Source: Promethearchaeota archaeon (lineage in GTDB: Archaea > Asgardarchaeota > Lokiarchaeia > Sigyniarchaeales > SOKP01). Taken from it: a DNA stretch of 64,000 nucleotides. The position numbers and the translations under genes were made by a program. Under the pieces are notes generated by a model. That model saw only the letters and a program-made list of their open reading frames with translations. It had not been told where the DNA came from and did not search any database. Where the stretch lies: positions 32,001 through 96,000 of the forward strand of contig JAHPZE010000005.1 in NCBI GenBank assembly GCA_019058365.1. The letters run 5' to 3'. Shown piece after piece: positions 1 through 64,000 of this stretch (positions within the stretch are counted from its first letter, which is position 1; the number at the start of each line of letters is the position of its first letter).

Positions 1-1088
1 TAATCTGCAACTACTGGAAAAGTATCGAATCCTCCAATACTGCTAAGGGCATTAAATACTGCGATATTTCCCTCATAACTCGCCACATGCGCTAACAATA
101 CTCCTCCAGTAACATCCCCTATAGCATAAATTCCATTCTCATTAGTTTCTAAGGTATTTGGGTTCACAACTATTTTTCCTTGATTAACTTCAATTTTAGT
201 ATTTTCTAGCCCTAATCCTTCTATACATGGTTTTCGTCCTACTGACACAAGACAGAGATCCGCTTCATGAAAAGATTTCTCAGCAGAATCAATTTGGTCT
301 TTAGGAACTTTTGAATCACAAGTTGTTGCGATAATTTTTGAATTAACCATTTCTATTTTTAGAATATTACAATTTTCATGGATCTCAATACCCATGACAT
401 TGAATTTCTTTTTTAATTCCCGAACGACCAATTGTTCTTCAATAGCGATTATTGAGGGTAAATACTCCAAAATTTTTACTTTGGACCCAAATCTATTGAA
501 AATGTTTGCGAATTCACAACCAATCACCCCACCACCTACAATCAATATAGTTTCCGGGATATTGTTGAAATCTTTAGCTAAGACATCATCACTTGTAAGT
601 ATAAATTTATGGTCAATATTAAAGGAGGGGATTAAAGTTGGTTTTGCTCCAGTTGCTATTATTAAACGTTTTCCTTTTATCTGTTTTGTATTCTTACCTT
701 CAATATTAATTGTTATTCCATAATCCAAGGATGCTTCAAGAATTCTAGCGGTTCCATAATATAAATCAATTTTTTTTTGTTTAATTAAAGTCTCAATGCC
801 ACTTATTAATTCATTCACAATTAAGTTCTTACGATTTACGGCATTCTTAAAGTTAGGTTTAACTTCTCCAATTATATCCACTCCAAAGTCCCTAGCATCC
901 TTTTTAATTTTTTCAATTAATTTTGCTGAGCTAAAGAGTGCTTTTGTTGGGATACATCCACGATTTAAGCAAGTTCCCCCAACATTATCCTTTTCAATAA
1001 GAGCAACTTTTGCGTCATATTGCGCAGCCCTAATAGCTGCATGATAACCTCCTGGTCCCGCACCAATTAATATAATATCATAGTCCAT
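1..1088 (-). CDS. lpdA: Dihydrolipoamide dehydrogenase (E3), 3' end runs off the window
   Basis: Manual translation of the minus strand gives MDYDIILIGAGPGGYHAAIRAAQ..., the redox-active GGTCLNRGCIPTK motif and GIYAIGDV...LAHVA; not in the ORF track because it is truncated. Confidence 0.93.
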   Translation of the reverse strand, partial: MDYDIILIGAGPGGYHAAIRAAQYDAKVALIEKDNVGGTCLNRGCIPTKALFSSAKLIEKIKKDARDFGVDIIGEVKPNFKNAVNRKNLIVNELISGIETLIKQKKIDLYYGTARILEASLDYGITINIEGKNTKQIKGKRLIIATGAKPTLIPSFNIDHKFILTSDDVLAKDFNNIPETILIVGGGVIGCEFANIFNRFGSKVKILEYLPSIIAIEEQLVVRELKKKFNVMGIEIHENCNILKIEMVNSKIIATTCDSKVPKDQIDSAEKSFHEADLCLVSVGRKPCIEGLGLENTKIEVNQGKIVVNPNTLETNENGIYAIGDVTGGVLLAHVASYEGNIAVFNALSSIGGFDTFPVVAD

Positions 1089-1312
1089 TTCAAATTTCAC
1101 CTAAATTTTTTAAAGAATTAATTAATATTATATTTTATTTCCATAAAAAAAGAATATTGCTTTTTATTACTTCCGTAATACCATTAATCTTTATATAATA
1201 AGGAAGTTTGAGTTTAAATTATTTCTTTTATTAAGATCTATAACATTATAAACAAGCCATTTCTGCTAATCTCTATCTTTTTAAAGTTTCTTATAAAAAA
1301 GAATTAAGAATT

Positions 1313-1744
1313 TTAAAATGGGAAGATATTTGGAAAGATGTTAAATGCTAGTCCTAGCAAGGAAGCTATAAGCATTAAAATTAATGCGGTGATAAGTACT
1401 CCGACGATAATAGCTATTAGAGCAACAAGTAAAGCATTTAAAAAACCTGTATTATGTCTAGCATTAATAATTAAAACTCCAATTAAAAAACCAATAATAA
1501 GTACTATCCATGGCGCAAGAATAATGGATAAAAACGCAATTAAGAAATCCACAATGACTACAATCAGAAGAGCTGTTCCAAAAACATCAATAAATTCCAC
1601 ATTTTCAGCATTTTTAACGAAATTTAAACCCACACCTAAAAATACAGCAATAAATATTAGGCTTATAATAAATAGAATTATCCAAAATAATATTAACTCT
1701 ACTACTAATAATGTTGTTCCCAATGGAGATAATTGAAAGATCAA
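1313..1744 (-). CDS. Hypothetical multi-pass membrane protein
   Basis: 143 aa, about 4 hydrophobic segments, TTG start. Confidence 0.7.
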   Translation of the reverse strand: MIFQLSPLGTTLLVVELILFWIILFIISLIFIAVFLGVGLNFVKNAENVEFIDVFGTALLIVVIVDFLIAFLSIILAPWIVLIIGFLIGVLIINARHNTGFLNALLVALIAIIVGVLITALILMLIASLLGLAFNIFPNIFPF

Positions 1745-2164
1745 TCTTCTAACCTAAATTAAGATTTTTTTATATGAATTAAGTATAATTTTAATTAAAG
1801 TCATCTTTTTATTAAAGCTTTTACTGTAATGTAAAAAGGTTTTTGCTTACAGTATATTTACTTTTAGATAAGCTTAATTTCAATACGTAACTTCTATACT
1901 TGAAAGAGAAAGCTAGTTTAATAATTTATTAAGGAATTACAATCGAAAATTCTTCATTTTTCTCCTTTTTTAAATTTTTAAGTAAAAAAATTAGTATTTG
2001 TATTCTTAAAAGGAAAATATTTAAAAGTAAAATATTGAATTTTAATCTAAATGTATTTTTGTTAAAAAAAATAATTAAGACCTAAAAAATTATATGAGAT
2101 AAGATTTTTTCCATTATAAAAAAAATAAATATCTAATTGAATTAATTTTGAAATGTGAAATCTG

Positions 2165-2878
2165 ATGGATAAAAAAAAAGTACTCTTCATTTCTGGATTT
2201 GTAAATATTATCATACTAATAGCTATTTTAATTAATATTATTATAGTTTTCCCTTTAACAGCAGAAAACGCATGGATTTATGGACTATATATAATGATAG
2301 CTGGATTCATTACTTATTTAACGGGATTATTTCTTGTTGATGGCTATCGTTTAGAAACAATAGGGGCTATTATAGTAATTATAGGTGAAATATTTATAAT
2401 TACATATTTTGCTATAGCTTTAAAAACAGTTTGGGTAAGTATATTTATTATCTTTCCTGTAATTACTTTTTCAGTTTTAATAATTATTGCGTACTATTAT
2501 AGCAAGGAAATCTTACCCAATAAAAATGCATATAATATTTCAGTGATGTTAATATCGGGCTCTTTCTTCTTTCTAATGATTGAAGCTGCTTTTAGAATTC
2601 CCAATTTTTTTCAAAAAGCAAATGTCCCAATATGGGCATACATTATGATTGTAGGAGGATTCTTAATTTATGTCTTTACAACATGGAAAATTTTAGAAGA
2701 ACCTAGTTACATCATGGCTTTAACAGGAGCATTTATAATCAATATTGGCGTACTCATGATTGAGCTTCACTACCGCTTCCATGAAATTACAGGAATCTTT
2801 ATGTTAATATTTCTACCCCCCGCAGCCGTTTTCCTTCTATTAATCTATGTTAATTATAAAATATCTCCATATGATTAA
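2165..2878 (+). CDS. Hypothetical membrane protein (about 8 TM, apparent two-fold internal repeat)
   Basis: 237 aa, hydrophobic; WIYGLYIMIAGFITY resembles WAYIMIVGGFLIY, and GAIIVIIG resembles GAFIINIG. Confidence 0.75.
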   Translation: MDKKKVLFISGFVNIIILIAILINIIIVFPLTAENAWIYGLYIMIAGFITYLTGLFLVDGYRLETIGAIIVIIGEIFIITYFAIALKTVWVSIFIIFPVITFSVLIIIAYYYSKEILPNKNAYNISVMLISGSFFFLMIEAAFRIPNFFQKANVPIWAYIMIVGGFLIYVFTTWKILEEPSYIMALTGAFIINIGVLMIELHYRFHEITGIFMLIFLPPAAVFLLLIYVNYKISPYD

Positions 2879-2913
2879 TTTAATTTAAATGTTTTTTAAT
2901 CTCTTCTATTTAA

Positions 2914-4005
2914 TTATTTTTTTGAGTACATTTTAAGATATTCATAAGTTTTTGAGAGATTAGTATTCGATAATTTTAAAAATAAAGCAATTAAATGGCT
3001 ACAAAAATTTAAGCGATGATAAACCCAATGGCAATTACTATGCTTAATCTGATTATTTTCTATAATTATCTCTAGGTTTTCTTCCTCTCCTTGGTTAGAT
3101 ACTCTTAACCTTGCATAACAATTAAGTGGTGGACCCCAACCAACCTTAATTATATCTACTGAAATTTTTTTAGCTTCTAAAAATCTAGAATTCTTTTTAA
3201 AATTAAAAAGCATTTTACTAAATTCTTCGATATCTGACTGATCTTTTATTAAAGCAATTAATTTTTTTTTCACTGGTTTTACTTTCTCGTCTTCTGAAAT
3301 CTTGATTTTTGATTCTGAAATAAAGTTTAAAATCTCTTTAACTGTAAGATCTTCTAAATCTTCAAAGTTAAATTCAGTCTTGCCCATTAAATTTGTTTTT
3401 AAAAATTCTTCTACTGAATAAGTTCCAAGTTTTTTCTGCTTTGAGATGTCTTTATAGAAGGATTTAAAATCCAGATTATTTACCAATTCGTTAAATATTT
3501 CTGGGAGATTACATTTATCCCAACGAGAAGCATTTATATTAAATTTGCGGAACCCCCATATCATACCTATCCAAAAATGGCTACAGAATCCTCCATCTTT
3601 AGCGTATTCACAAGTACAATTAAACTTGAATCTTAAAGGTTCAATCTTTTTCTCTAAATTTAAAAATTCAATATTTGTATATATTTCCCACCTAAAACCT
3701 TTAAAGTATAACATTATATTATTATTTTTCTCATCAAACTGTAAAGATTCGAGCTTTGTTGGATTTTCTTTTTTAAAATATTTTGGTACTAGTGAAATAA
3801 TTGAATTTAACGATTTTTGCTCCAAATCCTTTAAAAAAGAATGAAATGCATTATTAGGAATTGATTTTAATATAAGGTTTATTATATCATCTTTACTTAA
3901 ATTTGAAAAACCTTTAATTCTATTTTGTTTACATATATCTTTTAAATCTTGAATTGTAAAAGCTAACAAATAGATTTTTGCTTGTTCTAATTTATCTAAA
4001 TGCAC
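2914..4005 (-). CDS. SWIM zinc-finger protein with HeH/Rho-N-like helical motifs
   Basis: CTC-x8-CSH SWIM motif, second variant HSNC-x9-CSH; N-terminal TIQDLKDICKQNRIKGFSNLSKDDIINLI. Confidence 0.75.
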   Translation of the reverse strand: MHLDKLEQAKIYLLAFTIQDLKDICKQNRIKGFSNLSKDDIINLILKSIPNNAFHSFLKDLEQKSLNSIISLVPKYFKKENPTKLESLQFDEKNNNIMLYFKGFRWEIYTNIEFLNLEKKIEPLRFKFNCTCEYAKDGGFCSHFWIGMIWGFRKFNINASRWDKCNLPEIFNELVNNLDFKSFYKDISKQKKLGTYSVEEFLKTNLMGKTEFNFEDLEDLTVKEILNFISESKIKISEDEKVKPVKKKLIALIKDQSDIEEFSKMLFNFKKNSRFLEAKKISVDIIKVGWGPPLNCYARLRVSNQGEEENLEIIIENNQIKHSNCHWVYHRLNFCSHLIALFLKLSNTNLSKTYEYLKMYSKK

Positions 4006-4062
4006 ATTATATCCCCAAAAATTTTAATTTTATTGAATTTTAAGACTCTGATTCTAATAATT

Positions 4063-4632
4063 TCAGGTAAACTTAAACTCTAAATGAATTAAATTTGAGG
4101 TTTTTTCTTCCTCTATAGTTATAAATTTTAATTGAAAATATTCGGATAACAGATTTTTATATAACAATGAAAAGTAGTTTGAAAAGAATATATCTAGATC
4201 ATGCAAACCCCTAAAGATAAAGATATTGTCTCGAATCTGAACATCGATAGTATTAAACCATTTTAATCCATTTTTTCCATATAAATTAACTGAAAAGGCA
4301 GCATAAGTCTTCAATGAATCGTTATTCATAGGTTTAGCGACTAAGAATTTCATTAGGTCAGAATATAGGGAAGAAGCTTCATTAGCTATAATGTTTAAGT
4401 TTTCACTATTTATTTTAGATAAAAGTTTAGAGAATGCGATTTTAGAGATCATAATCAAGTTGTTATTTTGATTAAATAATTCCAGGTTAAGCCATTGTTC
4501 AATAGCATTTTTCGCAACTAATCCACGAGTTTTATTGGTTTGTTTTGCAATAATATCTAATTTATTGAGTACTTCTTCTGAAAGTCTAAAGCCAAGAAAA
4601 TTATCTTTTTTCTTTATTGGTTTTTTTGCCAT
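4063..4632 (-). CDS. Ribbon-helix-helix (CopG-like) DNA-binding protein with C-terminal domain
   Basis: FLGFRLSEEVLNKLDIIAKQTNKTRGLVAKNAIEQWL fits the RHH pattern. Confidence 0.7.
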   Translation of the reverse strand: MAKKPIKKKDNFLGFRLSEEVLNKLDIIAKQTNKTRGLVAKNAIEQWLNLELFNQNNNLIMISKIAFSKLLSKINSENLNIIANEASSLYSDLMKFLVAKPMNNDSLKTYAAFSVNLYGKNGLKWFNTIDVQIRDNIFIFRGLHDLDIFFSNYFSLLYKNLLSEYFQLKFITIEEEKTSNLIHLEFKFT

Positions 4633-4809
4633 TTTCTCTTTTTATTCTTTATTAATATCTTCTTTAAAACTTGTATATATACATATTAAATGTTTTTATA
4701 TGCATATAAAGTTGTCTATTGCTTTTTTTGTTTTCGAATGATAACATTTAAATATTATGTTATCATTATAATAAATTATCTATAGTAACTAAAAAAATTA
4801 GGAGGAAAA

Positions 4810-4992
4810 TTGCTTAAAATGAGAGGAGACCCCAAAAAAAAGAAGAAGAAATATGATTATGAATATGATGATTATCATGATAAAAATGAGGGAGATAACG
4901 AAGTTATTGATTCTGATGAGGAAGATGATTGGGATTATGAAGATGACGACGAGGAAGAAAAGATAGAGAATTTCGATGAAATTTATAGTTAG
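4810..4992 (+). CDS. Small protein with a basic patch and a highly acidic tail
   Basis: GGAGG at 4801-4805 precedes the TTG at 4810 (alternative ATG at 4819); PKKKKKK followed by a D/E-rich tail. Confidence 0.55.
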   Translation: MLKMRGDPKKKKKKYDYEYDDYHDKNEGDNEVIDSDEEDDWDYEDDDEEEKIENFDEIYS

Positions 4993-5076
4993 TTTGAATA
5001 GATTATACAATAAGTAAAATTATGATTAAAAAAGATTTCAAATTCATGATTAAAAATACAAAATAAAAAAAAATAG

Positions 5077-5742
5077 GTGGTTTATACGGAAGAAATTAAA
5101 AGTATTGAAAAAATAGCCGAAGAAAATTCTAATATAGCGAAAAGTGAAAAAGATTCTGCTAGTGAAATGAAAGCTTTAGCTAAACAACTTGTAAAAAGAG
5201 CTAAAGCTAGAGAAATGCTTGTTAAAAATGAAATTGAACTAGCGAAAATACGAGAGAGATTAGCCGAGAAGAGTAAGAAATTAGTTGAAAAAAAAGAAAT
5301 AGTAAAAGATCTTTTGAAATTAGGCAATGACATTTTAAAAGCGGAGAAAAGTCAAGCGATTTACAATGAAAAAGTTGCTGAAATTCAAACAAAGATAGCT
5401 GAAGTTCAGGCAAAGATTGCGAATGTAGAAACTGAAATTGCTGAAGTAAATATAACACTTTCTAATAAAAAGTTTAATGAAGCTAAAGAAAGAGGCAATT
5501 TAGGAAAAAAACAATTAGATTATGTAAAACTAGTAAATATTAATGCTCCTGGTGAGAAGGTTTCTAAAGCAAAAGAAGATTATCTTAAAATACAGAAAAA
5601 TTTAACTAAGTTTGAAATTGATACAATGGTAATAAATAAAAATATAGCTGCAAAACAGAATAAATTAGCTGATTTGAAGAAAGAACTCTCAGAAAAATTA
5701 TCTGAAAGAGAAAAAGTTAGACCTGCTGAAAGTAGTTCCTAA
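5077..5742 (+). CDS. All-helical coiled-coil protein (paralog of 8455..9105)
   Basis: K/E/A/L-rich; shares AKARExLVKNEIELAKxRERLAEK and LADLKKxLSEKLxEREKxRP with its paralog. Confidence 0.85.
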   Translation: MVYTEEIKSIEKIAEENSNIAKSEKDSASEMKALAKQLVKRAKAREMLVKNEIELAKIRERLAEKSKKLVEKKEIVKDLLKLGNDILKAEKSQAIYNEKVAEIQTKIAEVQAKIANVETEIAEVNITLSNKKFNEAKERGNLGKKQLDYVKLVNINAPGEKVSKAKEDYLKIQKNLTKFEIDTMVINKNIAAKQNKLADLKKELSEKLSEREKVRPAESSS

Positions 5743-5870
5743 AAATTTATTTACAATAAAGAATAAAAATCAAATAATTAATTTTTTTTATTAATAAATA
5801 ATATTCTATGAAAGTTTAAATTTTAAAAAATGTTTTTGGATTGACTGAAAGAAAGTAGAAAAGCGATTTT

Positions 5871-6065
5871 ATGATTTTAAATCAATTAATATTTTTAATC
5901 TTTCTTTCATTTGGGCTTTTAATAATAACTTTAATATTAATGATAAAAGTATTTATTGATCAATTGAAAAAAACAGATGAAGACCTTATCCTTCTTATTC
6001 TAATAGGTATTGTGATAAGTTTTTTAATATCTGTAATTTTAGGAATGATCCAAGATATACTATAG
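5871..6065 (+). CDS. Small two-TM hypothetical protein
   Basis: 64 aa, two hydrophobic helices with a charged loop. Confidence 0.5.
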   Translation: MILNQLIFLIFLSFGLLIITLILMIKVFIDQLKKTDEDLILLILIGIVISFLISVILGMIQDIL

Positions 6066-6083
6066 TCAACTTTTTCAATTAGG

Positions 6084-6722
6084 TTAGTCTTGTTTATGTG
6101 TTTTTTCTATTTTTCCTTTTAACTGTTCAATTTCAATTTGTTTTTTTTCTATATCACGGTTTAAATTTACACATTCAAGATTTAGATCATTTAAATCTTT
6201 AGTTATTTTTTTTTTATCACTTTCGATTCTTCCTTCTTCAATGTTATTTAATTCTTTATCTAATTTTTCAATAGTTTGTTTTTTTTCATTGAATACTTCT
6301 TTTAAATACTTAATTTCTTCTTCCTTTGCTATTATCTCTTGTATTATGAGTTCACTTTCATCCATATCAATTAATTCTTCAATTCTAGAAATATACCTTT
6401 TTATTGCAGTTAATTTTAGTTCTTTTTCTTCTTCTTTCTTGAAAAAAAGAGCAATATTACTATCCTCACCTAGTTTCAAAATAATAATAGACATATCATC
6501 AGTTTCAAAAATAATTTTTTTATAATTTTCAAAATTATAATTACAAATTTCATAAAGTTTTTTTGTATGATTTAATATTTCTGCTAAATTTTCGCCTAAT
6601 TTTGGTATATTAATCTCTTGTTCAAACGTAGTTTGAAAAATTGTGCCATTGTTATAGAACATAGCAACGTGTTTCACTTCTGGTAAAGCCGATTTAATTC
6701 TTAGAATATTTTTAAATACCAT
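6084..6722 (-). CDS. Roadblock/LC7-like domain fused to a C-terminal coiled coil
   Basis: N-terminal ~110 aa with the HVAMFYNNGTIFQT ... IIFETDDMSIIILKLGEDSNIALFF strand pattern; heptad-rich C-terminus. Confidence 0.65.
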   Translation of the reverse strand: MVFKNILRIKSALPEVKHVAMFYNNGTIFQTTFEQEINIPKLGENLAEILNHTKKLYEICNYNFENYKKIIFETDDMSIIILKLGEDSNIALFFKKEEEKELKLTAIKRYISRIEELIDMDESELIIQEIIAKEEEIKYLKEVFNEKKQTIEKLDKELNNIEEGRIESDKKKITKDLNDLNLECVNLNRDIEKKQIEIEQLKGKIEKTHKQD

Positions 6723-6811
6723 TTCATTATCATACTATTATAATTTTTACTTAGCTTAAAATGAATTGCATATTTTTTAAAATACTTTATTCTAATTTTA
6801 AGCTTAAACCT

Positions 6812-8272
6812 TTACTTTATTATTAATTTTCTAATTTTAGTTATAAAGTTCTGTATTTTAGAGGTTTTACCTTTTTTTGATTTTGTTCTTAGTAGCATAG
6901 ATAAACTAAATATAATGAAGAATATGATTAAAAGAATCATCATTCCAATTAAAAATTGGTAAATGATTACAAAATAGAGAGAAACAATTAATAATTGGTA
7001 GTTTGTTGTAAAAAATCCTAACTTAAAAAATTGTTTCATACTAATTGGTCGTTTATTCTTTTCAGCAATATTAGCAACAAGGATATTATCACCCATAGGA
7101 GTCAAATTGTCACCCCAATTAGCTCCTAATGCTAAACTAAAGAATGGTTGATTTACATTTTCAATTGATGGGATTAGAGGCATTCTTCCAATTACAGGAA
7201 TTAATATTTTGGTAATAGGAATATTATCTATATTGCTACTTAGATATGCAGAGAACCACATAATTATTAGAATCTGATTTAACGGACTTCTTCCAGCGAT
7301 ATATGAAATTCCTTCACCAATTGAATATAAAAGTCCAGTATATTCAAGAGCACCAGAGATAATGAAAATTCCTATAAGATAGAGAATGAGTTCAAAATCG
7401 ATTTTTGTTATTATATCTTTAGGATTTAGTTTACTTGTAATTATTAATATTAATGCCACCGTTAAAGCTAAGATATCAATTGATATAATGGTGGGAGGAA
7501 TTATAATAAAAAGTAAAAATGTAACAAAGAGTGCAATAGCAGATTTATATAGAAGCATTTTATTTTGAACAAAATTCCAGGTATTTATTTCTTTTAAAAT
7601 CTGAAATCCTCCTGTGGGTATTTCCAAGTCTTTTTTATATAAAAAAATAAAGAATATTAAAGTCAAGGGGAACATTAGTAATGAAATTATACCTACATTT
7701 ATAAAAAAATCAATGAATGAGATATTTGCATAACTCGTTATTAAAATGTTAGGAATTGAAGATATTGAAAAAACTGTTCCACCTATGTTTACTAAAATTG
7801 CTTGCGTTAATATATATGGAGAAGGATTTATATTTAATATTCGTGATACGGTTATAATAAGGGGAATTAATATAATGACTGTTAAGATATTATTTAAAAT
7901 AGAAGATAGAATTACTGTTATAATTGAAAATATTATTAGTAAATAAATCGGTTTTTCTCCTGTTAATTTGATCAAACTTATGGCAATAAATTGAAATAAT
8001 CCGGCCTCATTGGCAATTTGCACTATAATCATCATACTTAAAATTAATATTAAAGAATGTAAATTAACAAAACCCTCTGCTTGAGTCCCAAATAAAAATT
8101 CTACTATTTTAGAAAAGGGTTCTCCCTCAATGAAAAATAATGTAAAAAACGCAATTAATGCTCCTACAAGCGCAGCAATTGCTCTATTTAATTTATTAGT
8201 TAAAATTAAAATAACCACTGCTATAAAGCAACTCAAAATAATAATACTACTAATTATTTCCAATTCAAACAC
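6812..8272 (-). CDS. ArsB/NhaD (ion transporter superfamily) permease
   Basis: LSSILNNILT, NIGG...SIPNILI, SSNIDNIP and ALGANWGDNLTPMGD motifs; 12+ TM. Confidence 0.85.
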   Translation of the reverse strand: MFELEIISSIIILSCFIAVVILILTNKLNRAIAALVGALIAFFTLFFIEGEPFSKIVEFLFGTQAEGFVNLHSLILILSMMIIVQIANEAGLFQFIAISLIKLTGEKPIYLLIIFSIITVILSSILNNILTVIILIPLIITVSRILNINPSPYILTQAILVNIGGTVFSISSIPNILITSYANISFIDFFINVGIISLLMFPLTLIFFIFLYKKDLEIPTGGFQILKEINTWNFVQNKMLLYKSAIALFVTFLLFIIIPPTIISIDILALTVALILIITSKLNPKDIITKIDFELILYLIGIFIISGALEYTGLLYSIGEGISYIAGRSPLNQILIIMWFSAYLSSNIDNIPITKILIPVIGRMPLIPSIENVNQPFFSLALGANWGDNLTPMGDNILVANIAEKNKRPISMKQFFKLGFFTTNYQLLIVSLYFVIIYQFLIGMMILLIIFFIIFSLSMLLRTKSKKGKTSKIQNFITKIRKLIIK

Positions 8273-8454
8273 TTAATTTGATTTGATTTATTCATTTTTG
8301 AAGATTAAAATACTTAATAAATTTATTGCTTTTTTAATTCTAAATCTATTAATTTAAAATCTATGTGTCTTAGGTATTGAACTCATATACAATAAAACCT
8401 ATAGCAATTTTTATAAAAAAAAATTATTTCAGCATATTTATACATTGTAGGAGA

Positions 8455-9105
8455 TTAGAGAGCTGGGGGCCTGATTTTTTCACGCTCAGCTAATTTTTCT
8501 GAAAGTGCTTTTTTTAAATCAGCTAAATTGTCTTCTTTTTTTCTAATTACTGCACTTTTTTCAGAAACTTCTTTCATCGCTTTAGTTAAATGTAGTTGTT
8601 GATCTAGATAATCTTTTTCTGCTTTTGTTATTTTTTCGCTTAAAGCTGAAGTTTTCACAAGTTTAATATACTTTAATTGTTTATTTGCTAAAGCTTCACG
8701 TTCTTTAGCAACTTTCAACTTTTCATTTATAATTTTCATTTCATCTTCAGCAATGTCTATTTCTATATGCGCTATTTTTCTTTGCACCTCAGCAACGTTT
8801 TTTTGGGCTCCAGCAATCTTTTCGCTATAAATAACATATTTTTCTTCAATCTCTAAATCAATATCAGAGAATTTCAGAATATCTTTAACATTCTCTTTGT
8901 TTCTAATCAATTTAATATTTTTTTCAGCTAATCGTTCTCGCATTTTTGCTAATTCAATTTCATTCTTAACAAGCGTTTCTCGTGCTTTAGCTCGTTTTTG
9001 CTCTAGTTTGATGGTCAATTTGAAATCTTTGGTTAAAGTTTTTTCATTTTTAGCAATATCTAAATTTTTATTTGCTGTTATTTCTAAATTTTCAATACTT
9101 TCCAA
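8455..9105 (-). CDS. All-helical coiled-coil protein (paralog of 5077..5742)
   Basis: Colinear similarity to 5077..5742 over the full length. Confidence 0.85.
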   Translation of the reverse strand: MESIENLEITANKNLDIAKNEKTLTKDFKLTIKLEQKRAKARETLVKNEIELAKMRERLAEKNIKLIRNKENVKDILKFSDIDLEIEEKYVIYSEKIAGAQKNVAEVQRKIAHIEIDIAEDEMKIINEKLKVAKEREALANKQLKYIKLVKTSALSEKITKAEKDYLDQQLHLTKAMKEVSEKSAVIRKKEDNLADLKKALSEKLAEREKIRPPAL

Positions 9106-9309
9106 ATGATAACACCATTTTATTTTAAAATTAGACTTTTTTGGATATGTAATGATTAAGGATGCAAATTAATATAAATTTTTATCTTTGAAAGATTCTT
9201 TTATTAGTGGAATCAAAAAGAAGGCTATTATAGTTCAAAAATTAAATAATATATATGAGTTTCTCTCAAATCATATAAAAAGATACACTAATAATTTTAT
9301 CTTTATATT

Positions 9310-10125
9310 TTAGGATCTTGAAATGTAATATCTAAATTTTCCACTATCATCGTCAATTTGCCATGCTTCAAAAAAATCAAAAGCTTTCTTAGTATGCCAT
9401 AGATTCTCTATATTTTCAATACCATTGTAAAGATCTGTTAAAAGAGTTTTATCACATGGATATTTTCTATGTGAAGGATATAATTCAAGATCTTTTTGCT
9501 TTTCACATAAATCTATCAATTTAGAAAGAGTTTCAAGAACTTCTGAAAAACTTTCTCTTTTAGGTAGGAACTGATCTCCGTAATAAGCAACATCACTTGT
9601 AAAAAGTTCGCTTGTAGATGTCAACAAACATATAGAGCCAGGAGAATGTCCAGGACAGTGAATAACTTTTACCTCTATTTCTCCTAAATCAAATACATCT
9701 CCATCTTTTAAAGGCTTAATTACTTTTGCTGGAGGGATTAAAAAATTTTGGTCTTCATATACCTTTACAATTTCATTAGGAGAATCTTTAAAGAATGAAA
9801 CATCATAGGGTTTCGAGACTTTATCAACCTCATTTTCATGAATGTAGACCTCTTCAAATTCCACATTACCTAAAGGATGATCCCAATGATAATGAGTATT
9901 GAAAACTAAAAGACTTCTTTCACCTATCAAACCATCTACTATTGGTTTAAGTGGATAGAGTCCACAGCCCGTATCAAGTAAAAGAGCAGTATGAGTTCCT
10001 AAAAGTAAATACATATTGAGAGGATCATTTGTATAAACCGGATGAACCAAGGATATATTTTCATTTATAACAAATAAATAATCCTTACGTTTTGAAATTT
10101 CAAAATGTTGGTTATTGCTACTCAT
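9310..10125 (-). CDS. MBL-fold metallo-hydrolase
   Basis: LLDTG, THYHWDH, PGHSPGS, FTSD and YPSH motifs. Confidence 0.9.
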   Translation of the reverse strand: MSSNNQHFEISKRKDYLFVINENISLVHPVYTNDPLNMYLLLGTHTALLLDTGCGLYPLKPIVDGLIGERSLLVFNTHYHWDHPLGNVEFEEVYIHENEVDKVSKPYDVSFFKDSPNEIVKVYEDQNFLIPPAKVIKPLKDGDVFDLGEIEVKVIHCPGHSPGSICLLTSTSELFTSDVAYYGDQFLPKRESFSEVLETLSKLIDLCEKQKDLELYPSHRKYPCDKTLLTDLYNGIENIENLWHTKKAFDFFEAWQIDDDSGKFRYYISRS

Positions 10126-10292
10126 ATTTTAATTAATGTTTATATTGGATTTAATATTAATTGCCAAATTACCTTTTGAAAAGATTGACATAATTGGAAA
10201 AACACTAAAAAACTATATTAAGTATTTCATTGAACATTGATTATACAAAAAAATAAAGAAGTTCTAAAAAAAAAAAACATAAGTGACTAATT

Positions 10293-11018
10293 ATGGTCTT
10301 AAATTTATTGGAGATATTGCATGGAACTCTTACTATAGTATTCGTTGTTATTTCAATCTTTATTGGATTAAGAATTATATCAAGATATTTTGTACTAAAA
10401 AAAAATCAATTTCTTTTATTTGGAATATTCTGGATTGGGATGACAACTCCTTGGTGGCCAAATATAATTAGTTTTATAATGGTATTAGTAACGGGTGGAA
10501 CAATTGATATTGAAATTTATGTGGTATTGGGTATAGCTTTTTTGCCAATAACAATTACTTTAGGATTAATTGCTTTTTTAAAAGTTTTACCATTAACTAA
10601 GAAAAACAAGAAGGTCTTTTTTGCTATAGATCTCTGTGCAAATATTGCTTATGAAGTCTACTTTTTTATCTTTCTCTTTGTAGATTTATCTGCTATTGCA
10701 TCTTACGAGGGCCTATTTATTCTTAAATGGTCAATACTAAGTCAAATATACTTTATATTTAGTTTAATAGTATTCTTATTAGTGGGAATACCATTTTCAA
10801 GAGTTTCATTACATTCAGAAGATCCTGAAATACATATAAAGGGTAAATTTCTATTATTTGCTTTTATCTCTTTTGCAACTGGTACCGTATTAGACTTTGC
10901 ATTATCTTCACCGATAACATATCTTATTGCCAGGTTAATTTTACTTTCAAGTTCACTTGAATTTTATATTGGATTAATTCTACCTAAATGGGTAAAGAAG
11001 ATTTTAAAAATGGGATGA
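10293..11018 (+). CDS. Hypothetical ~7-TM membrane protein
   Basis: 241 aa, about 7 hydrophobic segments, C-terminal LPKWVKK. Confidence 0.8.
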   Translation: MVLNLLEILHGTLTIVFVVISIFIGLRIISRYFVLKKNQFLLFGIFWIGMTTPWWPNIISFIMVLVTGGTIDIEIYVVLGIAFLPITITLGLIAFLKVLPLTKKNKKVFFAIDLCANIAYEVYFFIFLFVDLSAIASYEGLFILKWSILSQIYFIFSLIVFLLVGIPFSRVSLHSEDPEIHIKGKFLLFAFISFATGTVLDFALSSPITYLIARLILLSSSLEFYIGLILPKWVKKILKMG

Positions 11019-11196
11019 CTTATTTAGGAATACTAACGTTAATTTTTTGATTCCTTTTTTGAAAAAATTAGATGTTTAATTTAAGCTCCTAACGAGTTAG
11101 AATTAAAATGAAACTATTTAAAATTTCATTTATTTACTTTATTTAATATTTAGCTGAGTAAATTTTGGGAACATTAAAATTATATTATAGATAAGA

Positions 11197-12759
11197 ATGA
11201 TGAAGCTACAAAATTTTAACCAATCTTATGATGTAGTTGTTATAGGCGCGGGAAATGGTGGATTAACAGCAGCTACCCAATTAGCTATAAGTGGTAAGAA
11301 AGTAATATTATTTGAACAACATAATTTACCAGGTGGTTTTGCTACCAGTTTTATAAGGGGTCGATTTGAATTCGAAGCTACACTTCACGAATTATGTGAT
11401 TATGGTCCCGCAACAAATAAGGGAAGTATTAGAAAATTATTTGAAGATAATTTTGGCTTAAATTTAGATTTTGTTGAAATTCCTGAAGCTTTTAGATTAA
11501 TTGTTACAAATCCTAATGAAAAATTAGATCTTGTTGTGCCATTTGGAGTAGAAAACTTTATTAATACTTTAGAAAAAGAAGTACCCGGATCCACCGAATC
11601 AATAAGAACTTATATTCAACTATGTGATGAGATTGTAAATGCTATCAAATATATAACAGAATCTGAGGGAAATCCCGATAAAAAAGTTTTAATCAAGAAC
11701 TTCAAGAATTTTCTAAAGGTAACACCATACACTCTAGATCAGGTAAATAATGCCTTAAAAATACCTAAGAGAGCACAAAATATACTAAATGCTTATTGGT
11801 GTTATATAGCAATACCTACGAGCAGGATAAACTTTTCTTTTTATGCTGCCATGCATTACTATTTTTTAATCCGGAAAGCTTACTTTCCAAAATATCGATC
11901 TCACGGATTTACTTCCGCATTAGAATCTAAAATTAGAGAAATGGGAGGAAACGTTCAATATAATACAAAAGTAGAAAAAATTTTAGTAGAAAAAGGTAAA
12001 GTGATTGGAGTTGAGACATCTAAAGGTGATAAAATTCAAACTAGCCATGTAATTTCAAATGCTTCACCTACTCTAATATATAATAATTTAATATATCCTA
12101 AGAAAGAAGTACCTGAAATAGCATATAAAAATGTTAATGCGAGAAAGCATGCTATAAGTTGTTTTGTAGTATATTTAGGTTTGGATAAATCAGCAGAAGA
12201 ATTAGGAATTATTAATTACAGCTACCATATTTACGATACTTTTAATACAGAAGAAATTTATGAATCCTTTAAAACTCTTAATCCTCCAAAAGCTCAAGCA
12301 ACAGTATGTTTAAATAATATTATTCCAGATTGTTCTCCTAACGGAACCTGTATGTTAACAATCACAGCTTTCTTTTTACCTGAAGCTTGGAAAGATGTAA
12401 CCGCTAGGGATTATTTTAAGTTGAAAAGTAAAATAGCAAGTGATTTAATTGATACATTTGAAAAAGCAACTGGAACATCTATCAAAAATCATATAGAAGA
12501 ACTTGAAATTGCTACACCTCAAACTCTTACTCGATATACAGGTACTTATTATGGCTCTGCTTACGGTTATGAAACTGACCCATGGGATTCATTCATGCCA
12601 AGATTAATGGCTATGGGTGATGAAAAATATATTGAGGGGCTAGAAATATGCGGAGGGTTTTCTGCAAATTGTCAAAGTTATACTAATGCATTACTCTCCG
12701 GTCAAATAGCAGCATTTTTAACTATTTTAGATTTAGAAAAGAGGGAGGGAAGTTTGTAA
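11197..12759 (+). CDS. Phytoene desaturase/retinol saturase-family FAD-dependent oxidoreductase
   Basis: VVIGAGNGGL...EQHNLPGG Rossmann motif; IATPQTLTRYT..GSAYG. Confidence 0.85.
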   Translation: MMKLQNFNQSYDVVVIGAGNGGLTAATQLAISGKKVILFEQHNLPGGFATSFIRGRFEFEATLHELCDYGPATNKGSIRKLFEDNFGLNLDFVEIPEAFRLIVTNPNEKLDLVVPFGVENFINTLEKEVPGSTESIRTYIQLCDEIVNAIKYITESEGNPDKKVLIKNFKNFLKVTPYTLDQVNNALKIPKRAQNILNAYWCYIAIPTSRINFSFYAAMHYYFLIRKAYFPKYRSHGFTSALESKIREMGGNVQYNTKVEKILVEKGKVIGVETSKGDKIQTSHVISNASPTLIYNNLIYPKKEVPEIAYKNVNARKHAISCFVVYLGLDKSAEELGIINYSYHIYDTFNTEEIYESFKTLNPPKAQATVCLNNIIPDCSPNGTCMLTITAFFLPEAWKDVTARDYFKLKSKIASDLIDTFEKATGTSIKNHIEELEIATPQTLTRYTGTYYGSAYGYETDPWDSFMPRLMAMGDEKYIEGLEICGGFSANCQSYTNALLSGQIAAFLTILDLEKREGSL

Positions 12760-13991
12760 TGAAAGATGATAAAGATAAAAAACTTAGTGTAAGTGTGAAA
12801 GGAAATATAAGGGATTTATTAGCATTTAAAAATTTAGTGTCTGAAAGAAAGAAAAAAATTGAAAAAGCATCTAATAAACCAATTGAATATGATCCTATCT
12901 ATCAACTTGTTCAAAATCTCCATCCAAAAAAACAACATATGATTATAAATAAAATTATTGATGAAACAAAATCAACAAGAACCTTCAGATTAATACCAGA
13001 TCCTGATTCGGAAACAGAAACATTGGCGTATTTTAGAGCGGGTCAATATTTAAGCTTGAAAGTTCAAGTTAATGGTGTATCCATAACAAGACCATATTCT
13101 TTATCTTCTTCTCCTACAGATGCGTTGAAAGGATTTTATGAAATTACTATACGTAAAGAAGAGCACGGGTTTTTAACAAATTACATTTGGGATAATTGGA
13201 ATGTTGGAACTAAGGTCGAGAGTTCTGGGCCTGAGGGGCATTTGTATTATGAATCACTTCGGGATTTAGGTCATATTGTAGGAATTGCAGGAGGGACTGG
13301 AATTAATCCCTTTCGTTCAATTGCTAGGGAGATTACTGAAGGAAATTTAAATACTAAATTAACTTTACTATATGGAAGTAGTAATGAGGATGATATTCTT
13401 TTTTATAATGAGTTTAAACAACTGGAAGAAAAACATCCAGATAACATTAAAACAGTTTTTGTCTTGAGCTGTGATGAAATTACATTAGAAGAATGCGAAA
13501 AAGGATTTATAACGGCTGATATAATTAAAAAATACGTTGATGCAAATCAGTGTTCATTTTTTATCTGTGGTCCACAGGAAATGTATAAGTTTATTGAAAA
13601 AGAATTGCAAATGCTCAAAATTCCACTTAAAAGAATTCGAAGAGAAGTGTTTGGTGAAATTAAAGATATTATAAATTACTCTGGTTTTCCATATGAAATT
13701 GCTGAAAAAGTCTTCAAAATAAGAGTACAGATTGGTAATTTAGTTAAAGAAATACCAGGAAAAGCAACAGAATCTATTCTTGTTGCTATTGAAAGAGCTA
13801 ATTTAGCACCACCATCAAAATGTCGATCTGGTGAGTGCGGATTTTGTCGTTCTGTACTTCTTTCTGGGCATATTTATGTTAGTCCTATAAATGATTCGAG
13901 AAGAAACGCTGATAAGTTATTTAACTATTTCCATCCTTGCTCATCTTATCCGATATCTGATCTTGAGATTGAAGTTCCAAGAAAATTATAA
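12759..13991 (+). CDS. Ferredoxin-NAD(P) reductase-like flavoprotein with C-terminal 2Fe-2S domain
   Basis: RPYSLSS, AGGTGINPF, FFICGP, CRSGECGFC...C; TAATG overlap with the upstream gene. Confidence 0.88.
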   Translation: MKDDKDKKLSVSVKGNIRDLLAFKNLVSERKKKIEKASNKPIEYDPIYQLVQNLHPKKQHMIINKIIDETKSTRTFRLIPDPDSETETLAYFRAGQYLSLKVQVNGVSITRPYSLSSSPTDALKGFYEITIRKEEHGFLTNYIWDNWNVGTKVESSGPEGHLYYESLRDLGHIVGIAGGTGINPFRSIAREITEGNLNTKLTLLYGSSNEDDILFYNEFKQLEEKHPDNIKTVFVLSCDEITLEECEKGFITADIIKKYVDANQCSFFICGPQEMYKFIEKELQMLKIPLKRIRREVFGEIKDIINYSGFPYEIAEKVFKIRVQIGNLVKEIPGKATESILVAIERANLAPPSKCRSGECGFCRSVLLSGHIYVSPINDSRRNADKLFNYFHPCSSYPISDLEIEVPRKL

Positions 13992-14025
13992 GAATTGTAA
14001 GAAATTAAAGGAAAAAAGTGTTAAT

Positions 14026-15291
14026 CTATTTCCGATAGTCTACCCGAGGGAGTTTATTAATTGGGTAAGGTAAATAAGCGTCATCAGGAATCGGATCGAT
14101 ATAAAAGTGTCGGAAGTTTTTGTCTTGCATTCGGCAGAATGGACTTCGGTGATTGTAAGCTGGATGTTTAACCATTCGCATCCAAATCTTTTTCAAGGAT
14201 TCATTATGTATATTTCCAAAAGAAAGTGGTGAGAAATCACAGGGAGAAATATCTCCGTAAGCAGAAGCGTAAAATTGAATATTTGCTGCTAGACATCCTA
14301 TCCCAGAAAGATATGCTTCCACAGAATTCTGCCATGATTGAGATGATAGAGGAGGTACAACCTTTTTCCTAAAAGCCTCAGCAGAATAATTATGAAGTTC
14401 TTCTCGTAAATTAAATGTTAACATTTCACTTGTATCATGCAACATTTTTCCGGTAGGTACACAATCAAAATAGATTATATTTTTTAGACCAAGATCCATA
14501 GCTAATTTGTGCAGTTTCTTATATACTCCTTTTTCTGTTCCAGAACGAGTTGCATAACCGGAAAATCCTGCAAAAATCCCCTTTGATTGTATTCTCTTAA
14601 TTCCTTCTAAAGCAGTCTCAAAAAGACCTGGCATACCTCTTAATTTGTTATGTTCTTCAGCATCAGGTGAATCTATACTCAAGAATAACGAATAGAGACC
14701 AGCATCAGCTAGTTTATTCACATTTTCTTCTGTAAGGAATTGTCCATTAGTGAACATGACCGGCATAGCTTTTTTTTTATCTACATAAGAAATAAGCTCG
14801 AAAAGATCTTCACGTAATAAAGGTTCTCCTCCAGTAAATGCAATAATAGTTACTCCTAATTTCTGAGCATCGTCAATTAACTTTTTTGCCTCTTCTGTAG
14901 ATAATTCTTTCTGTTCTGTTTTGAGATGCCTTCCAGCACTACAATGAACGCAATTACATTGGCATTTATAGGTTACAGCAAATGTCATCGCAATTGGAAA
15001 TGGATATGGCATTAATTGAGACTTTATTAGTCCTTTCAAAGCACGTATCATCGGTCGACTTCCAACGGGTGGAGCAAAAGTATTTGAGACTATTTTTCCT
15101 TTCCATCTTCCAACTTCCATATTTTTATAAAAATTAGCTTGTAAGAGAATCATGAAAATTAGTCGGTAAATACTTAACTTATCAAGAAGTGGATTGAGAA
15201 TCCCTGAACCTACGACTTGACCATTCTCAAGCTTTTTATAACTTATGAGATTTCTCCCAAAGAGTTTTAAAAAAACTTGTTCAATTTCCAT
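14026..15291 (-). CDS. Radical SAM protein with SPASM/twitch domain
   Basis: CQCNCVHC (CxxxCxxC), FTGGEPLLR, GCLAA...GDISPC. Confidence 0.9.
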   Translation of the reverse strand: MEIEQVFLKLFGRNLISYKKLENGQVVGSGILNPLLDKLSIYRLIFMILLQANFYKNMEVGRWKGKIVSNTFAPPVGSRPMIRALKGLIKSQLMPYPFPIAMTFAVTYKCQCNCVHCSAGRHLKTEQKELSTEEAKKLIDDAQKLGVTIIAFTGGEPLLREDLFELISYVDKKKAMPVMFTNGQFLTEENVNKLADAGLYSLFLSIDSPDAEEHNKLRGMPGLFETALEGIKRIQSKGIFAGFSGYATRSGTEKGVYKKLHKLAMDLGLKNIIYFDCVPTGKMLHDTSEMLTFNLREELHNYSAEAFRKKVVPPLSSQSWQNSVEAYLSGIGCLAANIQFYASAYGDISPCDFSPLSFGNIHNESLKKIWMRMVKHPAYNHRSPFCRMQDKNFRHFYIDPIPDDAYLPYPINKLPRVDYRK

Positions 15292-15317
15292 AGTTGTTTT
15301 TTTCCATAAAGTTATTT

Positions 15318-15361
15318 TAATTAATAAATTAAATAATTAATAAATTAAATAATTAATAAAT
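15318..15361. repeat. 16-bp AT-only tandem repeat (TAATTAATAAATTAAA x2.75) in a divergent promoter region
   Basis: Read directly from the sequence. Confidence 0.6.
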
Positions 15362-15618
15362 AGAGTTTTAAACCAAAACTTAGTTGACTTTTTTTTTTTA
15401 AAAACCCATTTATTTAATTAGCTAATTTCTAGTTTAAGCGCAAAACTATTTAAAAATTATGTAAAAAAAAAAAAATTTGCCTTTTTAATAATGTAAAAAA
15501 AATGGGCATTATCCAATTTCTCACTCTGATATAAATTTAATAAAATATAATTATGATTATTAACTAATTTTTTAATACAGTTTATTTAAAAAACAGAAAA
15601 TAATTTGTTGATTTTATT

Positions 15619-16803
15619 ATGGATTTTTCCTTAACTGAAAAGCAAAAAATGTTAAAAAAAATAACGAGAGATTTTGCTGAGGAATATATTATACCTGTAG
15701 CAAAGGAAAGCGATGAAAAACAAGAATTAAATGAGACTACATTCAAAAAAATGCAAGAAATGAATTTTTTTGGAGGATGTCTTCCAGAAGAATATGGAGG
15801 AGCAGGGCTTCACAATGATACAATAGGCTTTAGCATTATTATTGAAGAAATTGGTCGTGCTGATGCGGCATGGGGAATTGTCATTGCTGTGCATAATGGA
15901 GTTGCAGCATACCCTATTTATAAATTTGGAACTGAAGACCAAAAACAAAGATTTTTAGAAGATCTTGCGAAAGGTAACAAAGTAGGAGCTTTTTGTTTAA
16001 CCGAAGCGAATGCAGGTTCTGATGCGGGAGGAGTTCAATTAACCGCAGTTAAAGATGGAGATGAATATATTTTGAATGGTACTAAAATATTTGCCACATC
16101 TGGAGGTATTGCTAAAACATTGTTAGTTGTAGCTAAAACAGGAGAAAAAGACAGTAGAAGACAGATGACTGTATTTATTGTAGATGGAGATACCCCTGGT
16201 TATTCTGTTGGAGTAAAAGAGGATAAATTAGGTGTAAGAGCTTCAAATACTTCAGAACTTGTATTCGAAGATGTACGAGTACCCCAAGAAAATATTTTAG
16301 GAAAAGATGGAGAAGGTTTTAAGATGGCAATGAAAATCTTAGATTTTGGAAGGATAGGCATTGCTGCTCAATGTGTGGGTCTAGGGCAAGCTGCATTAGA
16401 GGCTTCAGTTAAATATTCAAATGAAAGAGTCCAATTTGGAAAACCTATAGGGAGATTTCAGGGAGTACAATGGAAGATAGCGGATATGGCATGTGCTGTG
16501 GAGTCAGCTCGTTTATTCACATATAAAGCAGCTTATTTACATGATAAGGGAGAAGATTTTGGAATGGCTAGTTCAATGGCAAAATTAGTAGCCTCTGAAG
16601 CTGCAATGCAAGCAGCTCATGGAGCTGTTCAAATCCATGGAGGTTATGGTCTAATGAAAGCATATCCCGTAGAAAGATATTTCCGAGATGCCAAGATGGG
16701 TGATTATACAGCTATCTCAGCTGTGTAGCCAAAAATTTATGAGGGCACCTCTGAAATTCAAAGACTAGTAATTGCGGGAAATTTATTAAGAAAAGGTTTC
16801 TAA
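15619..16803 (+). CDS. Acyl-CoA dehydrogenase (butyryl-CoA dehydrogenase-like); exons 15619-16703 and 16734-16803, 384 aa after removing a 30-nt intron
   Basis: FCLTEANAGSD, LNGTKIF, KLGVRAS, GRIGIAAQ, QIHGGYG; the conserved tail EIYEGTSEIQRLVIAGNLLRKGF lies in frame beyond the TAG at 16726-16728. Confidence 0.92.
16704..16733 (+). other. Candidate bulge-helix-bulge (EndA-type) intron in an mRNA
   Basis: TTATACAGCTATCTCAGCTGTGTAGCCAAA; 9-bp stem with 5-nt loop; bulges GAU and AAA around the central GGGU/GCCA helix; excision restores GAA ATT TAT GAG. Confidence 0.8.
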
Positions 16804-16821
16804 TATTAAACCTTTTTTTTT
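16791..16821 (+). terminator. Hairpin plus T-tract terminator candidate after the acyl-CoA dehydrogenase
   Basis: AAAAGGTTT-ctaatatt-AAACCTTTT overlapping a 9-T run, centred on the TAA at 16801-16803. Confidence 0.6.
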
Positions 16822-17118
16822 CTTATTTATTAATTTGTATATAAAGTTCAATTTTTAGAGAACAAGATTTAGAAAATTGGAGGGCCTTTTTAAAGAATAA
16901 TTTATATGAAAATATAACTTTGAGCATAAATGAGAAATCATTAATCATTGAGACTATCAAGAAAGATAAGCTCGATAAGGATGATAAAAAACAACTTATC
17001 TATATTAAGCAAACTTCCAACAGAAGACTTGATTTCTTTATTAGGAAATGATTTTAAACACCACATACAAAAATAAATTAAATGGGGTTGGAATTTTGAT
17101 TCAGCGGTTAAGAAACTA

Positions 17119-18567
17119 ATGATACAAAATTTTTTAAATACTACAGATCTAATTTCAAATTTAGGCGAAAATGATTTAACTTCAGAATTAATCGGAATTT
17201 TGCTAGGAGATGGTAATTTGTTTTCTAAAAATTATCAAAATCAATTAGATATATCATTAAATCGCATAGATGACCCAAAATACGTATCTTATGTAAAAAA
17301 TTTAATGGAAACACTACTTAATACAGAAATTAAGATAAGCAAACAAAAAGGGAAAGCGATTAGTCTAAGAGTATATAGTAAATTAATTATTAAAACTCTA
17401 GTAAATTTAGGATTAAAAGTTGGAAATAAAGTAAAAAATCAAGTGGGAACTCCTGATTTTATATTTAAAAATATATCTTTCATTATTAGGTGTTTAAAAG
17501 GCTTATTTGATACTGATGGGAGCATAAATGTAGATAATAAAAGAGATATACGATTATCATTTCAAAATTGCTCTAAAACATTAGTAGAGGATTTCTATAG
17601 AATGTGTCTAGCATTAGATATAATCCCATCACCAACAATTAGATATGATGAAAAAAGAGTTGCTTGGAGGGTTGATGTTGCAAAGAAAGATTCTATTTTA
17701 AAATTTTTCCAAATCATCAAACCTGAGAAATTAAAAGAACCCTTTAGGCGAATTTGGATCGCTTCAAAATTAATTTACCTAAATTCTTCTGAAGCTGAGC
17801 AACAAAGAATACGTAATAAAATAAAAATATGGATAAAGCAAAATAACAAAAAAATATTTAAATATTCAAAGAAAAATGCCTTTTTTTTAAAAGATACGTG
17901 CGAAAAGACATTAGGTATTACTATAGATAATGATTTAATCAACAAAACTATTTCAAAGGTCTTAGATCTCGAGAAATATATGTATGATGAATCTAGAGCT
18001 GAACATTTAAAGGTTTTATATGAAAAACTTAGGTCTACACTTAGAATTGTTGAATATTTAATAGATCAAGGAGAAGTTAACATACCACATAGACAGACAA
18101 TTATAGCACATCTAAAAAAATATTTTAAAGAAAAAAATCTTGATTATCAGAAATGGCTAAATGAGAATCCGAAAATGAGGATTGGAATAAATGAGGATAA
18201 TCAGATCCATGTCTTTCCAAATGAGCTACGTAATATTCTTAATGAAATAATTTGTAGAATCTTAATAAAATATAAAAATAAAATTTCTGAGACTAAAATT
18301 ATTAAGTTGTTAAAAGAAGAATTTGAAAATCAAGATTTAATCATAATGAATTGGTTACTTAACAGTACTAAATATAATAAGCCAACTTATCAATATTTAA
18401 ATAATTTAATCTTCCTTAATAAGAAATTGATTGAAAATTATATTAATAAAGAAAAAACAAATATTACATTATTATCAAAAGATCCATTTGTCCCATTTGA
18501 TAGAAGAACAATAACATTAATGGTTGATCATTTAATTAAGATTGGAATTTTAAAACATGATGAATAA
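17119..18567 (+). CDS. Free-standing two-motif LAGLIDADG (intein/DOD-type) homing endonuclease with long C-terminal extension
   Basis: ELIGILLGDGNL and CLKGLFDTDGSI motifs about 100 aa apart with acidic catalytic residues retained; GLKVGNK and PDFIF elements; no intein splicing termini. Confidence 0.85.
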   Translation: MIQNFLNTTDLISNLGENDLTSELIGILLGDGNLFSKNYQNQLDISLNRIDDPKYVSYVKNLMETLLNTEIKISKQKGKAISLRVYSKLIIKTLVNLGLKVGNKVKNQVGTPDFIFKNISFIIRCLKGLFDTDGSINVDNKRDIRLSFQNCSKTLVEDFYRMCLALDIIPSPTIRYDEKRVAWRVDVAKKDSILKFFQIIKPEKLKEPFRRIWIASKLIYLNSSEAEQQRIRNKIKIWIKQNNKKIFKYSKKNAFFLKDTCEKTLGITIDNDLINKTISKVLDLEKYMYDESRAEHLKVLYEKLRSTLRIVEYLIDQGEVNIPHRQTIIAHLKKYFKEKNLDYQKWLNENPKMRIGINEDNQIHVFPNELRNILNEIICRILIKYKNKISETKIIKLLKEEFENQDLIIMNWLLNSTKYNKPTYQYLNNLIFLNKKLIENYINKEKTNITLLSKDPFVPFDRRTITLMVDHLIKIGILKHDE

Positions 18568-18693
18568 CAATAATTTAATTTTTTCTCAATTTTTTATTTT
18601 GTTATCGGAAAATTTATTTTTTTAAAAATTTTTATTCCTTTTAAAACAAATTATATGATTTTTGAGTTGAGGTAATAAGGTAGTGATTTCGGA

Positions 18694-19500
18694 TTGAAAG
18701 TTTTTGTGTGTATTAAACAAGTACCAGGGGTTTCAGAAGTAAAAATCGACCCAAACACTAATACACTTGTAAGAGAAGGTGTCCTATCAATACTTAATCC
18801 GAATGATCGAAATGCTCTTGAATTAGCTTTAATACTTAAGGAAAAACAAAGTTCAGAAGTTATAGCATTAAGCATGGGCCCCCCTCAAGCAGAAGAAATA
18901 TTACGCGAAGCTTTAGCAATGGGAGTAGATAGAGGGGTTTTATTAAGCGATAAAGCTTTTGCTGGGGCAGATACTTTAGCTACATCACACACTCTTGCTT
19001 TAGCAATTAAAAAGATATTAAAAGAATCTAATTCAGAAGAAAAATACATTATAATCTGCGGTGCTCAGGCGATAGATGGAGATACTGGTCAAGTACCACC
19101 AGAATTAGCAGAAGAATTGGGAATTCCGCAAATAACTTATGTTCAGAATGTTGAATTAAGTGAAGATAAAATTATCGCAGAGAGAAAATTTAGAGCTACT
19201 GAGATTGTCATTATTGAAACTAATTTACCTGCATTAATTTCAGTATTAACCGATATAAATAAACCTAGATATCCTAGTATGTCGGGAATTATGAAAGCCT
19301 ATGAAAAAGCAAATGTAATATATTTAGATTCAAATGCAATAAATGCAGATAAATCTAAAATTGGCTTAAATGGTTCTATGACTGAAGTCAGGAAAATTTT
19401 CATTCCTAAAAGAAAGGTAAACCCAATCATGTTAGAAGGGTCCACTGAAGAAGTTGTTCAAAATTTATGTCAACATTTAAAAGAGGATAAAATTTTTTAA
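18694..19500 (+). CDS. etfB: Electron transfer flavoprotein beta subunit
   Basis: VCIKQVP, NPNDRNALE, SMGPPQAEE, GADTLAT, QAIDGDTGQV, PRYPS. Confidence 0.95.
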   Translation: MKVFVCIKQVPGVSEVKIDPNTNTLVREGVLSILNPNDRNALELALILKEKQSSEVIALSMGPPQAEEILREALAMGVDRGVLLSDKAFAGADTLATSHTLALAIKKILKESNSEEKYIIICGAQAIDGDTGQVPPELAEELGIPQITYVQNVELSEDKIIAERKFRATEIVIIETNLPALISVLTDINKPRYPSMSGIMKAYEKANVIYLDSNAINADKSKIGLNGSMTEVRKIFIPKRKVNPIMLEGSTEEVVQNLCQHLKEDKIF

Positions 19501-19513
19501 GAGGATTATTCAT

Positions 19514-20713
19514 TTGAGTATAATAATTGATGAGGAATTGTGTACTGGGTGCGCTAGCTGTAAGGAGAGTTGCATTTATGGAGCTATTGAATTAGAAAAC
19601 AATATAGCAAAGGTTCTACCTAATTGTACATTATGTGGAGCATGTGTAGAAACTTGTCCCGAAGAAGCAATTTCATTGGAACGGGGTGACGTTAAAGCTC
19701 AAAAAATGGATCTCTCCCTATTTAAAGGCGTTTGGATTATTGCAGAACATTACAATAAAAAAATTAATAATGTTTCATTACAACTACTAAGTAAAGGACG
19801 AGAATTAGCTGATATCTTAAAAGTAAATTTATCACTTATTATATTAGGAGCTAGTTTCGATGATAAATTAGAAGAGCTTAGCCTATATGGAATGGATGAG
19901 ATCATATATATTAAATCACCGATTTTGAAGGATTACTATTCAGATTTATATACAAAAGTAATTACAGAATTAGTATTAGAAAACAAACCTGAAATTATAT
20001 TAATTGGGGCTACCCCTACCGGAAGAGATTTTGCCCCTAGAGTGGCAAAAAGACTTAATGCTGGGTTAACAGCAGACTGTACGGGATTAGAGATAGATCT
20101 TGAAGCAGGAAATCTACTTCAAACTCGTCCAACATATGGTGGAGCGATTATGGCAACTATTAGAACACCTTCTAGTAGACCACAAATGGCAACTGTAAGA
20201 GCTGGCATTTTTAGTATGCCTGAAAAAGTGAAAAAAAAGGTAAATATTAGGAAAATTGAGTATGAATTTGAAGAGAAAGATTCAGTTTCAAAAATTGTAA
20301 AAGTAATAAGTAAAACAAAAACCAATGTTAACCTTGAGGATGCTAAAATTATAGTTGCTGGAGGGCGTGGTGTAGGTTCCAGAGAAGGATTTCGAGTTAT
20401 AGAAAAATTAGCAGAAGTTTTAGATGCTGAACTGGGAGGATCCAGGATAACTGTGGAATTAAATTGGTTAGATCCAGATAGACAAATAGGTCAGACAGGT
20501 AAAACCGTAACTCCAAAACTATATATTGCTTGTGGAATCTCTGGTGCGATTCAACATATAGTTGGAATGGAAAATTCAGAAATTGTTGTTGCAATAAATA
20601 AAGACCCTAATGCTCCGATATTTAATTGGTCGCATTATGGTATTGTTGGAGATCTTCATGAAATTATACCAGTTTTAATAGAGGAGATTAAAAAGATTAA
20701 AGTGGATGAATAG
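19514..20713 (+). CDS. etfA: Electron transfer flavoprotein alpha subunit with N-terminal 2[4Fe-4S] ferredoxin domain
   Basis: CTGCASCKESC and CTLCGACVETCP; QIGQTGKTV, GISGAIQH, AINKDPNAPIF. Confidence 0.95.
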   Translation: MSIIIDEELCTGCASCKESCIYGAIELENNIAKVLPNCTLCGACVETCPEEAISLERGDVKAQKMDLSLFKGVWIIAEHYNKKINNVSLQLLSKGRELADILKVNLSLIILGASFDDKLEELSLYGMDEIIYIKSPILKDYYSDLYTKVITELVLENKPEIILIGATPTGRDFAPRVAKRLNAGLTADCTGLEIDLEAGNLLQTRPTYGGAIMATIRTPSSRPQMATVRAGIFSMPEKVKKKVNIRKIEYEFEEKDSVSKIVKVISKTKTNVNLEDAKIIVAGGRGVGSREGFRVIEKLAEVLDAELGGSRITVELNWLDPDRQIGQTGKTVTPKLYIACGISGAIQHIVGMENSEIVVAINKDPNAPIFNWSHYGIVGDLHEIIPVLIEEIKKIKVDE

Positions 20714-20829
20714 TTTCAATATTGACTTATTTTATAATATTGATTATTGAATTATTTTCATTAGCATAATTTAATTATTCAATTTTATATCTATATTCAT
20801 TTAAAGTTGAAAATTTATGATGAATTAAG

Positions 20830-22311
20830 ATGAAAAAGTTAATTTATGCATATATGTCTGATTGCTCAGACCCAAAAGATTTAATCCTTGCAGCAAGCAT
20901 TCGTAAATTTGGTGGTTCTTTGTCAGATAATCCAATATGGGTGTTAATTCCAAAAGCAGTAGAAAGTGTTACTAAGGAAATGAGAGACTTGTTTTTATCA
21001 ATGAATGTTGAACTTATTTCTTTTTCACCTGAGGATGAGCTAATTTTTCCATTTATTACATATGTTCATGCTGCTGCAAATGCTGAATTATTAGCGAAAG
21101 AAAAGACAAAACTTCTTGCATGGCTTGGTTCAAATACAATAATTTTTAATGAGCCAAAACACTTTCTTTTAGATGAAAATAAGAATTTAGGATATCGGCC
21201 AGTTCATCACACTAATATTGGGTCATTTTTTGATGAGCCAATCGATCCATTTTGGGAACAAGTATATCAAAAATGTAATGTATCTAAAGAACAGATTTTT
21301 CCAATGAAAACACACATAGACCATAACAAGCTTCGACCTTACTTTAATGCGGGTTGTTTAATTATTAGACCCGAGAAAGGACTACTTCAATCATGGTGGA
21401 ATTTTTATAAATATTTATTTAATGAACAAAACTTTAAAGATTATTACAATAAGAACTACATTTATGCCATTTTCATTCATCAGGCAATTTTATCAGGTGT
21501 GATTCTCTCAACTATGGAACGATCCGAACTTTATGAACTCCCTTTTGACTATAATTATCCATTAAATCTATATTACAACTGTCCGGTTGTTTATCGGGCC
21601 AAAAATGTCAACAAATTAATTACAGTTCGTTATGAGGATCCAGAAGATCTTAAAAAAGTTCCACTTCAAGATCCTTTGAAAAGTTGGCTAATAAATCAAA
21701 TAGATAACTTCTTCATAAAAACATTATCCTCTGCTGAGAAAGTTAAATTCGGAAAAGTTTCTTTAGTCTATCCTATCCCGATCATTCTTGCTGGAGCACT
21801 TGTTAATAATCAACCTAATTTTGAGACATTGGGAGACGTTGGAATTATGAGTATTAAACCTCCACTTGTTTACATTTCTTCAGGTCAAAATCATTATACA
21901 AATCAAGGAATTCTCGAAAACAAAACCTTTAGTATAAATTTTCCAACCACTCACCTTCTTGTAAAAACTGATTATTGTGGAGTAGCATCTGGAAATGAAG
22001 TGGATAAATCACAATTATTTAACTTATTTTATGGTGAATTAGAAACAGCACCCATGATACGAGAATGCCCTGTGAATTTAGAATGTAAAGTTATCAAGGA
22101 ATTCTCTATTCAACATAGACAGATATTTATTGGAGATGTTGTACAATCTTATGTGAGTGAAGATTTTGTGATTAAAAGCGAAGAAGGACAGATAATTGCA
22201 GATATGGCAAAACTAGATCCAATTATCTACGCATTAGATAATCGTTATTACAAAATTGGTGAAATAATCGGAACGGGATACCAAGAAAGCAAGAAATTCA
22301 AACAGGACTAA
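20830..22311 (+). CDS. Fusion of a glycosyltransferase-like N-terminal domain and a flavin reductase (flavoredoxin) domain
   Basis: PYFNAG and ELPFDYNYP in the N-terminal part; TDYCGVASG, APMIRECPVNLECKV and HRQIFIGDV in the C-terminal part. Confidence 0.75.
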   Translation: MKKLIYAYMSDCSDPKDLILAASIRKFGGSLSDNPIWVLIPKAVESVTKEMRDLFLSMNVELISFSPEDELIFPFITYVHAAANAELLAKEKTKLLAWLGSNTIIFNEPKHFLLDENKNLGYRPVHHTNIGSFFDEPIDPFWEQVYQKCNVSKEQIFPMKTHIDHNKLRPYFNAGCLIIRPEKGLLQSWWNFYKYLFNEQNFKDYYNKNYIYAIFIHQAILSGVILSTMERSELYELPFDYNYPLNLYYNCPVVYRAKNVNKLITVRYEDPEDLKKVPLQDPLKSWLINQIDNFFIKTLSSAEKVKFGKVSLVYPIPIILAGALVNNQPNFETLGDVGIMSIKPPLVYISSGQNHYTNQGILENKTFSINFPTTHLLVKTDYCGVASGNEVDKSQLFNLFYGELETAPMIRECPVNLECKVIKEFSIQHRQIFIGDVVQSYVSEDFVIKSEEGQIIADMAKLDPIIYALDNRYYKIGEIIGTGYQESKKFKQD

Positions 22312-23027
22312 TTGAAGTTTAAAGAAATCTGAGCTCAAAAAATAGAGATCTCCCAATTTAAAGATATTTGGGTAATTGCAGAATTTTATAAAAAAAAATA
22401 GTGTAATGGAATGCATTTTAGTATTATTCGTGGAGGAATAAATTATGGCCTAAAAAAAACATTCCACTACTAGAAAAAAACTAATATTTTTTTCTAATAT
22501 ACATCTAGTCACCCATCCTAATAAATGTTTCGTGAATTTAATGAACGTTCTGTTCTATTATTGCGTGAATTGTATTGCTATGATATTAACATGCGATTAG
22601 GTTTTTGATTTTTATATAATACTTCCTTATTTTAAAAATAAAAGCTAAAACAGTTCATAATTTTAATTAAAAAACAAAATTTTTCTTAAAAAATATGAAT
22701 AATAAATCGTTTTTTATGAAAAAGCTTATCCGAATTTTTGCACAAATTGTTAATCCACTTCATTTTAATAAAATAATTTTAAATTTTATTAAGATCTTAA
22801 TAAGAATAGAATCCCAATATGTCAATCATAGATCTTATTTCTCTAAAATTTATAACTCTAATCTCTCTAGACCTTCTTAATATCCTGCATTTTGCTTTTA
22901 TGACACTTTCCTTAAAATTTACTTGAAAATCTTAAAATAAAAGAGCACTTATTTACGAATTTCTGTTAATTTGTGAAAACAATTATAGAAGTAAGAAAAT
23001 AAAAAAAAGTTAATTATAAATTTGAAT

Positions 23028-26000
23028 TTATGATGGACGTTTTGTTAAAATTTTGCCTTTCTTCTTCAAGACATATACTACAACGACAGCACCAGCTGCT
23101 GCTGGGATACCTATTGCTAATGCGAGTATTAATGCTGGATCTAATGGTGGTGTATAAGATGCTCTCAAATCACTTGTTGTGAGTAGTACGGTATCATATT
23201 GGCTTAAGGAAAGATAAAAAGATACATTATTTCCAGCATCTGCGTCAACTTCAAATAGTAGAGTAAAATGATCAGAGAAAACTCCAAACTCATAAGTATA
23301 ATTATAATCAACGTTTGTAATAGGACTGAAGGATTTCGATTCTTGATTGGGGCCAGTAGTGCTAATCCAAGGAAGGTCTTGGAGTATATAAAGATCATAG
23401 TCACCTAAACCTAAACCTTTTACGGTAGCAACTAATTGTGTCCATTGATAGGGTTCACCAACACATTCAAGAACAAAATAGCTTTCACCACCATAGGGAA
23501 GAAGACTTTCAGTATGGTTATATTCCATTGTTAATCCGTAATCATAGATATCCCCAGTAATATTTGAATATCCAGTTAGTGTAAAGTTTTTTATATCAAT
23601 TGCATGAAGCTTTGGAGTAGGGGTTAAATCTTGAATATTATAGGTTGCATGTGGTGCATAATCCCAGTAATTCTCGACAGCAAACTGAACAGAAACTGAA
23701 CCATTATAATCCCATTGTTCGGGAACAATTAATAGTCTATATGTTCCTCCTTCAGGACCAATAGTCCATGGATCTGACGATGGATTATCAATAATAAAAG
23801 ATTCTCTACTATCAAAGTTATAGATACCACTATCATCATCATCCAAACTCACTTCTAAACCAATTTCTTGACCACTTGGATTACCAGGCTGAATTATACC
23901 GCTTGGCCCCCAATAATCATCGTATTCGTATCCACTTTCTCCTATAAGAATGTATCGTAAATCTCCTCTTATAGTATTGTTTAATAAAGTCAACTCTTGT
24001 ATAATAGGTACAGTTGAATAATCTCCAGAACAACGTATTGCCATCCAATAATAGTCACTTTCATCCACATCAGGATCTAAATCATCATCAGCTCCTTTAG
24101 TCCAACCATTAAAATCAGCATCAGATATATCTAATTCAATAGTACCATCCGCGGTAAAACCAGTAGTACCATCATTGTCCATAGAAAGTGTACCCCATGC
24201 AGGATCAGTATAAACTAGAGGTGTAGCAATAGATCCTGCCACTCCTGGAACTGAAAAGTCAAATGTCATTCCAGTCCATCTTGTTGGGGCTCCGATATAT
24301 AAGTAATCATTTACTTCACTGTCCATACCATCGGTAGAAAAAGCAGGATACGGATAGTCAGAGGTATAAAATTGTAAATCTGTATCGTTTAAAGTATAAA
24401 GATGTGAAGGAATGCTACTTATAGCCGCTCCATCATTATCTGTTACCCACATTGTTGTATTTAATCTACACTGACCATAATCTGGAATAACAATATCAAC
24501 ACCTACTGGATTTTTAAGACTTGCGAACTCCGCATCTGGTTGAAACTCAATAGTAACAAATTCTGTTGGTGACTTTTTGGGATAGGTTAAAGTATTAACT
24601 GGAATAGATTCATCAGATAAGGGATAAACTTGTGTACTAACCCTAAAAAGCCCATTTGCAAAAGGATTTGTGTTTTTAATGACACCTATATAAGTTCCAG
24701 CAGGCATGTAATGCCAGCGCAAAACGGTTGAGTCTACTGTCCTCGTAAGAATAGGTTCATTAATATCATAACACATAAATTCCTTTGAATCTCTGAAAAT
24801 AAAATCATTTAGATTTCCTAATGAATTCAAAACTGGTGCTCCAAGAGGATTAGGCAAACTAGTATAATTAAAACGTACGATTGAATCTTCTCTAACTGTA
24901 AATTGTATTGTTTTAGCTTCTTCCATAGAAATGCTAAATATAGTTGTATCGCCTAATGTATACCCTTCATTGCTAGCTTTTGTTAAGAATAATGTATATC
25001 TATACCAATCCCCAAAATCGTCATCAGTTAATGAGATGTAAGCAGCACCACTTTTAGCAAAATATATCTCATGAGATCCAGTACCAACATTACCATCTAA
25101 AATATAGCCATTAGCACATGGAGTCCAAATGTCTATTCTTGGAGTAAATCCAGTTGAAAATTCCTGATAAATATCTAGATTATACACCTCTCCTTTTTTT
25201 CCGTTAAATCTAAACCACTGTGATTGCCAATTAGCAATCTTAGTCACATCAAGAGTTCCATAATCATCAAAATTACCTCCAAATCCTACAGAGTTTAAAG
25301 ATAAGGAAGAAATATCAACATCTAAAAATTCTAGATTTAAAGAGGCAGGATCACTATAACCTGTTACAACTACAATTAAACGATAAGCACCAATTTCACT
25401 TGCGGAAAATAAAATATATTCATAAAGTGGATTAATTCCCATGAAATTTGTTACGTCATCATAACAATCAACAGTCTTTCCTGATGGTGAAATTAAATAA
25501 TAAACATATGAAACTGAACCCGGAATAGGCGTTATCCAATCTATTTTTAAAGCCTTTGGACCTGTACTTTTAACAATTAGATCAACTTGCATTGGATGTT
25601 CATAATTGAAAGATTGAGAAAAAACTCCGCCTTCTTGCATTGCATAATAATCAAAGACAGTACTTACTGTAAAAGGTGATAATGTTTCAGCTTCAGCATT
25701 ATATGCAGAAACATTTAACCATCTAACTTCATTCCATGGATCGATTTCATCATTAGATGATATACTGCCTATACCCCAATTAGCTAAGTCTGTGGGATAA
25801 TATAAAGAAATATCTTCACCTGGATAATTAACTATTTCTTCAGCAACAGTACCTCCTAACCAATTGGTTACTGTAAATTTACCTTGATTTGTTCCATCAA
25901 CATATAAAGCACCAACTGTATTAGGAGATGGAATTAACGCACCATAACCTTCTGGGCCAAGTTGGTCTTCCTTATCAAGATTAAAGACAGCGTTTTCTTG

Positions 26001-26105
26001 TATAGTTCTTGCTAATACATTAGATATCGTAATAGTGTTGAATAAAAGAAATAGGGATATTCCTAAAATCACAATTGCCTTTCTATTTTTAATTAAATTT
26101 TTCAT
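23028..26105 (-). CDS. Large secreted, C-terminally anchored cell-surface protein
   Basis: Basic-hydrophobic signal peptide; beta-rich D/S/T/Y/G body; C-terminal TM followed by KKKGKILTKRPS. Confidence 0.85.
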   Translation of the reverse strand: MKNLIKNRKAIVILGISLFLLFNTITISNVLARTIQENAVFNLDKEDQLGPEGYGALIPSPNTVGALYVDGTNQGKFTVTNWLGGTVAEEIVNYPGEDISLYYPTDLANWGIGSISSNDEIDPWNEVRWLNVSAYNAEAETLSPFTVSTVFDYYAMQEGGVFSQSFNYEHPMQVDLIVKSTGPKALKIDWITPIPGSVSYVYYLISPSGKTVDCYDDVTNFMGINPLYEYILFSASEIGAYRLIVVVTGYSDPASLNLEFLDVDISSLSLNSVGFGGNFDDYGTLDVTKIANWQSQWFRFNGKKGEVYNLDIYQEFSTGFTPRIDIWTPCANGYILDGNVGTGSHEIYFAKSGAAYISLTDDDFGDWYRYTLFLTKASNEGYTLGDTTIFSISMEEAKTIQFTVREDSIVRFNYTSLPNPLGAPVLNSLGNLNDFIFRDSKEFMCYDINEPILTRTVDSTVLRWHYMPAGTYIGVIKNTNPFANGLFRVSTQVYPLSDESIPVNTLTYPKKSPTEFVTIEFQPDAEFASLKNPVGVDIVIPDYGQCRLNTTMWVTDNDGAAISSIPSHLYTLNDTDLQFYTSDYPYPAFSTDGMDSEVNDYLYIGAPTRWTGMTFDFSVPGVAGSIATPLVYTDPAWGTLSMDNDGTTGFTADGTIELDISDADFNGWTKGADDDLDPDVDESDYYWMAIRCSGDYSTVPIIQELTLLNNTIRGDLRYILIGESGYEYDDYWGPSGIIQPGNPSGQEIGLEVSLDDDDSGIYNFDSRESFIIDNPSSDPWTIGPEGGTYRLLIVPEQWDYNGSVSVQFAVENYWDYAPHATYNIQDLTPTPKLHAIDIKNFTLTGYSNITGDIYDYGLTMEYNHTESLLPYGGESYFVLECVGEPYQWTQLVATVKGLGLGDYDLYILQDLPWISTTGPNQESKSFSPITNVDYNYTYEFGVFSDHFTLLFEVDADAGNNVSFYLSLSQYDTVLLTTSDLRASYTPPLDPALILALAIGIPAAAGAVVVVYVLKKKGKILTKRPS

Positions 26106-26384
26106 TTTTTTTCATTTTATTTTTTATTATAGATCTAAAAAACGATCTGTAAGCTAATAATTAGTAATTTGAATATTTAAATAAAGGGGTATAATTTTAC
26201 ACATATTTGACTAAATATTAAAGAAGAATAAGCCCTAACTATGAAGTTCTGATTTTAATTTTCTTAAAGAAGATATAAATAAATTTCCAATGATAAATTC
26301 ACTTAAATTTATTAAGTAAATGGATTGTTTTTATATTATCATATCTGGTTGAAATTTATTTCAAAATTTATTATATGATTTATA

Positions 26385-26900
26385 ATGTCTAGTGAAGAAT
26401 CTGGTAAACATTATGTACCTTTTGTGGGACTTCTCGAGGATTATGTAGGCCGTTCTCCTATGGATTATTATAGTTGGGGACATATTGCTTTTGGAATCGC
26501 TAGTTTTGCGATCTTTTCATTAATTATTACTTTATGGGAATTGTTCGTTGGACCCGCACCAATATCATGGTATTTTATTCTTATCTTTGTTCTTGTTGTT
26601 GGTGTCGGCTGGGAGATAATAGAAAATACAATACTCTTGAAATTAGGTTTAAAGTATGAAAATAGAAAGGATTCTTTTGTCAATGCTTTTTTTGATATAA
26701 TCTTTGTTATTGGTGGCGGTGCAGCTACATGGTTAATGAAATGGATAATTATGGATGTTATGGGTGAAAGAGGACGATGGTTTTATGTGTCAGCACTTAT
26801 ATCTTTCTTAATTATGTTAATTTCCTATTTCATTGGATTCTATATTACAAATGAGACCACAAAGAAAGCAAGAAAAGAACATGGGAAAGTTATTAGTTAG
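26385..26900 (+). CDS. Membrane protein, DUF2585/VanZ-like
   Basis: YSWGHIAFG, GWEIIEN and DSFVNAFFDII motifs among 4 TM. Confidence 0.6.
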   Translation: MSSEESGKHYVPFVGLLEDYVGRSPMDYYSWGHIAFGIASFAIFSLIITLWELFVGPAPISWYFILIFVLVVGVGWEIIENTILLKLGLKYENRKDSFVNAFFDIIFVIGGGAATWLMKWIIMDVMGERGRWFYVSALISFLIMLISYFIGFYITNETTKKARKEHGKVIS

Positions 26901-26932
26901 AATTTTTTAAAATCCTTCTTTTTTTTAATTTT

Positions 26933-27727
26933 TCATCTTCCTTTTAAAATACTGTTTTCGAAAGCAAATAAAGCAGCCCCTACTGCTCCAGTTAATTGTG
27001 GAGAAGGTGGTATTAAAATATTACCATTAATTTCACTTTTTAAGATTTCTCCAATAATGGAATTATAAGCTATTAATCCTCCCGTAAGAACTACAGTACC
27101 CTCTAATTCTGTCATTTCGATAATTCTTTTTATTACAGACCCAAACGCGCTTTTAATTAAATCTTCAATTTTTTCTCCCTCTTTAATTCGAGTAAGAATT
27201 TCTGTCTTGGCAAAAACTGTACAAAAGCTAGCAAGAGGTAGATTTGAGGTAGATTTAGTTGCTAAATTATTTAACTCTTTCAATGGAATATCAAGACGAT
27301 AAGCAATTTCTTCTATGAATGCCCCCGTGCCTGCAGCACATTTCCGATTCATTTTGAACCTTATAATTTTTCCTTGCTCATCAAGTTTAATGACCTTAGT
27401 ATCCTGACCTCCAATATCAACAATTGTGATTTTCTGTGGAAAATAGTGATAAGCACCTTTTGCATGACAACTAATTTCAGTCTTATTAGTGTTAGCGAAA
27501 GAAACTTTATCTTTTCCATAACCTGTTGCTGTAATATGCTTTATAGAATTATTTGATAATGAAGCATTAGATAGGGTATTTTCAAAAGCAAATTTGCTTG
27601 ATTTTTCTATAGAAGTACCAGTACGTTTAACAAAAGAGCTTACAATCTCTTTATTACCATTTAATACTACAGATTTTACATATGAGGTTCCTACATCGAT
27701 ACCTACAAAGAAAAATTCATTAAGCAT
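26933..27727 (-). CDS. CoA-substrate enzyme activase (HgdC/BadF-BadG ASKHA ATPase)
   Basis: GIDVGTS, TATGYGK, EISCHAKG, DIGGQDTK, MNRKCAAGTG, CTVFA. Confidence 0.92.
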   Translation of the reverse strand: MLNEFFFVGIDVGTSYVKSVVLNGNKEIVSSFVKRTGTSIEKSSKFAFENTLSNASLSNNSIKHITATGYGKDKVSFANTNKTEISCHAKGAYHYFPQKITIVDIGGQDTKVIKLDEQGKIIRFKMNRKCAAGTGAFIEEIAYRLDIPLKELNNLATKSTSNLPLASFCTVFAKTEILTRIKEGEKIEDLIKSAFGSVIKRIIEMTELEGTVVLTGGLIAYNSIIGEILKSEINGNILIPPSPQLTGAVGAALFAFENSILKGR

Positions 27728-27752
27728 AATTATACGATATTAGAATTATAAA

Positions 27753-28700
27753 CTAATCATGATTTATTGGAGGTAATTCACATCCTCTAATTAAGGATAC
27801 GAAAATTTTGTTATATGGTGTAGGTATTCCTTCGATTTCTCCATATTCAACTATTTTTCCATTAAGAAATCCAATTTCTGATGGATGACCCGCATTAATA
27901 TCTGCCTCCATTGAAACTCTGTGGTGACCTGCTTTATCCAGATAACTCATACCTTTATTTAAAAAATCTGAATCGAAGTTTATACCACGTGCTCGTGCAA
28001 CCTCTATTCCCTCACGTAGTATTTCTCTACATATTTCTCGTGTTTCCGTAAATTCCATTGTTTGCTTCATAGTAGTTCTCGTGGTAACACAAACAGGACT
28101 TATTGTATTGAGTATACATTTTGTCCATTCAAACTTTTTTATTTCTGGAGTAAAGATAGTCTCTAATCCAGTAGAGTTGATGATTTCTGCTATATGTTTG
28201 GCTTTATCTTCTGCTTCTGAGGATATTACACCTAAATAGTTTGGTGGGTTAAAAAATGACATTCTTATAATACCATTGTCTATAATATTTCCAGCATAGT
28301 TGACAACAATACGAGCTGCATTTTCTTTTTCTACATACTCTGCAATAAGTTCCTCGGTATCAAACCCATTTTGTAAACTAATTAAAGTTGTCTTAGGTTC
28401 CATAACTTTTTTAATTTTTGGTAAAATTTCATTAAGATAATATGCCTTCACAGCGATAAATAAAGTATCTACTTCTTTATTTTCCAGCTCATCTATAGAA
28501 TAACATATGTTTTCTTTTGGGAATTTGACCTTGAATTGTTTTAGATTTGTCAATGTTAATCCTTTCTTTTTTATCTTATCCATATGATTCTTATTAATAT
28601 CAACAAGAACCACATTGTGTCCTGCTTTAGCAAGATGAGCTGCTAAAATTCCACCAGTGGGACCAACACCAATTATTCCAAATTTATATTTTTTTACCAT
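27753..28700 (-). CDS. Ketopantoate reductase (PanE/ApbA) family protein
   Basis: GVGPTGG, AVKAY, SLQNG, EWTK..N, SMEADI...EIGFLNG, PTPYN. Confidence 0.88.
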   Translation of the reverse strand: MVKKYKFGIIGVGPTGGILAAHLAKAGHNVVLVDINKNHMDKIKKKGLTLTNLKQFKVKFPKENICYSIDELENKEVDTLFIAVKAYYLNEILPKIKKVMEPKTTLISLQNGFDTEELIAEYVEKENAARIVVNYAGNIIDNGIIRMSFFNPPNYLGVISSEAEDKAKHIAEIINSTGLETIFTPEIKKFEWTKCILNTISPVCVTTRTTMKQTMEFTETREICREILREGIEVARARGINFDSDFLNKGMSYLDKAGHHRVSMEADINAGHPSEIGFLNGKIVEYGEIEGIPTPYNKIFVSLIRGCELPPINHD

Positions 28701-28733
28701 TTTTAATCGTTTTTAAAAAATCATAAAAAATTT

Positions 28734-29222
28734 CTATATAGATATCTCTAACAACTTTTTCATTAAGTCTGATAATTTTTCTGCCGCTATTCTTCTCTTA
28801 TTCAGATTTATAGTATTTGCATCTATAAATTGAAGTGCTCCGGGTATGCAAAATTTTACACATATAGGGTCACCCTCACAAAGATTACATTTTAAAATCT
28901 TTCTATTCTTATCAATTCCTACTCCACCAAGTGGACAGAACATTACACATAGTTTGCATCCTACACATAAATCTTCATCGATAATTACTGCCCCTGTTTT
29001 CTCGTTTCTACTTACAGCACCCATAGGACACACAGTTTCACAAATGGGTGTTTCACAATGTTGACAAATCATTGGTATATATAATCCAACAGTTTCCCAC
29101 TTTACGATATGAATTCTTGCTCGAGAGGGATTACTAACTTTTTCATGATAGAGAGAACATGCATTTTCACATAATCTGCATCCAGTACATTTTTCTGGGT
29201 CAACAAATAATATTTTTTGCAT
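28734..29222 (-). CDS. 4Fe-4S dicluster protein (AOR partner subunit)
   Basis: Four Cys cluster motifs (CTGCRLCENAC, CQHCETPICETVCP, CVGCKLCVMFCP, KCNLC..ICVKFC). Confidence 0.92.
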   Translation of the reverse strand: MQKILFVDPEKCTGCRLCENACSLYHEKVSNPSRARIHIVKWETVGLYIPMICQHCETPICETVCPMGAVSRNEKTGAVIIDEDLCVGCKLCVMFCPLGGVGIDKNRKILKCNLCEGDPICVKFCIPGALQFIDANTINLNKRRIAAEKLSDLMKKLLEISI

Positions 29223-29237
29223 TCAATATACCTCGTT

Positions 29238-31127
29238 TTAAATAATTGGAGCTGAATTTCGTTCAATTCCAAGTTTTTGAAGGGTTTCATTAGTAGGGAT
29301 TCCATTATTATCCCAGCCATGAAGGGCATAATATTCATCAAGCATTTTTTTAAATTTTTCTCTATCAATTTTTAAACCTTTGACTCTGGGAAGTCCTATA
29401 GGTGTAGCTTCCTCAAAGTACCGTTCTGGTAGAGTATCATCTTTTCTTGAAAATCCCTCCCTAATATTAAACATTCTTTCAATGGTGTAAATTCTTTCTC
29501 CAATTTCCATAAGTTGAGGCGTCGAATATTGCATCCCTGAAACTAGATAGATTAGTTTTGAATATTCTTCCCATTTAGGTGCATGAACTGCCAAGAAAAC
29601 CGTTTGAAATTTACATGTCCCCAACGAATCTGTAATTGCGTATAAAAGTTCTTGCCACCAAACCATGCGACTTTTCCCTTTATAAGATCTATAATCTGAT
29701 GACATAGAACCACCATAAATCTCTTCTAAGAAATCTTCCGGTAATCCATAAAGATCGATGGCTGGTCGGCTTCTTAAATGATCAGCTCCTCTCGTTGATG
29801 TGGCAATACCTAAAGCTAAACTAGGAGTTGGACGTTCGTCTGAATGTAAATTGCTCATTCCCTTCACTTTAATGGCATAATATTCAGATTTGTTTCCTAT
29901 CTTAGCTATAGCATTTTTAAATCCATCAGCAAGTATATTACCAAAACCTTCACGATAGACAATTTTTCTAATTAGTTCATAGAGAACTTCTTCACTACCC
30001 CACTCAAGCTTTAATCCATCTGTAAATTTTTCAGTTAGGATTCCTTTCTCGTAAAGTTCCATAGCCCAAGCAATGAGTCCTCCAGTTTCTAAAGTATCTA
30101 AGCCGTATTTATTAACAAGATGGTTAGCTGTAAGAACAGTTTCCATTTTTTTACAATCAACCATTGTACCAAATGCGCCTAAAGAAGTGTATTCTGGACC
30201 TTCTGCAAAAATAGGAGCAAACGAACCTTCTTTTAATGTATAGCGATGACGACAACTTACAGGACATCCATAACAACCCGACATTCCAATAGTATATTTA
30301 TCCATTTCTTCCGGTTCAATATCCCAACCCTGCTCTAATTGATTTAACTGAAAATTTCTTGTTCGAATTAAGCCTGTGGTATTTGTAGTACTATAAATTA
30401 TGAGTGTCCCCCATTTCGATGCCGCTCTTGAATATCGATTCTTCATAACCATATCGATAATTTCTTTACAATATGTTAATAAATCCTCTGGGTGCACAAA
30501 TTCAATATCCATCGTTCCTCGCGCAGCTATTGCCTTTAAATTCTTTGAACCCATGACACAGCCCATACCAGTTCGTCCAGCAGAGTTTTTCATACCCGTT
30601 CTTATATTAGCAAAGCGTACAAGATTCTCTCCAGCCTTACCTATTACTAATGATTTGATTTCTTCATCTCCATGATCTGAACGGATTATGGTTTGTGTTT
30701 CAAATGTATCCTTTCCCCATAGATGATTAGCATCTAATATTTCTATTTCTCCATCATGTATCCAAAGATAACAAGGTTTTTCAGCTTTTCCTGTTATCAC
30801 CAGATGATCAAATCCCGTCATTCTCATTTCTGGAGCGAAGAACCCTCCAACGTTTGAATCTCCAATTGCACCAGTTATGGGAGATTTTGCAGCAATGTCA
30901 CATCTTCCACTTCCAAGTGCGGGGATTCCAGTGAGTAAACCTGCACCTACAAGTAAGATATTTTTAGGACTTAAAGGATCAATTCCAGGTGAGAGATGAT
31001 TGTATAGAAGATACATATTTATGCCTCTACCACCTAAAAATTGTTCTCTAATTGATTTTGGAATCTGCTTTTTTATTATTTCTCTAGTAGATAAATCAAT
31101 ATATGCAATTTCTTTATTCCAAACTAT
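29238..31127 (-). CDS. Aldehyde:ferredoxin oxidoreductase family (W-dependent); N-terminus extends beyond the ORF track to a probable ATA start
   Basis: KSPITG, GRTGMGCVMGSKNLKAI, CYGCPVSC, EGPEY, RGADH, DSLGTC; upstream in-frame VWNKEIAYIDLSTREI...FLGGRG is the typical AOR N-terminus. Confidence 0.9.
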   Translation of the reverse strand: MVWNKEIAYIDLSTREIIKKQIPKSIREQFLGGRGINMYLLYNHLSPGIDPLSPKNILLVGAGLLTGIPALGSGRCDIAAKSPITGAIGDSNVGGFFAPEMRMTGFDHLVITGKAEKPCYLWIHDGEIEILDANHLWGKDTFETQTIIRSDHGDEEIKSLVIGKAGENLVRFANIRTGMKNSAGRTGMGCVMGSKNLKAIAARGTMDIEFVHPEDLLTYCKEIIDMVMKNRYSRAASKWGTLIIYSTTNTTGLIRTRNFQLNQLEQGWDIEPEEMDKYTIGMSGCYGCPVSCRHRYTLKEGSFAPIFAEGPEYTSLGAFGTMVDCKKMETVLTANHLVNKYGLDTLETGGLIAWAMELYEKGILTEKFTDGLKLEWGSEEVLYELIRKIVYREGFGNILADGFKNAIAKIGNKSEYYAIKVKGMSNLHSDERPTPSLALGIATSTRGADHLRSRPAIDLYGLPEDFLEEIYGGSMSSDYRSYKGKSRMVWWQELLYAITDSLGTCKFQTVFLAVHAPKWEEYSKLIYLVSGMQYSTPQLMEIGERIYTIERMFNIREGFSRKDDTLPERYFEEATPIGLPRVKGLKIDREKFKKMLDEYYALHGWDNNGIPTNETLQKLGIERNSAPII

Positions 31128-31461
31128 AATTTTCCACCCCTATTCTTAATGGTGTTTAATTGCAAATCACTATGCTTTTCAGTGCGATGGGAATATGTGC
31201 CCACTTAAGCTACAGAATTGAATTCAAAAGCAATTTTAATACTAGTATTCACTTACAAAATTAAATATTTTTACTTTTTATTTAAATTATTCATTAGATT
31301 TAAATATTTCAACGAAAACTAATAAGTAATAATTTAATTTAAAATAATATAATAGAAACCGTAAAACAACAATTTAATAATTAAAATTATATTAGAACTA
31401 TTATTAAATCCTTAAAAACCACTAGACTATATTATCGTTTCATATTAAGAAGTGATTCATA

Positions 31462-31617
31462 ATGAGTAAAGAGACTAAATGTAGGTGTATGAATTGTCTT
31501 GAACGCTTTCCAGTTTCTCCAAATGCAAAAGTGGCTACTTGTCCTCGCTGTAATATTACATATAGAATTTCTTGGCCATGGCCAGGCCAACCAAAAGTCA
31601 GAGGATTGGCGAAATAA
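31462..31617 (+). CDS. Small zinc-ribbon protein (51 aa), missed by the ORF track
   Basis: MSKETKCRCMNCLERFPVSPNAKVATCPRCNITYRISWPWPGQPKVRGLAK; CxxC-x14-CxxC. Confidence 0.75.
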   Translation: MSKETKCRCMNCLERFPVSPNAKVATCPRCNITYRISWPWPGQPKVRGLAK

Positions 31618-31624
31618 GGTCAGA

Positions 31625-33175
31625 TTATTCAAATTGCATTGCTAATTCAAATAATTCTGTAATATCATAGATTTTCAATGATCTTTCAGTAAAATTTTTC
31701 GTCCGAGAAGCAAAACGGAAGTTTAATTGGCATTGTGGACAAGCTGTTGTTAAAATATTAACATTTGTAGGGATAAAATCTTCTTTTAACCTTGTTTGGG
31801 TTGATTGTAAACTTACATCATTATTAAATGTCCAAAGTCCACCTCCACCTCCGCAACATCTGGCACAATTTCTATTCAATGGCATTTCAACAAGATTAAG
31901 ATGAGGTATTGCTTTTAATACGTTACGAGGTGGATTATAGACGTTACAATGTCTTCCAAGTGAACAGGGGTCATGATAAGTTACATTTAAATCTAAAGGT
32001 TTAAGGTTAATTTCTTCAGTTTTAATCTTTTTTTCAAGAAATTGAGAAGTATGGAGAATTTCACAAGGCATATTAATATCAAGGATTTCAGGATAAAGCC
32101 TTTTGAAGGTATAGTAACAACCAGAACAAGGAGTTACTAAAGTTTGAGCCTTAGTTTTTTCAATCCTTTCAACAGTATCGTTCGCAACTTTTTTAGCTTC
32201 TTCCCATAATCCAGATGAAATTAATACATAACCACAGCATCCTTCTTTATTCCCTAACGTTGTAAATTCAGTATTGCTTCGGTTTAAAATATTAATAAAT
32301 GCTTCAGCTGTTTTTGGAGTTCTAGTTGCTACAGTACACCCTAACCAGCATAGAGTATTTGCTTTTTCTGGTAAATTCAAATTAGAAATGTTTTTTACTC
32401 GTAAAAGACGCCGATTAGTAGGTATTGCAGAAGGGTCTCCATGTTCAAAAATGTTATCAGCTGCAGTGTGAAATACCTGTGGTGCCAAATTTTTTTCAGC
32501 GATAAGATGTCTCAAATAAAGTATTGCTTCATGAAACTCTAAATCTTGAAAACATTGAGCATAACAAAGTCCACATTTTGTACAACTATATAATATATCC
32601 ACAATCTTGTCTGAAAATATTAAATCACCTTTCATTATACCTCTAGTAATAAGCATTCTTCCTTTCGATGACCATGATTCGACTCCATTAAAGGAAGAGC
32701 TTACTGTGCAATAACCACTACATGTAGTGCACTGCTGGCACTTAGTTAGTGTTTTTCCTAAAAATAAGTTCTGTAATGCTAAAGCAAGATTTCTATAAGT
32801 CCCGTATCCTTTTATATCTAATTTATCAAATTTTGCTCTACTTCCATCCTTTTTTCCAGTCCCATCGATACAATTTTTAAGCGTAGGAATTTCTACATTA
32901 TCTAATAAAACTATAGTTTTAGATGATTTGTTCCTATTGTGCGAAAAAATTTTACCCCTTTCAATTAAAATAGCGTCTTTATTTTCAAAAAATCTTTTTA
33001 CTTCGTTTTCTTCCTTCAAAGAAGAAACTCTAACAATAATATCAGGTTGTATATCAATTCTATCAAGAAAAATCTTTTCAAAAGAATAGACATAACGGTC
33101 TTCTAAATCTGTTAGAACTTGACCTTTTTTTATAACCCGTTTCAATTGTTCAGTAATTCTATCTTTAGAATTCAT
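31625..33175 (-). CDS. GlcF/HdrD-like Fe-S oxidoreductase with two CCG domains and a GlcD-like N-terminal remnant
   Basis: CQQCTTCSGYC, CTKCGLCYAQC, WLGC, GCCG, TYHDPCSLGR, CCGGGGG, TACPQC. Confidence 0.88.
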   Translation of the reverse strand: MNSKDRITEQLKRVIKKGQVLTDLEDRYVYSFEKIFLDRIDIQPDIIVRVSSLKEENEVKRFFENKDAILIERGKIFSHNRNKSSKTIVLLDNVEIPTLKNCIDGTGKKDGSRAKFDKLDIKGYGTYRNLALALQNLFLGKTLTKCQQCTTCSGYCTVSSSFNGVESWSSKGRMLITRGIMKGDLIFSDKIVDILYSCTKCGLCYAQCFQDLEFHEAILYLRHLIAEKNLAPQVFHTAADNIFEHGDPSAIPTNRRLLRVKNISNLNLPEKANTLCWLGCTVATRTPKTAEAFINILNRSNTEFTTLGNKEGCCGYVLISSGLWEEAKKVANDTVERIEKTKAQTLVTPCSGCYYTFKRLYPEILDINMPCEILHTSQFLEKKIKTEEINLKPLDLNVTYHDPCSLGRHCNVYNPPRNVLKAIPHLNLVEMPLNRNCARCCGGGGGLWTFNNDVSLQSTQTRLKEDFIPTNVNILTTACPQCQLNFRFASRTKNFTERSLKIYDITELFELAMQFE

Positions 33176-33323
33176 TCACGTCAGATGATTATAATAGGTG
33201 ATTAATATAATAACTAATATATCCATTGATTTTAGAATAGAATAAAATGTTTTTAACCTTGCTATTAACCTTTATAATTCTATTGGATAAAATTTTTAAT
33301 AAAATCATAATATTAGAGATTTA

Positions 33324-33605
33324 ATGGCAAATGTCATACTGAAATTGATGACAATATTTTCAACCGAGGTTGGATTAACAGAGATCAATTATTCAAATGT
33401 GGAAATATTAGGGGATGTGATAGATCAATTCATGAGTGAGCATGGAAAGAAAATAAGAAAAAATTTTTTATCTCCACAGGGAAAGTTAGAGTCGCATATT
33501 GTTATATTAGTGAATGGAAGAAATTATATGTTTTTAGAAGAATTGAACACAAAATTGAAGGATGGAGATGAAATTGCTATTTCACCTCCTCTTGTTGGAG
33601 GATAA
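33324..33605 (+). CDS. MoaD/ThiS/SAMP ubiquitin-like sulfur carrier
   Basis: ILVNGR...LKDGDEIAISPPLVGG with C-terminal GG. Confidence 0.9.
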   Translation: MANVILKLMTIFSTEVGLTEINYSNVEILGDVIDQFMSEHGKKIRKNFLSPQGKLESHIVILVNGRNYMFLEELNTKLKDGDEIAISPPLVGG

Positions 33606-33637
33606 TTCTATTTTTAAATATAACGGAGATAAAAAAA

Positions 33638-33994
33638 ATAGATCCGAAATCAACTCTAAAAATTTATAATTATTTTGATGGAAATGGTAATAAATATATT
33701 ATAAATATTAAATTCATTGAATACATACCAGTAAAGCCATCTTTTAGCTCAAGTGGAGTTTATAGTGGAGGAGATTATACAAAAAAAAACATCAGTGAAA
33801 TACAATTCAATAAATTAACTACAAGTTTGAATGTAGCTATAAAAAATAAGAAGAGTCATACTAACAATAGAGTTAAAAAGTCTGGTTTGATAGTAATTCA
33901 AGAAAAAGATAAAGATAAAGCATATATTTTAAGCCCAGGCTCAGAAGAAATATCAAAAATAGAAAATTTACTAAAGAATATAATTTCCAACTGA
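33638..33994 (+). CDS. Hypothetical protein (about 118 aa) with probable ATA start, missed by the ORF track
   Basis: Uninterrupted frame IDPKSTLKIYNYFDGNGNKYII...EYIPVKPSFSSSGVYSGGDY...NRVKKSG...LKNIISN fills the gap between two genes; GGAG at 33625-33628. Confidence 0.6.
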   Translation: MDPKSTLKIYNYFDGNGNKYIINIKFIEYIPVKPSFSSSGVYSGGDYTKKNISEIQFNKLTTSLNVAIKNKKSHTNNRVKKSGLIVIQEKDKDKAYILSPGSEEISKIENLLKNIISN

Positions 33995-34001
33995 ATTTTA
34001 T

Positions 34002-34472
34002 CTATAAAATAAGCAAATTTATCCAATCTGCAACGACAGCGGGCTTATCTTGACCTTTAATTTCAATTATATGATGTGAAGTAAATTTCATTCCTCTTTT
34101 GACTAATTCGACTTTTGAAATGTGAGTAACATCTCGAATATAAGAACCAACTGGAACAGCAGATATAAATCTTATTTTATCGAATCCATAATTAACTATT
34201 GATTTGGCATCTGATACATAAAATTGCATTGAATCTTTCTCTCCATCTTGTAATGTAAAGAAACCAAGCATAGATAAGACAAAAAAACCGTGAGCGACTG
34301 TTTCCCCGTAAAGTGATTTTTTTGCTCTTTCTGGATTGATATGAATATACTGGTGATCTTGTGTAAGATCTGCAAATTTATCTATAGCTTCTTGGGTAAC
34401 TTGATACCATTTTGTACTAAATTCTTTCCCAATATAATTCTTTATTTCAATAGCTTTTATCTTATTAACCAT
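34002..34472 (-). CDS. MaoC-family (hot-dog) dehydratase
   Basis: FADLTQDHQYIH, TVAHGFFVLS, NYGFDKIRF. Confidence 0.9.
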   Translation of the reverse strand: MVNKIKAIEIKNYIGKEFSTKWYQVTQEAIDKFADLTQDHQYIHINPERAKKSLYGETVAHGFFVLSMLGFFTLQDGEKDSMQFYVSDAKSIVNYGFDKIRFISAVPVGSYIRDVTHISKVELVKRGMKFTSHHIIEIKGQDKPAVVADWINLLIL

Positions 34473-34555
34473 TTTTTATCTCGCTCTTTCTTTCAAATTC
34501 TTTTATTTACAATTACTTAAAAATGTTATATTTTTTTCCTTGAACAGAATTTCTT

Positions 34556-35797
34556 TTAACTCTCTTCTAGTTGTTCAATAAAGGCTTCTATACTTGTTCT
34601 TGATTGCTCATCTGAAAGACATCTCAAGTCGTTTAAGTCTCCATTTATTACTAAATTCGGTACTCCAATTTCATTTTCAAGCCTTTGAGGCATTCCATAC
34701 CGAGAGTTAGTGTTATGTGGACAGGTTTTTGCATCATGAAAGATGATACCATCTATCTTAAAGAATTCTATCATTTCATGAAGATATTTTTCTTTAATTT
34801 CATCTGAGCGAACGATAAATAGCTCTGTATATGCTTTTGCCATACTTCTAAAAGGATTTTTTTCATCAAAAGCTTTAAAAATCCAACTATTACAATATGT
34901 TGAAGCAACAACACATGTTTTAAGACTAGCAAACAATTCAGAATAGTGCCTCAGTCTTCCCCAAATAGGCATCCCTTCCCAATATAATCTAAAACGCTCA
35001 CCATCTACAGCTCCTATGTGATTTTTCACTCTCTCCTGTAATTCTAATAATAGAATCTTATAATAATCTACAGCTTGTTGGGTTCCTCTCATAACTACAG
35101 CAGGTCCCATATGAATAGTTCCATCAAAAAATGTAAAAGGTGATGGTATAGTGGCTGCTGTTTCTAACACTTTTTTCCAAAGTTCAGAACACTCACGTGA
35201 TAATGCTACAACATGTTTAAGTATATCAATATCAAATTTATTGGAGGATATTTTTTCTAATGGTTTAACAAGATTCTCCATTTGCTGTGCTATAAATGTA
35301 ATATGTTCGTTTGTAACTTCATCCACAGTCCTAGGTGTAGAAATACCCACTAATGGTACTTTAAATTCATTTGCAAACCAACCAAACCAATCTTGAACTT
35401 CTCTACATTGATTTGTGTTGAAGACTAACACATCGGGCTTTGGAATACTCTTAATATCAGGATAAGCTTTTGATAATGGAGTTATATGTTTTAAATATGC
35501 GCCTATGTCAGCAGTAAGGTAAGAACAAATTTCAGGTGAATAGCCTATTGCATTGGCGTAAGGGATTAAGTCTGTGGCCATTCTAGAAGATCCTAACATA
35601 GCACTATGGTTTTCTGGAAAGTAAATTTCAAATTCTAAACTTCTTAGTATTTCAGCAGGACCAACACTAGAACACCAAGCAACTTTTTTATCTTTGCTTT
35701 TGGAAGCATGATCTAATTCATGATAATAATCAGACATGATTTGGTTTAACATTTTGGTTGCCTTAATTTTTTTTCTAAGCATTAAGCATACCTCCAT
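34556..35797 (-). CDS. 2-hydroxyacyl-CoA dehydratase family subunit (HgdA/B, FldB/C-like)
   Basis: FPENH, ICSY, NTNQC, DGIIFHDAKTC, GDLND...IEAFIE; the start may be the second Met. Confidence 0.88.
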   Translation of the reverse strand: MEVCLMLRKKIKATKMLNQIMSDYYHELDHASKSKDKKVAWCSSVGPAEILRSLEFEIYFPENHSAMLGSSRMATDLIPYANAIGYSPEICSYLTADIGAYLKHITPLSKAYPDIKSIPKPDVLVFNTNQCREVQDWFGWFANEFKVPLVGISTPRTVDEVTNEHITFIAQQMENLVKPLEKISSNKFDIDILKHVVALSRECSELWKKVLETAATIPSPFTFFDGTIHMGPAVVMRGTQQAVDYYKILLLELQERVKNHIGAVDGERFRLYWEGMPIWGRLRHYSELFASLKTCVVASTYCNSWIFKAFDEKNPFRSMAKAYTELFIVRSDEIKEKYLHEMIEFFKIDGIIFHDAKTCPHNTNSRYGMPQRLENEIGVPNLVINGDLNDLRCLSDEQSRTSIEAFIEQLEES

Positions 35798-35842
35798 ATT
35801 AAATATGTTCTGATTTAAAAAAACAATTAATGAGATTTTAAT

Positions 35843-37051
35843 TCAATCTACTGATACTTCTAATATTAGAGCTGCACCGGTATCACCAGCAGCGCAGCCG
35901 TCAGCTAGACCATATCCTCCGCCTTTCTCCACAAGTTCTTCGATCAATTCAATTATGATTCTCATCATTGTAGGTGCTTGGGGATGACCATATATAAGTG
36001 AACTTCCGTAATTATTCATATCCTTCCAATCAATATCCATCTCCTTACAGAAATATACATCGTTAACTGCGAAAGGATTATGTGTTTTAATTACGGATAC
36101 ATCTTTTATAGAAATATCTGCATTTTCTAAAGCTTTCTTTGCTGCGGGAACTATAGCCATTGCCATGTATCCTGTTTTTGTTTTATAGTCTCCATAAGAT
36201 ACAACTCTAATCTCAACGTCCTCTCTTTTCCTTAATTGATTGGCTTTCTCTTTCGTTGCAACAATAACACCACAATTAGCATCTCCTGGATGTGTTTGAG
36301 TTCCATAAGTAACTGTACCTTCTGGAAGTACAGGTCTAAGCTTCGATAAACCTTCCATTGTTGTTGGATAAATCCCTTCATCTCCCTCTACAGTTGCAAG
36401 TACCTTTCGACCTGAGCGATCTTTAATTTCGATTGGTGTTATCATATATTTCTTTTGGAATGCTCTGCCATTTTTTAAAGAATCTTGATATTGATTATAA
36501 CGTAATATAGTGACTTCATCTTGTTCCTTCTTTGTTATCTTTGCTTCTTTAGCTACATTCTCAGCTGTTTGTATCATTGGGTTCTTGGCAAAAGGGTCTC
36601 TTCCAAAATTATCCCATACCCAATTTTCTGCATCTAAAGTGCTCCCTGGTGCTTCAGGATTCGGATAAACAAGATGAGGTCCATTTGAACATCTATCTGC
36701 AGTTATTACAAGAACATTTTTATTTATTCCCGTTTCAATATTTTGTGCTGCAATTGAAATTGTATTGGTTCCGGTAGCACATGCTTGACTAATCATCGGA
36801 CCTGTGACATGCTCAGCTCCAATCATACTTGCTAACCAAGGACCTCCATAGAAACAATAGAGCTGGGGGATTGTTATACCAAATATGAGTTCATCAAAGT
36901 CATTAGGAGAAATTCCCCTTTCATTTAAAAATCGTTTAGTTATTTCTGCTGCAAACTTTATTGCATGGAGATTTTGAAAACTCATCTGCCATCTTGAAAA
37001 AGGAGTACTCCAATACTGTCCATATGGTATGTAAGCTTTTTTAAAGACCAT
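35843..37051 (-). CDS. Thiolase family protein
   Basis: SQACATG, HNPFAV, NNYGSSLIYGHP, CAAGDTGAA. Confidence 0.88.
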   Translation of the reverse strand: MVFKKAYIPYGQYWSTPFSRWQMSFQNLHAIKFAAEITKRFLNERGISPNDFDELIFGITIPQLYCFYGGPWLASMIGAEHVTGPMISQACATGTNTISIAAQNIETGINKNVLVITADRCSNGPHLVYPNPEAPGSTLDAENWVWDNFGRDPFAKNPMIQTAENVAKEAKITKKEQDEVTILRYNQYQDSLKNGRAFQKKYMITPIEIKDRSGRKVLATVEGDEGIYPTTMEGLSKLRPVLPEGTVTYGTQTHPGDANCGVIVATKEKANQLRKREDVEIRVVSYGDYKTKTGYMAMAIVPAAKKALENADISIKDVSVIKTHNPFAVNDVYFCKEMDIDWKDMNNYGSSLIYGHPQAPTMMRIIIELIEELVEKGGGYGLADGCAAGDTGAALILEVSVD

Positions 37052-37097
37052 TTTTTAATAACCTAATTTATTATTTAATTGTTATTTTGATAATTTC

Positions 37098-38678
37098 TTA
37101 TTTATTATTAATTTGCTTATTAAATCGTTCTCTTAATCTTCGATGAATTACTTTTCCTGAACCTGTCCTAGGCATTTCTTCAGAATTTATACACAAAAAT
37201 CGTTTTGGAACCTTAAATTTGGCTAATTTATCTTCACAATATTGGTGCATTTCTTCATTAAAAGCATCTGGAGATGCAACCTCTTTATTTACTATACAGA
37301 CAGCAGTTACACTTTCGCCCCATTTATAATCTTCTAATCCTACTACAGCACATTCTACAACTGAAGGATGTGATATAATGACTTTTTCCACTTCTGAAGG
37401 ATAGACATGCTCTCCACCAGTTATAATCATATTGGCTTTTCTATCTACAAGATAATAAAAACCATCTTCATCTTTTTTTCCCATATCACCAGCACTAAAA
37501 AATTCTCCCTTAAAGGCTTGTTTAGTTTTTTCTGGTAATTTATAGTATTCATCAAACATTTCTGGTCCCCGAGAATATAATTCACCTATTTCTCCTATAG
37601 GTACCTCATTTCCTTCTTCATCTAATAATTTGATTATATCTGTTCCAATACATTCTTTCCCAATAGAACCTAATTTTTTCATTTGATCTTCAGGCCTAAG
37701 AAGTGTTACAAGACCAGCCTCTGTTGATCCATACGCCTCAAAAAGTTTTGTCTTATTAAAAAGATTCATTACATCTAATTTCATTTGTTTTGTAGCAGGA
37801 GCGGATGATGTTAATAATGAGGTTATACAGCTAAGATCATATTTTTGCTTTATTTCCTCTGGTAAGCTTAAAATTAGATTGTAATGAGTAGGAATCATTG
37901 AAGTAAATGTGATTTTTTCTTGATGAATTATCTCTAAAACTTCCTCTGGATCAAATTTATATTCAATATGAATATAAACTGGAGCTCCTATGTAAGTAAA
38001 GACAAATGAATAAAAGGTGGAATTTACATGGGATAATGGCATTAAGATCATTCCATAATCTAGTGGAGTAAATGAAAATTCTGCTTCATTAATGAGGAAA
38101 AAGGCTATGTAAGAACGATGTGAACGAATAACTCCCTTTGGTTTCCCAGTAGTCCCTGATGTATATAGAATAACCCACGTATCTTCTGGATTTACTTTTA
38201 CAGAGGGATAAGTATTTTCTCCTAGTTCTACAATATCTTCAAAATATTTCCAACCTTTTGCTGGTTTATCAGCTATCAAAATGCGTTCAACATTCTCAAA
38301 TCCCAACTCTTTAGCTCGTTCCCAAATTTTTTCTGTAGCTTCCTTAAATCTAGATTCTACAAATAACCATTTTGCATCAGAATTATTTATTATATATGAA
38401 ATATCATCAGGATGCAACCTGAAGTTTAGGGGGGTTACAATTAAACCTCCCTTAGCAGCAGCTACATACACTTCCATAAATTCAATCGAATTATTTGATA
38501 ATATTGCGATTGTGTCACCTTTATTTAAACCACTTTTAAGGAATCCGTTTGCAAGTTTATTAGTTCTTTCATTTAACTCTTTAAATGTTAATTGACGCCT
38601 TCTATCCTTTAATGCAAGTTTGTTTGGATATTTTGCTGCATTAACGCTAATAATTTCTCCAATATTAAGCCATGTCAT
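37098..38678 (-). CDS. Acyl/aryl-CoA synthetase (AMP-forming)
   Basis: YTSGTTGKPKG, YGSTE, AGD, DRKANMIITGGE, PRTGSGKV. Confidence 0.92.
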   Translation of the reverse strand: MTWLNIGEIISVNAAKYPNKLALKDRRRQLTFKELNERTNKLANGFLKSGLNKGDTIAILSNNSIEFMEVYVAAAKGGLIVTPLNFRLHPDDISYIINNSDAKWLFVESRFKEATEKIWERAKELGFENVERILIADKPAKGWKYFEDIVELGENTYPSVKVNPEDTWVILYTSGTTGKPKGVIRSHRSYIAFFLINEAEFSFTPLDYGMILMPLSHVNSTFYSFVFTYIGAPVYIHIEYKFDPEEVLEIIHQEKITFTSMIPTHYNLILSLPEEIKQKYDLSCITSLLTSSAPATKQMKLDVMNLFNKTKLFEAYGSTEAGLVTLLRPEDQMKKLGSIGKECIGTDIIKLLDEEGNEVPIGEIGELYSRGPEMFDEYYKLPEKTKQAFKGEFFSAGDMGKKDEDGFYYLVDRKANMIITGGEHVYPSEVEKVIISHPSVVECAVVGLEDYKWGESVTAVCIVNKEVASPDAFNEEMHQYCEDKLAKFKVPKRFLCINSEEMPRTGSGKVIHRRLRERFNKQINNK

Positions 38679-38801
38679 GAAATTATCCTCTTTTCATCAT
38701 TCTATTCTTTTAATAAACGTTGCTGTTATATTGATTCAGAACGATTTCTATAAATATTTTAATCTTATTTTAAACATCTAAATTATATAAAAAATTTTAC
38801 C

Positions 38802-38823
38802 TTTTCCCATAATTATGGGAAAA
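38802..38823. promoter_or_regulatory. Perfect 22-bp palindrome, candidate operator
   Basis: TTTTCCCATAATTATGGGAAAA, about 125 bp upstream of the ligase-thiolase-dehydratase operon. Confidence 0.5.
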
Positions 38824-38904
38824 TATTAGAGTATATTCTGAAATATTGTGAACGTTAAATTTTATGTTCAGAAATAAATAATGGGATTTTATTTCATATC
38901 TTCC

Positions 38905-39243
38905 CTAAGAAATTCGCTCTTCTTTAGAAATACCTAGTTTATTGGCCAATTCATCCATCTTCGAATACATTATAGATCCAACTGCGGCAGTTGCAGGTCC
39001 AATAGAATCTACTCCTAATTTTTGATGAATTTCCCAATAATATTTCTCGTAGATTGTGTGATTTCCATCTGGATTTTTCTTATATTCTTCGATCGCCTTG
39101 TTTATAATATCAACTGCAATTATCCCTAGTTCAGTTAAACGTTGACTTATATGTTCAGCCGTGATATCTCTTCCAGTAATGGGATCAATACATTTTTGAA
39201 TCATTTCATCATCCCTTGGAATTTGAGGTTTTTCCTCTTTCAT
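38905..39243 (-). CDS. Hypothetical protein
   Basis: 112-aa ORF with normal composition. Confidence 0.65.
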   Translation of the reverse strand: MKEEKPQIPRDDEMIQKCIDPITGRDITAEHISQRLTELGIIAVDIINKAIEEYKKNPDGNHTIYEKYYWEIHQKLGVDSIGPATAAVGSIMYSKMDELANKLGISKEERIS

Positions 39244-39326
39244 TAAAAGTCAACACTTCCAATTTTTTAGTATTTAGTATATTTATAGAATTATAGTTAT
39301 ATATATACATGTCATGAAAATTCCTA

Positions 39327-40463
39327 TTATCGCTTCAGATAAATTGAAATTATGTCACCATCCTCTACTACGTGATCTAGGTTATCAAATTTTTGACCGG
39401 GGTGCTTAGCAGATTTACCCCAAATTAACGAGTAGCGATAATCGCTTACAAATCGTTTGTGAATTTTACGACAGAGTGTTTCAATAGTATCACCATGATG
39501 AAGAATAATAGGTTCATCCAAATCCGCTTCTTTTCTTGGAGGTTTTAAATATACTCTAATTAAATTCAATTCCTCGAAAATTTTATGACGGAGCGTCTTA
39601 ATTTTTTTATGATTTTTAACTGAGATCATAACCCAGTGATCATGACCTATTGCCTCTGTAATGACTTTCTCCGGTATTTCTTCCTTCATTAAATCTGATT
39701 TATTAATTACTACAAACTCTTTTGTGTAGATGCGGTTTCCAAATATGAAATCTATTAAGTCATCGGGTGTGATATCTGGTTCAGCAAAATAAACTCCCGC
39801 GTTCCTGACTTTAAGTTCATTCATTAGAGATTTAACTTCATCAGCATCCATTAGTTGGTCACCTTTATAAGTAAAATGGATTCCTCCACGTGTACGTTCT
39901 TTAATTACAATCTTAGGTAGTCTTGTATTTAACCGAATTCCTGCGTTATTTAACTCCATTCTAATAGTTTTCAAATCAGAAAGATTAATCGTTCCATCAG
40001 AAAGAAAACATATTATAACTAACACTAATTCTGCCGAGCGTACTACTGCTAATACTTCCTTTCCTCGCCCTTTACCAGCAGCAGCACCCAAAATTATTCC
40101 AGGTAAATCGATAAGCTGAACTTTTGCTTCTTCGATATTCATCATACCTGGTATAGCTGAAACAGTAGTAAAATCATATGATGCAACTTTAGAATGAGTA
40201 TTACCTTCAGTTAGCAAATTTAATAAAGAAGATTTCCCAACTGAGGGAAATCCAATGAAAGCAATTTGGGCATCTCCAGTTCTTTTAATACCAAAACCAC
40301 CACCACCGCCTTTCTTAGAACTTGCGATTCGAATCAAGTCTTCGCGGAGTTTAGCTAATTGTGCTTTAATAAAATTTATGCTTTTTTGTGTAGCTTTGTT
40401 TACCTTAGTGGACGCTAATCGTTCTTCTAATTCTTTTATTCGATCTTCGACTTTTTCGGACAT
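39327..40463 (-). CDS. drg: DRG-family (OBG) GTPase with TGS domain
   Basis: NKATQ, GFPSVGKS, YDFTT, DLPG, NKSD, WGKSAKHPGQK. Confidence 0.93.
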   Translation of the reverse strand: MSEKVEDRIKELEERLASTKVNKATQKSINFIKAQLAKLREDLIRIASSKKGGGGGFGIKRTGDAQIAFIGFPSVGKSSLLNLLTEGNTHSKVASYDFTTVSAIPGMMNIEEAKVQLIDLPGIILGAAAGKGRGKEVLAVVRSAELVLVIICFLSDGTINLSDLKTIRMELNNAGIRLNTRLPKIVIKERTRGGIHFTYKGDQLMDADEVKSLMNELKVRNAGVYFAEPDITPDDLIDFIFGNRIYTKEFVVINKSDLMKEEIPEKVITEAIGHDHWVMISVKNHKKIKTLRHKIFEELNLIRVYLKPPRKEADLDEPIILHHGDTIETLCRKIHKRFVSDYRYSLIWGKSAKHPGQKFDNLDHVVEDGDIISIYLKR

Positions 40464-40711
40464 TTAATACCAATTAAAAAAAATAAAGCAAATACAAAAA
40501 ATCTTTCGAAAACACACTAAGAAGTCCTATTTTAATTTATCTATTTTCACTTGTTCTTTTGACTCTTTTTGTTCCTTTTCTAATGGCTTGATCGGCTTGG
40601 ATTGACAAAATGGTTGTTTCTTCGCAGACTATACTGATGATTTAGATTATAATAAAATTAATTTGAAATGAATGCCTAATTAGGCTTACTATATAAAAAA
40701 ATGATATTGAA

Positions 40712-42004
40712 ATGAGTCTTCAAAAATGTTTAGCAAGTCGTAAGGATTGCTCAGGACAGTGTAGAATTTTAGCGATGAAAGAAATCATAGATATTTGTAA
40801 ATCGTCCAACCAAGCAGCACCTATGAAATCTTTATTTGTGGCACTCCCTGATGGACAGGACTATTCTGGTGGATTATATTCATATAAACAAAATGAATTA
40901 ACGTTAATCACTAATAGAGAAAAAACACAATATTCTATGGAAGTCTATCCAGAATTGATGTGGAAAGAATCAATTGCGTTAAATGATTTAATTGATGTAG
41001 GTCTTATTTGGCAATTTCTCTCATTAAAAGTGGAAAGTTTAGGACTTGGAGTATCACAACGTGCAAGAGCACCAAAAGGATTTAATAAACTCATTAATAA
41101 TGTACTTAATCAAAATTATACCTTTTTATATTCAGTAGCGGTTCGAGAAAGAGATCGAGGGGTTTTAGTAGAAGATTCTTCAGGACCACTTCAAATAGAA
41201 GTGGAGGAAGGAACAGTATTACTCGAGACTCCTGAATGTTACAAAGATCGCGCAATCTATAAGAATCAATATGAGGGGATTCCATTAGATGCTGCCATAT
41301 TTAGTCAAACGGAAAAAGCAGTTCCAAACTATACTAATTTGCATCAGATTTCTCAATTATTATGGGCTTGCCAAGGGGAAAATGATCATGCTACTCATGG
41401 AAACAGAGATGCATTGGAAAAAAACGGTTATGGTAGAGTTCATGCTTCAGGATGCGCGGGATACTCCGTTTATCCTATAGTTATCGTAGAGAGTCTTGCT
41501 AATTTACCAAAAGGATCGTACATATATAATCCTGTTGGATATTCGGCGTTAAATCGATGGATAAAGGTGAATGAAAAGATAACTTATGATCATTTTCTTC
41601 AGCATTTTACTTCAGATATTTCTAAAGTAAAAATCGAAAAGGAATTTAACGTTAATTTAACAAATTATGCTATTCTAATATGCATTGATAGAAAAAAGCC
41701 ATGCTCAGGATTTATGCATAGTACAATTGGAAAAGCTTTCATGAACACGAGATATTGGGCTGAAATTGAAGCAGGTATGGCACTAGCAGGACTGCAACTT
41801 CAAACAAATGCTTTAGGGATTCAATGGCAAAAAATAATTATCTCAAATTCAGATGATCCTAAATATAGTAAGCTATTCAATCTCAATCTTGCTGAACAAT
41901 CAATAAATAATATGGCACTTAATCTCATCAATCAGGCAAAAAATGAGAGATTATCGCTTAAAGGGAACTTAGTGCCAGTAGTTTTGTTTTATCTTCAAAA
42001 CTAA
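40712..42004 (+). CDS. Divergent nitroreductase-fold (SagB/ThcOx-like) protein
   Basis: ISQLLWACQG, HASGCAGYSVYP, GSYIYNP, AEIEAG..LQLQTNALG; a degenerate copy in the N-terminal half. Confidence 0.6.
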   Translation: MSLQKCLASRKDCSGQCRILAMKEIIDICKSSNQAAPMKSLFVALPDGQDYSGGLYSYKQNELTLITNREKTQYSMEVYPELMWKESIALNDLIDVGLIWQFLSLKVESLGLGVSQRARAPKGFNKLINNVLNQNYTFLYSVAVRERDRGVLVEDSSGPLQIEVEEGTVLLETPECYKDRAIYKNQYEGIPLDAAIFSQTEKAVPNYTNLHQISQLLWACQGENDHATHGNRDALEKNGYGRVHASGCAGYSVYPIVIVESLANLPKGSYIYNPVGYSALNRWIKVNEKITYDHFLQHFTSDISKVKIEKEFNVNLTNYAILICIDRKKPCSGFMHSTIGKAFMNTRYWAEIEAGMALAGLQLQTNALGIQWQKIIISNSDDPKYSKLFNLNLAEQSINNMALNLINQAKNERLSLKGNLVPVVLFYLQN

Positions 42005-42026
42005 TAAGGTTAAAAATTATTTTAAT

Positions 42027-42722
42027 TTGATTGGAGGAATAATTTTGAATTTAGTAATGATTGGTGCATTAATATATATAGCTAATATCATCTTATCTAT
42101 AACATTAGCAATAATTATAATTGACAAGCTATATATTTCCAAGAAATTTTCAAAAGAAAAAGATTTTCACTTCTATAACGACTTGTTTTCTTGGGAGATG
42201 TTCTATATTTTTATTGGTATTGAAAATATAATAAAAATATTCTCGCTATTTATTTCTTTTAATAATGAGCTTTCATTTATATTTTTGAGAATTAGAATTC
42301 TAATCGTTTTTTTTCCATTTTGGACGAAAATGATTCATTTAGAGAAAGTTATGGATAAAATTACATACGAAAGGCATTATTTTGCGGGTATTATTCCTCT
42401 TTTTATTGTAATAGTTTTGGGTTTTACAAATATACCAAATTTAGTATTACTTTTAATTTTTTTTTGTACAACATACGTTCCTTTCCTAATTTTGTTTATA
42501 TTTTTTAAAAATACAGGAACCGAAAGAAAAAAAACTTTAAAGGTTATATTTGGTGCCATATTTATTGGATTGGGTTATCTATTTAAACCAGAAATTTTTG
42601 AAGGATATATAGGAATCTCTGAAATCCTTGATGTATTAATTATGTCATTAAACGTCGTTATACCTCTTTCATTTTTAATAGGATTATTGCTAATATTTGA
42701 TAGTTACAGAAATGAATTATAA
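42027..42722 (+). CDS. Hypothetical ~7-TM membrane protein
   Basis: 231 aa, hydrophobic; start uncertain. Confidence 0.75.
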   Translation: MIGGIILNLVMIGALIYIANIILSITLAIIIIDKLYISKKFSKEKDFHFYNDLFSWEMFYIFIGIENIIKIFSLFISFNNELSFIFLRIRILIVFFPFWTKMIHLEKVMDKITYERHYFAGIIPLFIVIVLGFTNIPNLVLLLIFFCTTYVPFLILFIFFKNTGTERKKTLKVIFGAIFIGLGYLFKPEIFEGYIGISEILDVLIMSLNVVIPLSFLIGLLLIFDSYRNEL

Positions 42723-42798
42723 TTTTTTTACTTAAGATTATTTTCAAAAACAAAATTATTCATTTAATTGATAGGAAAATAAAAGAAAAAAAATATTA

Positions 42799-43239
42799 TT
42801 ACATAATTAATACTTGCGCTTCTCCATCTGTAACAACTTCTTTTTTCTGGTTCAGCACTTTAGTGTCTACATCTAAAAATTGCAGTACTCCACTTTTACC
42901 TTCTTTGGTATATTTCTTTGATACAGTTGCTACAGCAGTCAATGTATCTCCAATAAAGACTGGTTTTTTAAAAACTACCTTTTGAGATGCATAAAGAGCT
43001 CCTGGACCAAATAAATGAACACCAAGTACTGCTGAAATTAATGCTGAACTAAATGCACCATGAACTACCCTTTTACCAAACATCTGTGTTTTTGCAAACT
43101 CCTCATTCACATGAAGAGGATTAAAATCTCCACTGATTCCCGCAAAGAGGGTTACATCGGCTTCTGTAATAGTTTTACTACAAGCAGCAGAAGTTCCTAC
43201 TTCATAATCATCAAATTTAACGATTACAGTTTTCGACAT
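42799..43239 (-). CDS. MaoC/PhaJ-like (R)-specific enoyl-CoA hydratase
   Basis: FAGISGDFNPLH, RVVHG, PGALYASQ, FKKPVFIGD. Confidence 0.92.
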   Translation of the reverse strand: MSKTVIVKFDDYEVGTSAACSKTITEADVTLFAGISGDFNPLHVNEEFAKTQMFGKRVVHGAFSSALISAVLGVHLFGPGALYASQKVVFKKPVFIGDTLTAVATVSKKYTKEGKSGVLQFLDVDTKVLNQKKEVVTDGEAQVLIM

Positions 43240-43294
43240 AAATTAAGTTAATGAAGATATAGATAAAAATATTGACTATTCTTCTAAATTCATT

Positions 43295-43543
43295 TCAATT
43301 TTCTTTTCGCTTTATAAAAATTGTTCGCAAGTTATCAAAATCAGTTTTAAAACATATTTGACACTCCTCCTGCACGTCAGGGGTTGTAGGCTCAACACGT
43401 ACTTCATAACCAATTGATTCATACAATTCTACATACTCAGCTACTCTATTTTCTTCGACGGTGAATCCCTTCTCCCAGTCTTTTCCTCTAGGAGGAATCT
43501 CTAAATCTTTATTTACTTGCCTTTTTTCTTTATCTGATACCAC
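43295..43543 (-). CDS. Small hypothetical protein transcribed divergently from the benzoyl-CoA cluster
   Basis: WEKGFTVEENRVAEYVELYESIGYEVRVEP..ECQIC..RTIF; GTG at 43543 preferred because the track's extension runs into a direct repeat. Confidence 0.7.
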   Translation of the reverse strand: MVSDKEKRQVNKDLEIPPRGKDWEKGFTVEENRVAEYVELYESIGYEVRVEPTTPDVQEECQICFKTDFDNLRTIFIKRKEN

Positions 43544-43564
43544 AGTTATCCTACTCAATTTTTT

Positions 43565-43686
43565 TTTCTTTTCCGATTCTACAATGGATATAATTATAAT
43601 GTTCAGTTTAAATATTACTCTTTTTTCCATTCCCTCTGAATTGTGCTTTTAGTGGAATTTTATTCTCATTAAACATTTTCTCTTAA
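43565..43686 (+). repeat. 122-bp imperfect direct repeat, copy 1
   Basis: Ungapped match to 44653-44774, about 16 mismatches by hand alignment. Confidence 0.9.
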
Positions 43687-43840
43687 AAATAGGGCTTAAT
43701 CACCTGAATATTTGAATGTAGAATTAAAGATTAAAATAAAATTGATTTAATTAGAAAAATGGGAAATTGAAAAAAAATCCCAAATAATTTTATATTGTGG
43801 TTGAATATTATATATATGGGAATAATATATTACATAGGAG

Positions 43841-44107
43841 ATGATTCTTCTGAAAATAAATACTGAAATAAGAAAAGTTGATTCTCAAGGAAGAATCGTA
43901 TTACCACTAAAATGGAGAGAAAAGGAACTTAAAAATGGAGATGAGGTAATAATTCTTGAAGATGAAGGGATTCTTAAGATAATCCCAAAAAAAAAAATTG
44001 ATTTAACTAAATTTTTTGATTCGTTAGAATTCGATGAAGATCTTATAGATAAACTTGAAGAATGGTCCGACTTTGAAAATTATCTTTTAAATAAAAAATA
44101 TAGGTAA
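43841..44107 (+). CDS. AbrB/MazE/SpoVT-family antitoxin (VapB-like)
   Basis: RKVDSQGRIVLPLKWRE...GDEV...ILKIIP; acidic C-terminus. Confidence 0.88.
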   Translation: MILLKINTEIRKVDSQGRIVLPLKWREKELKNGDEVIILEDEGILKIIPKKKIDLTKFFDSLEFDEDLIDKLEEWSDFENYLLNKKYR

Positions 44108-44112
44108 TTCTA

Positions 44113-44559
44113 ATGATATATCTTGATGCAAATATTTTCATTTATGCTTATTTTAAACCAAAAAAAGGGAAATCTATATCAAATAAAATAAAATGGTGTA
44201 AAGAAGAAGCAAAAAAGATTGTTCAAAAAATAAATGAAGAAGATAGTGATTATTGTATCTCGTTAATTCAATTATCTGAAGTGGTCAATCTTCTAAAAAA
44301 TATTATGTCATGGGAAACTTTACAAGAATTTGTTATGGGTTTGATTTCTAATAAATCAGTAGAAATAATTGAGGTAAAAAAAATGCTGTATATCAATGCT
44401 GTTAATAAGATGGTTGAATATGGTATGGATTCTAATGATATTTCCGCATACTTATTAATGAAGGAGAATAATATTAAGGAAATCTATACATTTGATCAGC
44501 AATATGAAAATTTACCTGATATTATTTGCTTACCTCAAATGCCTAAAGAGTTGAAATAA
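44113..44559 (+). CDS. vapC: PIN-domain toxin (VapC)
   Basis: IYLDANIFIYA, LSEV, DSND, IYTFD. Confidence 0.9.
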   Translation: MIYLDANIFIYAYFKPKKGKSISNKIKWCKEEAKKIVQKINEEDSDYCISLIQLSEVVNLLKNIMSWETLQEFVMGLISNKSVEIIEVKKMLYINAVNKMVEYGMDSNDISAYLLMKENNIKEIYTFDQQYENLPDIICLPQMPKELK

Positions 44560-44652
44560 GTTTTAAGTTTTGTTATACTATTGAAATAATATAAAAAAAC
44601 CTTCTAAGCCACACAAAAAAGAAGAACGGCTCAATTCTGTTTCATTTTCTAA

Positions 44653-44774
44653 TTTCTTTATCGATTCTATATTAGATATAATTATAATATTCAGTTTAAT
44701 TATTACTCTTTTTTATATTCCATCTGAATTATGCTTTTAGTGGAATTTTATTCCCACTCAACGTTTTCTATTAA
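44653..44774 (+). repeat. 122-bp imperfect direct repeat, copy 2
   Basis: Matches 43565-43686. Confidence 0.9.
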
Positions 44775-44859
44775 CAAATTTTATATTAATTTGGAAAATT
44801 ATCTAAGAATAGTAATAAAAATAAAAGAAATCAAAAAAATCAATATAAATGTGATAGGA

Positions 44860-45819
44860 ATGACTTACACAAAAGAACCAAATTTTACTCCAAAGGATCC
44901 AAAAGAATTTGATTTTAAAGAAATAATTTATGAAAAGAAAGATTGGAAAGCAACTGTCACAATTAATCGTCCAGAAGTCTATAATGCTTATTCAACTCTT
45001 ACATTAATGGAAATGATTGAAGCTTTTCATGATGCTGCCTGGGATAATAAAGTTGCAGTTATTATATTAACAGGAGCAGGTGATAAGGCTTTTTGTACTG
45101 GTGGTGACGTAAAAGAGTATAGAGAACGATTTACCATCAAGCCTGCTGAATATTGGAAATGGATGAGCATTTTTCAAGAAGTTCACGATGTATTTCGCAA
45201 TATTGGAAAACCAACAATCGCAAGAATTAACGGAATCGTCGCAGGTGGAGGTAATGAATGGCAAATGGAATGTGATTTAGCGATAGCAGCAGAACACGCA
45301 ACAATCCAACAAGTAGGGACGAGAGTAGGCTCTGTGGCATGTGGAGGTGCTACTCAATGGTTACCCATCATAGTTGGTGACCGTCGTGCTAGAGAAATCC
45401 TATATCTGTGTGAGCCAATCTCAGCTAAAAAAGCGATGGAATGGGGCTTAGTTAATGAAGTAGTACCCTATGCTGAAATAGATGCTGCAGTTGATAAAAT
45501 GTGCCAGAAACTTATTGACAAATTTCCAGAATGCATGAGATATACAAAACAACAGGTTAATTTCTGGAAGGATTTTGTTTGGCATCAAACAATTGGACAC
45601 GCGAAAGATTGGTTATCAATTCATTATGCTTCATGGGAGCCACTTGAAGGGATGTCGGCTTTTGTAGAAAAACGCCCTCCAAACTATAAGGGTATACGTG
45701 AAAGTCCTCATCCTGAATTTTTATGGGGGCCGCCGTCAGTTACATGTCCCTCTTGTCAAGCAAAATGTATACCTTCTGATTTCGAGTTTTGTGGTAAATG
45801 TGGAGCAAAATTAAAATAA
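44860..45819 (+). CDS. oah: Crotonase-family ring-opening hydrolase (6-oxocyclohex-1-ene-1-carbonyl-CoA hydrolase-like) with C-terminal zinc ribbon
   Basis: NRPEVYNAY, AFCTGGDVKEY, AGGGNE, GSVACGGATQWL; CPSC...CGKC tail; operon context; ATG at 44860. Confidence 0.75.
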   Translation: MTYTKEPNFTPKDPKEFDFKEIIYEKKDWKATVTINRPEVYNAYSTLTLMEMIEAFHDAAWDNKVAVIILTGAGDKAFCTGGDVKEYRERFTIKPAEYWKWMSIFQEVHDVFRNIGKPTIARINGIVAGGGNEWQMECDLAIAAEHATIQQVGTRVGSVACGGATQWLPIIVGDRRAREILYLCEPISAKKAMEWGLVNEVVPYAEIDAAVDKMCQKLIDKFPECMRYTKQQVNFWKDFVWHQTIGHAKDWLSIHYASWEPLEGMSAFVEKRPPNYKGIRESPHPEFLWGPPSVTCPSCQAKCIPSDFEFCGKCGAKLK

Positions 45820-45884
45820 ATATTAATAAATTTTTTTATCAGAAAAAAAGGATAAAAATAGCTTAAAAGAAAATAATAGCCATA

Positions 45885-46667
45885 TTGAGTGAAAAACATT
45901 TGTCAAATGAGTTAATTATTGTTGAAAAAGCCGATAATTTAGGTAAAATAATATTCAACAATGGACCATTGAATATATTAACTATACAGATGATGGAGCA
46001 AATTAATAATGCTCTTGAAGGGTTTCTTAAAGATGAATCGTTAAAAGCTGTCATTTTTGCTCATAATGGAAAAGCCTTCTCTGCAGGAGTTGATATTGGT
46101 GATCATATGGGTGACAAAGCTCCTAAAATGATTAAGCAATTTCACGGAATTTTCAGAAAGCTTAACAAATTAAAATGTCCAACTATAGCAAGCGTTAAAG
46201 GAGCCGCTCTTGGTGGTGGGTGTGAAATTGCTATATTCTGTGATATTGTACTTACTTCAGATAAAGCAAAATTTGGACAACCAGAAATAAAAGTAGGAGT
46301 ATTTCCGCCTATTGCTGTTTTAGCTTTCCCCCAAATCATCGGAAATAAGAAAGCTTTTGAATTAATAATGTTAGGTGAAACAATCGATGCTAAAGAGGCT
46401 CAGAGACTTGGAATCTCTAATCATGTTTTTCCGATTGAATCATATGAACAAGAATTTGCTAAATTTATCGAATCTCTTAATACCATAAGCACAATTATTT
46501 TACAATATACAAAGAAAGCATTCAACAAAGCCTTAGGAATCGATTTTAATACCAAATTAGATGAAATTGAAGAATTATATCTTAAAGAATTAATGTCTAC
46601 ACATGATGCAAATGAAGGTTTACAAGCATTCATAGAGAAAAGATCACCAAATTGGCAAAATCATTAA
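45885..46667 (+). CDS. dch: Cyclohexa-1,5-diene-1-carbonyl-CoA hydratase
   Basis: PLNIL, AFSAGVDIGDH, ALGGGCE, GQPEIKVGVFPP, EELYLKELMSTHDANEG; operon context. Confidence 0.82.
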   Translation: MSEKHLSNELIIVEKADNLGKIIFNNGPLNILTIQMMEQINNALEGFLKDESLKAVIFAHNGKAFSAGVDIGDHMGDKAPKMIKQFHGIFRKLNKLKCPTIASVKGAALGGGCEIAIFCDIVLTSDKAKFGQPEIKVGVFPPIAVLAFPQIIGNKKAFELIMLGETIDAKEAQRLGISNHVFPIESYEQEFAKFIESLNTISTIILQYTKKAFNKALGIDFNTKLDEIEELYLKELMSTHDANEGLQAFIEKRSPNWQNH

Positions 46668-46735
46668 TTTTTTTAAATTTAATAGGAATTATGTTTAAAT
46701 TAAAATAATAATAAAACAAATTGTAGGAAATTGAA

Positions 46736-47782
46736 ATGAAAGCAGCTGTTTTTGGAAAAGTTAAGGAACCCTTAAAATTAGATAATAATTATCCTGACCC
46801 CAATATTTCCGGCGAGATGGGCCATGCTATAATAAAGATAGAAGCATGTGGAGTCTGTCATACTGATTTTGGTTATTTAGAACATGGTGTACCAACAGTT
46901 AAACAACCACCTCTTATTTTAGGTCATGAAATTTCGGGACGTATTAAAGAAGTAAGTGAAGATGTAAAAAATTTCAAAGAAGGAGACCATGTTATTATTC
47001 CTGCTGTACTTTCCTGTGGGTACTGTGTTAATTGTAGAACAGGCAGAGAGAATATTTGCCTTAATCAGATCATGCTTGGAAATCATATTGATGGAGGATT
47101 TGCTGAGCAAATTAAGGTTCCTATAAAAGATGTTGTACACCTCCCTATTGAAATGTCATTAGAGGAAAGTTGTATAATTTCAGATGCTATTTCAACACCA
47201 TATCATGCTGTAAAAAATCGAGGTCAAGTAAGACCCGGTGATTGGGTAGTTGTGATTGGGTGTGGAGGAATTGGATTAAATGTCGTTCAAAATGTAAAAG
47301 CAGCAGGGGGCTTCCCTATAGCTGTTGATATTGTCCCAAAAAAACTAGAGGTTGCTAAACAAATTGGTGCTGTAGAAACTGTTTTAGCAAAAGATATGGA
47401 TGAAAGAGAAATTGTTGGTGCTATTCGAAAAATAACAGGAGGAGGAGCAGATATAGCTTTTGAAGCCATTGGGCACCCCGTAACAATGAAACAAGCATTT
47501 AATAGTTTGCGAACTGGAGGTCGATTGGTTGCCGTGGGATATTCACCCAAGCGTTGGGATGATTTCGATATTGGTCGTGTAATGTTTCGAGAAATGGAAA
47601 TTATGGGAAGCCTTGGTTGCCGTCCTGTCGATTATCCCCATATTATCGACTTGGTTAAGAATGGATCACTTCAGGTTAAACCGTTAATTACTCACAAATT
47701 CCCACTTTCAGAAATTAATGAAGCGTTTGATGTTATGCGTCGCGGAGAGGGAATTAGAATTATTATTCAATGTCAAAAATAG
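46736..47782 (+). CDS. had: 6-hydroxycyclohex-1-ene-1-carbonyl-CoA dehydrogenase (Zn-dependent)
   Basis: CGVCHTD, LGHEISG, PAVLSCGYCVNCRTGRENIC, DAISTPY; operon context. Confidence 0.82.
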   Translation: MKAAVFGKVKEPLKLDNNYPDPNISGEMGHAIIKIEACGVCHTDFGYLEHGVPTVKQPPLILGHEISGRIKEVSEDVKNFKEGDHVIIPAVLSCGYCVNCRTGRENICLNQIMLGNHIDGGFAEQIKVPIKDVVHLPIEMSLEESCIISDAISTPYHAVKNRGQVRPGDWVVVIGCGGIGLNVVQNVKAAGGFPIAVDIVPKKLEVAKQIGAVETVLAKDMDEREIVGAIRKITGGGADIAFEAIGHPVTMKQAFNSLRTGGRLVAVGYSPKRWDDFDIGRVMFREMEIMGSLGCRPVDYPHIIDLVKNGSLQVKPLITHKFPLSEINEAFDVMRRGEGIRIIIQCQK

Positions 47783-47849
47783 AGATTTAATAAAATATTT
47801 AATTTATTTTTAACTTTACAAAATAGAATGAATCAAGGGGATATAAAGA

Positions 47850-48974
47850 TTGTTTGAACAATTTAAAGATTGGTATGAAAACCGTCATAATTATGCAAAA
47901 GAATGGAAAGAACGTACTGGTGGAAAAGTAATAGGAACATTTTGCACATATGTACCTGAAGAAATTCTCTATGCCGCGGATATTCTACCAGTAAGAATAT
48001 TAGGTAGCCACGAGCCACAAGATGTCTCTGAACCGCATATTTTTGCAATGTTTTGCCCTTTCTGTCGTGATTGTTTAGCACAAGGATTAAAGGGTAGGTT
48101 TGACTATCTTGATGGAATCACAATTGCTCAAAGTTGTCTTCATATTAGACAAGCTTTTACGAGTTGGGATCTTCACATTCCAGTAGATTTTAAATATTAT
48201 TTACCACATCCTATGAACGTTCAAAGCCCTCATGCTGTCCCTTATTTAACGGAAGAATTAAAATCATTCAAAAAAGCAATTGAAGATTGGACAGGGAAAC
48301 AAATTACAGATGAGGACATCAAGCGAGGGATTGAAATAATGAATAAAAATAGGCAACTTTTACAACAAGTTTATGAATTGAGAAAAAATGCTAATCCACC
48401 ATTAACTGGTCTTGAGGCGATGTATATGGTAGTGTCTTCACAGATGGTTGATAAACGAGAACATAATAAAGCTTTAGAAGAACTTCTTCAAAAACTTCCC
48501 TCAAGAACATTAGATGATCCAAGTGAACGATTAATGATATTAGGATCTGAAGATGATGATACTAAATTTATAGCAATGGTCGAAGATTTAGGCGCAAGAT
48601 TTGTTATTGATGATCACTGTACTGGTACACGATATTTTAATACAATTGTAAATATAAATGGAGATCCACTGGTTTCAATAGCAGAAAGGTATGTGAAACG
48701 TACGCCATGTCCAAGTAAGGATTGGCCTGAACGTACAAGGCTCGATCGTATTCTCCAATTAGCTAAAGAATATAATGTACAAGGAGCTATTATAATGCAG
48801 ATGAAATTTTGTGATCCTCACGAGTTAGACACAGTTTTTATCAAAGAAGCTTTGGAGAAGGAGCTTGATATTCAGACATTATTTCTTGAATTTGATGTAA
48901 CTGTACCACTTGGTCAATTCAAAACACGTGTAGAGGCATTTCTAGAAATTATAAGAGAGGAGGATCTTTTTTAA
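47850..48974 (+). CDS. bzdN: Benzoyl-CoA reductase, Bzd-type, subunit N
   Basis: WYENRHNYAKEWKERTGGKV, MFCPFCRD, DDHCTGTRY, CPSKDWP, KFCDPH. Confidence 0.9.
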   Translation: MFEQFKDWYENRHNYAKEWKERTGGKVIGTFCTYVPEEILYAADILPVRILGSHEPQDVSEPHIFAMFCPFCRDCLAQGLKGRFDYLDGITIAQSCLHIRQAFTSWDLHIPVDFKYYLPHPMNVQSPHAVPYLTEELKSFKKAIEDWTGKQITDEDIKRGIEIMNKNRQLLQQVYELRKNANPPLTGLEAMYMVVSSQMVDKREHNKALEELLQKLPSRTLDDPSERLMILGSEDDDTKFIAMVEDLGARFVIDDHCTGTRYFNTIVNINGDPLVSIAERYVKRTPCPSKDWPERTRLDRILQLAKEYNVQGAIIMQMKFCDPHELDTVFIKEALEKELDIQTLFLEFDVTVPLGQFKTRVEAFLEIIREEDLF

Positions 48975-48989
48975 GAAGGAGTGATTAAA

Positions 48990-50300
48990 ATGATGGAAAC
49001 TAAGTACCCAACAGAACCATTAAAGTGTTGGAATAAGGCTAAAGCTCTTAGAGAAAGTTATTATAAAGATTTTGCTGAAGCTCATGATAAGGGTGGTCTC
49101 CGATGGGTAGGAGGAGCATGGTCTTTTGATGCTATTCCTGCCGGTTTAGGAGATGACGTATATTCATTAACTGGGGAACCTTATGGGGCAACTGTTGCGT
49201 TTAATGATAAATTTGCTTTGGAGTGTCAAGAAGCAACTGAAGCGAAGGGATTTGCGCGGGATTTATGCTCTTATATGCGTAATTATTGGGGTTCAATACT
49301 TATAAATAAATATGCATGGCCGCAATTTTCGGAAGAATTCCCTAAACCAGATTTTATTTGGCAAGATCATATTTGTTGTTCACATGCTAAATGGTATCAA
49401 GTTGCAAGTGATCTTGAAGGAGGAATTCCAATGTTCGACATTGATGTATCAGTAGGACCATATGAAGAATTAACAGACCATAAAATTAATTATATTGTTG
49501 GTCAGATGCATGATGGTATAAAATGGCTCGAAAAAATAACTGGAAGAGATTATGATGATGAATTATTAATAAAAGCAGTTAAGAACGAATTTCGTTCATG
49601 TCATTATTGGGCAGCAATTTGCGAGCTTAATAAAGCAATTCCAGCTCCACTAGACGAGAAATCAATGTATTCATTATATGTTCTCGGGACTTTAAAGAAG
49701 TCAGCTCAATGGACAGCCGATTTTTATGAAAAGGAGTTATATCCTGAGGTAAAAGATCGTGTTGCAAGAGGTATAGCTGCCGTAGGAAATGAAAAATGTC
49801 GAATTATGACAGATACTCAGCCCCCATGGGCATTTTTAAGAATTTTTCGCTATTTAGAACAATATGGGTGTGTTTCTATAGGAAGCCTTTACACATTTGG
49901 TCTTATTGGATTATGGGAAGTAAAAGAAGATGGAACATGGGGACCCAGGTCTATTCCTGACATTGAAATTACTAATAGAGATGAAGCTTTACGAGCACTT
50001 GCTGAATGGAATCTTTCTAAACCCGAATGGCAACACTTTTATCATCCAAAACTCAAATCAGATATGATGATTAGAATCGCTAAAGAATGGAAACTGGATG
50101 GTGTTTTTCTGCATTTTAATAGAGGTTGTGAGGGTTTAAGTCTTGGAATTGCAGAAAATCGTTTAGCTATCCAAAAAGCAGGAATTCCAACTATGCCATT
50201 TGAAGGTAACATGGGAGATGAGAGAGAATTCGATCTTGAGCGAACTATGAAGCGTGTAGATACTTTTATGGAATCAATTGGCGTTGAAAAAATAAAATAA
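48990..50300 (+). CDS. bzdO: Benzoyl-CoA reductase, Bzd-type, subunit O
   Basis: [57 protein letters not shown]. Confidence 0.92.
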
Positions 50301-50349
50301 TATAAATTAAAGTTAAAAAATTTCAATAAAAAATAAAAAATGGTTTAAT

Positions 50350-51135
50350 ATGATAACAGCTGGGATTGATTGTGGTAGTAAAAATACTAAGGTTGTAATT
50401 TTGAAGGATATTAATATTCTATCAACAGCTTCGGTATTAAGCGGATTTGATCAAGAAGAATCAGCACAGCAAGCATTAAATAATTCACTTGAAAAGGCAG
50501 GAATTAAACGTGAAGAGATTAAACATATTACGGCAACTGGAGCTGGAATGGAAGCAATTTCTTTTGCAGACGACAATGTTACAACTGTAACTTGTGATGG
50601 TCGTGGAGCATTTTTTCTTTTTCCTTCAGCTCGAACTATTATAGATATCGGAGCAGAAGAAGGATTAGTAGTAAAACTCGATGAAAATGGTAGAGTTAAG
50701 GATTTTGGAATAAATGAAAAATGTGCGGCTGGAGCAGGTGCATTTATAGAAGCTATGTCTCGAGCATTAGAAGTTAATATCGAAACAATGGGAGAGCTTT
50801 CGTTAAAATCTACAAAACAAATCCCTATGAATGCCCAATGTACAATTTTTGCGGAATCTGAAGTGGTTTCATTAATTCACCAAAAAACTTCAAAAGAGGA
50901 TATAATTCGTGCAGTTCATGATGCAATTGCGGACAGAAACACAAGTATGATACGTCAAATAGGTATTGAGAAAGATGTTGCATTGATAGGTGGCGTTGCG
51001 AATAATATTGGTTTTGTAGAGGCTATGAATAAGAATTTAGGTTTTGATCTCTTAATACCAAAAGATAATATCGCCCCACAATATGTAAGTGCTTTGGGAG
51101 CAGCGCTTATAGCACAAGATAAAATTGGAGGTTAA
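50350..51135 (+). CDS. bzdP: Benzoyl-CoA reductase, Bzd-type, subunit P (ATPase)
   Basis: MITAGIDCG, DIGAEEG, NEKCAAGAG, MNAQCTIFAESE. Confidence 0.88.
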   Translation: MITAGIDCGSKNTKVVILKDINILSTASVLSGFDQEESAQQALNNSLEKAGIKREEIKHITATGAGMEAISFADDNVTTVTCDGRGAFFLFPSARTIIDIGAEEGLVVKLDENGRVKDFGINEKCAAGAGAFIEAMSRALEVNIETMGELSLKSTKQIPMNAQCTIFAESEVVSLIHQKTSKEDIIRAVHDAIADRNTSMIRQIGIEKDVALIGGVANNIGFVEAMNKNLGFDLLIPKDNIAPQYVSALGAALIAQDKIGG

Positions 51136-51139
51136 AATA

Positions 51140-52027
51140 ATGTCAAATTCAGAATCAGAAAAAGAATATTGGAGATGGACTGAATCCCGTTATACAAACC
51201 CAGATCTAAAATGGGAATCCGCAGATGTTATATCAGCAGGTGTAGACGTCGGTTCGGTAAGTACTCAAGCCGTAATAATGTTAGATGGAGAAATATATTG
51301 TTATTCAAGCATGCGAACTGGATCAAATAGCCCAGATAGTGCTAATAATGCTATGGATTGGGCACTTGAGGGTACTGGTTTAACTTTAGATAAAATTCAA
51401 TATGTAGTTGGAACAGGATATGGCCGTGTTAATGTTCCATTCGCAAAACGAGCGATCACAGAAATTGCATGTCATGCACGAGGGGCTAACTTTATTTATG
51501 GACCTGAGATAAGAACGGTATTAGACATGGGTGGTCAAGATTGTAAAGCAATACGTTGTGATCAGCGTGGAAAAGTAACTGCTTTCCTCATGAATGATAA
51601 ATGTGCAGCAGGAACAGGTAGAGGTATGGAAGTTTTTGCTGATTTACTTCAAGTGCATATTAATGATGTAGGGAAAATGTCTTTAAATGTAGATAAAGAA
51701 CCTGAACCAGTTAGTAGTACTTGTGTAGTTTTTGCAAAATCAGAAGCAGTGGGGTTACTTCGAAAAGGATGGCCAAAAGAAAAAGTTTTAGCAGCATATT
51801 GTTCAGCTATGGCACATCGAGTGGTAACTCTTTTATTACGGCTCGGAATTGAAGAAAAGTTTGCAATAACTGGTGGAATTGCTAAAAATATTGGAGTGGT
51901 TAAAAGAATCGAAGATGAATTGAAATTGAAAGCACCAGAACCTAGTATCGATCCACAAATTGCAGGAGCTATCGGTGCTGCTTTGTTTGCGAAAGCTCTT
52001 GTTGAAAAGGAACGAAAAAAAGCTTAA
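51140..52027 (+). CDS. bzdQ: Benzoyl-CoA reductase, Bzd-type, subunit Q (ATPase)
   Basis: EYWRWTE...AGVDVGSVSTQ, GTGYGR, DMGGQDCK, MNDKCAAGTG; GGAGG before the ATG at 51140. Confidence 0.92.
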   Translation: MSNSESEKEYWRWTESRYTNPDLKWESADVISAGVDVGSVSTQAVIMLDGEIYCYSSMRTGSNSPDSANNAMDWALEGTGLTLDKIQYVVGTGYGRVNVPFAKRAITEIACHARGANFIYGPEIRTVLDMGGQDCKAIRCDQRGKVTAFLMNDKCAAGTGRGMEVFADLLQVHINDVGKMSLNVDKEPEPVSSTCVVFAKSEAVGLLRKGWPKEKVLAAYCSAMAHRVVTLLLRLGIEEKFAITGGIAKNIGVVKRIEDELKLKAPEPSIDPQIAGAIGAALFAKALVEKERKKA

Positions 52028-52065
52028 ATTTATTTTAAATTAAATAAAAAAATAAAGGGAAGTTA

Positions 52066-52353
52066 ATGACAAAAGCTAATTATGGCTACAAGGACGGTTC
52101 AGGAGAATATTTTATTACTATTGATACCGAATTATGCACTTCATGTGGAAAATGCGTAGAAGTTTGCCCAGCTGGTGTTCTCGAAATGGCGGAAGATGAG
52201 TTAGATCCCTTAGGGGATGAAATTATTGCAACTGTGTCTGAAGTACACCGTAAAAAAATCAAATATTCATGTGCTCCTTGTAAAGGTGGTGAAACACAAG
52301 AATTACCTTGTGTTAAAGCCTGTGAACCAGGAGCTATAACTCATTCTTGGTAA
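52066..52353 (+). CDS. bzdM: Ferredoxin of the Bzd cluster
   Basis: ANYGYKDGSGEYFITIDT..CTSCGKCVEVCP...KYSCAPCK...PCVKAC..AITHSW. Confidence 0.88.
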   Translation: MTKANYGYKDGSGEYFITIDTELCTSCGKCVEVCPAGVLEMAEDELDPLGDEIIATVSEVHRKKIKYSCAPCKGGETQELPCVKACEPGAITHSW

Positions 52354-52429
52354 TATTAGACAAGATTAAAATTCTCTTACATCCTTATTTCTTTATTCTA
52401 GGTTTTTATACAAATTTTTTAGTTGATAA

Positions 52430-55225
52430 TTGATATTAATGAAGGACAAAATAAAGAAATTTAAACTACGAATTAAATTTGATCGTATATTAGATACTTT
52501 TTTGAACAACAAATTATGGAGAAAATGGTGGAATTATTGTCAGAATAGAAGTAATATTAATTACTATCTATTATTAGCGCTAGGAAGACTATTTGAAAGA
52601 ATTGATAAATATAATTTTAAAGAATTTGATCTTTATTGTATTGGACATAGCCATTTGGATGCATGTTGGTTATGGACTAAGCTTTCAACAATTAGAAGAG
52701 CAATAGTCACATTTCAGCGAAACATTGAACATTTCGAGAAGTTTCCCTTTTATACATTTTCTCAAACCACTCCTCAATACTATGATTGGGTTAGACGCTT
52801 AAGACCTAGCCTTTTTCAAAAAATTCAAGATTATGAAAAATTAGGTCGTTGGGAAATAATAGGTGGTATGTGGGTTGAACCTGATCTTAATTTACCAAAT
52901 GGAGAATCTCTTGTTCGACAAAGATTATTTGGTCAAATTTTTTATCTTGAACATTTCGGGAAAATAGCCAGAATAGAGAGCTTAGAGGATTCTTTTGGAT
53001 TTAATGCCCAGCTTCCCCAGATTCTGATAAAGAGTGGAGCTGATGTGTTTTGGACTACAAAAATAACTTGGAATGACCTCACAGAATTTCCATTTGCAAA
53101 TTTTTTTTGGCAAGGTATTGATGGGTCTGAGATCTTTACCCATATGTATAAATGTAATTGGAGTGTGTTTACTGCTTTATCTTTATATAAAAGAAGTGGA
53201 CGAAAAATAACAAAACCTAATCTAGTTTTTGATTCATTATCCGAACAAGAATATATTGAATCTTGTTTATCAGATGATTGGATAAAGACATGTGGGATAT
53301 TTTTTGGCTTTGGAGATGGGGGAATGGGGCCAATTAGAGAAGAAATTGAGTTACTTGGGAAATTAGCAAGAGGTAAACAATTATCTTTTCGTAATTGTGA
53401 GCAATATTTTATGATGTTAAGAAAAGAATGTGATGAAATTTTACCAATCTGGAATGATGAGCTTTATTTAGAAGTTCATAGAGGAGTTTATACAACACAA
53501 GCAAATACCAAAAAGCTCAATCGTTTCTGTGAAATTAGTCTTAGGAATTGGGAAATCTTATTATCTTTAGCAAGTGTAATGTTCAAAAATTTTAGTTATC
53601 CCTTTAAGGAAGTTGAAAAATCGTGGAAAGTATTATTGTTCAACCAATTTCATGACATACTTCCCGGTTCAAGTATACAAGATGTATACTATGAACAAGA
53701 AAAAGAAATGGAAGCTCTCCTACAAAAAATAAATAATTCCATTTCAATGACATTACAGTCTTTTTTAATAACGTTTCTGAAAAATAATAAGCTAACATAT
53801 CAAAGACAAATGAAAGATTATGCTTTAATATTTAATTCATTACCTTGGGAACGAGATGGTATCCTGAAAATAAGTAGTGAACCTGAAAATCAGAGAGAGA
53901 AAGTTTTACAAATTAAAAACCTTCCACCGTTATCTTTTCGAGTTATAGATTTTGAAAAATTGAATTCTGAAGAAAGAATAGATACGATGGGAAAGAGTAA
54001 ATTAAATATTGATTATCATAAGAAGGAAATCTCTATTGCCAATTCAAAACTCCATATTGCAATTAACAATCTTACTGGAAAAATTACTTCAATAGTATAT
54101 AAAAAAAGAAATAAAGAGATCATCAGAAATCCTGATGGAATAGGTTTACATATTTATAAGGAAAAGCGACATAAAAACCCTGCTTGGAATATTTATAGAG
54201 GATATACCTCAAATAAAATAAAAAGATTAATCTTGAATAATTTTCAGATTATTGTTGATACTAAAAAGAAAATAACCATCAAATTTACATATTTTTTTAA
54301 TAAAACGATACTTCATCATTATATTTCGGTAAGAGCTGATTCAGATCTTATAGAATTTAGGACTGATATTGATACTCATGATAAATCTCTTTTCTTTAAA
54401 GTGAGATTTCCATTCAATTTAGAAACTGATTTTCTAACAGCTGAAATTCCTTATGGAAATGTAAGAAGAAGAATTATAGCCGAAAAATATTATGAGAAAG
54501 GAAAATGGGAATTCCCAGCTCAAAAATATGTTGATATTTCAGAATCAAATATGGGAGTCACAATTTTAAACAATTCGAAATATGGTTTTAGTTCTAATAA
54601 AAATGGCGTTTATCTCTCATTATTGCGAACACCGCTACGAGCTAAATCAATTTTCTATTCTTATCTAGACTTAGTTCCGAAAAAAGAAAGAACAAAATGT
54701 GCGGATATTGGAATGCATTCAATTCATTATGCTTTATGGATTCACGAAGGAGATTTTATCAAGTCATCTGCATGGAGGAAAGGTTATGAGTATAATTATC
54801 CGCTACTTTTTGAAAGGTTCAATGAAATAGCTAGTAGTGATTTTGATAAACTTAACATCAGAGATGATTTTAAAAACAGCTTGAAGGAAGATTTGTCGTT
54901 AATTTCTATATCAAATCCCAATATTATATTACAAGCTATTAAGAATCCAGAAAAGAAGATATTAGAACTTGAAAAATCAAGTATCCAACAAAATATGGAT
55001 AATATAGTGTTAATTATAAGATTATTTGAGACTTCTGGAAATTCTCAACAAGATGTTGAGATTATATTTAATGACTTTTTTAGGATTTTAAATGCTGTAG
55101 AAACAGATCTTTTAGAAAGAGAGTTAAATAATAGTGAAATTAGCTTAAAATCCAATAAAATTCGTTTAGATTTTAAGAAGTTTGAAATAAAAACTTTAAA
55201 ATTAAAAATCTCAATTAAAAAGTAA
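52430..55225 (+). CDS. GH38 alpha-mannosidase
   Basis: GHSHLDACWLW, GGMWVEPD, DSFG, GFGDGG, ELYLEVHRG, NQFHDILPGSSI. Confidence 0.92.
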   Translation: MILMKDKIKKFKLRIKFDRILDTFLNNKLWRKWWNYCQNRSNINYYLLLALGRLFERIDKYNFKEFDLYCIGHSHLDACWLWTKLSTIRRAIVTFQRNIEHFEKFPFYTFSQTTPQYYDWVRRLRPSLFQKIQDYEKLGRWEIIGGMWVEPDLNLPNGESLVRQRLFGQIFYLEHFGKIARIESLEDSFGFNAQLPQILIKSGADVFWTTKITWNDLTEFPFANFFWQGIDGSEIFTHMYKCNWSVFTALSLYKRSGRKITKPNLVFDSLSEQEYIESCLSDDWIKTCGIFFGFGDGGMGPIREEIELLGKLARGKQLSFRNCEQYFMMLRKECDEILPIWNDELYLEVHRGVYTTQANTKKLNRFCEISLRNWEILLSLASVMFKNFSYPFKEVEKSWKVLLFNQFHDILPGSSIQDVYYEQEKEMEALLQKINNSISMTLQSFLITFLKNNKLTYQRQMKDYALIFNSLPWERDGILKISSEPENQREKVLQIKNLPPLSFRVIDFEKLNSEERIDTMGKSKLNIDYHKKEISIANSKLHIAINNLTGKITSIVYKKRNKEIIRNPDGIGLHIYKEKRHKNPAWNIYRGYTSNKIKRLILNNFQIIVDTKKKITIKFTYFFNKTILHHYISVRADSDLIEFRTDIDTHDKSLFFKVRFPFNLETDFLTAEIPYGNVRRRIIAEKYYEKGKWEFPAQKYVDISESNMGVTILNNSKYGFSSNKNGVYLSLLRTPLRAKSIFYSYLDLVPKKERTKCADIGMHSIHYALWIHEGDFIKSSAWRKGYEYNYPLLFERFNEIASSDFDKLNIRDDFKNSLKEDLSLISISNPNIILQAIKNPEKKILELEKSSIQQNMDNIVLIIRLFETSGNSQQDVEIIFNDFFRILNAVETDLLERELNNSEISLKSNKIRLDFKKFEIKTLKLKISIKK

Positions 55226-55254
55226 TTAATTTTATGTTTAATTATCTTTAGAGA

Positions 55255-57786
55255 GTGTTTAACATGGAAACATTATCAATTACAATAAATGGTACCAAAC
55301 TTGATGTCAAAAAAGAGAGTAGTGTTTTAGAAGCTGCACTTAATGCTGAAATTTATATTCCTAGTCTCTGTGCTCATCCGGATTTACCACCTTTGGTTGG
55401 ATTAAAGCCAAATAAAGAAGTTTTTCAAGGGAGAAATAAATTCAATAACTCTGATTCCAATGAGCATCAGGGATGTCAACTTTGTGTAGTAAAAGTAGAA
55501 GGAATAGATGGTTTAACGACGTCTTGTAGTACTATTGTAAAGGAAGGAATGATAATAACAACAGATTCACCAGAGATTCAAAAGTTTCGTCGTGAAAAGT
55601 TAATGAATATCCTTTCAAAACATCCTCATGCATGTTTGATGTGTGCTCAACGTGAAGGTTGTCCTCGGGAACCATGCTCACCTAATGTTCCCGTTGAAGA
55701 GCGTTGTTGTCCAATCTTGGGAAGATGTGAACTTCAAAAAGTTGCAGAATATATTGGAATTCCAGAAGATACTCAACGTTATAAACCTCAAGGACGTGCG
55801 ATAATTGAGGATGAACCACTTTTTATTCGAAATTATGAATTGTGTATTGGTTGTACTAGGTGTGTTAGGGTATGCCGAGATGTGCGTGGAATTGAGGCAT
55901 TGGGATTTGTATATTCTAACGGAGAAACCGTGGTTGGAAGTCTTGCACCTTCTTTAAAAGAGTCAGGATGTAAATTCTGTGGAGCTTGTATTGAGGTTTG
56001 TCCAACGGGAGCACTTACAGATAAAGATATCCTATGGGCCGAGCGTGAAAAATTACTTGTTCCTTGTAGAGAAGCTTGTCCATTAAAGATCGATGTACCA
56101 CGTTATATTCGATTAATTTCAGAACAGAAATATGCTGAAGCCGCAGCAGTTGTTCGAGAAAAAACACCATTTCCATCAGTTCTAGGAAGAGTTTGTTTTC
56201 ATGATTGTGAAATTGAATGTCGTCGTAACCAAATTAATGACCCTATTGCCATTTGTGCTTTAAAGCGTTTTGCTATGGATCATGATAGTGAAATATGGAA
56301 AAATAAAATAAATTTCAAACCTTCAACTGGCAAGAAAGTTGCTGTTGTAGGTTCAGGTCCATCCGGATTAACAGCATCGTATTATTTAAGAAGATTGGGT
56401 CATTCTGTTAGTGTATTTGAAGCTAATTCTTATTTAGGGGGTATGTTAAGATTAGGAATACCAGAATACAGATTGCCACTAGCAGTCCTTCAGAAAGATC
56501 TCGATTATATTTTAGGTATAGGAATTGATGTTCAAACTGATAAAGTTGTAGGAGAGCATTTATCACTTGAAGATTTGCAAAATCAGGGTTTTAATGCAAT
56601 ATTTTTAGCTATAGGAGCACAAAATACCAAAAAGCTTAAAATTGAAGGCTTAAATTTACCAAATATTCTTTGGGGTCTTGATTTTCTTAAAAAAGTTAAT
56701 CTAGGTGAAGAAGTAAAAGTTCCAAATAGTGTTATTGTTATTGGTGGAGGTAATGTAGCTATAGATGTAGCTTTAACAGCCAAACGATTAGGTGCTAAAG
56801 ATGTACATTTAACTTGTCTGGAATGCAGAGAAGAAATGCCTGCTCATGAATGGGAAATTCAGAAAGCAATGGATGAAGGGATAACACTTGATTGTTCTTG
56901 GGGTCCAAAACAAATTATTGATAAGGATGGTGAGATATCTGAAGTTGAGTTAATCCATTGCGATTCCGTATTCGATGATGAACATCTATTTAATCCTGCG
57001 TTTGATGATAATAATACAAAATCAATTAAAACTAAAATGGTTATATTGGCAATTGGGCAAATTCCAGATTTGTCTCTTTTAGGAAGTGAAAGCAAAATTA
57101 AAATATCAGCTTCAGGTCTAATAGAGGTAAAAGATGGAACGTTACAAACAAATATTGCCGGAATTTTTGCAGGTGGTGAAGTTATAAATAGTCCCAGTTC
57201 TGTAGTTGATGCGATTGAAATGGGTCGAAGAGCAACTAGTTCAATTGATAAATATTTAGGAGGAAATGGGGATATTGAAGATGAGTTTGTTGAAAAAGAT
57301 ATTCCTAATCCAAATCTAGGACGTGATGATAAGTTTTACGATAAAGCACGTGTTCAAATGCCACTCCTATCTTTAAATGAACGACAAAACAGTTTTAATG
57401 AAATTGAATTAGGGTTTAATGAAGAATTAGCAATTGAAGAAGCCAACCGATGTTTAAGATGTGATCTACGCTTTAAAATCTCCCCTGTACTGTTTCCACC
57501 TCAGAGATGGTTAGAATTAAATTCAGATAATATACAGACTGTACCTGAAGCGGAAGGTGTTATTCAAATTTTAAATGAAAATCAAGAGATTATATTAATT
57601 CAAGGAACTCCTAATTTACGCAAAGCAATGGAAGAACAATTAGCGTCAAAGTCAAATGCTTGTTTTTTTGATTACGACGAGGATCCTATGTTCACAAAAA
57701 GAGAAAGTGAAATGCTTCAACAATTCATGCAACAATTCGGAAGGTTCCCAGAGGAAAATGAAGATTTAGATGATGATCTCTTTTAA
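55255..57786 (+). CDS. BzdV-like NAD(P)H:ferredoxin oxidoreductase (2Fe-2S, 4Fe-4S and GltD-like flavoprotein modules, plus a small C-terminal domain)
   Basis: IPSLCAHP...CQLCVV, CIGCTRCVRVC, CKFCGACIEVCP, PCREACP, GSGPSG, GGGNVA, EANRCLRC. Confidence 0.85.
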   Translation: MFNMETLSITINGTKLDVKKESSVLEAALNAEIYIPSLCAHPDLPPLVGLKPNKEVFQGRNKFNNSDSNEHQGCQLCVVKVEGIDGLTTSCSTIVKEGMIITTDSPEIQKFRREKLMNILSKHPHACLMCAQREGCPREPCSPNVPVEERCCPILGRCELQKVAEYIGIPEDTQRYKPQGRAIIEDEPLFIRNYELCIGCTRCVRVCRDVRGIEALGFVYSNGETVVGSLAPSLKESGCKFCGACIEVCPTGALTDKDILWAEREKLLVPCREACPLKIDVPRYIRLISEQKYAEAAAVVREKTPFPSVLGRVCFHDCEIECRRNQINDPIAICALKRFAMDHDSEIWKNKINFKPSTGKKVAVVGSGPSGLTASYYLRRLGHSVSVFEANSYLGGMLRLGIPEYRLPLAVLQKDLDYILGIGIDVQTDKVVGEHLSLEDLQNQGFNAIFLAIGAQNTKKLKIEGLNLPNILWGLDFLKKVNLGEEVKVPNSVIVIGGGNVAIDVALTAKRLGAKDVHLTCLECREEMPAHEWEIQKAMDEGITLDCSWGPKQIIDKDGEISEVELIHCDSVFDDEHLFNPAFDDNNTKSIKTKMVILAIGQIPDLSLLGSESKIKISASGLIEVKDGTLQTNIAGIFAGGEVINSPSSVVDAIEMGRRATSSIDKYLGGNGDIEDEFVEKDIPNPNLGRDDKFYDKARVQMPLLSLNERQNSFNEIELGFNEELAIEEANRCLRCDLRFKISPVLFPPQRWLELNSDNIQTVPEAEGVIQILNENQEIILIQGTPNLRKAMEEQLASKSNACFFDYDEDPMFTKRESEMLQQFMQQFGRFPEENEDLDDDLF

Positions 57787-57813
57787 ATTTTGATAAAGAA
57801 GAGATGAAATGTT

Positions 57814-59487
57814 ATGGATTTACCTGAATATATAAAAAGTAGATATTGGAAAGACTATTTGCCTGAAGGAGTTCCTTTAGAATTAGAAATACCTGAAAAT
57901 ATTTCTCTATGTGATTTATTCGAAAAATATACTGAAGAATATAAGAATAAAACTTTCATAGTATATGATAATAAAGAATACACATACAAGCATATACAAG
58001 AACTAACGTTAAGATTTAGCAATGCATTATTAAAATTAGGGTTAAAGAAAGGAGATGTAGCAGCATTATGGTTAACAAATTGTCCACAGTTCATTATAAG
58101 CTATTTTGCTGTATTGAATATTGGTGGAACAGTGACTGCTATTAGTCCATTATATATAGTAAGAGAATTAGCTCACCAAATTAGAGATTCAGGTGCGAAA
58201 TATCTCATTATGATTGATAGTCTCTTTAGTGAATTTAAAAAAGCAGAAGATCAATTAAAATTGGAAAAAGTAATTCTAGTTAACCTTAAGGATGGAATTC
58301 CAATTAAAACCAAATCCGATAAATTTATTTATTTTAATAATTTAATGGAACAAAACCCTGAATCATTTCCTACACCAGAACTTAAAATTAAACCAAAAAA
58401 AGATATTGCTGTTATTCAATATACTGGTGGAACAACAGATTCTCCAAAAGGAGCATGCTTATCACATTTTAATTTAGTTGCTAATAGTCTACAATTCAGA
58501 CAAGTTAATGAATATCTTAAAGATAAATTTCTTAAGGAAGATTTAGTATCTATCTTTGTACTCCCATGGTATCACATCTTCGGTCAAATAGTGGAAATGG
58601 TATCTGCTCTTTTTATTGGTTCGAAAGCATTTGTATTAAAAGGTTTTAATCTAGAAAAAATCTTTGAAATATTAAGGAAATATAAGCCAAATTCATTGTT
58701 CGGTGTACCTACTATGTATATTAATCTCCTAAATTCATCTTTTAATGAAAATGTTGATATGTCATGCTTAAAATCTACTCATGTTGGAGCAACTCCAATG
58801 CCAATTGAAGCAGCAAAAGAATGGGAGAAGAGAAGCGGATTTGCGTTAGGAGAGGGTTATGGACTCACTGAGGCTAGCCCTGGTGTGGCTATTTCTCCAC
58901 CTTGGTCAAGAAAAAAACCTGGAAGCTGTGGTCATCCATTACCTAACACTTTAGTAGGGATAATTAATGAAAGATTGGAATTTCTACCTTTTGAAAATGC
59001 TGGCGAATTAGTTGTTTCAGGACCTCAAGTAATGATGGGTTATCATAATAGCCCTGAAGAGAATAAAAAAGTATTTTTTAAGACAGCTGGTTATAGATGG
59101 TTAAGGACGGGAGATCTTGCTAAAATTGATGAAGAAGGATATATCTATATTTTGGATCGAATCAAGGATATGATAAAATATAAAGGACACAGTGTTTATC
59201 CTAGAGAGGTTGAAGAGGTTTTATATGAACATCCCGCTGTTTTAGAGTGTTGTGTAATTGGGGTACAGGATCCTATCAAAGGAGAGGATATAAAAGCCTG
59301 TATTATTCTCCAGGATGAATTTAAAGATAGGATTAGCGAGCAGGAAATTATTAATTGGAGTAAAGATAAAATAGCAGCTTATATGTATCCTAGAATTATA
59401 GAATTTGTAAATAACTTGCCAAAAAGTCCTGCTGGAAAGGTTTTAAGAAGAAAACTAAGAGAAAATGAAGAAAGAAAGAAGAAATAA
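57814..59487 (+). CDS. Long-chain fatty acid-CoA ligase family protein
   Basis: YTGGTTDSPKG, GYGLTE, WLRTGD, DRIKDMI, PKSPAGK. Confidence 0.9.
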   Translation: MDLPEYIKSRYWKDYLPEGVPLELEIPENISLCDLFEKYTEEYKNKTFIVYDNKEYTYKHIQELTLRFSNALLKLGLKKGDVAALWLTNCPQFIISYFAVLNIGGTVTAISPLYIVRELAHQIRDSGAKYLIMIDSLFSEFKKAEDQLKLEKVILVNLKDGIPIKTKSDKFIYFNNLMEQNPESFPTPELKIKPKKDIAVIQYTGGTTDSPKGACLSHFNLVANSLQFRQVNEYLKDKFLKEDLVSIFVLPWYHIFGQIVEMVSALFIGSKAFVLKGFNLEKIFEILRKYKPNSLFGVPTMYINLLNSSFNENVDMSCLKSTHVGATPMPIEAAKEWEKRSGFALGEGYGLTEASPGVAISPPWSRKKPGSCGHPLPNTLVGIINERLEFLPFENAGELVVSGPQVMMGYHNSPEENKKVFFKTAGYRWLRTGDLAKIDEEGYIYILDRIKDMIKYKGHSVYPREVEEVLYEHPAVLECCVIGVQDPIKGEDIKACIILQDEFKDRISEQEIINWSKDKIAAYMYPRIIEFVNNLPKSPAGKVLRRKLRENEERKKK

Positions 59488-59563
59488 TATGAATGAAGAA
59501 TTTAGATTTCTTTTTTAACCTAAGTTCCTAAATTTCTATTTTTTTCGGTTTATTAAACGATTA

Positions 59564-61189
59564 TCAGCTCATAACAGGGAGGATAATCGCGGATGGATGA
59601 ATAGAGTCGTGATATACGGTCTGTTCGGCAATAAGGAGCTTTGTTGCCGTTGCTAACGGTTCTCCAGTACCAAAATTACGTACAAAACGTGGGTGAGCAC
59701 CACTCGATACTTGAAGTCGTATGCGATGCTTACGAAGGAAACAATATGCTGTTGGCCAGAGGTTAATAATGATCTTGATATACTTGTTAAATTCTTGCTT
59801 AAACTTACCTGGCATTAAACGGAGTATTCCGTCACAAATATTAATAGACTTACCCGAGGAATTAACATCACAAAGACGTGCAAAGAAATCTGTATAATCG
59901 AGGTTTGAACGGACATAGAGCTCAGCTTGTATAGGGCCGATAACCTCTAGATTTTGTTCAAGCTTAGCACTTGTATACACAAGTACGTCTGCTCTAGATT
60001 CTAAATCATTATTCTTTTTCGAACCTGAATTTGGACCAAGTATTGAACCACCTACTGCCGGTGTAGGGTCGCTAGGATCGTAGCGATAATGATCAGGCTC
60101 GGATTCTGTAGGAACCTCAGGGCTTAAACCATTATTAGGTTGGAGATGCCAATGTTGTAGTAGAGTACCTGATGGTGGCCAATCCAAGAAATTCCGCCAT
60201 TCATTAGTCCCCATAATAAAGAGTCTAACAGGTTCCTCCCGGAGTTCGCTAAAATCACCACTGAGGTGAGCATGGAACCATGGGATCGCTTCGCGTACGC
60301 CTGTTATCATAACAGCCATATCATCATGCTTCCAAGGACCGATGGTAAGGAATGGTTGATGACCTGCTTTACGAAGAATTGCATAATCTCTGAGTTGCCA
60401 TGGAAGGAAGATGTCGTACCAACCACCAACCATATTAATTGGTACGGACAGCTCAGTTAATGTTTTTCTAAAGTCTGTTTGCTTCCAATATTCATCTTCA
60501 GGATTGGTGTGTTCGAGCCAATCCTGCCAATGAGGTACTACTTTCCCAATTGCGAGTTCAACGGCGTCCTGTAAGGGTAGATGATTTAAAGCAGGAATTA
60601 ATTTTTTATCTGAAATGTTACGACGGAGGCTGGAACCCTTCATGGTGGCAGTCATTGTAGTCCAAGACAAACCACCATGGAGTGAGAAAGATCCCCCAGG
60701 ATAATGCACGTAACCGAAATCAGAGGTGCAAACTTGAGTAGCCATCGCTTTTAGTATAGATCCAGCATCACGTCCTACTGTCCACTGGGCATAACCGAGA
60801 TAACTTGGACCATTGGTGACAAGTTCGCCGGAGAACCAATCCCTTTTTTTGATCCATTCAATGGTAGCGATGCCATCATCATGCTCATTAAAGAAGGGAT
60901 AAAATTGGCCCCCCGAGCCGAATGTTCCCCGACAACTCTGAATCAGTGCTTGAAATCCGCGCTCTGCAAAGAATCGTCCGTACAGGAGACCGAAAAAAAT
61001 ACGCCTACCATAGGGGGAACGAACGAGTACAGTCGGAAGTTTGCTATCTCCACGAGGATAATAATGATCTGCCAACAACTCAACGCCATCGGGCATTGGA
61101 ACCTTGAGATCGCGTTCAACCAAGATTTTACGAGTTTCAGCTGGTGGAAGTTTCAGTATCTTACCAAATATACGGCTAAGAATTGTCAT
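59564..61189 (-). CDS. CocE/NonD family serine hydrolase
   Basis: VPMPDGVELLAD, RSPYGR, GPSYLG, GGWYD, GPWKH; probable start MTILSRI at 61189. Confidence 0.9.
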   Translation of the reverse strand: MTILSRIFGKILKLPPAETRKILVERDLKVPMPDGVELLADHYYPRGDSKLPTVLVRSPYGRRIFFGLLYGRFFAERGFQALIQSCRGTFGSGGQFYPFFNEHDDGIATIEWIKKRDWFSGELVTNGPSYLGYAQWTVGRDAGSILKAMATQVCTSDFGYVHYPGGSFSLHGGLSWTTMTATMKGSSLRRNISDKKLIPALNHLPLQDAVELAIGKVVPHWQDWLEHTNPEDEYWKQTDFRKTLTELSVPINMVGGWYDIFLPWQLRDYAILRKAGHQPFLTIGPWKHDDMAVMITGVREAIPWFHAHLSGDFSELREEPVRLFIMGTNEWRNFLDWPPSGTLLQHWHLQPNNGLSPEVPTESEPDHYRYDPSDPTPAVGGSILGPNSGSKKNNDLESRADVLVYTSAKLEQNLEVIGPIQAELYVRSNLDYTDFFARLCDVNSSGKSINICDGILRLMPGKFKQEFNKYIKIIINLWPTAYCFLRKHRIRLQVSSGAHPRFVRNFGTGEPLATATKLLIAEQTVYHDSIHPSAIILPVMS

Positions 61190-61470
61190 GACATCTATTA
61201 ACATTTTCTTTTTTATAAATATTTTTAATAATATCCTTAAAAATTGGATAACTAATCTTTGAGATTTTGTCATGATACACAAGAAAACTCGCTCCTTTTG
61301 GGGTTTGAGGAATTGAGTTTGAATCGGCACGATTCGTGAATCTTCTGGAGCAGTTTTTTGTAAACTAGGAATCCGTTTGTTTTAGCTAGTGTTAGTTCAA
61401 ATTATAAAAGTAATGAAAAATTATAATGGTACAAAGAATTCTAATTTCAAGAATTAAATAAACATTTAAA

Positions 61471-63591
61471 ATGGAAAAAGTCGAGAAAATTAGGACTGTC
61501 TGTCGAAGTTGTCATGGTGGATGTGGAGTTATCGCTCACGTGAAAAACGGTAGAGTGATAAAGGTGGAAGGCGATCCTGAATCACCCATAAGCTATGGTT
61601 CCATGTGCAGTAAAGGTTTAGCTATCACACAACTGGCATATCATCCAGATAGGATTCTTTATCCGATGAAAAAAATCGGGAGTGATTGGCTAAGGATTTC
61701 TTGGAATGAAGCCTTAGACATGATAACCGAAAAATTCAATGAAGTGATCAAGAAATATGGTCCCGAAGCTATCATTATCGGTCAGGGGACTGGTCGGGAT
61801 TATGAGAGCCATTTTTCCCGATTTGGAAACTTATTGGGCACTCCAAATATGCTTACAGCTGGACATATGTGTTATCTTTCACGAGTGGGCGCCAGTTTAA
61901 TCACTTGTGGAAAGCATCCAGTATGTGATTATGCAAATAATCCCAGGTGTATTATTATGTGGGGTTGTAATCCTCTATGGACCAATCCAGATGAATACAA
62001 AGGTGTAAGTTTCTGGCACGCTTATGAAAATGGTGCAAAGCTGATTGTAATCGACCCAAGAAAGGGTTTCTTAGCAAAAAAGGCAGATCAATGGCTTCAG
62101 ATACGTCCAGGAACAGATACAGCACTTGCTTTAGGATTTTTTAGAGTAATTATTGAAGAAGAACTATACGATAAGGAGTTTACAGAACAATATATCCACG
62201 GTTGGAATTATTTTGTTGAAAGAGTTATGAATGATTACCCTCTCAATCATGTGGAAAAAATAACATGGATTGATCAAGAATTAATCCAAAATGCCGCTAG
62301 ATTGTATGCCACTATAAAACCAGCTGGAATCCATTGGGGTGTACCAACAGAACAGAATATCAATTGTACAGATTTTACTAGAACAGCAATAGGCCTTATG
62401 GCAGCTACTGGTAACCTCGATATTCCTGGTGGTAATGTTTTTTATCAGCCACCCCCTGTCAGAAAAGTTGCTGAATTTTCTGCTCATGCTGTTTTGTCTT
62501 CCGAACAAAGAAAAAAACGCCTTGGAGGGGAACAATATAAGCTAGCTGATAGAATGACAATCATCACACCAAAATGTGCATGGGATGCCATTCTGACTGG
62601 AAAACCCTATCCTATAAAAGCAGGATATCTTGTGGGGACTAATCCGGTTGTTTCAAGAGCGAACGCAAAGGAAGTTTATAAGGCATTAAATAGTTTAGAC
62701 TTTCTTGTTGTATCGGATTTCTTTCTGACACCAACCGCTGAACTGGCGGATATATTTCTCCCTGCAGGTACTTGGCTTGAGCAGGATCATGTATCGGAAA
62801 ACTGGAAGTTTCATGGATATATACTGGCAAGACAGAAGGTCGTAGAGATCGGTGAATGCTGGCAAGATCATAAGATCTTCATGGAATTGGGTAAGAGATT
62901 AGGTCAAGAATGGTGGGACACCGTGGAAGATTCCCTCGACTGGTTACTCGAACCATCAGGTTTGACTTGGAAGCAATTTAAGAAGAAAGGCTATCTTCAA
63001 GGAGAAATGAAATATTACAAATACAGAGAAAAAGGTTTTTCCACTCCTACGGGAAAAGTGGAGTTATACTCAACTATTCTTGAAAGATGGGGTTTTGATC
63101 CGTTACCAAAATATACGGAGATACCAGAAAGCCCCCTATCTACTCCAGATTTGGCTAAAAGATACCCATACATTCTAAATGCTGGATTAAGGACTCCAAC
63201 TTTTTTCCATTCTGAAAACAGAATGATACCATGGCTCAGAGAAATCAGACCAGATCCAATTGTTGAGATTCATCCAGAAACAGCGAGAAAGCATGATATA
63301 CAGGAAGGGGATTGGGTTTGGATTGAATCACCACGAGGACATATTAAGGAACGGGCAAAACTGAACACCGGAATAGATCCCAGAGTGATCGTGGCAGAAC
63401 ATGGCTGGTGGTATCCAGAGGTCAAGAGCTCTGATCATGGATGGGATACTTCAAATATAAATTTGCTGACAGACAACTCCTATGAGTCAATGGATCCCGT
63501 AATGGGGGCAACAAGTTTAAGAGTCCTCTTATGTAATATAATTCGCTGTGAAGATGAACAAGATGGAAAAGATATCACTAATAATCAATAA
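61471..63591 (+). CDS. DMSO-reductase-family Mo/W bis-PGD enzyme, acetylene hydratase-like clade
   Basis: CRSCHGGC...MCSKG, TAGHMCY, RPGTD, KPYPIKA, TPTAELAD, TPTGKVEL. Confidence 0.85.
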   Translation: MEKVEKIRTVCRSCHGGCGVIAHVKNGRVIKVEGDPESPISYGSMCSKGLAITQLAYHPDRILYPMKKIGSDWLRISWNEALDMITEKFNEVIKKYGPEAIIIGQGTGRDYESHFSRFGNLLGTPNMLTAGHMCYLSRVGASLITCGKHPVCDYANNPRCIIMWGCNPLWTNPDEYKGVSFWHAYENGAKLIVIDPRKGFLAKKADQWLQIRPGTDTALALGFFRVIIEEELYDKEFTEQYIHGWNYFVERVMNDYPLNHVEKITWIDQELIQNAARLYATIKPAGIHWGVPTEQNINCTDFTRTAIGLMAATGNLDIPGGNVFYQPPPVRKVAEFSAHAVLSSEQRKKRLGGEQYKLADRMTIITPKCAWDAILTGKPYPIKAGYLVGTNPVVSRANAKEVYKALNSLDFLVVSDFFLTPTAELADIFLPAGTWLEQDHVSENWKFHGYILARQKVVEIGECWQDHKIFMELGKRLGQEWWDTVEDSLDWLLEPSGLTWKQFKKKGYLQGEMKYYKYREKGFSTPTGKVELYSTILERWGFDPLPKYTEIPESPLSTPDLAKRYPYILNAGLRTPTFFHSENRMIPWLREIRPDPIVEIHPETARKHDIQEGDWVWIESPRGHIKERAKLNTGIDPRVIVAEHGWWYPEVKSSDHGWDTSNINLLTDNSYESMDPVMGATSLRVLLCNIIRCEDEQDGKDITNNQ

Positions 63592-63979
63592 GGATAACTG
63601 CATGGGTTGTCATGCCTGTGAAATAGCATGCAAACAGGAGCGCAAACTTGGAATAGGTCCAAGATTGGTGCAAGTCATTGAGCAATCTCCTGATTTCATT
63701 CCTATATACTGCCATCATTGCGAAAATCCTCCTTGTAAGGAAGTTTGTTCTGTAGAGGCAATATCAATAAATGAACAAGGTATAGTTTTAATCAATAGTG
63801 AACTATGTATTGGATGCAAAGAATGTGTGAAAGCCTGCAATTATAAAGCTATGCAATTTGATAATATTCAAAAGATAGCTATAAAGTGCGATCTATGTGT
63901 CAAGAGACTAGAAAAGAAAAAAAAACCTTCATGTATGATTGTATGCCCTACAGGTTGTATCCATGTCGACAGCAGATAA
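63548..63979 (+). CDS. 4Fe-4S dicluster subunit (DmsB-like)
   Basis: CMGCHACEIAC, CHHCENPPCKEVC, CIGCKECVKAC, KCDLC...CP; the real start is probably MEKISL. Confidence 0.9.
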   Translation: MKMNKMEKISLIINKDNCMGCHACEIACKQERKLGIGPRLVQVIEQSPDFIPIYCHHCENPPCKEVCSVEAISINEQGIVLINSELCIGCKECVKACNYKAMQFDNIQKIAIKCDLCVKRLEKKKKPSCMIVCPTGCIHVDSR

Positions 63980-64000
63980 ATTATAACCATAATTTTTGAT

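Follow-up and report, generated by a model that had tools for sequence, protein, structure and literature searches.

An acyl-CoA dehydrogenase gene that is closed by a stop codon ahead of its own catalytic residue raises the question of whether the interruption is a spliced intron and, if so, how it arrived there. In this study, we analyzed this gene in a window, that is, the whole stretch of 64,000 nucleotides, from a Promethearchaeota metagenome bin (G000; 4.7 Mb, 100% complete and with 6.6% contamination). The host is a Loki-type Asgard archaeon, as the homologues of the gene carry the names Promethearchaeota or Ca. Lokiarchaeota, which bears out the probable Asgard host proposed in a sequence-only reading of the same DNA. 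Translation of the unspliced DNA from the ATG at 15619 gave 369 residues followed by the stop TAG (16726-28), and this frame ends before Glu365, so that the unspliced product does lack the catalytic residue, as that reading had held. It had further expected annotation pipelines to truncate the gene, and public gene callers indeed end these alleles at 369 aa. Deletion of 16704-16733, the segment that the rule of the splicing endonuclease EndA had been said to remove, gave the predicted normal enzyme of 384 residues, with a junction (KMGEIYEG) that is the sequence of intron-less orthologues. The parts of the gene are as follows:

15619-16703, + strand: exon 1 of an acyl-CoA dehydrogenase (Bcd/SCAD-like), 361 codons plus 2 nt; Pfam PF02771/PF02770/PF00441
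16704-16733, + strand: putative 30-nt intron of bulge-helix-bulge (BHB) type, phase 2, within the Glu362 codon, with the in-frame TAG at 16726-28
16734-16803, + strand: exon 2, containing the codon of the catalytic Glu365 (16741-43) and, after it, the C-terminal helix

Orthologues of exon 1 showed identity of up to 98%. In the alignment, the Glu after Tyr fell on the motif of butyryl-CoA and short-chain dehydrogenases of known structure, in which the J-K loop supplies the catalytic base (PMC11153573); this is consistent with the earlier assignment of the E of IYEG as the catalytic base. At the alternative helix-G position, no Glu was present according to our reading of the dehydrogenase alignment. 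A promoter and terminator scan gave no signal above chance level.

The BHB that had been proposed from the letters alone was recovered in all its elements, position for position, and is closed by a further long helix between the exons:

16694-16738, + strand: BHB motif (register test 175/187; pair counts)
16694-97/16735-38, + strand: exon helix of the BHB, 4/4 paired
16698-701/16728-31, + strand: central helix of the BHB, 3/4 paired, one G.A
16702-04 and 16732-34, + strand: BHB bulges, 3 nt each
16705-13/16719-27, + strand: intron stem of 9 bp inside the 30-nt intron
16680-92/16744-56 (within 16680-16756), + strand: outer exon-exon helix closing the BHB, pair probabilities mostly >0.9

The BHB region of the window had a folding z of -2.8, and when the insert was shifted along its own coding sequence a comparable motif occurred at only 4 of 1134 positions, the true site counted. 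A cut one base further left would yield an identical mRNA, an ambiguity of the window allele alone; across all alleles, only the BHB register restored the Glu in every one. With ViennaRNA, whose model ignores enzyme binding, the BHB of the window allele lay ~4 kcal/mol above the minimum-energy fold (central helix pairing probability ~4%), and across alleles it lay 0.8-6.6 kcal/mol above the predicted minimum. The insert fits every feature of EndA introns that can be tested on sequence, except a favored predicted fold (PMC2738675, PMC7714728). A search of Rfam found no family near gathering score for the insert region. A self-splicing intron of group I or group II was ruled out, as the insert has only 30 nt against a catalytic core of hundreds of bases. 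The intron sequence had no second copy anywhere in the genome, and therefore recent copying from a tRNA intron was not supported.

In the first set of orthologues, 26 of 28 readable alleles (the window counted) were uninterrupted, and the insert was present in the window and G031 only. The set was then widened by family and class searches, one metagenome match (L094, the one useful locus among the matches listed from a scan with a loose pattern) and contigs reached via the neighboring nuclease gene. It finally comprised 11 intron-bearing alleles, which represent at least three genera and hold 10 different inserts, versus 44 intron-less alleles, the latter being the class of alleles that the sequence-only reading had proposed to look for. 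Every insert had 30 nt, the identical site and a stop at the same codon (11/11 alleles), which was TAG in five alleles and TAA in six. All 11 intron-bearing alleles encoded the exon-2 Ser as TCN, versus 9 of the 44 intron-less ones. G125 possessed intron-bearing and intron-less copies on separate contigs. Its intron-less copy (contig C145, L221) and G022 (L017/L263) retained the complete exon-exon helix as well as the codon markers of exon 2, had no nuclease, and may be candidates for precise intron loss, which is an inference.

Comparison of the alleles also yielded the covarying stems whose search had been proposed. In the BHB register that restores the protein, 175 of 187 positions were paired, versus 46-102 in other registers; in the gap-free alignment, 94.4% of cells could pair and 8 pairs were altered on both sides. 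Only 0-1 of 500 shuffles reached the observed pairing or covariation, slid controls were 29-47% paired, and RNAalifold recovered unaided the intron stem and three central-helix pairs. In three alleles an exon codon changed from Gly to Ala while the facing intron base changed from C to G, a central-helix pair that crosses the exon/intron boundary. We gave most weight to this pair and to the register test because related sequences can beat shuffles without any structure; the alleles are related, and the counts are not independent tests. The central helix was complete (4/4) in 6 of the 11 alleles and had a mismatch in 5. The outer exon-exon helix, which is formed from synonymous codon choices, had on average 11.5 of 12 pairs in intron-bearing alleles versus 7.6 in intron-less ones. 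By this comparative evidence, the predicted BHB structure is conserved by compensatory change.

Genes for two EndA paralogues (C26 and C12) and for RtcB are present in the genome. When both strands of its 4.7 Mb were scanned, with relaxed criteria, for BHB inserts whose removal deletes a stop, as the sequence-only reading had advised, 19 candidates emerged, and the dehydrogenase insert ranked second by energy. In a lax version of the scan, exact-register joins were not in excess over shifted joins, and the stricter version with the 19 candidates had no formal null; the lack of excess in the lax version means that the scan should be taken as a ranking and not as a significance test. Several further inserts were found, including those in rpo1N and carB, and the dehydrogenase insert is therefore not unique but one of several in the genome:

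G000:C52:2085-2114: rpo1N, 30-nt insert with TAA in a single-copy gene; removal in the BHB register restores a conserved motif; central helix 4/4
G000:C24:5759-5788: carB, 30-nt stop-containing BHB-like insert; removal restores a conserved motif; central helix 4/4
G000:C9:32935-32964: AMP phosphorylase, 30-nt stop-containing BHB-like insert; removal restores a conserved motif
G000:C49:53861-53890 (L264:2362-2391): acetoacetate-CoA ligase, 30-nt stop-containing BHB-like insert
G000:C6, scan position 24459, minus strand: canonical BHB insert of 26 nt

Since single-copy rpo1N and other genes are interrupted, the organism seems to need mRNA splicing. Downstream of the acetoacetate-CoA ligase gene, and convergent to it, lies a 376-aa ORF with a weak LAGLIDADG_3 match (L264:3426-4556, minus strand; E 0.002); insert and ORF may form a second pair of intron and nuclease of this genome. 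At 100% completeness, the genome yielded only 30 tRNA genes with ARAGORN, and introns sat at odd positions in many of them, which suggests that the program missed further interrupted tRNAs.

How the intron might have reached the gene is indicated by what follows it:

16854-17118, + strand: decayed remnant of an endonuclease N-terminal extension
17119-18567, + strand: free-standing two-motif LAGLIDADG endonuclease, 482 aa (PF14528)
18694-20713, + strand: etfB and ferredoxin-fused etfA, directly 3' of the dehydrogenase in intron-less alleles

EtfA carries an N-terminal 2x[4Fe-4S] domain, and a Bcd-like dehydrogenase together with a ferredoxin-fused EtfA resembles the electron-bifurcating Bcd/Etf or CarCDE complexes. 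The endonuclease gene, placed between the dehydrogenase and etfB, encodes a nuclease domain (residues 1-200, with Asp31 and Asp133 intact) and then a helical region without Pfam match. Its structural model had a pLDDT of 92 with I-DmoI as the top PDB match, and its pN/pS of 0.15 pointed to purifying selection. About 1.36 kb of G031, comprising a CDC48_N-like fragment and the extension, were absent from the window. In relatives, the nuclease was fused to long unrelated N-terminal extensions of 818, up to 1131 and 692 aa (L046:2460-5250, L259:2786-6181 and L233:983-3061, respectively), with CDC48 N-domain fragments upstream.

A close nuclease homologue was found on the same contig in 8 of the 11 intron-bearing alleles, on either strand and in one case frameshifted (G080). 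G093 provided a ninth case, in which a 92% identical nuclease copy precedes etfB across a contig break; the two contigs share no joining sequence overlap. The remaining two had no confirmed nuclease (none in G125, unresolved in G095). None of the 44 intron-less alleles had the nuclease, and 29 of them reach etfB within 450 nt; kinship among the alleles keeps these counts from being independent. As four of the linked loci came from the nuclease-based search, the two directions of search are given separately: 4 of 7 alleles found from the intron side had the nuclease on the contig, and the intron was present on each of the four informative contigs to which the nuclease had led. In the nuclease tree, the dehydrogenase-linked copies formed one clade. 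The two nucleases sister to it adjoin the 3' end of another acyl-CoA dehydrogenase gene, which has an altered motif and no intron, and this location ties the nuclease family to that motif. The sister nucleases (L243:4011-4214 and L246:2000-2337, minus strand) are convergent to the paralogous gene, and L246 has a 1-nt deletion exactly at the altered motif, which is either a scar or a sequencing error. Distant relatives of the nuclease adjoin tRNA genes (L050:6210-8124, L052:1387-2278, L053:5661-6619 and L056:5132-6604), three of which were called with introns by ARAGORN; such nucleases are a possible route for Asgard tRNA introns. Taken together, these comparisons indicate that the putative endonuclease gene is optional and patchily distributed, with signs of lateral spread.

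The dehydrogenase gene itself is a mosaic, with the following tract:

16519-16803, + strand: putative co-conversion tract within the gene; the 5' start is approximate and the block continues through the endonuclease gene

Over 15769-16518, the window was ~98% identical to the intron-less G005, with which it agreed at 80 informative sites, compared with 4 for G031. After ~16518 the informative sites switched (29 with G031 versus 9 with G005), and in exon 2 the window sided with G031 at 15 of 16 sites. The first 150 nt of the gene (15619-15768) had 8 sites with G031 versus 4 with G005 and are perhaps a second recombination tract. For the 5' 690 nt, a clade of the four close intron alleles was rejected (AU p = 3e-6), and for the 135 exon bases around the intron, with the intron excluded, the same four formed one clade with support of 100/99; L194 was excluded from the tested trees on account of an aberrant long branch. 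The nuclease genes of G031 and L241 were 99.6% identical and their dehydrogenase exons differed (pS 0.45). Homing induced by a break leaves such a mosaic of flanking exon markers through co-conversion (PMC2988022), and as far as alignments and trees can tell, the flanking exon markers are co-converted in the window gene.

Our best reading, which we consider probable, is that EndA splices the insert out of the mRNA as an intron and that collaborative homing moves it. That it is a spliced intron of tRNA type, as the sequence-only reading had inferred, is the firmer part and very likely, although splicing is inferred and there are no RNA or peptide data, the one metatranscriptomic run compared not covering the site. 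That this nuclease drives the mobility, with the intron as its shield, is quite likely, cleavage and target site being inferred as well. The pre-mRNA would fold into the BHB closed by the long exon-exon helix, a structure for which covariation speaks directly. Host EndA would then cut after the second base of each bulge, as inferred from its known rule, and RtcB would join the exons into the 384-aa enzyme with its catalytic Glu; both proteins are encoded, and their action here is inferred. The LAGLIDADG protein is presumed to cleave alleles that lack the intron, in or close to the conserved motif that holds the intron site, and a carrier allele would be protected as the insert splits the target. 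Through donor-templated repair, the recipient would acquire the intron and the endonuclease gene together with the 3' portion of the dehydrogenase gene, a step that could have left the observed mosaic and tree conflict. Later, the nuclease may decay or be lost with the intron kept (frameshifted in G080, none in G125), and the intron itself may be precisely lost, as inferred for G022 and the second copy of G125. The adjacent endonuclease and the co-conversion tract, neither of which the sequence-only reading had brought up with the intron, thus explain, on our best reading, the arrival of the intron in the gene.

Several other explanations have to be weighed against this reading. An assembly artefact might be suspected in a metagenome bin with some contamination, but we regard it as practically negligible: contigs from three runs, one of them from another study and with 12 differences, spanned the insert without gaps, and it recurs in ten further alleles that come from separate genomes and studies, so that the assembly artefact that the sequence-only reading had named as a possible refutation is itself refuted. 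Inactivation of the gene by a hairpin insertion, leaving a truncated 369-aa pseudogene, would agree with an unspliced frame that ends ahead of the catalytic Glu and with the presence of other acyl-CoA dehydrogenases in the genome, the nearest of which is 43% identical to the window enzyme. However, no sign of decay was seen: exons 1 and 2 were under purifying selection across alleles with pS ~0.6, with pN/pS in intron-bearing alleles of ~0.2 for exon 1 and 0.19 for exon 2 (0.016 for its first ten codons), near the 0.14-0.18 of intron-less alleles. Together with the compensatory base changes and the same type of insert in the essential single-copy rpo1N, this renders a pseudogene very improbable. 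We rate equally low the possibility that the gene is expressed without splicing, by stop readthrough, by a ribosome hop over the hairpin or as a protein with a 10-residue insertion. The constant, in-frame length of the insert and the constant codon of its stop could be expected in that case, but the stop varies between TAG and TAA, matched take-off and landing codons are absent, the exon pairing is conserved in the exact EndA geometry, and ten extra residues would fall beside the catalytic loop. Moreover, the insert translated in frame had a pN/pS of 0.84; as exon 2 is constrained and the insert is not, the gene seems to be used past the stop and the insert not read as protein.

The explanation hardest to set aside, although we consider it unlikely, accepts splicing and makes the intron a passenger, with the nuclease cutting elsewhere near the 3' end of the gene or ordinary recombination moving the block. 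Free-standing nucleases are able to cut far from their own gene (PMC2988022), and the distinct, synonymous exon-2 codons of the intron alleles could confer immunity without the intron, as in intronless homing; the location of the sister nucleases next to an intron-less paralogue, the retention of the intron without nuclease in G125 and the short mosaic signal at the 5' end of the gene also fit. On the other hand, no nuclease of the clade was found next to an intron-less allele, even those sharing the exon-2 codons (G022 and the second copy of G125) lack it, and the link between intron and nuclease is kept across deeply diverged alleles and in both orientations of the nuclease.

With regard to known systems, the cbf5 intron is the only one of BHB type that the searchable literature places in the coding sequence of an archaeal gene (PMC7714728, PMC2738675). 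The cbf5 pre-mRNA intron of Crenarchaeota has 16-44 nt, is too short for a nuclease and was called of unclear origin (Yokobori 2009, PMC2738675); its splicing was demonstrated by cDNA (PMC2738675; Watanabe 2002 as cited there), whereas that of the dehydrogenase intron is inferred. Both are short introns that interrupt a coding sequence in or next to the codon of a catalytic residue, with each border falling behind the second base of its bulge, a motif that is often relaxed, and gain and loss among relatives, but the dehydrogenase intron lies in an Asgard metabolic gene and has a linked endonuclease and a co-conversion tract. A similar partnership is that of the cyanophage S-PM2 psbA intron and F-CphI, in which an ORF-less intron in a conserved gene adjoins a free-standing nuclease gene, intron-less alleles lack both parts and flanking exon markers travel along (PMC6083498; PMC2988022). 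The Asgard pair differs in intron class, nuclease family and its cellular host (PMC6083498), and cleavage was demonstrated in the cyanophage and is inferred here. Archaeal rRNA BHB introns with LAGLIDADG nucleases (I-DmoI, I-Tsp061I) share the splicing motif and the nuclease fold; in contrast with these, whose nuclease gene is inside the intron, the Asgard gene lies 385 nt downstream, outside the dehydrogenase gene, occurs on either strand in relatives and encodes an extra helical region of ~280 residues. Asgard tRNA introns, likewise short BHB inserts repeatedly gained, in hosts with two EndA paralogues and with none shown spliced in a cell, have been described for tRNA genes only, with no general arrival route and no mention of homing or LAGLIDADG (bioRxiv 10.64898/2026.10.13.758758). 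Our search for literature on Asgard mRNA introns, or on BHB introns with free-standing nucleases, returned nothing relevant, most subscription papers being outside its reach; within the searchable literature, the partnership of an intron with a free-standing nuclease appears to have been described from phages only.

At this locus, a protein-gene intron whose structure is proven by comparison occurs together with a named enzyme, a target region and a conversion tract, and this makes testable the arrival of BHB introns, which the Asgard tRNA-intron preprint left open. It also means that routine annotation truncates working Asgard genes (here 369 versus 384 aa), essential genes included. More broadly, and with only slight preference on our side, Loki-type Asgard archaea may carry split mobile elements, each consisting of a 30-nt intron, taken out of mRNA by the tRNA-splicing enzymes of the host, and a LAGLIDADG nuclease, encoded separately further downstream, that homes the intron into protein genes at their catalytic motifs; the acetoacetate-CoA ligase pair hints that this class is general. 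The implication, with splicing inferred, is that the archaeal relatives of eukaryotes possess mobile mRNA introns spliced by proteins, and the split-element class, if true, would be a general and undescribed route of BHB introns into the genes of these archaea.

Follow-up and report, generated by a model that had tools for sequence, protein, structure and literature searches.

The 3′ end of a lokiarchaeal acyl-CoA dehydrogenase (ACAD) gene carries what we interpret, with a probability of roughly 0.7, as a homing cassette. The cassette occupies positions 16704–18568 of the window, the 64,000-nucleotide stretch of DNA that was analyzed, and is composed of a BHB micro-intron, a replacement ACAD 3′ end, optional cargo and a LAGLIDADG endonuclease. 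This interpretation draws on the covariation of the insert within its BHB fold, on a nuclease that is under selection, on the limits of the block, on an imported exon 2, on joint horizontal inheritance and on nuclease clades that track their target genes.

Layout of the locus and limits of the foreign block

The window comes from a Promethearchaeota archaeon (Lokiarchaeia; assembly GCA_019058365.1, contig JAHPZE010000005.1, positions 32,001–96,000), labelled G000 below. The gene order, all on the forward strand, is ACAD (from 15619), the LAGLIDADG reading frame (17119–18567), etfB (18694–19500) and the Fe-S-containing etfA (19514–20713), the last two being host genes identified as open reading frames with domain searches. 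ACAD is also a host gene, of the short-chain/butyryl-CoA type; its exon 1 (15619–16703) matches the Pfam Acyl-CoA_dh N, M and 1 domains, and the intact orthologue from genome G005 matches solved SCAD/BCD chains with an E-value of 3e-121.

The closest empty allele, that of G005, aligns with the window through 16703 and again from 18569, which delimits the foreign block as 16704–18568 and agrees with the span of 16704–18567 given for the mobile system by the first-pass annotation. From left to right, the block contains the ORF-less 30-nt micro-intron (16704–16733, forward strand, as are all features here), exon 2 with the YEG motif (16734–16803), an element-derived spacer (16804–16870), the decayed 5′ remnant of a longer nuclease gene (16871–17118) and the 482-residue, two-motif LAGLIDADG reading frame, which starts 385 bp past the last base of the intron (16733), as originally described. 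Host intergenic DNA, which would serve as the right-hand homology arm of the cassette, resumes at 18569 and extends to 18693. The annotation was also right that the nuclease gene separates ACAD from an otherwise contiguous etfB–etfA pair, since the ACAD gene is followed directly by etfB in 17 intron-less relatives, and that the nuclease is neither intron-internal nor an intein, since its reading frame lies outside the intron and the domain search found no Hint domain. Its description of a two-part unit holds insofar as an intron and an external nuclease are both present, but the unit also includes a replacement 3′ end, optional cargo and, in some alleles, the displaced original end.

The micro-intron and its predicted splicing

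The 30-nt insert breaks the ACAD frame just before the catalytic motif. It splits the Glu codon of MGEIYEG and, although itself in frame, contains an in-frame TAG, so that the ACAD frame stops at 16728. The same motif is uninterrupted in 27 homologues (26 complete homologues and that of G027), all of which lack the insert. The Glu of YEG, which we take to be the catalytic base of this enzyme family, sits in exon 2, and an unspliced ACAD product would therefore be inactive.

The insert folds into a 9-bp hairpin (z −4.5; intron stem 16705–16713/16719–16727), and together with its flanks it forms a BHB motif (16694–16738) that is supported by both the fold and the covariation. This motif consists of a 4-bp exon–exon helix (16694–16697/16735–16738), a central helix (16698–16701/16728–16731) and two bulges of 3 nt each (16702–16704 and 16732–16734). 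The central helix has three of four pairs in the window, which makes it a relaxed BHB, and all four in L119, L122 and L123. If each bulge is cut after its second base, MGEIYEG and a 384-aa protein would result, as in the intron-less orthologues. The pattern is rarely obtained by chance: none of 11,143 excisions made at random in exon 1 produced it, and genome-wide sampling gave a frequency of 2.2e-5 per site. A search of Rfam returned no relevant match for the insert, and a 30-nt hairpin is far too short to be a group I ribozyme.

Micro-introns were detected by a homology-first scan combined with inspection by eye. ACAD has eight intron alleles (G000, G031, G061, G063, L116/117, L119, L120–122 and L123). 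Their length and position are kept while their sequence varies, and the ACAD proteins of their hosts are 67–93% identical to that of the window. Across the eight alleles, 93.4% of the cells are paired, as against 32–38% in slid controls, and five pairs show two-sided changes. The covariation score was reached by none of 500 shuffles, a figure that is not a probability because the sequences are related. A Gly codon of the exon that has changed to Ala in L119 and L123 is accompanied by a matching change within the intron, so that all four pairs of the central helix are present. Exon 1 has a dN/dS of 0.05–0.08, and exon 2 is intact in every intron allele. The window genome encodes two EndA paralogues (tRNA_int_endo) and RtcB. 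Judging from the structure, the covariation and the reading frame, EndA and RtcB almost certainly splice the 30-nt intron out of the ACAD mRNA. Pattern hits in G064, G002 and G017 were considered as further ACAD introns and rejected, as G064, G017 and the G002 locus have no ACAD match.

The LAGLIDADG nuclease

The nuclease comprises an I-DmoI-like core (approximately residues 13–202) and, C-terminal to it, a helical region that contains a weak HTH-like unit (approximately residues 288–353). It matches PF14528 (E 2.5e-12), and the catalytic residues Asp31 and Asp133 are invariant in 22 homologues. The top Foldseek matches of the predicted structure (pLDDT 89) are to I-DmoI, with intein endonucleases also matching, and the model aligns to 2vs8 with a Z-score of 17.7 and an rmsd of 2.1 Å over 163 residues. 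For the C-terminal region, matches to HTH-like structures are weak (Z 5–6), and a structure-atlas search gave no usable match. The dN/dS of the nuclease, 0.11–0.36, indicates purifying selection. Of the changes private to the window genome, 17 are synonymous and 5 non-synonymous, and none lies in the core, whereas neutral change would give about four non-synonymous for each synonymous one.

The free-standing 482-aa gene of the first-pass annotation exists as a reading frame, but its ATG at 17119 corresponds to a methionine inside a longer gene. The 5′ remnant of that gene, at 16871–17118, has a 2-nt deletion and a premature stop, whereas in L116, G031, G061 and L113 the corresponding segment reads continuously into the nuclease. 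The protein has 550 residues in L116, 818 in G031, at least 950 in G061 and 1223 in L113. Compact forms of about 470 residues also occur, which makes the 482-aa short form, with its putative start at ATG 17119, plausible as a working protein. Relative to G031, the window is without approximately 1.36 kb at 16854–16870, within the spacer, a loss that removed a CDC48-N-like cargo gene along with the 5′ portion of the nuclease gene. The deletion junction was located by blastn, in which window positions 15501–16853 correspond to 842–2194 of L050 and positions 16871–18800 to 3552–5483. A promoter and terminator scan gave 17 hits against 14.7 expected, which is chance level, and its bacterial-type models are uninformative for nuclease expression here.

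Joint inheritance and horizontal spread

The co-occurrence of intron and nuclease at the ACAD locus, which had been predicted from the window by itself, was borne out. Where an ACAD-clade nuclease is accompanied by a visible junction, the intron is present in 7/7 alleles (G000, G031, L116/117, L119, L120–122 and L123 on single contigs, and G061 across a contig break), a count that overstates independence because the alleles share descent. The introns of G000, G031 and G061 are near-identical, the two halves of the G061 locus being on separate contigs, and no nuclease lies beside the ACAD gene in the 27 uninterrupted homologues. In a prospective test, four loci were picked by nuclease homology alone (P0010, 94% identity; P0012, 58%; P0014, 50%; P0016, 48%), and each of the four adjoins an intron-bearing ACAD gene. 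The nuclease is inverted in three of these loci, those that are only 48–58% identical. Close nuclease homologues (at least 90%) are confined to three of 54 genus genomes, G000, G031 and G061.

Comparison of G000 with G031 and G061 gave a dS of 0.18–0.31 for the nuclease, 0.53–0.55 for ACAD exon 1 and 0.43–0.47 for etfB. The nuclease value is below those of both flanks, which implies that the block is younger than the genes around it. In a tree of the middle of exon 1, G000 is sister to the empty allele of G005 and G031 to that of G027 (both 100/100), and G061 and L116 fall among other empty alleles. The earlier proposal that exon 2 was co-converted is well supported: the window has 3 mismatches in 72 positions to G031 and 12–25 to all empty alleles, and a Ser codon located 12–17 nt downstream is TCN in 8/8 intron alleles and AGY in empty close relatives. 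The informative sites of exon 1 group the window with the empty G005 by 80 to 4 over CDS nt 156–864 and with the occupied G031 by 14 to 8 from nt 906. This switch in the last ~180 nt (16524–16703, with the left edge between CDS nt 864 and 906) is probably a co-conversion tract, although we treat it as supportive only, given the mosaic nature of this stretch and the fact that the particular closeness of G005 is limited to mid-gene.

One further genome, G063, has the intron together with cargo remnants and no close nuclease in its assembly. This suggests decay toward an intron-only state, but the locus is broken between contigs and was not accepted as a proven allele with an intron and no nuclease.

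Nuclease family and other target genes

The nuclease tree clusters by target gene, and the 13 nucleases located beside ACAD 3′ ends or etfB form a single clade (99/95). Homologous nucleases had been expected to flank other micro-interrupted genes, and they do so at four other genes and at an ACAD paralogue. In L131, a member of the ACAD clade (40% identity), the nuclease adjoins this paralogue, which is interrupted at the homologous motif by a BHB-like insert of 29 nt. In L130 (44%), it adjoins the same paralogue, which is uninterrupted and has a duplicated end. Of the other target sites, 4/14 carry a BHB insert of 30–31 nt, in every case at the nuclease-proximal end of the gene: a thiolase gene, just after its CASG motif; a gene of the metallo-beta-lactamase fold (metallo-hydrolase); CaiB, with two alleles that show compensatory changes; and a longin-HTH gene. 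Background gene segments gave approximately 4/704 (binomial P 1.5e-5), but this rate is a lower bound, as the detector misses short exons and missed the insert in CaiB, and at 2% per gene a hand calculation gives a P of about 0.002. An intron is not obligatory for the nuclease family, since duplicated ends occur without one at GlpD (L053 and L054), L078 and L082/L085 as well as at L130. Some nucleases of the family adjoin tRNA genes; a link between nucleases and tRNA introns, looked for at tRNA-Arg and tRNA-Tyr, showed no simple pattern.

In L120–122, the original 3′ end of ACAD has been retained beyond the nuclease, and its start lies at approximately the splice junction, as seen in L122. This end has decayed in L123 and is lost from G000. 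In L063, the displaced end of the metallo-hydrolase gene likewise begins at approximately the intron junction. Displaced ends thus start near the intron site in two unrelated targets, which indicates that the founding break coincides with that site, and these start points are the strongest indirect indication of nuclease cutting at the intron junction.

The cargo of the long alleles includes CDC48-N-like, TPR and HerA/VirB4-like ATPase genes, and their nucleases have an acidic N-terminal extension. In G061, L113 and G077, a HerA/VirB4-like ATPase gene is followed by an acidic-repeat LAGLIDADG protein of 950–1420 residues. We regard the VirB4-like cargo as a lead only on how DNA might enter recipient cells.

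Proposed homing mechanism and alternatives

Spread of the block by nuclease-driven homing is very likely in view of these comparisons. When an intron-less and an occupied allele come together in one cell, the nuclease would break the MG/EIYEG junction, to within a few bases. For repair, exon 1 would supply the left homology and either the old, displaced 3′ end or the pre-etfB DNA the right, and the intron, the new exon 2 and the nuclease gene would be copied together, in line with their observed co-inheritance. The 30-nt insert would split the recognition site and thereby protect the occupied allele, probably aided by the divergent exon 2, and removal of the insert by the tRNA-splicing endonuclease and RtcB would restore the 384-aa enzyme. 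In the window, the cassette has lost its cargo and the N-terminal extension of the nuclease, with the core reading frame remaining under selection. If homing is granted, the intron is probably the immunity determinant; the alternative determinant is the divergent exon 2, and intron-free members of the family exist. A further observation that counts against the proposal is that alba and the AMP phosphorylase gene of the window genome have micro-introns with no nuclease neighbor.

The intron could instead be a passenger that pre-existed or arose in the captured fragment, with the nuclease cutting the ACAD 3′ end and the changes in exon 2 conferring immunity. Exon 2 does differ from that of the recipients and could confer immunity alone, the TCN Ser codon is common to all intron alleles and absent from empty close relatives, and the intron-free members with duplicated ends (GlpD, L078, L082/L085 and L130) also fit. 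We nevertheless consider this unlikely, because all seven nuclease alleles retain the intron over a range of 48–94% nuclease identity and in both orientations, because the displaced ends start near the intron junction in two unrelated targets, and because introns are enriched, and nuclease-proximal, at other targets. A more damaging possibility for the ACAD gene is that the insert is never spliced and that the nuclease insertion merely damaged the locus, leaving a truncated gene or a pseudogene. The in-frame stop and the approximately 12 ACAD-family matches in the window genome are compatible with this, but the exact 30 nt, its position and its pairing would hardly have been kept in eight alleles, with compensatory changes, nor would exon 1 be so constrained and exon 2 intact in every allele; we judge it highly improbable.

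The block might also be what remains of an integrative or DNA-transfer element that uses another route to insert into gene ends, with the LAGLIDADG domain acting as a WhiA-like effector or regulator and not as the driver of homing. Integration likewise yields duplicated gene ends, LAGLIDADG combined with HTH resembles WhiA, and the ATPase gene precedes the long LAGLIDADG protein in three genomes. Against this, the annotated loci showed no integrase or transposase, compact cargo-free alleles of about 470 residues occur at the same site, the catalytic aspartates are invariant, the nuclease tree tracks the target gene and the distribution is patchy, all of which make such an origin improbable. 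WhiA is a domesticated LAGLIDADG protein that has lost its catalytic residues and is inherited vertically. The cassette nuclease, unlike WhiA, has invariant aspartates and is found at 90% identity or more in few genomes of the genus.

Comparison with known systems

In phage collaborative homing, a free-standing endonuclease lies beside a group I intron that lacks one, as in T3/T7-like phages, a cyanophage and the ICP1 terminase gene (PMC10448857, PMC2988022), and T4 mobE provides homing in trans (PMC2790892). The ACAD cassette resembles these systems in its ORF-less intron at a conserved coding site, the nuclease gene adjoining the host gene, joint inheritance and co-conversion. It differs in that its intron is a 30-nt, presumably protein-spliced BHB hairpin and not a ribozyme, in its location on an archaeal chromosome, and in a two-motif LAGLIDADG nuclease, with putative cutting at the intron site, that comes with a replacement exon 2. 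By analogy, the cassette would work like collaborative homing, but it falls outside the phage type because its intron is not group I.

Among archaeal introns, the BHB intron of the cbf5 pre-mRNA in Crenarchaeota is 16–44 nt long, too short for a nuclease, and its origin has been called unclear (PMC2738675). The ACAD intron is likewise a short, ORF-less BHB intron in coding sequence, with a relaxed motif and a hetero-oligomeric EndA, but it belongs to another gene and another phylum and has a nuclease gene linked to it both physically and by phylogeny. Archaeal rRNA introns (I-DmoI, I-Tsp061I) resemble the cassette in BHB splicing, which is predicted for ACAD, and in a two-motif LAGLIDADG enzyme of the same fold, the best Foldseek matches. 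In the cassette, unlike these, the reading frame is outside the intron (385 bp past it), an mRNA gene serves as the target, and the nuclease is longer by about 270 residues at its C-terminus and often also carries a long acidic segment at its N-terminus. Unlike intein LAGLIDADG enzymes, it has no intein domain and occupies its own reading frame between the ACAD stop and etfB.

Allomyces atp6 is an example of a free-standing endonuclease at a gene end. Such enzymes duplicate or replace the end of the neighboring gene at fungal mitochondrial atp6, atp9 and cox1, where partial duplications have been noted (PMC7487136), and the Seg enzymes of T4 mediate "intronless homing" (PMC2988022). The lokiarchaeal loci are similar in having a nuclease at the gene end and a spare copy of that end, with the original displaced (L120–122, L123, L130 and the GlpD loci). 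They differ in their archaeal chromosomal setting and in that the junction often holds a micro-intron, presumably spliced.

The first-pass annotation knew of no earlier BHB intron paired with an external endonuclease, and our literature searches, which covered few subscription papers, agree in finding no such pairing for an mRNA intron; in the literature searched, cbf5 was the only archaeal coding sequence with BHB introns. The ACAD locus supplies a concrete and testable path by which very small introns could enter protein-coding genes of archaea. Each component of this path can be named: the nuclease, its predicted target, sister alleles with and without the cassette, and successive stages of decay. 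The dataset behind it is family-level and includes a prospective test, covariation, dating against the flanks and breakpoint evidence. We lean slightly toward a wider reading in which lokiarchaeal LAGLIDADG cassettes are a general engine of intron gain: each nuclease clade would target its own gene-end motif, a BHB hairpin of about 30 nt would protect the cut site, the tRNA-splicing machinery would remove the hairpin, and nuclease decay would leave a stand-alone mRNA intron. If true, this would represent a class of protein-spliced, selfishly spreading mRNA introns in the closest prokaryotic relatives of eukaryotes. The cassettes also offer new meganucleases with predictable targets, and gene callers truncate Asgard genes of this kind, as in the 369-aa ACAD calls.

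Micro-introns and LAGLIDADG genes beyond the window

The homology-first scan revealed no second micro-intron in window positions 1-64000 among the genes with homologues in hand, and no tRNA genes were found over the same interval. Outside the window, the same Lokiarchaeon-type genome (G000) contains a 30-nt insert that interrupts the alba gene (contig C13, 17126-17155, + strand), contains a stop and forms all four pairs of the central helix of the bulge-helix-bulge (BHB) motif. A BHB-like insert, also of 30 nt, lies in an AMP/thymidine-phosphorylase-like gene (contig C9, ~32940-32975, + strand), with a 4/4 helix and a 9-bp stem. No nuclease gene was seen adjoining either the alba gene or the AMP/thymidine-phosphorylase-like gene.

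Two further LAGLIDADG domains of this genome are located on contig C35. The surroundings of a 211-aa ORF (94651-95286, - strand, outside the window) look like 23S rRNA sequence, and this ORF is probably a classical rRNA intron endonuclease; the other domain, within a 1218-aa ORF (55947-59603), is probably an intein.

In the related genome G021, the CaiB gene carries two inserts of 31 nt each within its first ~40 codons (locus L061, 1-330, - strand), and a nuclease gene lies directly upstream. The second insert is a homologue of the G010 intron, with compensatory changes; pairing of the first gave no clean BHB register. A 29-nt BHB insert shifts the frame of a VWA-type gene in G063 (L082, 10969-10997, + strand), where the nearest LAGLIDADG gene is 3.6 kb away. 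At L126 (~10210-10250, - strand), a frame-shifting 43-nt insert with a 4/4 central helix interrupts another acyl-CoA dehydrogenase (ACAD)-family gene, and an ERCC4 gene is partly duplicated around the nuclease. Several members of the I-DmoI-like nuclease family sit just 3' of tRNA genes for Arg, Tyr and Ser (L059, 6544-6619; L064, 6860-7190; L077, 5600-5750; L080, 1371-1454), some of which have multiple non-canonical introns, missed by ARAGORN.

Cassette cargo

A HerA/VirB4-like ATPase gene followed by one for an acidic-repeat protein of 950-1420 aa that has the LAGLIDADG domain at its C-terminal end is a conserved pair (L075, 6894-12462; L084, 5872-12185; L113, 3-5567). In G061, a weak VirB3-like match lies upstream of this pair, which is possibly a DNA-transfer module. 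Adjoining a displaced metallo-hydrolase 3' end, a CDC48-N-like cargo gene (L063, 3685-4379) shares 85% identity with its counterpart in the ACAD cassette of G031: cassettes with different targets swap cargo.
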